Shown here: piece after piece, positions 1 to 29,764 of the stretch
How positions within the stretch are numbered: the first letter of the stretch is position 1
Layout of the letters: each line of letters begins with the position of its first letter
IMG/VR virus record: IMGVR_UViG_3300032270_001767
Span: 1 to 29,764 of that record
DNA from: a virus
Taxonomy: Duplodnaviria > Caudoviricetes
Reading direction: 5' to 3' (one strand)
DNA: 29,764 nt
Position numbers and translations under genes: made by a program
Notes under the pieces: model-generated
The model's input: the letters and a program-made list of their open reading frames with translations, nothing else
What the model was told of the DNA's origin: nothing
The model's database searches: none

Positions 1-1
1 A

Positions 2-763
2 ACTCCAATAGGCACCTTTGAGCGCGGGCCTTTTGTTGAAGGTTTAAGTCGTTTTGCCCCCAATAAATTAGGACAAAAAGCTTTAGACGCGGTAAAAGCC
101 GGAACAGGAATAAATTTAAATGTGCAATATCACTTAGGAAACGATATGGAAGGGGCGTTGGGTTTTTATTCAGGCAAGCAACCTGGAGAAGCCCCTAATG
201 TTCGTACTGTGAATTTTACAAGCCCTACACCAACGCTTGAAGTTTTGTTGCACGAGGCGGGCCATGGTGCAAGTCCTTTGCAGGATCAAAGGAATCCCAT
301 GATCCCAAAAGAATTTGATGCTTTAAAAACTCCCGCAGAAAGATTAGATTATATTTGGAACCGTGACGCACAATTGCAACAAGACCCCTGGACGCCCCCA
401 GGTAATGTTAGTTTTTCTACCGTAAAAGAAGAAACAGAAGCACAAAGATTTGCCAAAGAATATTTAAATAAAATATCTCCGACCTCTGCCAAGACATTCA
501 CAAAAGATCCGTGGTTCAAAGGATACCCGCAGATACATGGAGATAAAACAATACAGGGAGTATACAACGCAGAGCTTCCCATGACATTTCCCACACATAA
601 AAATCTGGCGGGAACCGACCTCCAATTTGTAGATGAATCCACAATAGCGACGCCAAACAACACTTACAACGCACTTAAGATGGCCCTGGATCCAAAGTTT
701 CAAAAAATTCAATCAGGTATTTTAAATCAAAGCAGGGATTATGTAAATAACATTCTTCAATAA
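2..763 (+). CDS. Putative zinc metallopeptidase-like protein (HEXXH), 5'-truncated by the window edge
   Basis: The frame is open from position 2 (TPIGTFERG...), so GTG 122 is probably not the start. LLHEAGH zincin motif plus a downstream EETEAQRFA helix that could supply a third Glu ligand. Confidence 0.6.
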   Translation, partial: TPIGTFERGPFVEGLSRFAPNKLGQKALDAVKAGTGINLNVQYHLGNDMEGALGFYSGKQPGEAPNVRTVNFTSPTPTLEVLLHEAGHGASPLQDQRNPMIPKEFDALKTPAERLDYIWNRDAQLQQDPWTPPGNVSFSTVKEETEAQRFAKEYLNKISPTSAKTFTKDPWFKGYPQIHGDKTIQGVYNAELPMTFPTHKNLAGTDLQFVDESTIATPNNTYNALKMALDPKFQKIQSGILNQSRDYVNNILQ

Positions 764-801
764 ATTTTAAAGAGTAAAATAAAAATAACGGAAAAAATTA
801 G

Positions 802-1173
802 ATGTATTACTCAGGCGAACAAAACGTACCCGGTGCAGCAGGCAATTTAAAGCCTTACGCCAATCTTGCTGGCTTACAGCTTCCCCTTCCAGGTGAATTA
901 AATCGTGGCGGAGCATTTAGACAACCAGGTTACCGCCCTGGCCGTGAAGTCGAAGAAATTCCTGGCCGCCCAATGCGTCCATCAGATTACCAGGGTCCGC
1001 CCGCCATCCCAACACAAGGCATTCCTTTTGCTTCTTTAATGAATGGCAGAACAGCAATGGGGAATGCCGGAGCAGTAGGAAATGCCGGAGCAATCGCAAT
1101 GGGTAACCAAGGTTTGTACAACGGCCCTCAATACGGACAAGAGCTCCCTGGAATCGTAAAATACGTTTACTAA
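802..1173 (+). CDS. Hypothetical Gly/Pro-rich protein (123 aa)
   Basis: ORF fills the gap between AT-rich spacers. TAAAAT at 775-780. Short internal duplication AATGCCGGAGCA at 1063 and 1081. Confidence 0.7.
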   Translation: MYYSGEQNVPGAAGNLKPYANLAGLQLPLPGELNRGGAFRQPGYRPGREVEEIPGRPMRPSDYQGPPAIPTQGIPFASLMNGRTAMGNAGAVGNAGAIAMGNQGLYNGPQYGQELPGIVKYVY

Positions 1174-1220
1174 GAACAAAAGAAAACTGCTAGGATTAAC
1201 AGTAGTAAGGGTAATAGTTA

Positions 1221-3599
1221 ATGGCTGTCGACGCTAATGCCAGATTAAAAGAAATTGTTGATTCGTATCTTGAAAAAGATGGCGGAACAATGGTTGATAC
1301 TGGCATTGTTGCTTCGCATTTGGCACAAATGAAACTTTTTGGTGTACGCCAAGGGGTTGAATTTTTTCCAGCACAAGACAACTTTGGTAACCAACGCAAA
1401 GATTTTATTGATCGTGTAGTCAAATACAATCAGATCGATACTCGCCTGGATTCCATATGGGATTACTTTCTTTGTGATGGCCAGGGATTATTTTATATTC
1501 GTCCTACCGAAAACAATTATCGCCTTTACTACTTCCGTAGGCATGAGTATCGGACTTATTACAATATTGACGGCGAGCTGGATGAAGTTGTAATCATCTA
1601 TAGCTACAAGGTCCGTCGTGGTTTTGGATATGAACAAGATGTTCAATCCAACAACATAACTGGCCCGGCCACAATGGGACAAGGTGCTAAGCGTTATATC
1701 CGCCTATCAATCAAGCAAAACGAAATTGAAGAAACCCACTCAGAAGGTGAAATGTCTTTTGAGCAACCTAATTACTCTTACGGCGGCAAAACAAAAACAT
1801 TCCGCAACACTCTCAAATTTATTCCCTGCGTTGAAATCTTTAATAATCCCAAGGGTTTTGCAACCGAAGGCATAGGTGAATTCGCTGCTGTTGCCAACCA
1901 CATTTGTACGCATGACCAAATGGTCCGTACCATGCGTAAGAACGTTCAGTTCTTTGGCAACCCAACTCTTCTCTCATCTCGTCCCAAGACAGACCTTATG
2001 GAGTCTGGTGGAGACAGTGTTGTCCAACGTCCTTCTATTGCCGCAAACTCAGGCTTCACTGGTCTTGGTCCCTTAAGCCAATCACGTTTCAAGGCTGATC
2101 CAATTAGTCGTGGTGTAGATGGTGAGATCAGGGTTCCGCGCGTCATTGCAAACCTGGAACCAAACGACCGAGTTGGCTACATCGTTCCAGATGCAATTAC
2201 TGGAGATCAAAATTCATTTGCTCGTCAATATAGGGAAGAAATTCGGACTGCCCTTGGTGGTGTAGATGAACTATCTATTTCCGCTGGCGTAACAGCAACT
2301 GAATACAAGTCATTATTTGGACGCGTTTCTGCAACTTCAAAGAAAAAAGCTACTTCAATTTATACTTACGGGATTTGTCGTTGCCTAGAACTTATTATTT
2401 TCCAGGAAGAACGCTTGTTCCGTGAGACGTTAGCGGCGGCAGCAGGAGTAGAGAAACCCGTGGAGCCTGATGAGAATGCTTCTCAAGAACAGGTTGATAT
2501 GTATGAAGAAGCAATGACTGGGTTTGAGGAGCAAGTCAAACGTCTAATGATGGCATGCCTCAAGACACAACAAATGCCGCCAGGTGTTTTGGGACTCATC
2601 CCTGATGGTGATGTAACGATGCAATGGCGTTGGCTTGGCCCTGTTTATGAAGACTCAACGCAAGACACACTAAACAACTCTATCGTGGTGAGGAACCTAC
2701 AAGAGTTAGGTGTTGATAGCATTGAAGCACTGAAATACCTATTCCCATCTAAAACAGATGAGGAAAGGGCCGGGATGCTCTCAGGCTTCCCGTTCAGGAT
2801 GGTGGGTGAATTGCAGAATGCTTATTCTCAATTCTCTCGCCTAGTGGGGGGCATGATGCAGACTCCTCACCCGCAATCACCGGATTTACCGATGGCTGCG
2901 GATCCGCGATTGGATTTAACTCCATATCTGTATCGAACCTTAGAAGCTTTACAAAAGGAGATGAGTTATGCAGGACGCTACCGTCCAATCGATCCCACAG
3001 ATGAGCCAAGCACCAGCCGTCGCCCCGAGCAGCTACGTGGTGGCAGCACCGCAAGCGGCCCCGGTCAGCTACCAGGTGGCGCCCCAGGCTTATCAAGTGG
3101 GTACCAGCTACCCCCAAGCAGTGCCCCAAGCGGCCCCCAGCTACCAATCAGCCCCTACTCAGTACGCCCCCCAATACCAACAGGCGGCGGAATCGGCGGG
3201 GAATCCCTGGGAGTCGGCGTTCAACAAGGTGGTGAGCGTACTGAGCGCTCCAGTTCAATCCCCGTTCCAGGGTCAACCATCAGCTCCGACGACAGCGTAT
3301 ACCCCGGCCAACTACGGGTACAACAGCCCCCAAGCTACGCAACAATCGGTAGCGCCGACCTCGTATCTCAACCAGGGATACTCGCCCAACTCTTCCCCAA
3401 CCTACTTGACGGGATCCTCGGCGGCGCAGGCGCACGCGGAAGTGGACAGCGCGGTAGCGGATTACTACAACCTAAGCGACCAAACTCGTCAGGTCCTGGG
3501 CGCGTTCGGGATGGAAGCTCCGGGAATTCTGAACCAGTACGCCCTCAACCTGGAAGGAATGCTGGACAGCGCGGTCGCATGGGGAAACAAAGCCGCTAA
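1221..3599 (+). CDS. Portal protein (SPP1 gp6-like) with a ~210-aa overprinted C-terminal extension
   Basis: IPCVEIFNN...GIGEF...HDQMVRTMRKNVQFFGNPTL resembles the SPP1-type portal stem/clip region. It lies upstream of the scaffold-like and capsid genes. Confidence 0.75.
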   Translation: MAVDANARLKEIVDSYLEKDGGTMVDTGIVASHLAQMKLFGVRQGVEFFPAQDNFGNQRKDFIDRVVKYNQIDTRLDSIWDYFLCDGQGLFYIRPTENNYRLYYFRRHEYRTYYNIDGELDEVVIIYSYKVRRGFGYEQDVQSNNITGPATMGQGAKRYIRLSIKQNEIEETHSEGEMSFEQPNYSYGGKTKTFRNTLKFIPCVEIFNNPKGFATEGIGEFAAVANHICTHDQMVRTMRKNVQFFGNPTLLSSRPKTDLMESGGDSVVQRPSIAANSGFTGLGPLSQSRFKADPISRGVDGEIRVPRVIANLEPNDRVGYIVPDAITGDQNSFARQYREEIRTALGGVDELSISAGVTATEYKSLFGRVSATSKKKATSIYTYGICRCLELIIFQEERLFRETLAAAAGVEKPVEPDENASQEQVDMYEEAMTGFEEQVKRLMMACLKTQQMPPGVLGLIPDGDVTMQWRWLGPVYEDSTQDTLNNSIVVRNLQELGVDSIEALKYLFPSKTDEERAGMLSGFPFRMVGELQNAYSQFSRLVGGMMQTPHPQSPDLPMAADPRLDLTPYLYRTLEALQKEMSYAGRYRPIDPTDEPSTSRRPEQLRGGSTASGPGQLPGGAPGLSSGYQLPPSSAPSGPQLPISPYSVRPPIPTGGGIGGESLGVGVQQGGERTERSSSIPVPGSTISSDDSVYPGQLRVQQPPSYATIGSADLVSQPGILAQLFPNLLDGILGGAGARGSGQRGSGLLQPKRPNSSGPGRVRDGSSGNSEPVRPQPGRNAGQRGRMGKQSR

Positions 3600-3960
3600 T
3601 GTGATTGGTGGTTATGCCAACTTCGCCGTTAATGAGCACCAGGAGAACCTGGCTTATAACGAGATTCTGACCAACCCCGATGTGCTTAGCGACTACACGC
3701 TGAAGTTCTTTGGTCCCGAAGGTCCGTACCCCGTGTACGAAAACGAGCAACAGCTTGAGACGCAAGGTTATCCCACTGCAGCGATCAATCCGCAGTACGG
3801 TAACTTCCCTGCTCCTCCTTCTGCCGCAGCTCTTCAGGCCCCTCAGAATTTCTGGGGCGGTTTCAGTGAGACCATGGCGCGTGATCCCCAGAATGCCTGG
3901 CGCATGCTGAACCACGCACAACCCAACACTGTTGCAAACAAACTGTTTGTAATGGAGTGA
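2968..3960 (+). CDS. Putative capsid scaffolding/assembly protein (Q/A/P/Y-rich)
   Basis: AAGGAG Shine-Dalgarno at 2955-2960, 7 nt before ATG 2968. Low-complexity N-terminus with a helical core. Located between portal and capsid. Function inferred from synteny. Confidence 0.65.
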   Translation: MQDATVQSIPQMSQAPAVAPSSYVVAAPQAAPVSYQVAPQAYQVGTSYPQAVPQAAPSYQSAPTQYAPQYQQAAESAGNPWESAFNKVVSVLSAPVQSPFQGQPSAPTTAYTPANYGYNSPQATQQSVAPTSYLNQGYSPNSSPTYLTGSSAAQAHAEVDSAVADYYNLSDQTRQVLGAFGMEAPGILNQYALNLEGMLDSAVAWGNKAANVIGGYANFAVNEHQENLAYNEILTNPDVLSDYTLKFFGPEGPYPVYENEQQLETQGYPTAAINPQYGNFPAPPSAAALQAPQNFWGGFSETMARDPQNAWRMLNHAQPNTVANKLFVME

Positions 3961-3964
3961 CGCC

Positions 3965-4519
3965 ATGAGAACTCCTCTTGGTAGCACACGACCTTTACTT
4001 GCGTACGGGCTTCCCGCTGCCGCCGGTTTGGCGGTTGGTGGAGCCCTTGCTGGACAAGGAGAAGATAGTGGTACTGCCGCTTTAGGTGGTATGGCCGCTG
4101 CTTTAGGTGCCAGGGGTGGCCTTGGTGCTGCTCGCCTTGCCGGACGTTATGCCCCGGTTGTTGGCGAGATTATGCAAAAGGGTATTACGCCAGTTGGTAA
4201 AGCTGTGCGTGAAGGAATAGGATCCGTACCCCAAGGCGGCATCCGCGATAGAGCCCTTAGAGGTATGCGTGGCGGCCTTGTAAATGCATATCGTTCTGCC
4301 GGTAATATTCCTGCTTCTGCTGTTCAAAAGGCAGCCGCAGGTTTAGCTGTTCCCGGTGCCGCTGCTCTTGCGGGCTTAGGTGGCGTTGCAGCTGGTATGG
4401 TCCCTGGAGCACTTGGAGTCCCTGGTTTCCAACAACAATCTGTTGTGGATCCCGAATCTTACGGCTCCAGTAATTCATATGGAGCTGTTTATAAACAAAC
4501 GACTCCTCAGTACTACTGA
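3965..4519 (+). CDS. Gly/Ala-rich hydrophobic protein, probably virion-associated
   Basis: Starts 4 nt after the upstream stop with GGAG upstream. Three GxxxG-rich hydrophobic stretches. Confidence 0.7.
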   Translation: MRTPLGSTRPLLAYGLPAAAGLAVGGALAGQGEDSGTAALGGMAAALGARGGLGAARLAGRYAPVVGEIMQKGITPVGKAVREGIGSVPQGGIRDRALRGMRGGLVNAYRSAGNIPASAVQKAAAGLAVPGAAALAGLGGVAAGMVPGALGVPGFQQQSVVDPESYGSSNSYGAVYKQTTPQYY

Positions 4520-4550
4520 TAAAAATTACGGCCTGTTAAAATTTGTAGTA

Positions 4551-4575
4551 GATAAGACATGCTAATGTCTGCATC
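4551..4575 (+). promoter_or_regulatory. 5' leader hairpin of the capsid transcript
   Basis: AGACAT-GCTA-ATGTCT perfect stem (4555-4570), extendable by GAT/ATC, just downstream of TAAAAT at 4537-4542. Confidence 0.45.
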
Positions 4576-4619
4576 TTTCACCCGATAAAATTTCCTGCGA
4601 TTCTGGAGGATAGCACAAA

Positions 4620-5786
4620 GTGTTTATTGATAACGATTTTCCGAAAATCCTAGGGGCCGAACTCTATCGTCCCCACCCTGCTTACATTGCCGAGATGGCG
4701 GTTGAGCCCGTGGTTGTCCACGACTTCACCCGTCAGCCCGGTCAAACCGTACAGCTGGACCGCTACAAGTTTTGGGGTACTCCTGGTACCAAGGACAGCC
4801 GCGAGCGTATCTCCGACCAGACTATTGGTACTGCCAATAGCCGTAACATCACCAAGGAGAAAGTCCTGGTGGTGCTTAAAGAATACACCGGTCCTGCGGA
4901 CCCCGGCGATCCGACCCAGCCTTCGACCTTCAAGATTGCCCGCGAAACCCTGATCACTGCTCAGCGTCTGCTGCTTGATAGTGGCAACCTGAACATGTTC
5001 CACCAGTCCATCGGTAGTCTGACGCTGCTTGATGACTATCGCCGGTGGCGTGACCGCGTCTTCATTGACGAGCTTGCCAAAGCCGAAGCCAATGGTGCCG
5101 CTTCAACCACTCAAGGCGGTTACTATTTTGCTGGTGCCAAGACCAAGAATGCTTCTGGTCAAATCACCTATACCTCTACTGAGTACACCGCTGACCTTCA
5201 GCAGTTCTCTGTTCGCACCGACCTTCTGACCGTTGTCAAGGACCTGCGTAAGCGTAACGTGCCGACCTACTCCGATGGTCTGTATCGTTGCCTTTGCGAT
5301 CCTACGTTCATGATGCACCTGCGTCGTGACCCCGACTTCCGTGAGATCGCTCGTTACTCTGGTAATCCTGGTCAAGGCATGTACATGGGTAACCCCATGC
5401 TGCCTAACAACGCCAGCTTCTTCCAGGGTCCTCAAGCTGGTCAAGGCTACTTCCTGGCCGGTGAACCCGTCATGCCTACCGGCGTGCAGTTCGAAGGTGT
5501 TAAATTCTTCGAATCAACCAACTTCCCGACCAAAACCGTCACCACTTCCTTTGCTGGTACTGGCGGCACCTACTCTGCCCAAGAAGTTGCTCAAGGTTAC
5601 TTCTTTGGTCCCCAGGCAGTTGGCGTTGGTATCGGCGGCCCGAACGCTCAGGTCCTCATCAACAACAACGATGACTTCAGCCGTTTCATCATCTTGATCT
5701 GGCAACTGTACGCTGGTTTTGATATCCTTAACAAGGACTTTGTTACCACCGCTTACAGCTATGTCTCTGATGATGGCACCATCTGA
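4620..5786 (+). CDS. Major capsid protein (HK97 fold expected)
   Basis: 388 aa with GGAGGA SD before the GTG. Strong C/T-ending codon bias of a highly expressed gene. QPGQTVQL, LRKRNVP...YRCLCDP, G-VQFEGVKFFES and DDFSR...W motifs fit capsid proteins. Synteny with portal and scaffold. Confidence 0.85.
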   Translation: MFIDNDFPKILGAELYRPHPAYIAEMAVEPVVVHDFTRQPGQTVQLDRYKFWGTPGTKDSRERISDQTIGTANSRNITKEKVLVVLKEYTGPADPGDPTQPSTFKIARETLITAQRLLLDSGNLNMFHQSIGSLTLLDDYRRWRDRVFIDELAKAEANGAASTTQGGYYFAGAKTKNASGQITYTSTEYTADLQQFSVRTDLLTVVKDLRKRNVPTYSDGLYRCLCDPTFMMHLRRDPDFREIARYSGNPGQGMYMGNPMLPNNASFFQGPQAGQGYFLAGEPVMPTGVQFEGVKFFESTNFPTKTVTTSFAGTGGTYSAQEVAQGYFFGPQAVGVGIGGPNAQVLINNNDDFSRFIILIWQLYAGFDILNKDFVTTAYSYVSDDGTI

Positions 5787-5821
5787 TCTTAACCAATACA
5801 CAAACCAATAAGGAAACATAA

Positions 5822-6619
5822 ATGACTTATTTATCCGCTAAAAAAATCTACCCCGGCAACTGGAGCAATGCTCTTAACGGCTGGTACAAGAACATCGACG
5901 TAACTGCCGATAACACTAACGATTACTCCAAGGGTGGCCCCACTTCGGTGTTGGCTATCCCCGGCTATCGTTACTTCCAACAACGTGGTTACGTTGCAGT
6001 TACCCAAACCTCTGGCGCCCCCCTGGTGACCGGTACGGTGATTGTTCCTTCTCCCTACCGCCAAGATGACACCCGCCCCGACATCACGGGCATGGTGATC
6101 TCTGGTAGCACCACTCTTCCCGCCTACGTTTATCGTGCTGCCATTTCGGTGGCTTCTGGCTGGGGTGATGGCCGCGTTTCTTCAGGTGTGTTTGCCGCTA
6201 CCGGTAACGTGATCTCCTTTGGCCGCGACTCCAGTGGTCCTACCGCTGCTTCCGGTATTGGTGAAGGCGCCATCCAGGCCAACATCACCTCCACGGTTTC
6301 TGGCGACGCTTCTGCCAAGATCTTCTTCTCTGGCACCAGCGCTGGCTATAGCACAAACCCCTTCCTCACCGCTACTGGTGCTGCTGGTGTTTCTGGCTCT
6401 ACCCTTTACACCTCCATTGCCGCCGCTACTACCCTGAAGGTGTTTGCCAAGGGTGCCGCAAATGACGCCAGCACTTCTGGTGGTATCTACATCTCGGATG
6501 CAGATTCCGCCGCTGGTCTCGTCGGCTACCTCGTCGTAGAGGTTTGCTACATCCAACCCGATGTTGCCCCTGGTTACGACGACATTGAAGGCTACCTCCT
6601 TGGTCGCACTGTCAGCTGA
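5822..6619 (+). CDS. Abundant structural protein (capsid decoration/minor capsid candidate)
   Basis: Directly follows the capsid gene, AAGGA SD, same codon bias, beta-rich S/T/G/A composition. Confidence 0.65.
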   Translation: MTYLSAKKIYPGNWSNALNGWYKNIDVTADNTNDYSKGGPTSVLAIPGYRYFQQRGYVAVTQTSGAPLVTGTVIVPSPYRQDDTRPDITGMVISGSTTLPAYVYRAAISVASGWGDGRVSSGVFAATGNVISFGRDSSGPTAASGIGEGAIQANITSTVSGDASAKIFFSGTSAGYSTNPFLTATGAAGVSGSTLYTSIAAATTLKVFAKGAANDASTSGGIYISDADSAAGLVGYLVVEVCYIQPDVAPGYDDIEGYLLGRTVS

Positions 6620-6631
6620 TTAAGTTAAACT

Positions 6632-6654
6632 AGGACCAGACATCCTCTGGTCCT
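6632..6654 (+). promoter_or_regulatory. 9-bp hairpin abutting ATG 6656 (translation-occluding or attenuating)
   Basis: AGGACCAGA-CATCC-TCTGGTCCT, immediately after the -10-like TAAACT at 6626-6631. Confidence 0.55.
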
Positions 6655-6655
6655 T

Positions 6656-7066
6656 ATGCTTTACCAGCACAAAAAAACTGGCGCACGCGTCAAAATCGTA
6701 AGCGAGTGGGATAACGGCGATTGGTTCATGGTCGAAGATCAAGACGGTCGCCTTTACACTGCATACAAAACTGAGTTAGCTCCCGACCAGGAAGCAACTA
6801 AAAAAGTACAAACACTTCAAGTAAAAGACAAGGCTGCCAAGGAAGAGCCTCGGTCGTTCCCCCCAGATCAACGACTTAATGTCAACTCTGCTACTGCGCA
6901 GATGCTTGCAGATCACATCAAAGGCATTGGCCTTAAAACTGCTCGTGAGATCAAGGATCTTCAGATGTCTTTATCGGGTGAAAGATTTCACTCTCTTGAG
7001 CAGTTAAAACAAATTAAACGAGTAGATTGGGAAGCAGTCCTGGCTGCAGATCTGGTACGAGTTTAA
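6656..7066 (+). CDS. Helix-hairpin-helix (ComEA-like) DNA-binding protein with a small N-terminal beta domain
   Basis: LNVNSATAQML...IKGIGLKTAREI...RFHSLEQLKQI is the ComEA/HHH_3 pattern. Confidence 0.8.
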   Translation: MLYQHKKTGARVKIVSEWDNGDWFMVEDQDGRLYTAYKTELAPDQEATKKVQTLQVKDKAAKEEPRSFPPDQRLNVNSATAQMLADHIKGIGLKTAREIKDLQMSLSGERFHSLEQLKQIKRVDWEAVLAADLVRV

Positions 7067-7086
7067 CCCTCATCTCCTAAAATAAT

Positions 7087-7111
7087 GCCCCTGGGAAGCC
7101 GGGGGTTTTTT
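7087..7111 (+). terminator. Rho-independent terminator ending the capsid operon
   Basis: GCCCCTGG-GAAG-CCGGGGGT stem followed by a T run. Confidence 0.85.
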
Positions 7112-7138
7112 CGTTTTAAAATAAAGAATAAAAGAATA

Positions 7139-7948
7139 ATGGGTTACATACCTATCAGATCTGGCTTCACTGGACCCAGTGCCAAAATTGGGGGTTCAAC
7201 GGAGTACCACCAGGATCTTAAACTATTGCAGTCTTTACCGGTATCCGAAAGGGTAAAGATGCTGGACGCAATTGCAAAACAAAATCAATCTATTGGAAGG
7301 GAAATTGAATTCTCAAATCCTGCGGTTTCAGGCAGGCGTTGGAATGTGAATGCAAATTTAGCGGATAAAGTTGATTTACTTGAGAGAGCTGCTACCGCTC
7401 ATGGGCATAGCAAAAATGCAGGTTGGCAATCACTTGATTACTATACGCCATTTAAAGGTAAAACTAGATTTGACAAAGGTGCTGTAGAGGACGCATCCAT
7501 TTATTTGCCTGCTGTCCCTGGAGGGAGAGTAACAAGAGGTTCTGGTGGAGGCTATGGATATTTTTCTGAATCAGTGGATCCAGGAGGACGTGTTATTGCA
7601 AGAGTCGGGCACGGTAATATAGATCGCCCAGAATCAGGTAATGTCAGCTTGCCGAGTTTCTTTTCTTCTGTTGCTCCTCCCGCACCAATACTTCCTGGTT
7701 CGGCAACCTCCACAACGCAAGCAACAACTGATACACGTACCAAGGATATCTTGGAAGCTTTTCTGTACGGCGTTGGAGCACAGAAACCTAAAACACCTGA
7801 ACCTTCGCTTGCCAATAAACTAGTAACCGGACTCATGCAGAGTGCCTTGGCACCACAATCAAGTTTTCTTTCTAAGTACATTAAACAGGAACCGTACATC
7901 CAAGGGCAAGAGGCCTCAACCAATGACTACTTGTATGGTCTTCTTTAG
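7139..7948 (+). CDS. Putative M23-like peptidoglycan peptidase, virion-associated
   Basis: The track start at 7085 lies in the terminator, so ATG 7139 is preferred. Motifs TGPSAKIGGSTEYHQD, HSKNAGWQSLD and PGGRV...GGGYGY...RVGHG recall M23 elements. P/A/T linker and helical tail follow. Confidence 0.45.
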   Translation: MGYIPIRSGFTGPSAKIGGSTEYHQDLKLLQSLPVSERVKMLDAIAKQNQSIGREIEFSNPAVSGRRWNVNANLADKVDLLERAATAHGHSKNAGWQSLDYYTPFKGKTRFDKGAVEDASIYLPAVPGGRVTRGSGGGYGYFSESVDPGGRVIARVGHGNIDRPESGNVSLPSFFSSVAPPAPILPGSATSTTQATTDTRTKDILEAFLYGVGAQKPKTPEPSLANKLVTGLMQSALAPQSSFLSKYIKQEPYIQGQEASTNDYLYGLL

Positions 7949-7991
7949 TTGATTACTGCGCTTTATAATAAATGGATAGCAAAAGGTAGAA

Positions 7992-8453
7992 GTGAATTTA
8001 TCTGACTTCGACAAAAGTAGGGTCAGGTACCACCTAGGGTACTTCACTGTTTCAGTGCCAGCCGGTGACTACGCCAGGCTAGAAGAAGCAATGAATACCG
8101 TCCCAGATTCTTATTTTTACGACAAAATTATTATTCAGATTGGTCGTTGCGATACGGCAGAAAAGAAAACAGAAGTCGCCACCGCACCATCAACACGCCT
8201 GGAAAGCATCGCTGGTGACGTTGATCGTACCATTAGATCAAGCAATGCCAAGGAAGCATTAAAAGTTTGGGACGAAATTTATCTATACGAAACCAATAGG
8301 CTTGCTGGTATCTTGTACGTACCTAACTACAAAGATCCATTCCAAGCTCGTTACCGTTACGAACGTTCTGGCGCAGAATTTATTCAGGCGTTACCAGGAC
8401 CAGCAGATACTGCAGTTGGATCACGTCTTTACTTAAGGGAGATTTGTAGATAA
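7992..8453 (+). CDS. Putative head-tail adaptor/connector protein
   Basis: 153 aa, helical, D..RVRYHLG N-terminus as in adaptor proteins. TATAAT at 7964-7969. TAATG coupling to the next gene. Confidence 0.5.
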   Translation: MNLSDFDKSRVRYHLGYFTVSVPAGDYARLEEAMNTVPDSYFYDKIIIQIGRCDTAEKKTEVATAPSTRLESIAGDVDRTIRSSNAKEALKVWDEIYLYETNRLAGILYVPNYKDPFQARYRYERSGAEFIQALPGPADTAVGSRLYLREICR

Positions 8454-9355
8454 TGCCAAGTTTTAATATTGGACAAGTTGGTGGGCTTTTTCGCAGCCTT
8501 TCTAAATCTCCTGGTGTAAGTGCGATTAGAAAAGGATTTGATCAACTACCAACCGCAGTAAACCCTTTTAGAGCTGGTAACCCTACTACGTTACTTGGTA
8601 AAACAGGCCAGTTGTTTAATCCGTTAAATCCTCAAAATCTTGTTGGATATCTTGCAGATCCAGTAATTAATAGGTTTCTACCTGAGCCGATGCGTGCCAC
8701 AGCACGTGTTGGAGCCTACACACCTGGCCCTCTTCCAGTTAAATTACTTTCCGCTGGTCTGTACGACATGTTCTTGAACGAACGCAATGCAGGGGTTGGA
8801 GTTGCAGCGGGAACCTTGGAGAAAAATTCACCAGAAGAATATTTTCGCCTACAAGCTTTAAGGAATCGTGAAATACAAAATCAAGAGCGACCCCCTGGTT
8901 CTTTAGCCACACTTGGTGGAAATGAAGTTGCGTGGCGAGGACCTGACTTAGGATGGCAGCGGACTTATTCGGAAGGTGCTAACCCACCTCCTCCTGCCCC
9001 TGGTCTTTTACAGGACCTATCTAGTGGGCGGCAAGCCGGACAAGTGGGATCCAGTGTGATCTCCAATGGGGCCGGTGTCCTTGCAGAAAGACCCGATGTT
9101 ACTAACCGCGCACTCTCTCAAGAAGTACTTAACGCTGCTCAGCAGTTCAGTGCTCCTGCAAACGTTCCTCTTCCTGCCTTCTATGAGGGCCAACAGCAAC
9201 TGGGTAGGAGCATGATGCAGAACGGAACTCTGGTAAGCCAGCTACAGGAACTTGGTGGTGCGCGGGGAATGACTCCCGAGAATCTGAAAACTTGGGCGAC
9301 AGCAAACCCAGCGCTTGCGTACAGAGAACTATTGAAACGAAGAGGCGTCCAATGA
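8453..9355 (+). CDS. Hypothetical protein, probable internal virion protein (300 aa)
   Basis: Translationally coupled on both sides (TAATG, ATGA). G/P/L-rich. Confidence 0.7.
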   Translation: MPSFNIGQVGGLFRSLSKSPGVSAIRKGFDQLPTAVNPFRAGNPTTLLGKTGQLFNPLNPQNLVGYLADPVINRFLPEPMRATARVGAYTPGPLPVKLLSAGLYDMFLNERNAGVGVAAGTLEKNSPEEYFRLQALRNREIQNQERPPGSLATLGGNEVAWRGPDLGWQRTYSEGANPPPPAPGLLQDLSSGRQAGQVGSSVISNGAGVLAERPDVTNRALSQEVLNAAQQFSAPANVPLPAFYEGQQQLGRSMMQNGTLVSQLQELGGARGMTPENLKTWATANPALAYRELLKRRGVQ

Positions 9356-10047
9356 GTGAACGTCAGCTTTTAGAAAAGTTTCGTCAAACACCAGAGGGCC
9401 AACGCCTTCTGAAAACCATCCGATTTGCGGAAGGTACTTCTGGTCCCAAGGGTTACCAAACCATGTTTGGGGGCGGAACGTTTAATGATCTAAGTCGCCA
9501 CCCCGATCGTGTAGTACACGGCAATGGGTATTCAAGTGCTGCTGCAGGTGCCTATCAGTTTCTTCCTGGAACTTGGCAAACCCAATCTTCCCGTCTCGGG
9601 TTGAAAGGTTTCGGTCCAGCGGAGCAAGACGTTGCTGCTTTAGCTTTGGCTCGTAACCGCTTGATGGATCTTGGTGGACTTGAAACAGTTCGTAAAGAAG
9701 GTCTTAGTCAACGTGTAGCCGCTGCTTTGTCGCCTGAATGGTCATCATTCCCAACGGAAACTGGACGCAGCTATTACGGGCAACCTGTCAAACCGTTGGC
9801 TGAGCTGCAGAAATATTACGGAGCAGCTCCAGTAACTGCACCTGCTCCAGTAGCTGCCTCTGCTTCTTCATCAGCCGCAACACCACCACCGCCAGTATCG
9901 TCAATACTGTCTTCAATTTTTGGAGGCAATTTTAGCCCAACAGAAGAGAAAAAGTCTTTTGCGCAATCATTTGTTGAGCAAACACTTCAAGGTCTTCTTT
10001 CTTCCAATAGATTGATGCCCGCGCAAACAAACCCCCTCTTCCGTTAA
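9352..10047 (+). CDS. Lambda R-like lysozyme/transglycosylase (GH104) with a C-terminal tail
   Basis: IRFAEGT, GY...FGG..F.DLSRHP, SAAAGAYQFL..TW, F.P.EQD.AA and EWSSFP...YGQP motifs. The ATGA overlap gives start 9352. Confidence 0.9.
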   Translation: MSERQLLEKFRQTPEGQRLLKTIRFAEGTSGPKGYQTMFGGGTFNDLSRHPDRVVHGNGYSSAAAGAYQFLPGTWQTQSSRLGLKGFGPAEQDVAALALARNRLMDLGGLETVRKEGLSQRVAAALSPEWSSFPTETGRSYYGQPVKPLAELQKYYGAAPVTAPAPVAASASSSAATPPPPVSSILSSIFGGNFSPTEEKKSFAQSFVEQTLQGLLSSNRLMPAQTNPLFR

Positions 10048-10049
10048 CC

Positions 10050-10304
10050 ATGGCTTCCTTTGCTGACTACCTAGACACTGGTGCTCTTCCTGGTGAAGTG
10101 CGTCGTTCTTCTTATGGCGACGCCTCACCTCAGTCAACCCTTGAGTACAACCTCCGCAAGAGATTAAAATTTCAGCCAAACTCAGACATGGCTGGAAAAT
10201 ACTTACAAGAGTTTTTAACTCTTCAGGCAAACCCAAATGCATTGGCCGACTCCGCAATGAGATTGCCAGCAGATTTTGTTGCTTTTTCAAAATTTGGCCA
10301 GTAA
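10050..10304 (+). CDS. Hypothetical protein (84 aa)
   Basis: Starts 2 nt after the lysozyme stop and has ordinary codon usage. Confidence 0.7.
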   Translation: MASFADYLDTGALPGEVRRSSYGDASPQSTLEYNLRKRLKFQPNSDMAGKYLQEFLTLQANPNALADSAMRLPADFVAFSKFGQ

Positions 10305-10394
10305 AGGAAATACTGAAAAAGTGTTTATGCCATTAGAATTGGCGTATAAAACACAAGCAGCCTAGCGCAAAAGGCTGAATACCGGAAGAAGTAA

Positions 10395-11174
10395 ATGTCA
10401 TCGACCTCGTCGAACAAGCAGCCCGTATTTATTGACCGCCCGCTATTTGACTCGGTGCGGGTAACCACTCAAATTGTGGGCAGCGCCACAAGCAATACTT
10501 TGTTTGTCCAGGGGGGACAGGCGCCTTCCATCTTGGTAGACATGGATGCCAACCTTGGTGAAGACAACAACAATGGTGGTGTCATTGATTCCATTACAAT
10601 TGCGCGAAATGATAAGTATCGTGATGCCGACTACACCATTGGCTCAGGTACGTCTGGCACGGTGATTTCACTGACCAGTGGTCAGCTAGTCTTTATTCAA
10701 AACACAGGCGTCCTTGGAACTGCTGCTGGTAGTGGCTACGGATATTACACTTACACTGGTGCCACTACGTTGACTGGCGTTAATACCAGTTTAATTTTCT
10801 CGGGTGGTACAAGTAGTGGTTTCACATACAACGGTGTTGCCTATGGTAATCAACCAACTGTAACTTTTGTGTTCTACCACACTCGTGGCACAACTACTCC
10901 TATCCCTGGTTCAGGTGATTACCGTCTGCTGTTCTCCAAGACGGTACCCGCCAATAGTGGTGTTGTTGACTGCAGTGACGTAATGCCGCAACTTGCTGCT
11001 CCCATTGCACAAGCAGGTAATACTAACGGTCTTGGTCCTACGGCGCCTTTACGCAACAAAGGTATTTACCTGGAGCGTGGCGACCGCGTTTACGTTGGTG
11101 TTTTCCCAGACGCTCCAAACATTTCTGGTTATACACCTGGCGCACATGTATATGCACAGGGCGGTTTCTTCTAA
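10395..11174 (+). CDS. Putative tail/structural protein (259 aa)
   Basis: T/G/S-rich, beta-strand composition, C-terminal GIYLERGD...AQGGFF. Confidence 0.6.
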   Translation: MSSTSSNKQPVFIDRPLFDSVRVTTQIVGSATSNTLFVQGGQAPSILVDMDANLGEDNNNGGVIDSITIARNDKYRDADYTIGSGTSGTVISLTSGQLVFIQNTGVLGTAAGSGYGYYTYTGATTLTGVNTSLIFSGGTSSGFTYNGVAYGNQPTVTFVFYHTRGTTTPIPGSGDYRLLFSKTVPANSGVVDCSDVMPQLAAPIAQAGNTNGLGPTAPLRNKGIYLERGDRVYVGVFPDAPNISGYTPGAHVYAQGGFF

Positions 11175-11177
11175 AAC

Positions 11178-12659
11178 ATGGCAAAACGAGGGAGTGATTT
11201 TGGTTCCTTTGGGGCCATGGATATTCCCGATATTGGAAAGATAAAACCAATTACAACGGAATTCTCTAAGGGTTCTGTACCAAACTCAATCCTGCGTATG
11301 GATCGTGAATCCGCCTGGACCAGGTGGAGACGCGGTTACGAGATTGCAACTTCTGTTGGAATACAGCACGCCCTAACGTACCCGTTTCAATATCAAATTC
11401 CGTATCCCACTGGCACTGCACCAACAGAAGGCCGTCAGCCCCTCATCCTTGGCGTTGTACAGGGCTTCCCGACTGCTGGCAAGGAATTCGGCGTACACTG
11501 GACTGGATGCCGCGTAGGGGCCATCCTACGGTTTGATAACGTAGTAGATCGCTTTGGTGTACGAGCAAGCATTGATTCCGTAACGGAAGACGACGAATAT
11601 TGGTACGTAAGACTTGCAGGTAGTTGGAATAGCGCCAACCCATTACCACCTCCTTTATACGTGCCAAATCCCTCTGGGGCACCTCTCAAACCTTTACTTG
11701 GTGAAATACTTGAGGATCGTATTCTTGTTCCTGAAGATTCACCAATAACCAAAGACACATTAAATCCGGCCACCGGTAAACGCTATGGTTTTGTCCAAGC
11801 TATTTTGATTGATGTTGATGGAGATAATGGAATTTTAAAACTACAAAAAACAAGTTCTTTTGAGGCAACACCCGACAATGTTTATGTGACACCAGCAACG
11901 AGGAAGCCTGCTGCAGGCCGTTACTTTACTATCGGAACTCGTTACGCCTGTTCTTGCCAGGACTTTAGCAGGCGTAGTTACGCTTTCATGATGAACCTGG
12001 ACGGCAAAGAGAAACGTCGTTTTCCGTTTACCAAGCCGTCTTTGCTCAAGTATGGTAGACACGAGGTAATCACAGATCAAAATACTGGCACTGTTGACAA
12101 CCGTGCCATGACAAACGCGAATACTAATCGAGACTTAAATCTAACTTCCACGTCAATTGACAACCCTGGCGTATTTAATGATTTTGGCGGACGTTACCTA
12201 AGAAATTTTTCGGCCTCTCGTAAGACGGAAGGTCCCACAACCTTTGTTGATTACACGGCACGTGACAATCAAATCGTTTCGTTTACTGATTACTGGTCCC
12301 CGCTCCTAGATGAGATGCGATATTGCAAACACATTTATGCGCTTCGTTTTGAAGAAGGTATCTTGCCGCCAGAGCCATCTGACTTACCAGTAGAAACAGA
12401 AGAAAGCCTTACGAAATGGGAACAGGATTTAGTTCATGAATCTGCTGTCACCTCTGAACACGTAAATAGAATCCACGCATACAGGGCATTGGCGCTCATG
12501 GATGTACCACCAAAAAACTTTCAGTCGCCGCAAGTTCTACCAATGATGCAAAAGCTGTTGAATGTTCCCACGTCTTTCATTAGGTTGGAAAACTTTAGAA
12601 TGCAAGATAAGACCGGAGCGTTTTACAATCCCAGCGCCGGTGAGTTACCCGCTATTTAA
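11178..12659 (+). CDS. Putative virion protein with a split SWIM-like zinc finger (493 aa)
   Basis: YACSCQDF (C258, C260) and YCKHIYAL (C383, H385). Confidence 0.6.
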   Translation: MAKRGSDFGSFGAMDIPDIGKIKPITTEFSKGSVPNSILRMDRESAWTRWRRGYEIATSVGIQHALTYPFQYQIPYPTGTAPTEGRQPLILGVVQGFPTAGKEFGVHWTGCRVGAILRFDNVVDRFGVRASIDSVTEDDEYWYVRLAGSWNSANPLPPPLYVPNPSGAPLKPLLGEILEDRILVPEDSPITKDTLNPATGKRYGFVQAILIDVDGDNGILKLQKTSSFEATPDNVYVTPATRKPAAGRYFTIGTRYACSCQDFSRRSYAFMMNLDGKEKRRFPFTKPSLLKYGRHEVITDQNTGTVDNRAMTNANTNRDLNLTSTSIDNPGVFNDFGGRYLRNFSASRKTEGPTTFVDYTARDNQIVSFTDYWSPLLDEMRYCKHIYALRFEEGILPPEPSDLPVETEESLTKWEQDLVHESAVTSEHVNRIHAYRALALMDVPPKNFQSPQVLPMMQKLLNVPTSFIRLENFRMQDKTGAFYNPSAGELPAI

Positions 12660-12660
12660 A

Positions 12661-12882
12661 ATGGCTGACTTTGGTGAAGTAATTGAAACGCGTTACGTGC
12701 TTTCAGAGGCACAGTTGGAGGCTAGTAAATTTGGTTTCAGCGAAGTGTTCTACAGCGGAAATCCAACCGTATACTCCCCAGGAGATGTAGTGAATCTTCC
12801 TTATGCAACAGGCGAAACCTCAAGCATGAACGCACTGGGTAATGCCTGGGCAGCATACGCAAGTGGTATCGGCCCAACGTAA
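12661..12882 (+). CDS. Hypothetical protein (73 aa, MADFGEVIETRY...)
   Basis: ATG 12661 lies 1 nt after the previous stop. The longer track start would overlap the upstream gene. Confidence 0.7.
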   Translation: MADFGEVIETRYVLSEAQLEASKFGFSEVFYSGNPTVYSPGDVVNLPYATGETSSMNALGNAWAAYASGIGPT

Positions 12883-12911
12883 AAAGCGGTCCCTTTCACA
12901 GGACCGCTCTT
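12881..12911. terminator. Probable bidirectional terminator between convergent genes
   Basis: AAAA-AGCGGTCC-CTTTCACA-GGACCGCT-CTT. The A run gives a U tail on the minus strand. Confidence 0.75.
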
Positions 12912-12930
12912 GACCCATAACAGGTTTAGC

Positions 12931-13140
12931 TTATGAAGCTACAGCCATTTTGTCAAGGACCTTTTTAATTGCCTTTACGTTCCAGCGGAAGCTGTCGCGT
13001 GAACGTGTTTCAGGGAATGCTGCGTAATGGGGACCAAGCCGGAGGGTTCCATTATCACGAAATTTGTACAGAGTTTTCTTGTCGATGCCAAGAAGCTCTT
13101 CAATGCGGTACGCTGGAACCCAGCCGGGATGGCTTGCCAT
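12931..13140 (-). CDS. Excisionase/MerR-like HTH DNA-binding protein (69 aa)
   Basis: WVPAYRIEELLGIDKKTLYKFRDNG.L..G.HY...RWN pattern. ATG 13140 lies downstream of a sigma70-like promoter. Confidence 0.75.
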   Translation of the reverse strand: MASHPGWVPAYRIEELLGIDKKTLYKFRDNGTLRLGPHYAAFPETRSRDSFRWNVKAIKKVLDKMAVAS

Positions 13141-13166
13141 GACTTGTATAGTCTGTGTGCATACCC

Positions 13167-13194
13167 AATTTACCCGTACCCAGCTTCCTGTCAA
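13167..13194 (-). promoter_or_regulatory. Sigma70-type promoter of the HTH gene
   Basis: TTGACA (13194-13189), 16-nt spacer, TAAATT (13172-13167). Confidence 0.6.
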
Positions 13195-13268
13195 TCCTTT
13201 TTTTGTTAGCTTTTGCAACAAAAAGAATTCATGTTGCCAACTTAGAATAAGTTAACAGCTAATTGAGT

Positions 13269-13631
13269 ATGTTCTGCAGCGAACACGAGCCGCTCGCATT
13301 GCTTCTTGAACTAACTCCCAAACTAGCCAAAAAACGTTTTAGACAATCTATCTACGAAGCCTGGGACAACTCCTGTGGATATTGTGGAGAAAAAGCCACA
13401 AGTTTGGATCACATTGTGCCCAGGTTTAAATCTGGTTCCAGTAATAGGAACAATCTTCTTCCGTGTTGCAGGCGTTGCAATGAATCTAAAGCTAGTAGAA
13501 AAATGGAAGAATGGTATAGCAAACAAGATTTTTTTACACAAGCTAGGATAGACAATATACATGTATGGATGTCCAGAGAGGCAGTCGACCTTTTTGTATA
13601 TCAAGTAACTCCTTTACAGCTGGCAATTTGA
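13269..13631 (+). CDS. HNH endonuclease (McrA/HNH_5-like)
   Basis: CGYCG...SLDHIVPRFKSG...NLLPCCRRCNESK. ATG 13269 preferred over TTG 13263. Confidence 0.9.
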   Translation: MFCSEHEPLALLLELTPKLAKKRFRQSIYEAWDNSCGYCGEKATSLDHIVPRFKSGSSNRNNLLPCCRRCNESKASRKMEEWYSKQDFFTQARIDNIHVWMSREAVDLFVYQVTPLQLAI

Positions 13632-13632
13632 T

Positions 13633-16356
13633 ATGGGAATTTCATATGATCCTCCTTCTAGGAAATGGAATATTAACTATGAAAAGACAGATTATTCAAC
13701 CACTAATCCTACAGATTTAAAAACTGACGCGCCTACTAATTTGGCGACAAATAATCCTACAAATTTAACCAAAACCAACTATAGCTCAAGATTAGTTAGC
13801 AAGCCTGTTCAAACATTAAAATCAGAATTTGTAAACGGCCAATTCACGTCAAGGTGGGTAACAGAATTTCAATCCGTATGGGAACCCTACACCGAAACAG
13901 TTATTGATTACGCAACAAATTCTTATAACGATCAATTAAATAAACAAAATGCCGCTTTAAATGAGAAAAATGAAAATGCAAATAAAATCAATGCGGCAAC
14001 AAATGCAACTAATGTAAAAACAAATGAACTGAGTCTTAAAACAAATACAGAAAACACGGCAAAAAACGCAGCGTACGACAAAACTTATCAGGCGGCAACC
14101 ACGGCTAAAGGTGGAGACTATACAACGCAAAGGGAATTAATTCGTTCATTGTCAGGCATCAGTGACACTCTAAAATCTACTCTGGAGAATCAATTCAAAG
14201 CTGCTTATTCAAACGAGAAAATTGAATCCTGGGACGGAGAGAAACTAGGAGCCAAGCCAGCGTACGGCACGTTTGACCCTACATATTACAAAAATCAAAA
14301 CCCCGCTGCCAAGGCACAATGGGATGCTGCCGTAGCTAACGATGATATTGACGTCACTCAACGTTATGGAGAGCCGGGGTTTTATTTACAACATTACACA
14401 ACTCAAGGAAAACCAGCCGGAGTACGCGGTAATGCAACGGAAGCAACATCAGCAGCTTCTTCTTATGTAGAGAAAAAACCAACTGATGCAGAAATACAAC
14501 AAGTAAGAAGCCTACAGCTAGGCATAGACGAAAAAGGCACAACAGATCGTTTGTTAAGGATACCCGAAATTGCAAATGCCTGGGAAGAAGCAAAAGGAGG
14601 AGATACTTACTGGGCGGATTTAGCAAAAAAATATTACCTAAATGTAACAAAGAAGGATGATTTTGCAGCATTGTTTCGTCTTTCGGAAAGGCCAGAAGAC
14701 AAACAAGTCTCTCTTAACTACAACGTAAATGCCGGATATGGTATCACGGAATTAGAGGACGCACTTAATCAAGCCGTTGGCACACAAGCAGAAACAGACG
14801 TTAAACGTTTTGGCGCTTTAACGCAAAGTGTATTAAAGGATACAATTGCCGAAATTACCAAGGCAAAACAAAAAGAGCAAACGCTTAGCTTGTTGAGCGG
14901 TTTTGGAGGGTTTGGTGAAATCATGGATATCAACCAAACACTATCTGATTCGCTTCTTGGTGACAGTGGTGTTGGCGGCGTTCTTTCATTTATCGGTGGA
15001 GGCAATGCCGAAAAGTCTTTACTGAAAGGTCTACAAGGAGTTACTGGCGTTCAAAACAATGTTACTTATAACTGGCAACAATGGTTTGATACTTCACTAA
15101 AAGAAAAATATTCAAAAGCCCAAGAGGTCGAGTTTTCTACTGGAGAGACCAATGAAAAAATAAACATTGATGCAGATTTTGCACGTAATTTTATTGAGAA
15201 ATATTTGCAACCTCGTTTTGATGGCTCAAAATCAATGAACGAATTTGTTGAATACCTTGATGTGCGCCAGGCAGAACAGAACCCCTTCCAAACACAAGAC
15301 CTTGTTAATGCTACAAAACTGATTGCTGATCTACGCTCTAAACAATATTTGGACCAGGTTTCCAAAACGCCTGATCAATACTTTAATTCTGATTTTTACT
15401 TTAGCCCTACGGGTAATACAGGTAAAGCGGATACCTACACCAAGCAAACTAATACTGTTACTGCTGACTGGGAGGCTGCCAAGGGAGGTGACCCTTATTG
15501 GGCACAACAAGCATATCGCTTTGGTATTGATTTAAACAATAAAGAACAATTTGCACGTATGCACTTCCAAGTAAAAGGTCAAGGCCTTGGTTATGACCCA
15601 GCGGAAGATACGTTGTCTGCTTCAAAAGTAACAAATGAAATTTACAACAATATTCTTCCCGCTTTAAAAGCAGAAGCATTAAAGCAAGGTTCAATCTTTG
15701 GTCAGTTTATTACTCCTGATGAGTTTGCGGATCAAGCATTAGCGGGAATAGACCTAACCGATAAAGCCTCCTGGAGCGAAGCATTGAAAGAATTTGGATT
15801 AGATAATTTTACTGGAACAATAGATGACCTAAGGGAATACATTAAAGAAACTTTGCAGAGCGGAACAGCAACAGAAATTCGCGCTCAAATCAAAAAATTA
15901 AATGAAAAAAATAAAACACCCACGCAAAAAGAACTTGGGCTTACGTACATTGAGCGCCCAACGGATTTTACGAACCAAGCCATTAAACCAGAAACAGAAC
16001 TATACAAAACATTTCAAAGCGCAGGTTTTAAAGGGACCGAGGATGAATTCTATACAAAATTCTTCCCAGACCTTGATCGTTCAGAGCAAACACTGTTAAC
16101 AAAAGCTGGATCAAATGATGCGCTGTCCATGACTAAATTCAACTTCAACGATCCATTCGCTTCCCTTGGAAAAATTGAAGGTTTCTTTGCTGATGATACC
16201 GAAGAATCATCTTCTTCAAAAACAAAGGAAGATGATTCTTCGGATGTGGATAGTTACTTTAAACTAGGATTAGCCGACGAAGAAGATGGCTACCAAAAAT
16301 CAAAATCAGGTAGTCAAATTCTTGGTGAGTTTACCTCTATGTTTAAAGGTTTTTAA
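13633..16356 (+). CDS. Large protein with internal repeats, probable internal virion/ejection protein (907 aa)
   Basis: Long ORF. N/T-rich N-terminal repeats, duplicated WExAKGGDxYW unit, Gly-rich hydrophobic middle, acidic tail. Confidence 0.65.
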   Translation: MGISYDPPSRKWNINYEKTDYSTTNPTDLKTDAPTNLATNNPTNLTKTNYSSRLVSKPVQTLKSEFVNGQFTSRWVTEFQSVWEPYTETVIDYATNSYNDQLNKQNAALNEKNENANKINAATNATNVKTNELSLKTNTENTAKNAAYDKTYQAATTAKGGDYTTQRELIRSLSGISDTLKSTLENQFKAAYSNEKIESWDGEKLGAKPAYGTFDPTYYKNQNPAAKAQWDAAVANDDIDVTQRYGEPGFYLQHYTTQGKPAGVRGNATEATSAASSYVEKKPTDAEIQQVRSLQLGIDEKGTTDRLLRIPEIANAWEEAKGGDTYWADLAKKYYLNVTKKDDFAALFRLSERPEDKQVSLNYNVNAGYGITELEDALNQAVGTQAETDVKRFGALTQSVLKDTIAEITKAKQKEQTLSLLSGFGGFGEIMDINQTLSDSLLGDSGVGGVLSFIGGGNAEKSLLKGLQGVTGVQNNVTYNWQQWFDTSLKEKYSKAQEVEFSTGETNEKINIDADFARNFIEKYLQPRFDGSKSMNEFVEYLDVRQAEQNPFQTQDLVNATKLIADLRSKQYLDQVSKTPDQYFNSDFYFSPTGNTGKADTYTKQTNTVTADWEAAKGGDPYWAQQAYRFGIDLNNKEQFARMHFQVKGQGLGYDPAEDTLSASKVTNEIYNNILPALKAEALKQGSIFGQFITPDEFADQALAGIDLTDKASWSEALKEFGLDNFTGTIDDLREYIKETLQSGTATEIRAQIKKLNEKNKTPTQKELGLTYIERPTDFTNQAIKPETELYKTFQSAGFKGTEDEFYTKFFPDLDRSEQTLLTKAGSNDALSMTKFNFNDPFASLGKIEGFFADDTEESSSSKTKEDDSSDVDSYFKLGLADEEDGYQKSKSGSQILGEFTSMFKGF

Positions 16357-16655
16357 TGTCGAAACAACATAAAAAAGCTGCGTCCGCGGCACGCATTGCA
16401 AAGGAAAAACTGGCTTGCAATAAACCGCAACGTACTCCATCACATAAAACCAAATCGCATGTTGTTAAAGCTTGTGAAAATGGCAAAGAGCAAATTATTC
16501 GTTTTGGTCAGCAAGGAGTACAAGGTGCTGGTAGTAACCCACAAACTGCTAAAGACAAGGCACGTCGCAAATCTTATTACGCACGTCACAATGCTCAAGA
16601 TCCCGACCCAAGCAAGATGTCTGCACGGTACTGGAGCCACCGAGTAAAGTGGTAA
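16356..16655 (+). CDS. Small basic phage protein (99 aa)
   Basis: TAATG coupling. IIRFGQQG...ARRKSYYARH...SARYWS..KW pattern seen in many aquatic phages; function unknown. Confidence 0.8.
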   Translation: MSKQHKKAASAARIAKEKLACNKPQRTPSHKTKSHVVKACENGKEQIIRFGQQGVQGAGSNPQTAKDKARRKSYYARHNAQDPDPSKMSARYWSHRVKW

Positions 16656-16679
16656 AGTACTGAAGTCTTCCTCAATCCC

Positions 16680-16805
16680 ATGGCAAAACCCAAGTCAACA
16701 GCTACCGCCATTGAGTCCAAACCCAAGACCACATCCATTGGGAATGGCTTGCACAGTCGTCCTCGGCGCCGTGGACAAAAACCATACCGCGGGCAAGGCA
16801 AGTAA
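16680..16805 (+). CDS. Small basic protein ending YRGQGK (41 aa), absent from the ORF track
   Basis: Hand translation: MAKPKSTATAIESKPKTTSIGNGLHSRPRRRGQKPYRGQGK*. It fills the gap, and the C-terminus matches a small cyanophage protein family as I recall it. Confidence 0.8.
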   Translation: MAKPKSTATAIESKPKTTSIGNGLHSRPRRRGQKPYRGQGK

Positions 16806-16840
16806 AGTGTGTATATTAGGAGTATGTATTAAGTGCTCCA

Positions 16841-17455
16841 ATGTCGGACTTTTCTTCTGCTATTAATCTTATTCGTAAGTACGAAGGGTTTAACGAAAAG
16901 GCCTACGCAGACCAAGTAACGGGTGCTGAACCTTACACAATAGGATTTGGTACCCAGTTTTATCCGGATGGATCCCCTGTTAAACAGGGACAGTTTTGCA
17001 GCCAAGAAAAGGCGTTGGAATATTTGTTTCATGAGATAACTATTATTGATACTCAACTATCTAAGTTAAATCTGGGTCTTGACAAGTATATGCGTCAGGC
17101 TTTGCTTTCATTTATTCATTCAGTTGGCTGGGATTCTTTTTTGTATAGCAACATTATTGATGCGATCGAACAGGAAAATTTCTGGGCAGCAACGGATGAA
17201 ATTGGCCGATGGATTTTTGATGCTGAGTACCACGCAATTGGCAGCCTGCTAGATCGACGCAGAGAGGAAATTGCTTTGTTCTTGGAAGGCATCGCCAATC
17301 CTCCCTATGGGTCCACTACAATTTTATTGAATGCGTTCCAGGACTTTGTTTCCGCTGACCACCAACGCAACGCAATCTTGGTCCTGGAGAATTCCATCAA
17401 TCCTTACGTGCTAGCAAAATTTGCAAACCAATTTTCTGGCGAGAAAAAATCCTGA
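16841..17455 (+). CDS. Lysozyme (GH24, RrrD/P21-like) with a short C-terminal extension
   Basis: IRKYEG...AYAD...TIGFGT catalytic triad, ALLSF..SVG and L.DRRREE.ALF. Confidence 0.9.
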   Translation: MSDFSSAINLIRKYEGFNEKAYADQVTGAEPYTIGFGTQFYPDGSPVKQGQFCSQEKALEYLFHEITIIDTQLSKLNLGLDKYMRQALLSFIHSVGWDSFLYSNIIDAIEQENFWAATDEIGRWIFDAEYHAIGSLLDRRREEIALFLEGIANPPYGSTTILLNAFQDFVSADHQRNAILVLENSINPYVLAKFANQFSGEKKS

Positions 17456-17535
17456 GTTAAATACCCGCCCACAGAGACAGGCACTCCTCCTGACAGGTAG
17501 GATTAGAATACTTTCATTAACGCAAGCTACGCCGG

Positions 17536-17835
17536 ATGGAACATTCAGCCGAACCACGGGAATTTGAACTTCCGTTGGAATTGCAGTTTTCCATGCGTAA
17601 AGCTGAGTTGCAGGCCCAGGAGATGACATGGGAACAACTGCACTCATCGCTTTTGAATTTGTATTACCAACGACTAATGGAATGGCATGCCGTCAAGACA
17701 TTGCTGACGGATGAAAATATTGAAATTGAAATTGATCTGCCTACAGAACTAGAGCTAATTGAATTTGCCGCCACCTGCATCCCTGACGATGAAGATGACG
17801 ACGAAGATGATGACGATGTGTTGCTGCCGTTTTAA
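17536..17835 (+). CDS. nblA: NblA-like phycobilisome degradation adaptor with an acidic tail
   Basis: LPLELQFSMR...QAQEMTWEQL...LLNLYYQ.L....VKTLL fits the NblA pattern LSLEQQF...Q..MS.EQ....L..LY.Q.M...K.LL. Confidence 0.7.
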   Translation: MEHSAEPREFELPLELQFSMRKAELQAQEMTWEQLHSSLLNLYYQRLMEWHAVKTLLTDENIEIEIDLPTELELIEFAATCIPDDEDDDEDDDDVLLPF

Positions 17836-18338
17836 ACGTAGTCGCGCTCTAAGCGATCAATCAAACGGTTGAGATACCAACGTGCCTTCTTGGCATCTTG
17901 AAGCATATTGTCTTTATACCAAATACGTAACAAATATTTAAGTGTTTGCCACAGCAAACCACCGGAGATTGGGTCGGGGGCATCTTGCACCGCCTGCTCC
18001 AGGATATCAATAACTTCTACCTTGCCCTGGTTGTAATGTTCAGGGTGATCTACCGGATCCCCCTTTGGGGCAATAGGGCTTTTAGCTACTTCCCAAGGTA
18101 CTGGGCACACACCATCTACACACCCAGTATTTTCTACCGAGTCAAACCACGTCTTTGGTTGGATAGTAAAATTTCCGTTGTCGCATTTGCCGGAGGCAGT
18201 GTCACCAACTTGCTCTTCGGCATTGGAAGAGTTCCCGGATACATGCCAGCTTCCTCCACCCCAGGGATGTAGCCGGTTCTCCCCGGACGTGGCATACCCT
18301 CTAATCCAAGATTCGTTCGTTCCAGACCCTGTTCGCAT
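17832..18338 (-). CDS. DUF3310 (SaV-like/T7 gp1.7-like) protein with an N-terminal extension
   Basis: DPVDHPEHYNQGKVEVIDI...KYLLR..YKD...QDAKKARWYL.RLI. The start is uncertain; the only in-frame ATG before the domain is 18338. Confidence 0.8.
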   Translation of the reverse strand: MRTGSGTNESWIRGYATSGENRLHPWGGGSWHVSGNSSNAEEQVGDTASGKCDNGNFTIQPKTWFDSVENTGCVDGVCPVPWEVAKSPIAPKGDPVDHPEHYNQGKVEVIDILEQAVQDAPDPISGGLLWQTLKYLLRIWYKDNMLQDAKKARWYLNRLIDRLERDYV

Positions 18339-18484
18339 GCTGCCAATCCACGATTGTACATATCATACAGAGGAACGTCATTGTTTGTGTTGCTTAGCGG
18401 AGCACCAAAGTCCTCTTCGCTTAGGCAACGACACTTAACTTCATCCTGAACAAAACTATCTAAAAACCCAGCGGCGCCATGCAT
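18134..18484 (-). CDS. Hypothetical protein (116 aa) overlapping the DUF3310 gene
   Basis: Starts at a divergent intergenic gap and has protein-like composition. It covers 18339-18484, which is otherwise unexplained. Confidence 0.6.
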   Translation of the reverse strand: MHGAAGFLDSFVQDEVKCRCLSEEDFGAPLSNTNNDVPLYDMYNRGLAACEQGLERTNLGLEGMPRPGRTGYIPGVEEAGMYPGTLPMPKSKLVTLPPANATTEILLSNQRRGLTR

Positions 18485-18524
18485 AACTGTATTGGCTTTG
18501 ATTCATCTCATCTACAATATTATC

Positions 18525-18899
18525 ATGACAGATTTCCACGGCGCTTTACACGACCCACGCCAGCTCTCTGGTACTTCAGGAGCAGAAACGTCGGACCTCA
18601 GGCCTGAGCAGGCTTACGATACGGACATGCGCCGTGTTGATTCAAGGGATCGTGCCTCAGTTGATTCAGTAAATGATAAACAAAGTCGTGTAGCTAAATT
18701 CATGGCAGCGGCTAAAAGCGCTGGTAAATTCCGCCAGAAAGCAGGCATTGATGAGCCCGCAATTCGTGGCAAAACACCTAGGACAGAAGCTAATATCGCT
18801 GGCACGTCACTGCCAAGCATGGGAGATACTATTGGTAAAGCAGGAAGTACCAACTACGCCAACAAACCTCAGCCAAGTTTTGGCCGTGCTTTTGGTTAA
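18525..18899 (+). CDS. Hypothetical hydrophilic protein (124 aa)
   Basis: ATG 18525 lies 6 nt after TACAAT (18513-18518), so the transcript may be leaderless. Confidence 0.7.
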   Translation: MTDFHGALHDPRQLSGTSGAETSDLRPEQAYDTDMRRVDSRDRASVDSVNDKQSRVAKFMAAAKSAGKFRQKAGIDEPAIRGKTPRTEANIAGTSLPSMGDTIGKAGSTNYANKPQPSFGRAFG

Positions 18900-18906
18900 C
18901 ACCGCA

Positions 18907-19494
18907 TCAAACCTGAGAGAATACAATTTCTTTCTTTTGATCTTGATACTTGCCTTTTCGGTCTTGGTAAGACACCCGGCAATCTTCACCTTTGTAAAAC
19001 AACAGTTGTGTAATACCCTCGTCAGCATAAATACGATTAAACAAACCAGTGCAATTGCTAATTTCCAACGTAAGGTAGCCCTCCCAACCGGCTTCTGCTG
19101 GTGTGATATTTACCAAGATACCTGAACGTGCATACGTAGATTTGCCAACGGCAACTACAGTCACATTCCTGGGAAGCTTAATGCGTTCTTGTGCAACGCC
19201 AAGACAATACCCATAAGGAGGCAAAATAAAATACTGTCCTTTTTCATCTTCTAGTAATTCGGCATTTGTGAGGATATCCTTATCAAAGTCTTTGGGATCA
19301 CAATCACCTTTTTGAATTCGGCCAAAAACTAAACATTGCTTGGGAGACAGTCGGATATCGTATCCGTAAGAGCTGAGTCCATAGCTAAGAATACGGCGAC
19401 CATCTGTTTCACTCACCAACTTATCCTGGAACGGAGAGATCATTTCCTCCGTTTCGGCAAGGTGTTGAATTTCCCAGTCGCAGAGGAGAGCCAT
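18907..19494 (-). CDS. dcd: dCTP deaminase
   Basis: SYGLSSYGYDIRL, GKSTYARSG, TPAEAGWEG.LTLE, EGITQLLF and SYQDRKGKYQ.Q motifs. Confidence 0.97.
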   Translation of the reverse strand: MALLCDWEIQHLAETEEMISPFQDKLVSETDGRRILSYGLSSYGYDIRLSPKQCLVFGRIQKGDCDPKDFDKDILTNAELLEDEKGQYFILPPYGYCLGVAQERIKLPRNVTVVAVGKSTYARSGILVNITPAEAGWEGYLTLEISNCTGLFNRIYADEGITQLLFYKGEDCRVSYQDRKGKYQDQKKEIVFSQV

Positions 19495-19518
19495 ACAAAT
19501 TTTTGGTCGCCCCTCAGT

Positions 19519-20109
19519 TTAAACCAGGACACGTCCCTTGGGCGAGTAAATGTCAATAAACTTTTCAGTGGCTTCGGCGCAACAGTGCTTTGGTTGAAGA
19601 TACACAAGGAAAGATGTGCAAGTCTTATGTTGAGACAGGCCTTCGCTGGTGTTCTTTAGAAGTGTTGGTGCAGTTTTTAAAATGCACACAGGAAAATCAA
19701 ATATCTTTTGTTCATATCGAATCATGTCCGGGCAATTCGTAAAGTAAAGCCCTTGTTCAATTTCGCTTTTCAACCAAGACGTATAAAGCTTGCGGAACCA
19801 AACAGCATGGGAAGAGACCAAAGATAAAGACGAAGCACGCGTCATCTTCCACTTATCATTCTTCTTATCCCAGAAATATGCTCCGGACGGAGGAAACAAG
19901 TAGACCCTTCCGTACCAATCCTGAGCATTTAACCCGTCATCACTTGGGGTAAAATACCTTTCAGCTCCAACATAATCATTGGCAATTTTTGAACTAGCAA
20001 CATCTAGCTCAATGCCGCCCAACAATTCATTCGCAGATGCTGCCAGGTCGTAATTAGTGATTAACTCTCTGTCTTCGCTTTGGCCTTTTCTGATATCGTG
20101 GATAGCCAT
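19519..20109 (-). CDS. Phage Dam-like DNA methyltransferase homolog with a non-canonical motif IV
   Basis: LGGIELDVASS..AN..V.A.RYFT..DDGL..DWYG.VYL matches small phage N6-adenine MTases, but NPPY reads FPPS. Confidence 0.7.
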   Translation of the reverse strand: MAIHDIRKGQSEDRELITNYDLAASANELLGGIELDVASSKIANDYVGAERYFTPSDDGLNAQDWYGRVYLFPPSGAYFWDKKNDKWKMTRASSLSLVSSHAVWFRKLYTSWLKSEIEQGLYFTNCPDMIRYEQKIFDFPVCILKTAPTLLKNTSEGLSQHKTCTSFLVYLQPKHCCAEATEKFIDIYSPKGRVLV

Positions 20110-20111
20110 TA

Positions 20112-20495
20112 TTATTCCGCAGCCTGGTTATAGTCTATTTCCAAATAGCGAATGCCCTCTGCATCGTTGATGATATAACCAGCTTTCTCCTTTGGATCAA
20201 TCTTTTGCGCTGCTTGCAAGATACGTCGAAAAGTTTCCGCAAGATCACCATCATTTCCACGTTCACACTCCCCTTGGGCAGCATGAATTTCTTTTAATGT
20301 CCAAAAAAACATTGAACGTTCTTTGTTTTGTGGTTGAAAAACCATTACACCAGGCCCTTCAAATTCCCACAACTTGGCATATTGTTGCCCCATATCACCA
20401 AGGATGAACTTGATGGTGGTATCAAGCATCTTGGCTTTGGTTTTATCTAGCTCTGGACCGAGCACTGATGATAAAAGTTTTTCGCGTTTGTTCAT
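20112..20495 (-). CDS. Hypothetical protein (127 aa)
   Basis: ATGA overlap with the upstream gene and 2 nt from the downstream start. Confidence 0.8.
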   Translation of the reverse strand: MNKREKLLSSVLGPELDKTKAKMLDTTIKFILGDMGQQYAKLWEFEGPGVMVFQPQNKERSMFFWTLKEIHAAQGECERGNDGDLAETFRRILQAAQKIDPKEKAGYIINDAEGIRYLEIDYNQAAE

Positions 20496-20950
20496 TTTTC
20501 TAGTAGTTTTTGCTTTGCAAGAGATTCTAAAAGTTTTGGGAGTGGCTGGTAGATTACAACAAGTTTCCCTAGGTTACCACGTTTCTTGACCAACTTGTTG
20601 TTTGCATCCCGTAACTTGTCAAACTCTCCAGATCTAATCAAGTATTCAGCGACACACCTGAGTCTACGCTTCAGGGGCAGCTCTGCCTGGGGAAATTTAC
20701 CACAGATCGTGTCTGCGTTCATGTCTTTAAATGCTAACCGCAATCGATTGGCAAGGGTCATATTTGAATTAGCGTCTTCCCTTTCGTACTCCTGCAAATT
20801 TTCCAGGTAACGACGCAGGATCTTGTCGTCGAAAGAACCGCTGGGAGGCAAAAAGTCAATCACCTGTAGTGCCAAGGATTCTGGTAACTGCTCGGCAAAA
20901 TTCTTGACAGTTACAAGTGAGATGTCCAATCCATCAAAACGTGTTGACAT
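20492..20950 (-). CDS. Hypothetical protein, possible winged-helix DNA-binding domain (152 aa)
   Basis: TGATG coupling. Basic helix KRRLRCVAEYLIRSG followed by a wing-like GKLVVIYQP. Confidence 0.7.
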   Translation of the reverse strand: MSTRFDGLDISLVTVKNFAEQLPESLALQVIDFLPPSGSFDDKILRRYLENLQEYEREDANSNMTLANRLRLAFKDMNADTICGKFPQAELPLKRRLRCVAEYLIRSGEFDKLRDANNKLVKKRGNLGKLVVIYQPLPKLLESLAKQKLLEK

Positions 20951-21363
20951 CACTCAAGCTTCCCAAAAGAAGTACTTTGGTACATGTTTCGTTTTGTGTA
21001 GTAGTCACTCGTAATTGTCTTGCGGTTTTTTGCAAAGGATTGAACCAGGTTATTCCAGGGAATACGAATGACCGCCTTTCGCCCAGAATCTGGAGCAATA
21101 TTGACATAGTGAACGCTTTCAATCCAACCCTTGTCGGGAGTTTTTCGTCCAATTGCAATCCAATTACGAACAGTTTGATCGGATACCTGGAGCCGCCGGG
21201 CACATTCTTCTGTTGAAATGTACTCATCCGCAAATGCTTCCGGGTTAAACACCGTATTTTCATCTGCTCCATAACGGCTTTGCCACATGGAATTGAGAAT
21301 TGTCCTAATACCTTTTAATTCATGCGAGATGTCCTCTAGACCTTTTCGAATTCCGTACGACAT
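20950..21363 (-). CDS. HTH_17/excisionase-like DNA-binding protein (137 aa)
   Basis: EYISTEECARRLQVSDQTVRNWI..G. ATG 21363 preferred because the track start collides with the divergent gene. Confidence 0.8.
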   Translation of the reverse strand: MSYGIRKGLEDISHELKGIRTILNSMWQSRYGADENTVFNPEAFADEYISTEECARRLQVSDQTVRNWIAIGRKTPDKGWIESVHYVNIAPDSGRKAVIRIPWNNLVQSFAKNRKTITSDYYTKRNMYQSTSFGKLE

Positions 21364-21418
21364 ACACAACAAGCTTTGATTAAATGCTAAGGTATAGAAA
21401 AAGTTTTCGCTGCCTCCC

Positions 21419-21784
21419 ATGGAAAATCAAGTGGCTCCAAGCAACACCCCGCAGCCCCAACCACAAATCCCCCTACAGCAGCCTGAGATCACGCTTGAAA
21501 CCCTGGAGGCAATGAAAGCCCAGGCTAAGCAAATGGCGATTCAGCAGGCCATGGCTCAGCGGCTAGAGCAACAGCAGCAGCCACAGCAACTACCCTATCC
21601 CACGCAACAATACGTACCCAGGCAAATCCCGCAGCAACCACAGGTTGTTTATGTTCGTCGCAACTTGACGGTTGCCGAACTTATTTTGGTTTTTGTTGTG
21701 TCTTGTGGAATTGTTGTTGGCGGCCAAGCAGCTTGGAATGTAGGCTCAAGATTTCTTCCTAGCATTGAAATCAAAGTAAAATAA
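21419..21784 (+). CDS. Gln/Pro-rich protein with one C-terminal transmembrane segment
   Basis: Q-rich N-terminus and hydrophobic LILVFVVSCGIVVGG. Confidence 0.75.
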   Translation: MENQVAPSNTPQPQPQIPLQQPEITLETLEAMKAQAKQMAIQQAMAQRLEQQQQPQQLPYPTQQYVPRQIPQQPQVVYVRRNLTVAELILVFVVSCGIVVGGQAAWNVGSRFLPSIEIKVK

Positions 21785-21835
21785 ATTAAGCACAGATCGC
21801 CTATAATTTAATTTATAGGTCTTGTGGTTTAATAA

Positions 21836-24484
21836 GTGGCCAATAGGCGCATAACCGATTTGCCAGCAATTTCGTCATCAGCTATTGATGATGACGATCT
21901 TTTGATGGTTGTTGATGTAGCCGAAGTTGATCCTGGGTTAAAGAATAAGAAGCTTACATTTACAGATACAAAACAATACTTCAATAGCTACTACCTCCAG
22001 TTAACCGGTGGCACGGTTGCAGGTTCCCTGATTGTTGCAAATAATTTAACCGTTAGTGGAACATTTACACCAAACACAATTAATGTAAGCGGCACAGGTA
22101 CGTTTGCGAACTTAATTGTTACTGGCAATGCAGAAGTACGTAACACCCTTAGTGGTTTTACGATTACTGGTAGGACCGTTCAAGGTTTAAACGTTAATGC
22201 AACAACTGGCAACATTGATATTTTAACTGTCAACAACGAAACAGTTGGCACTGGTAATTTTACAAGAATAAGCGGTACAACAATCACTGGCACCACTGGT
22301 GTCTTTGGCTCTTTAACAGGACAAACAATTACAGGCGCAACAGGTTTGTTTTCTAGCCTGAGTGGAACAAATGTTACTGGCGTCAATGGAGTATTTACAA
22401 CTCAAGTATCAGGCGCAATTATTACAGGCGATACTGCTCGTGTCTCTACGTTAACTGGAGTTAGTGGCGTATTTACTACACAGGTTTCCGGCGCAACTAT
22501 TACCGGTAATTTTGTTAATTCATCAAACATTACAGGCATCAGCGGCGTATTTACCACTCAACTTTCTGGTGCAACAATCACTGGAGACACCGGTAGATTT
22601 ACAAACTTTACCGGAGTTTCTGGAACTTTCACCAGCAGGGTTTCTGGTTTAACCGTTACAGGTGTCACTGGTTTATTTACCACAGTTACTGGTTCACTTG
22701 GTACGTTTACCACAACGTTATCAGGTGCGTCAATAACAGGAGATATTGTAAACCTTGGTACGGTAACAGGTGTTAGTGGCGTATTTACCACGCAACTTTC
22801 TGGTGCTGTTATTACCGGGGATCGCGGACGGTTTACATCGATCACTGGACAGACAGGTATTTTTACGTCAAATCTTTCTGGCGCAACCATTACTGGCATC
22901 AGTGGTTTATTTCAACGCATTGAAGCTTTAACCGGTGTCTTCACTAATTCAATTTCCATCCCATCTATTAACACTACTGGCAACATTGTTGCTGCAGGCA
23001 ACCTTGTCATTAGTGGCAGCGGAACAATTTCGTCTGGTTTAGTTGTTAGCGGTACGATATCCGGTGCCACTATTACTGGCATTAGTGGTATTTTTGGTGA
23101 CTTAACGGCTAACCAAATTTATGGTACAACAAGCATCTCAGGTGTAACAATTACAGGGGCATCAGGCAACTTTGGCCGCCTTAATGCTGTAACAGGTGTA
23201 TTCACGACTACGTTAAGTGGAGCCACAATTACTGGCAACATAATCAATGCAACGACTGGCAATTTTGTCAGTGGAAACTTCACGGCTCTTTCTGGAGCAA
23301 CCATAACAGGATCTACGGCTCAATTCACAAACCTTACCGGCATATCTGGGACGTTTACCGATCGCATTTCAGGTGCAATTGTCACTGGAAACGCAGGCCA
23401 ATTTTCAAATATCACGGGTGTTTCTGGGGTATTTACAACACGTATTTCTGGGGCAACTGTTACTGGTGATACGGGACAATTCACAAACTTAACAGGAGTT
23501 TCTGGAATTTTTACGAGCCAGGTTTCCGGTGCTGTAGTTACTGGTAATGCGGGTCAATTTGCAAATATCACTGGTGTATCCGGAGTATTTACAACTCAAG
23601 TATCAGGCGCAGTTATCACTGGTGTTACGGGCCTATTTAATCGGGTTACTGGTGTCACTGGTGTATTCACTAGTTTGGTTTCAGGTTTTAATGTTGCAGG
23701 AGAGAATGCAACATTTAACTATGTAACGGGAAACACGCGAGTTGAAGGCGCAAATATTTCTGGTGGCTCTATTACAGGCAACACAATTAATGTAGGCACA
23801 ATAACGGGAGTTACAGGCGTTTTCACTCAGTACTTATCAGGGGCTACGGTTACCGGCACTACTGGTAATTTTGTCACGGTTAATGCCACAACTGTTACTG
23901 CAACTACTGGTAATTTTACGGTTGCAAACTTTACGGAAACCACTACCGGCAATATCCAAATTAGCGGAAGCGGTATTTTTGGGAGTGGTGTTTTTACGTC
24001 AGGTATAATTTCAGGTGCAACCGTTACCGGCAATACGGGTAATTTCACTGCTATTAACTTTGTAACTGCAACAGGAGGCAGCCTTTCTGTTACGGGCGTA
24101 ATTTCTGGAGGAGATATTAAACCGTATGGTTTATTTAGCTTTCCGTCAGGCGCTGGAACATCAGGTTATTCTTTGGTTACCAACGGAAACGGAACAACTA
24201 GCTGGTCTCCGCCTTTATCTTATACAACAACGGCCACTGGTAAAACATTGGCCAACAATGAAATATGTACGGTTACCGCATCATCCCAAACAATTACGTT
24301 ACCCTCTTCGCCTACTACAGGATCAGTGGCTGGAGTAAGTATTGCAGGCACTTTTACTGATACAGTAATTGGACGAAATAGTGCTAATATTATGTCATTG
24401 GCTGAAGATATGACGATTAACGTTCCCTACGTATCCGTCACTTTTGTTTACATTGATGCCACTAGAGGCTGGAGGATTTTCTAA
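21836..24484 (+). CDS. Long tail fibre-like protein with 26-aa repeats (882 aa)
   Basis: RRITDLPA...DDLLMVVD...NKKLT anchor, T/G/S repeats, and TITLPSSP..G...FVY.DATRGW C-terminal domain common in phage fibres. Confidence 0.85.
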   Translation: MANRRITDLPAISSSAIDDDDLLMVVDVAEVDPGLKNKKLTFTDTKQYFNSYYLQLTGGTVAGSLIVANNLTVSGTFTPNTINVSGTGTFANLIVTGNAEVRNTLSGFTITGRTVQGLNVNATTGNIDILTVNNETVGTGNFTRISGTTITGTTGVFGSLTGQTITGATGLFSSLSGTNVTGVNGVFTTQVSGAIITGDTARVSTLTGVSGVFTTQVSGATITGNFVNSSNITGISGVFTTQLSGATITGDTGRFTNFTGVSGTFTSRVSGLTVTGVTGLFTTVTGSLGTFTTTLSGASITGDIVNLGTVTGVSGVFTTQLSGAVITGDRGRFTSITGQTGIFTSNLSGATITGISGLFQRIEALTGVFTNSISIPSINTTGNIVAAGNLVISGSGTISSGLVVSGTISGATITGISGIFGDLTANQIYGTTSISGVTITGASGNFGRLNAVTGVFTTTLSGATITGNIINATTGNFVSGNFTALSGATITGSTAQFTNLTGISGTFTDRISGAIVTGNAGQFSNITGVSGVFTTRISGATVTGDTGQFTNLTGVSGIFTSQVSGAVVTGNAGQFANITGVSGVFTTQVSGAVITGVTGLFNRVTGVTGVFTSLVSGFNVAGENATFNYVTGNTRVEGANISGGSITGNTINVGTITGVTGVFTQYLSGATVTGTTGNFVTVNATTVTATTGNFTVANFTETTTGNIQISGSGIFGSGVFTSGIISGATVTGNTGNFTAINFVTATGGSLSVTGVISGGDIKPYGLFSFPSGAGTSGYSLVTNGNGTTSWSPPLSYTTTATGKTLANNEICTVTASSQTITLPSSPTTGSVAGVSIAGTFTDTVIGRNSANIMSLAEDMTINVPYVSVTFVYIDATRGWRIF
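22376..23870 (+). repeat. Degenerate 78-nt (26-aa) tandem repeats in two blocks
   Basis: Consensus TGVSGVFTTQ(V/L)SGATITGxTG(R/Q)FTN(L/I). About 7 copies from 22376 and a second block from about 23190. Confidence 0.85.
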
Positions 24485-25362
24485 TGTCTACTCTTACGCA
24501 GTTTTATGGGGCATCGGCGGCTAACCTTATTCCGGTTGAGCTTCTTATCGTTGGTGGAGGTGGACCTGGCAGTTCAGTGGGGCCAGGTGCATCAGCTATA
24601 ACCGAAGGAAGAGGAGGAGCGGGTGGAGGTAGTGGAAGATTAATTTTTAGTTCCACGACGGTCAGCAAAAGCCTTGCTTACACAATAACAATTGGCGCTG
24701 GTGGTGCTGCTAGTACTGGCGGTGCTAGTCCTGGTAACTCAAGTTTTTTTGGGTTAATTGAATCAAATGGAGGTGCGATCCCCTTTCAAAGTATAGTAAC
24801 AAGACCATCTCTTGGTGGATCACTAGGAGGAAATGGTAACACCACCGGTACAGCCGGTTATCAACTTAATGTTGTTACTACACCAGTACCAGTTTTTATG
24901 CAGATTAATTCAGCAGATAATTTTTACTACTCCCTTGCTAGTGTTGGCGGATTTCGTGCCGTTAACAACGTTAGCGGTGGTGCTGGAGGCGGCGGTGCGG
25001 GTGGTTGGGGTTTTGCGCTCACTACAGGCGGAGGTTCTGGCGGTGGCTCTGGTTTTGCTGTTAGCACTGTAGGTTCTTCTGTTTTTTACGCATCAGGGGG
25101 GGACGCAAGAACCGGGACCGTTGGTACTGCTTCAGGGGTTGCAGGCACTGCTAATACAGGTAATGGAGGTAGCTCAGCATCTATTTTAGCTTCTCCTCCG
25201 CTTGATACGTATCTTGGAGGCAATGGGGGATCTGGAGTAGTAATTATTGCTTACAGAGACACTTATCCAGCGCCAACTTCTATCACGGGCACTTATGATC
25301 AACCTACGCGCACTGGTTATCGCGTTTATCGCTTTACTGGTAGCGGATCCATTACTTTCTGA
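24484..25362 (+). CDS. Glycine-rich tail fibre/receptor-binding protein
   Basis: VELLIVGGGG.G, YTITIGAGG, GGNGGSGVVIIAY and YRVYRFTGSGSITF. TAATG coupling. Confidence 0.85.
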   Translation: MSTLTQFYGASAANLIPVELLIVGGGGPGSSVGPGASAITEGRGGAGGGSGRLIFSSTTVSKSLAYTITIGAGGAASTGGASPGNSSFFGLIESNGGAIPFQSIVTRPSLGGSLGGNGNTTGTAGYQLNVVTTPVPVFMQINSADNFYYSLASVGGFRAVNNVSGGAGGGGAGGWGFALTTGGGSGGGSGFAVSTVGSSVFYASGGDARTGTVGTASGVAGTANTGNGGSSASILASPPLDTYLGGNGGSGVVIIAYRDTYPAPTSITGTYDQPTRTGYRVYRFTGSGSITF

Positions 25363-25373
25363 GGAAATTTTAC

Positions 25374-25658
25374 ATGGCACACTTTGCAGAGTTGGACGAA
25401 AACAATAACGTATTGCGCGTTATTGTTATCCACAATCAAGACTGTCAAGATGAATCTGGAAACGAGATGGAAGACGTGGGGCAATTTTATTGTAAATTAC
25501 TGTTCGGAGAGAATTCGCGCTGGTTGCAGACAAGTTACAACGGTAAGTTTCGTGGTAAATATGCTGGTATTGGGGATATTTATGATGACAGCATAGATAA
25601 GTTTGTTGCTCCTGCTTCTCACGGTATTATTGGGCAATTTATTACGATTGAAGAATAA
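25374..25658 (+). CDS. Small protein of a family that usually follows Gly-rich fibre genes (possible assembly chaperone)
   Basis: MAHFAELDENN.VLRVIV...WLQTSYN..FR.KYAGIG..YD pattern. GAGG SD. Confidence 0.75.
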   Translation: MAHFAELDENNNVLRVIVIHNQDCQDESGNEMEDVGQFYCKLLFGENSRWLQTSYNGKFRGKYAGIGDIYDDSIDKFVAPASHGIIGQFITIEE

Positions 25659-25664
25659 TAAAAT

Positions 25665-26339
25665 ATGTCAACGTTTCTTGATGCCGCCCAGGCTACAGAC
25701 AAAGGCAACCCCTTGGAGCACCAGGACAAAGCTTGGGCGTATGCCTGGGGGTTGTTATCAACTGAGCAACAGATTGAGTTTTTAAAACAATTCAGGAACT
25801 CCTCGGATACTGCAACAAAACTTAACAATCCGTTAGCTGTTCAGTACATGAGCCAGCGGGATAATTACCGCGATGCTAACAGGACTTGTTTTAGCTCTAG
25901 CTGTGCCATGCTCCTGAAGTTCCTTAAGCCTGGCAGCATTAAAAATGATGATGACTACATCAAAGTAGTCTTTCATTACGGTGACACAACCCAAAGTGCT
26001 ACTCAAATTGCAACCCTAAAGCACTTTGGACTGCCCGTTAAATTTGTAACAAATGGTGATCGTGCTCTTATTAAAAAACAAATTGATTCGGGTAAGCCCG
26101 TACCAGTAGGATTCCTACATCATGGCCCAGTAAGTCAACCATCTGGTGGTGGGCACTGGCTTTGTATTATTGGTTATGACGACAAAGGCTACTGGGTAAA
26201 CGACCCCTGGGGGGAAATGTCCTTAGTTAGCGGTACCTATCCAAGTACCGATGGTGCCAAAAAACACTACAGTTACAAAAATTTTGAACCCCGCTGGATG
26301 GTTGATGGGCCGTCAACGGGGTGGTGTATTGTCGCTTAA
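25665..26339 (+). CDS. C39-like cysteine peptidase (putative endolysin)
   Basis: YMSQRDN...TCFSSSCAM, GHWLCIIGYD and VNDPWG give the Gln/Cys/His/Asp set. Confidence 0.88.
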   Translation: MSTFLDAAQATDKGNPLEHQDKAWAYAWGLLSTEQQIEFLKQFRNSSDTATKLNNPLAVQYMSQRDNYRDANRTCFSSSCAMLLKFLKPGSIKNDDDYIKVVFHYGDTTQSATQIATLKHFGLPVKFVTNGDRALIKKQIDSGKPVPVGFLHHGPVSQPSGGGHWLCIIGYDDKGYWVNDPWGEMSLVSGTYPSTDGAKKHYSYKNFEPRWMVDGPSTGWCIVA

Positions 26340-26341
26340 GA

Positions 26342-26437
26342 TCAGCGTTGCTTGGTCTTGGCAGTAACCAAAGCAAGAAATTCAATCACTTTGTAAAACT
26401 TCCTTACAAATGTGTCGTCCTTAGGGCTGTTGGTCAG
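26342..26437 (-). pseudogene. 3' remnant of a holin-like paralog
   Basis: Translates as LTNSPKDDTFVRKFYKVIEFLALVTAKTKQR*, which aligns with the C-terminal half of 27215..27382. It has no start codon, and an in-frame stop lies a few codons upstream. Confidence 0.8.
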
Positions 26438-27138
26438 ATATTTTTGTTTAAATATTCAATTGCTTTTGCCAAGCTAGTTGTATTTTCCAAAAATAATCCT
26501 ATTCCTGTATTGCAACGGCTACATAAAAGTCCTCTAATTTTTTTGGTTCCGTGTATATGATCTACGCATAAACGTCCGCCTTTGGAAACGCCAACAGCAG
26601 GCGCAATGTCAACATGTATCTCACAAATAGCGCATTTATGATTTTGTTTTTCAAGAAGAAAATCGTATTGCTCAAGCGTTAAGTCATATTTTTTTAAATT
26701 TCCCTTACGTATTCTTTCTTTATAGATTGTTTTGTTTTTATTGCTGAGACATTCATTGCACCAGCTACCAACTTTCCCAATGCGTTTACCATTGGGATCT
26801 GGGGCAAAAGAATTAAAAGATTTTACGACTCCACAAGAGCCACATATTTTTTCATTATTTTTTGCTAATAAATGTTCTTGCATGTATCTTTTTTCTGCTC
26901 TTTCGTTGGCCGCACATTTGGCGCAACCTTTTCCAGCTAAATGGTTTGTCCCTAATTGTTGAAATGGGCCACAGGTAGGACAAATTATTTCAACATATTT
27001 TTGTTGTGAAACAAAAGTTTGTAAAACAGAGTCGTATAGGTAGCGTTCTCCGTGAATTTCTTTAGCTTTTGTTATAAAATACAAAGCTCGCGTTTCCCTG
27101 GAAGCGGCTTTAATAAATTGTTTGTTAGAATTTTTCAT
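26434..27138 (-). CDS. Free-standing endonuclease VII-family (putative homing) endonuclease with two N-terminal Zn modules
   Basis: KYDLTLEQY...QNHKCAIC...LCVDHIH.T.KIRGLLCSRCNTGIG...AIEYL. N-terminal FI.KAKEIHG.RY.Y...IICP...HL.GKGC.KC and CxxC...CxxC. Visibly AT-rich. Confidence 0.92.
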   Translation of the reverse strand: MKNSNKQFIKAASRETRALYFITKAKEIHGERYLYDSVLQTFVSQQKYVEIICPTCGPFQQLGTNHLAGKGCAKCAANERAEKRYMQEHLLAKNNEKICGSCGVVKSFNSFAPDPNGKRIGKVGSWCNECLSNKNKTIYKERIRKGNLKKYDLTLEQYDFLLEKQNHKCAICEIHVDIAPAVGVSKGGRLCVDHIHGTKKIRGLLCSRCNTGIGLFLENTTSLAKAIEYLNKNI

Positions 27139-27141
27139 AAG

Positions 27142-27168
27142 ACCACACCTCCATGTGGTTGTATTTAG
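27142..27168 (-). promoter_or_regulatory. T4-like late promoter plus SD-containing hairpin
   Basis: Minus strand reads CTAAATA-CA-ACCACA-TGGAGG-TGTGGT-CTT-ATG. Confidence 0.65.
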
Positions 27169-27214
27169 CAGAGCATGGCAGTGCTTTGCTTTTTATTTTT
27201 TTAGTCTACTTGTT

Positions 27215-27382
27215 TTAACCGTTTTTTGCGCGGCCAACAAGAAGGGCTCCAATTTCAATTAAACGGTAAAATTTGCGAGCCCAAATGTCGTCTTTGGGAT
27301 TTGGCGTTAAAGCTGTAATAGCGGAACATGCTGCATGAATTGCAAGCAATGCTGTGATGTAGGCCTCTAGTTTTCCGTGCAT
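27215..27382 (-). CDS. Small holin-like membrane protein (55 aa), absent from the ORF track
   Basis: MHGKLEAYITALLAIHAACSAITALTPNPKDDIWARKFYRLIEIGALLVGRAKNG*: TM helix, TPxPKDD turn, amphipathic helix. AGGA upstream. Confidence 0.8.
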   Translation of the reverse strand: MHGKLEAYITALLAIHAACSAITALTPNPKDDIWARKFYRLIEIGALLVGRAKNG

Positions 27383-27401
27383 GGTCCTATTGCTTTTAAT
27401 A

Positions 27402-27839
27402 CTATTTTACACCTTTTGACTTGTAATAGAAAAAAGATTTAAATTCTTCATTGATATCCCATCTTGCATCCTCCCAACGCTGAAACCACTTCTTCCACAC
27501 ACGGAACTGTTTGTCAGGTTTTGCTGACTCACAGCGCAATGTAATTGAATCTCCTGGCGGCAACTCTTGCATCCACTGCCGCACCTGTTGAATGCCAATT
27601 GCTTGAATACGGTTTGAATGCCTACCTGTCAAATGTGAATCCAGGCGGCGGACCCTTCTTTTTTTTGTTTTTCTTTTCAACCAATCGTTGATTTGCCTCC
27701 TGCTTTTCCCAGTTGCAATGCTCGCTAACCATATGCATCCGTTCTCGGTACGCATCCATGGGAGCAACCTCATTACCACCAGGTGACCGCCACCTAAATG
27801 TTTTGTAAATACCTTTTTGCGTTGTTTTATTTTCCTCAT
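27402..27839 (-). CDS. Hypothetical basic, Trp-rich protein (145 aa)
   Basis: Longest ORF filling the interval in a minus-strand run. Confidence 0.7.
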   Translation of the reverse strand: MRKIKQRKKVFTKHLGGGHLVVMRLLPWMRTENGCIWLASIATGKSRRQINDWLKRKTKKRRVRRLDSHLTGRHSNRIQAIGIQQVRQWMQELPPGDSITLRCESAKPDKQFRVWKKWFQRWEDARWDINEEFKSFFYYKSKGVK

Positions 27840-27860
27840 TCATTACGTATTGCTCAAGGT

Positions 27861-28604
27861 TTACGGTTGCGTTGCCAATGGAACAAGTATATCAGGAAAG
27901 GGAGAGCCCTGTTGATGCTCACGTTGCCAAGCAGTATCCCACTCTGACAGTGAATGAGTGTGCTGATCATCTTCAACATAAGTTGCAGTTGTATCAGCGA
28001 TTACATAACTTTCAACCGTATCTTCAAACAACAGGAGAGCGTAATCTTCCAGCAAAATATCAAATGTTGTTGTTGGAAATTCAACAACAAAAGCAACTTC
28101 ATAATCAAGAAGTTCATTGCGAGTCGTTGAAACGCACAATAGATAACTTCCGGCATCCAAGGGGTAATACCGTTGATCCCCTTTGTCTAGTCGAGTAGGA
28201 ACAAAGTTGTTATATAGATCTGACTGCTTGTTCATCATGTGCCCTACATAGGGAACATATGTTTCGCCATCAATTGTTTCCGTAATGCTATCGGCATCAA
28301 AAATAGCCCGTCCTTCTATAGGAGTTAAGTTCAAGCTGTAGGTTGAAATATTGATATACTTAGGCCTGATTCCACCTTTAGCAAAAATAAGCCAAGCAGG
28401 AGAAGCTATATCAATACGAAACCAATGGTTATAGGCGCCACCACCAAATCCACCATTAGACGTAAAATTAGTATCAGCCCTACCAACAACTTGACTCCTG
28501 GGTCCCAGTGTACCTTTTAAAGTGCGCACAGAAAGCGTACTAAAAGAACCTAGAAACAAAGGATCTTCTTTGGTTCTTTGGCGTTGAGCTTGTGAAGAAC
28601 GCAT
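27861..28604 (-). CDS. Hypothetical beta-sandwich protein, possibly virion-associated (247 aa)
   Basis: HWFRIDI...LDAGSYLLCVS...YEVAFVVE resembles PPC-like jelly-roll domains. ILLED..LLLFE motif. Confidence 0.65.
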   Translation of the reverse strand: MRSSQAQRQRTKEDPLFLGSFSTLSVRTLKGTLGPRSQVVGRADTNFTSNGGFGGGAYNHWFRIDIASPAWLIFAKGGIRPKYINISTYSLNLTPIEGRAIFDADSITETIDGETYVPYVGHMMNKQSDLYNNFVPTRLDKGDQRYYPLDAGSYLLCVSTTRNELLDYEVAFVVEFPTTTFDILLEDYALLLFEDTVESYVIADTTATYVEDDQHTHSLSEWDTAWQREHQQGSPFPDILVPLATQP

Positions 28605-28632
28605 TATTGTATCAAGTTTTCTTACTTATATT

Positions 28633-29295
28633 TTACTCCTCAATTTCTTTGCGCTCCAATGGATTTGTAATGGTTTGCTTGAAGCTTTTCTCCACTAGCA
28701 GGGGGTCTCCTTTGCGCTTGCCATATAGCATTAATTTTTCAGGTTTAAAATCCAACTCAAATGGTGTAACGTCTGCAGGAGGATACAGCCGATTCCAACT
28801 TGAAATCAAATGCAAGGGATTCCCACATTTAGGATTACCGCAAACCCTGGTGACCACAAGACTACCAATGTCCCCCCAGGCGCACTGATAAAGTGCTTTA
28901 TGAAATGTAACATTTTCAGCTTTTTGTTTACTGTAGGTTGAGCGATAGGAAGGAAAACAAACACGCCGAGGAGTGTAGATGCCAGACGAATTAATTTCCC
29001 AGCATTCCCCTGGAGCATGTATGTCAAGTTGATTCCAAAGCTTGTGATATTTGATTTTGTAATCCGTATGTACGTAGTTAATGTCAAAGCCACATATGTT
29101 AGACAGGATTTTCTTGACACAGAAGTAACACCAGTGTTGCTTGGTATCCCTAATGAAATGATTATGTGGACAAGGGAAACCAGTGTAGTAACCCTTTTCA
29201 TTCAGAAGGGTTTCCGAAAGTTGACTGATGTCATTTATGTGACGAAAGCCTGCAGCTTCAATTGGCTCTTTAATGGCGCGATAAATGTTTGCCAC
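28633..29295 (-). CDS. HNH/His-Cys-type nuclease homolog, probably degenerate (220 aa)
   Basis: CPHNH...CYFC Zn module, then ECWE...FHK...VVTRVCGNPKCGNPLHL. The usual pattern is V.HxCxNxxCxNPxHL. Confidence 0.7.
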   Translation of the reverse strand: MANIYRAIKEPIEAAGFRHINDISQLSETLLNEKGYYTGFPCPHNHFIRDTKQHWCYFCVKKILSNICGFDINYVHTDYKIKYHKLWNQLDIHAPGECWEINSSGIYTPRRVCFPSYRSTYSKQKAENVTFHKALYQCAWGDIGSLVVTRVCGNPKCGNPLHLISSWNRLYPPADVTPFELDFKPEKLMLYGKRKGDPLLVEKSFKQTITNPLERKEIEE

Positions 29296-29298
29296 AGA

Positions 29299-29640
29299 TT
29301 AAGCCTCCCATCCATCTGGTACAAATTTTGTTTTTAACGATGAAACAAGCAAAGGTTTTCGGTTGTCGTGTTCAACATTATCTGCAGCATGAGACACAGT
29401 GCGATTGGTGAGATCCTCTTCGGTCCTCATGTAATGGACAATGCGGTGTGCCAGGTAAACCTTGTTGTCCACGCTCACGACGTACAGTGCCGTTCTTTGG
29501 TTGAGGCGACCAGCTTGCCCACCCGGCTTGTGGCCTGCCTTTGCAACCTTCCAGGCCAGGCCAGTGGGGTAGTCGTCGGATAAACAGAACAATTCGTTGA
29601 GCCTCCAGAGGGGAGGCAGTGGCATGTGACCTCTTGCCAT
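29299..29640 (-). CDS. HNH_3-like endonuclease homolog, truncated or degenerate (113 aa)
   Basis: L.ELF....TGL.WK...G..AG...V.VD.K.YLAHRIV.YM.T...VSH...DNR. Confidence 0.7.
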   Translation of the reverse strand: MARGHMPLPPLWRLNELFCLSDDYPTGLAWKVAKAGHKPGGQAGRLNQRTALYVVSVDNKVYLAHRIVHYMRTEEDLTNRTVSHAADNVEHDNRKPLLVSSLKTKFVPDGWEA

Positions 29641-29764
29641 CGTGTCGTTAAAACTGCTAATAGCCTAGCACGTTGCAGGAAAACAGAGAATAAGGCCTTT
29701 TTTCCTTTACTAGGAGCTAAATTACACTTTGGTTCAATGGTGTAATTATTTCTAGGTTAATATT

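Follow-up and report, generated by a model that had tools for sequence, protein, structure and literature searches.

We found that 632 bases of a cyanophage genome are, judging from comparison with related sequences, under purifying selection in two frames, serving at once as the 3′ end of a portal gene and the 5′ end of a scaffold-like gene. The window is the whole stretch of DNA that was analysed, 29,764 nucleotides in length, and its source is an S-EIV1-like cyanophage. Taken as a whole, the best explanation is a dual-coding overlap that would give the portal a tail used in assembly and a likely scaffold its N-terminus, to which we assign a probability of about 65%; that both frames are translated is, on the same comparisons, highly probable. 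The genes concerned are as follows.

1221–3599, + strand: portal gene, 792 aa, with a core at about residues 1–590 and a 210-aa C-terminal extension (AlphaFold, Foldseek, phrog_20475)
2968–3960, + strand: scaffold-like gene, 330 aa, in the +1 frame relative to the portal, between the portal and capsid genes
2968–3599, + strand: putative dual-coding overlap, 632 nt, portal 3′ end and scaffold-like gene 5′ end
4620–5786, + strand: major capsid protein gene, as context (phrog_1357, E 3e-16)

Portal proteins form a dodecameric ring at one vertex. By its predicted fold, the product of the ORF at 1221–3599 is a portal: AlphaFold modelled the core mostly at pLDDT 80–97 (pTM 0.69), the Foldseek PDB matches listed for the model were all portal or portal-tail structures from phages (best E 6e-12; the 80alpha, SPP1 and T7 portals among them), and ESM features of the protein gave 0.96 to portal clusters. 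A terminase gene lies about 0.9 kb upstream of the portal gene in S-EIV1, and the capsid gene lies downstream there; the window starts downstream of any terminase gene.

Conservation of two reading frames

According to the initial annotation, the portal frame stays open for about 210 codons past the Shine-Dalgarno-supported start of the second gene, and the ORF coordinates confirm this, giving the 632-nt overlap. A portal-frame stop would arise wherever a downstream-frame codon ending in T precedes an AAN, AGN or GAN codon; such stop-risk junctions had been put at about 30 and in fact number 34, none of which is preceded by T, as claimed, against 8 of 29 preceded by T downstream of the overlap. 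The portal-frame stops given at 3597, 3630, 3633 and 3657 are present, with five more farther on, and third positions of the downstream frame within the overlap are indeed G/C-rich (70% G/C, 10% T). With the downstream protein held fixed, the log10 probability of an open portal frame was −4.7 with the codon usage of the capsid gene and −8.0 with that of the 3′ part of the same downstream gene, so that chance opening is unlikely and does not occur often, as the initial annotation had allowed it might. Because the overlap's own codon usage gives only −1.6 to −2.1, the evidence from this single sequence is modest, and it is the relatives that make the case.

Among these, the portal frame stays open in nearly all scorable loci. 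The overlap is kept in 70/71 and 74/74 close loci (two sets), in 125 of 128 portals that are only 31%–54% identical, and in 17 of the 19 most distant loci; close homologues do not stop at residues 585–600, where scattered stops would have spoken for a fortuitous frame. Overlap length among relatives ranges from 270 to 630 nt, and the position of the portal-frame stop varies by about 50 codons. The exceptional loci, which may be assembly errors, comprise one with a TAG at most 12 nt from the contig end (L012), one with a frameshifted tail (P0147), one in which an indel shifts both frames (L232), one with a broken portal core (L290), one that ends at the stop (L164) and two with premature stops (L344 and L346). 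Third-frame and antisense ORFs in 46 representatives were full of stops.

Omega over the overlap was 0.20 (0.11–0.37) for the portal frame and 0.09 (0.05–0.14) for the downstream frame, compared with 1.15 and 0.79 for non-coding controls. Constraint alternates between the frames in blocks, several of which constrain both at once. No portal-frame stop was gained in 1541 chances within the overlap (27% downstream) and no portal-frame Cys in 2132 (48% downstream), these sequence pairs and junction counts being non-independent events; avoidance of stop and Cys was seen again in two distant groups, and Tyr codons were not avoided. Motifs of either frame are not forced by the protein of the other, arising in 0.5%–15% of recodings. 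Omega, substitution pattern and stop avoidance across relatives thus agree with the earlier proposal that selection keeps both frames open.

That a nucleotide-level constraint, whether on RNA structure or on base composition, gives the false appearance of dual coding is extremely improbable. The overlap is G+C-rich, and consensus folding at 3100–3279 was as low in only 1/60 and 2/60 codon shuffles (five windows), but the folded windows are without compensatory pairs, substitutions track codon position in a frame-specific, alternating manner, and T is avoided only where the portal frame would gain a stop, Cys or Trp. A conserved RNA structure considered at 2740–2919 was rejected as not beyond codon shuffles (14/60 and 6/60 as low).

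The portal tail and the scaffold-like protein

Blocks in which one or other frame carries the motifs, together with the distal portal tail, are located as follows.

2967–3008, + strand: portal-frame junction block YAGRYRPIDPTDEP; portal frame dominates
3019–3129, + strand: downstream-frame motifs VAPSSYV and YQVGTSYPQAVPQ; downstream frame dominates
3202–3270, + strand: downstream-frame NPWESAFNKVV helix (80–92) and APVQSPFQ; omega 0.01
3258–3281, + strand: portal-frame motif IPVPGSTI, residues 680–687; most conserved tail element
3351–3407, + strand: portal-frame SADLVSQPGILAQLFPNLL motif, a predicted short amphipathic helix; portal omega 0.07 over 3281–3405
3408–3599, + strand: basic end of the tail in the portal frame; no constraint on sequence, yet kept open, without Cys and Trp, net positive

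The portal likely carries a disordered tail of 210 residues, the disorder being predicted as the initial annotation had it; its description of a single amphipathic helix understates the anatomy, since several other motifs are conserved, P-x-P-G-S-T most of all. P681 occurs in 93% and G684 in 91% of 90 long tails, and within the tail AlphaFold reaches confident values only over residues 671–690, which include LP.PGST (pLDDT 80–83). A second conserved motif, besides LP.PGST and the basic end, is DL..QP..L.QLFP; within the helix segment as first delimited, ILAQLFPNLL is conserved and DGILGG directly after it is not. These motifs persist at 30%–50% core identity. Over the last 63 portal codons omega is 1.44, with no amino-acid constraint, and in the first 29 codons of the basic end none of 329 stop-risk junctions gives a stop. 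Tails shorter than 80 aa were found in 16/106 ingroup portals, and the tail is therefore dispensable in some lineages.

The relaxed final codons and the variable stop position would suit an open frame that serves only translational coupling or the portal:scaffold ratio, with a tail sequence lacking protein function. We consider this very unlikely, given a portal-frame omega of 0.07–0.23 in the first five blocks, the absolute exclusion of Cys and motifs that outlast such core divergence. Just as unlikely is that the portal-frame motifs belong to a product of their own, made through ribosomal frameshifting out of the downstream frame or by initiation at an internal in-frame start, and not to a portal tail: synonymous change halves across portal codons at 2661–2966 and the codons for Val-Gly-Gly-Met-Met vary rather little, but constraint runs unbroken from the core across the junction with no stop between core and tail, and no conserved slippery heptamer precedes the motifs in the downstream frame, the only common one lying at the very end. 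Programmed frameshifting was accordingly rejected for want of a suitable conserved slippery site. A candidate in-frame internal start, GTG GGG GGC ATG ATG, lies at 2844–2858.

The second protein is likely a scaffolding protein. Scaffolding proteins of the P22 gp8 type are elongated, helical, partly disordered and acidic, end in a helix-turn-helix, bind coat and occur in procapsids but not in mature virions. The second protein is acidic (net charge −15), with a low-complexity N-terminal 150 aa in which a single helix is predicted, and further on the low-confidence model (mean pLDDT 42) has a long helix at 171–247 and a C-terminal helix-turn-helix at 295–325; the overlap encodes its N-terminal two thirds, and in outgroup loci L349 and L350 its gene and that of the capsid protein are immediate neighbours. 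Profile and atlas searches with this protein returned no informative family match, and fold searches returned only the S-EIV1-sized homologue and generic helices, an absence that is uninformative because the model is too poor.

Under dual coding, some ribosomes would translate the portal gene all the way to 3599 while others would initiate within it, at the Shine-Dalgarno/ATG at 2968, and the frames would take turns, with a motif in one protein set against what is mostly linker in the other. Possible partners are the portal body for the P-x-P-G-S-T motif, which may clamp the tail arm back onto it, scaffold or coat as the binding target of the QLFP helix, and acidic scaffold or DNA as a contact of the basic end. 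That the tail docks, for which pLDDT and beta-bridges are the basis, and acts in head assembly has about an even chance of being right. In P22, scaffold binding to the portal drives portal incorporation, according to excerpts of two studies (PMC12005531, PMC13386823). A more speculative version, which we regard as doubtful, is that the tail is a de novo tethered assembly arm binding the scaffold segment encoded by the same nucleotides; if true, two interacting head-nucleation surfaces would share one DNA stretch, inseparable by recombination, in an arrangement kept since portal cores diverged to about 30% identity.

Both frames might instead be translated with the tail acting after assembly, lining the portal crown inside the head and helping to retain, arrange or eject DNA or ejection proteins. 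Such a function has been proposed for the C-terminal barrel of P22. That barrel extends inwards (PMC4992974, in the portion consulted). A post-assembly role of the tail, possible but rather improbable, would fit a tail that comes after the last helix of the portal core and a basic end whose net charge is +5 to +12 in 116/116 close sequences, with at least four R/K in the last 20 residues of 63/90 long tails. Against it, the sequence of the basic end is unconstrained and the feature is weak in the most distant clades, the Arg richness is partly frame-driven (R/K 14.5% in the same frame downstream versus 22% in the tail), and the tail is predicted to be disordered, not helical.

Origin of the overlap and expression of the second gene

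In the trees, a branch with support 100 has the long tails to one side of it, and a topology that separates every long tail from every short one was rejected (p-AU 0.0002); the trees favour a single origin of the tail followed by later losses. The portal tail was probably overprinted on the second gene, not the reverse, as far as these sequence comparisons go. The tail would have arisen once, when the portal stop codon was lost into a scaffold gene already starting inside the portal end, and would later have acquired its own motifs. Ten outgroup portals have tails of 6–70 aa without the motif, and in both outgroup loci with DNA, a thin sample in which one has a 215-nt overlap, the second gene is present, starts inside the portal end and has a low-complexity N-terminus. 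The opposite direction, in which the portal tail came first and the scaffold's N-terminal region was overprinted on it through gain of an upstream start, appears unlikely. In depth of conservation the portal-frame motifs match any in the downstream frame, and portal-frame codon usage correlates slightly better with that of all sampled genes of the window (0.14 versus −0.10), but the downstream frame fits the usage of highly expressed genes better (0.49 versus 0.36), short-tail lineages retain the N-terminal region of the second gene, and outgroup tails are short and motif-free even where the next gene already begins inside the portal.

Two elements could bear on expression of the second gene from within the portal gene.

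2714–2722, + strand: TG-A-TAGCAT, a candidate extended −10 promoter that lies within the portal gene, about 250 nt before the second gene begins, in the close clade only
2955–2970, + strand: Shine-Dalgarno (AAGGAG, 2955–2960), 7-nt spacer and ATG of the second gene, inside portal codons K-E-M-S-Y-A

The Shine-Dalgarno and start are kept at synonymous sites in 81/81 sequences of one set and 74/74 of another, and junction Tyr codons before G are TAT in 70/71 cases, compared with 426/913 in portal cores. Among 126 distant loci, 70 starts are ATG and 47 GTG; one clade moves the start to a GTG one codon later. Initiation at the internal start, in this clade possibly helped by an internal promoter, would suit the higher copy number that a scaffold needs; among distant loci, the internal promoter-like copy was present in just 1/117. 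Across the window, the TGnTAnnAT pattern was not enriched (12 versus 16.4 expected), and a sigma-70 consensus scan gave nothing above chance (5 found versus 5.2 expected). In four metatranscriptomes, small shares (0.06–0.11) were present as short contigs of the source phage or relatives; such RNA-library contigs cannot show strand, start or frame and offer a weak hint for the candidate internal promoter. The portal body was uncovered by them, which may reflect its lower nucleotide conservation.

Comparison with known overlaps

Literature searches, beyond whose reach the primary S-EIV1 paper lay, found no published account of this overlap. The B protein of phiX174 is an internal scaffolding protein. 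By analogy, the extension of phiX174 gene A over gene B seems the nearest precedent, as A overlaps B out of frame and its C-terminal region was judged a de novo overlapping extension (excerpts of PMC8227390). However, phiX174 is a 5.4-kb ssDNA phage (Microviridae) with tight size limits and its A is a replication protein, whereas the present overlap, terminal and not nested, would join the genes of two head proteins in a lineage of tailed phages with dsDNA (S-EIV1, 79 kb). Two-component spanins of tailed phages likewise involve same-strand, out-of-frame overlap of partner proteins that gene callers miss; lambda Rz/Rz1 is embedded, P2-, T5- and Jersey-type pairs are overlapped, and stop-codon loss has been proposed as one route to such overlap (PMC6139136, in part). 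Yet spanin genes are lysis genes, and the overlapped examples given in the excerpts share 70–155 bp, with a diverging i-spanin end (same source), in contrast to head genes sharing 632 nt with motifs conserved in both frames. HIV tat/rev is an example of a segregated overlap. In segregated (asymmetric) overlaps, as here, blocks alternate, one frame being constrained and the other permissive, and products are rich in disorder; the excerpted source covers mainly small eukaryotic viruses (PMC8227390), and here several blocks differ in constraining both frames.

Annotated viral overlaps are shorter than 50 nt in 84% of cases (PMC7017920), and the median in DNA viruses is about 16 nt (PMC8903798), both as given in excerpts; gene callers, however, are biased against long overlaps. 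The overlap described here is unusually long and old for a tailed phage. An overlap of 270–630 nt between two core head genes, kept across portals 30% identical in a phage under no obvious pressure on genome size, amounts to a natural experiment of a rare kind, and with hundreds of sequences, varied overlap lengths and repeated losses it therefore offers a test case for constraint sharing and the function of new regions.

The P22 portal also has a long C-terminal extension (PMC4992974), and the C-terminal helix-turn-helix of the P22 scaffold, to be compared with the one predicted here, binds coat and also contacts the portal; unlike the predicted disordered tail, the P22 barrel is helical, and the parts of the P22 literature consulted mention no long gene overlap. 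The P-x-P-G-S-T arm is a predicted, undescribed portal element, which cryo-EM of cultured S-EIV1 could reveal. In that Synechococcus phage (KJ410740), a 767-aa tailed-portal ORF and a 325-aa +1 ORF overlap by about 550 nt. Both CDS (AHV82224.1 and AHV82225.1) are hypothetical in GenBank, and the overlap goes unrecorded because the annotated second gene, comprising the last 133 aa only, begins after the portal stop; this corrects the annotation, since the second gene as entered in the S-EIV1 reference record lacks 60% of its length.

Two head genes sharing one stretch of DNA

The initial annotation had proposed that a gene with a plausible Shine-Dalgarno (SD) sequence starts inside the portal gene, and the arrangement was confirmed, with AAGGAG separated by a 7-nt gap from the second ATG:

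1221–3599, portal gene (792 aa)
2968–3960, scaffold-like second gene (330 aa), +1 frame
2968–3599, the 632 nt common to both

The portal assignment draws on an AlphaFold model with a confident core (pTM 0.69), resemblance to portals in a fold search (best E 6e-12) and language-model features; the PHROGs label is "virion structural protein," and that profile spans the tail (the residues past the start of the second gene) too. For the second protein, profile, family, and atlas searches returned no named homologue. It is acidic, and its low-confidence model (pLDDT 42) shows a single helix in an otherwise disordered N-terminus, then a ~75-residue helix and a C-terminal helix-turn-helix. The gene lies between those for portal and capsid, directly adjoining the latter in two outgroup loci, and from this position and architecture we infer a scaffold. 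The sole tblastn match among 50,697 phage records was Synechococcus phage S-EIV1 (77.5%), whose GenBank record annotates just the last 133 aa of the second gene, though a 325-aa frame is present.

A portal-frame stop requires a second-frame codon ending in T, followed by AA, AG, or GA. As first reported (there with about 30 sites), no T precedes such positions in the overlap (0/34); downstream, T is found at 8/29, and portal-frame stops were correctly placed at 3597, 3630, 3633, and 3657. With the second protein held constant, log10 of the probability of an open portal frame was −4.7 under capsid-gene codon usage and −8.0 under the second gene's own 3' usage. The window genome alone is suggestive of dual coding, short of decisive, because this value is only −1.6 to −2.1 under the overlap's own usage.

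Conservation of the overlap and its start signal

Relatives bore out the expectation that the portal frame stays open. Among 80 close loci collected with the portal core, the portal stop was visible in 71, and in 70 of these the frame continued 182–222 codons beyond the junction (the internal SD and start); the exception, L012, stops after 61 codons, at most 12 nt from its contig end. Of the remaining nine, eight are still open where the contig stops, and the other ends ahead of the junction. A second 80 loci, collected with the 3' part of the second gene and including some recurring contigs, gave 74/74 open for 172–212 codons, the other six contigs starting too late to include the junction. 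Together the two sets hold 116 different overlaps that are complete, with a median length of 200 codons; L012, where the second gene is cut, is excluded. Among the matches listed, 117 of 120 protein homologues measure 749–795 aa.

Distant portals, down to ~30% identity, were collected from 50% cluster representatives without the use of a profile, with DNA for five groups; most of these portals carry long tails. Among the loci listed, an intact +1 frame crosses the portal stop in 125 of 128 distinct portals (31%–54% identity), open 269–572 nt ahead of that stop; of the other three, one reaches its contig end, one has a broken core, and in one an indel shifts both frames. Still more divergent loci have a +1 ORF in 17/19 cases (first ATG 44–542 nt before the portal stop) and premature stops in two.

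The second gene's start signal is evidently under selection. The junction carries CAAAAGGAGATGAGYTATGC in 81/81 and 74/74 close loci, unlike portal cores, which favour AAA, GAA, and TCN codons. Of 126 distant junctions, 70 start with ATG and 47 with a GTG placed one codon later; one has an ATG at that later position, five are arranged differently, and three gave no motif match. Here tyrosine before G is written TAT in 70/71 junctions versus 426/913 in cores. One clade (L244, L257, L264, and related loci) swaps the TAT-G start for the later GTG, preceded by a perfect AAGGAG; the start site has moved and the overlap is retained. Translation of both frames, each from its own start, is the most likely mechanism; production of the conserved motifs as a frameshift product fits poorly.

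Upstream, synonymous change in the close clade is roughly halved over 2661–2966, the last 100 portal-core codons. RNA structure was not supported as the cause; a candidate promoter element within this region would account for at most part of the constraint, and its pattern recurs upstream of the portal and capsid genes:

2714–2722, TG-A-TAGCAT, candidate extended −10 element
1188–1196, TGnTAnnAT upstream of the portal gene (33/45 representatives)
4534–4542, TGnTAnnAT upstream of the capsid gene (34/35 representatives)

The internal site is kept in 45/46 close representatives, and the pattern occurs at that site in only 1/117 distant loci. TGnTAnnAT, which is not enriched within the window, is a possible late-promoter consensus. 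RNA contigs from two studies start at 2742 and 2751, a weak hint of an internal promoter that is confounded by conservation.

Selection on both frames

Substitution patterns indicate purifying selection on both frames, as the initial annotation had inferred. A simplified OLGenie-type estimate of our own, made by block bootstrap on the 1035 pairs (not independent of one another) from 46 representatives, gave omega in the overlap of 0.20 (0.11–0.37) for the portal frame and 0.09 (0.05–0.14) for the second, and 1.15 or 0.79 for each where non-coding. Parsimony counts in 36 representatives show that constraint alternates in blocks: the portal wobble is the variable position at 2968–3012 and 3328–3417, and the second-frame wobble at about 3013–3130 and 3463–3597. 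Portal omega is 1.44 over the last 63 codons; even so, stops occur at 0/329 risk junctions in the stretch of 29 codons that follows the LFP motif.

T creating a portal-frame stop was found at 0/1541 positions in the overlap versus 27% downstream, and T creating cysteine at 0/2132 versus 48%. Avoidance extends to 105 loci at 44%–60% identity (stop 0/2130, Cys 0/3854) and 13 at 29%–44% (0/279 and 0/193), 8 of 126 loci being left out for a short downstream part or indel. These counts have common ancestry, yet recur across three deep groups. Tyrosine codons, likewise one step from stop, are not avoided. Random recoding of either protein regained the other frame's motifs, picked for being conserved, in only 0.5%–15% of trials. 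Pure regulation, or RNA structure mimicking dual coding, fits poorly as an explanation; we regard an old, family-wide dual-coding overlap of two head genes, both frames being under selection, as real.

Origin and possible role of the portal tail

In a portal-core tree of 55 rows, rooted on the most distant group (7 rows), the long-tailed ingroup had support of 100 and short-tailed forms nested below several well-supported branches; a 116-row FastTree agreed. A clade of all long tails apart from all short ones was rejected (p-AU 0.0002), a grouping chosen after a first tree was known. The second gene retains its low-complexity N-terminus in short-tailed and outgroup lineages. The nesting, this rejection, and the retained N-terminus together favour a single read-through of the portal into a pre-existing gene, with later losses. 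Against this reading, outgroup DNA came from two loci only (L349, L350), one having a 215-nt overlap, and codon usage does not favour either direction of overprinting. Six loci (L341, L343, L352, L360, L362, L363) have secondarily shortened tails, overlaps of 65–180 nt, and the second gene's N-terminus intact, and offer natural deletion mutants for comparison.

P, G, S, Q, A, and T make up 65% of the first 144 tail residues. The most conserved element in 90 long tails is L/I-P-x-P-G-S-T-V (P681 93%, G684 91%), present in 66 versus 16 in shuffles, followed by D-L..P..L..LFP (48 versus 7); 63 tails end in a basic stretch. AlphaFold pLDDT is below 50 over most of the tail and 80–83 at residues 671–690, which, with beta-bridges there, we take as a prediction that this segment may dock on the portal core. 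As to function, we infer that the tail may act as a tethered disordered arm in head nucleation, one motif clamping on the portal while its helix and basic end would engage scaffold, coat, or DNA. In P22 it is the binding of scaffold that drives both formation of the portal ring and its incorporation (PMC12005531, PMC13386823). The main rival is that the tail would help to retain or eject DNA.

Overlapping genes as such are known. Protein A of phiX174, with its de novo C-terminal extension (PMC8227390), and tailed-phage spanins (PMC6139136) come nearest to the portal/scaffold case; 84% of annotated viral overlaps are shorter than 50 nt (PMC7017920, PMC8903798). Our literature search, which included S-EIV1 but not its original paper, found no description of a portal/scaffold gene overlap, and in the main text of a preprint about marine relatives (10.1101/325100), "overlap" is used of genome ends only.

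Other genes were noted as well. The S-EIV1 (L081, KJ410740) major capsid gene spans 7323–8474, begins with GTG, and encodes 383 aa that match the window's capsid protein at 87%; GenBank annotates a minus-strand ORF and a 3' fragment in place of the whole gene. In the window:

122–763, ORF upstream of the portal, with LLHEAGH (HExxH), presumably a metalloprotease motif; no Pfam match; an ORF of this size is absent from the S-EIV1 annotation at that position
3965–4519, 184-aa Gly/Ala-rich hydrophobic ORF between scaffold-like and capsid genes; no PHROGs or Pfam family match; unrelated-looking Gln/Asn/Ala-rich ORFs take its position in distant lineages
6656–7066, helix-hairpin-helix (Pfam, just under cut-off)
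16841–17455, phage lysozyme (Pfam)
18907–19494, dCTP deaminase-like (Pfam)
25665–26339, peptidase C39-like (Pfam)
26434–27138, endonuclease VII (Pfam)
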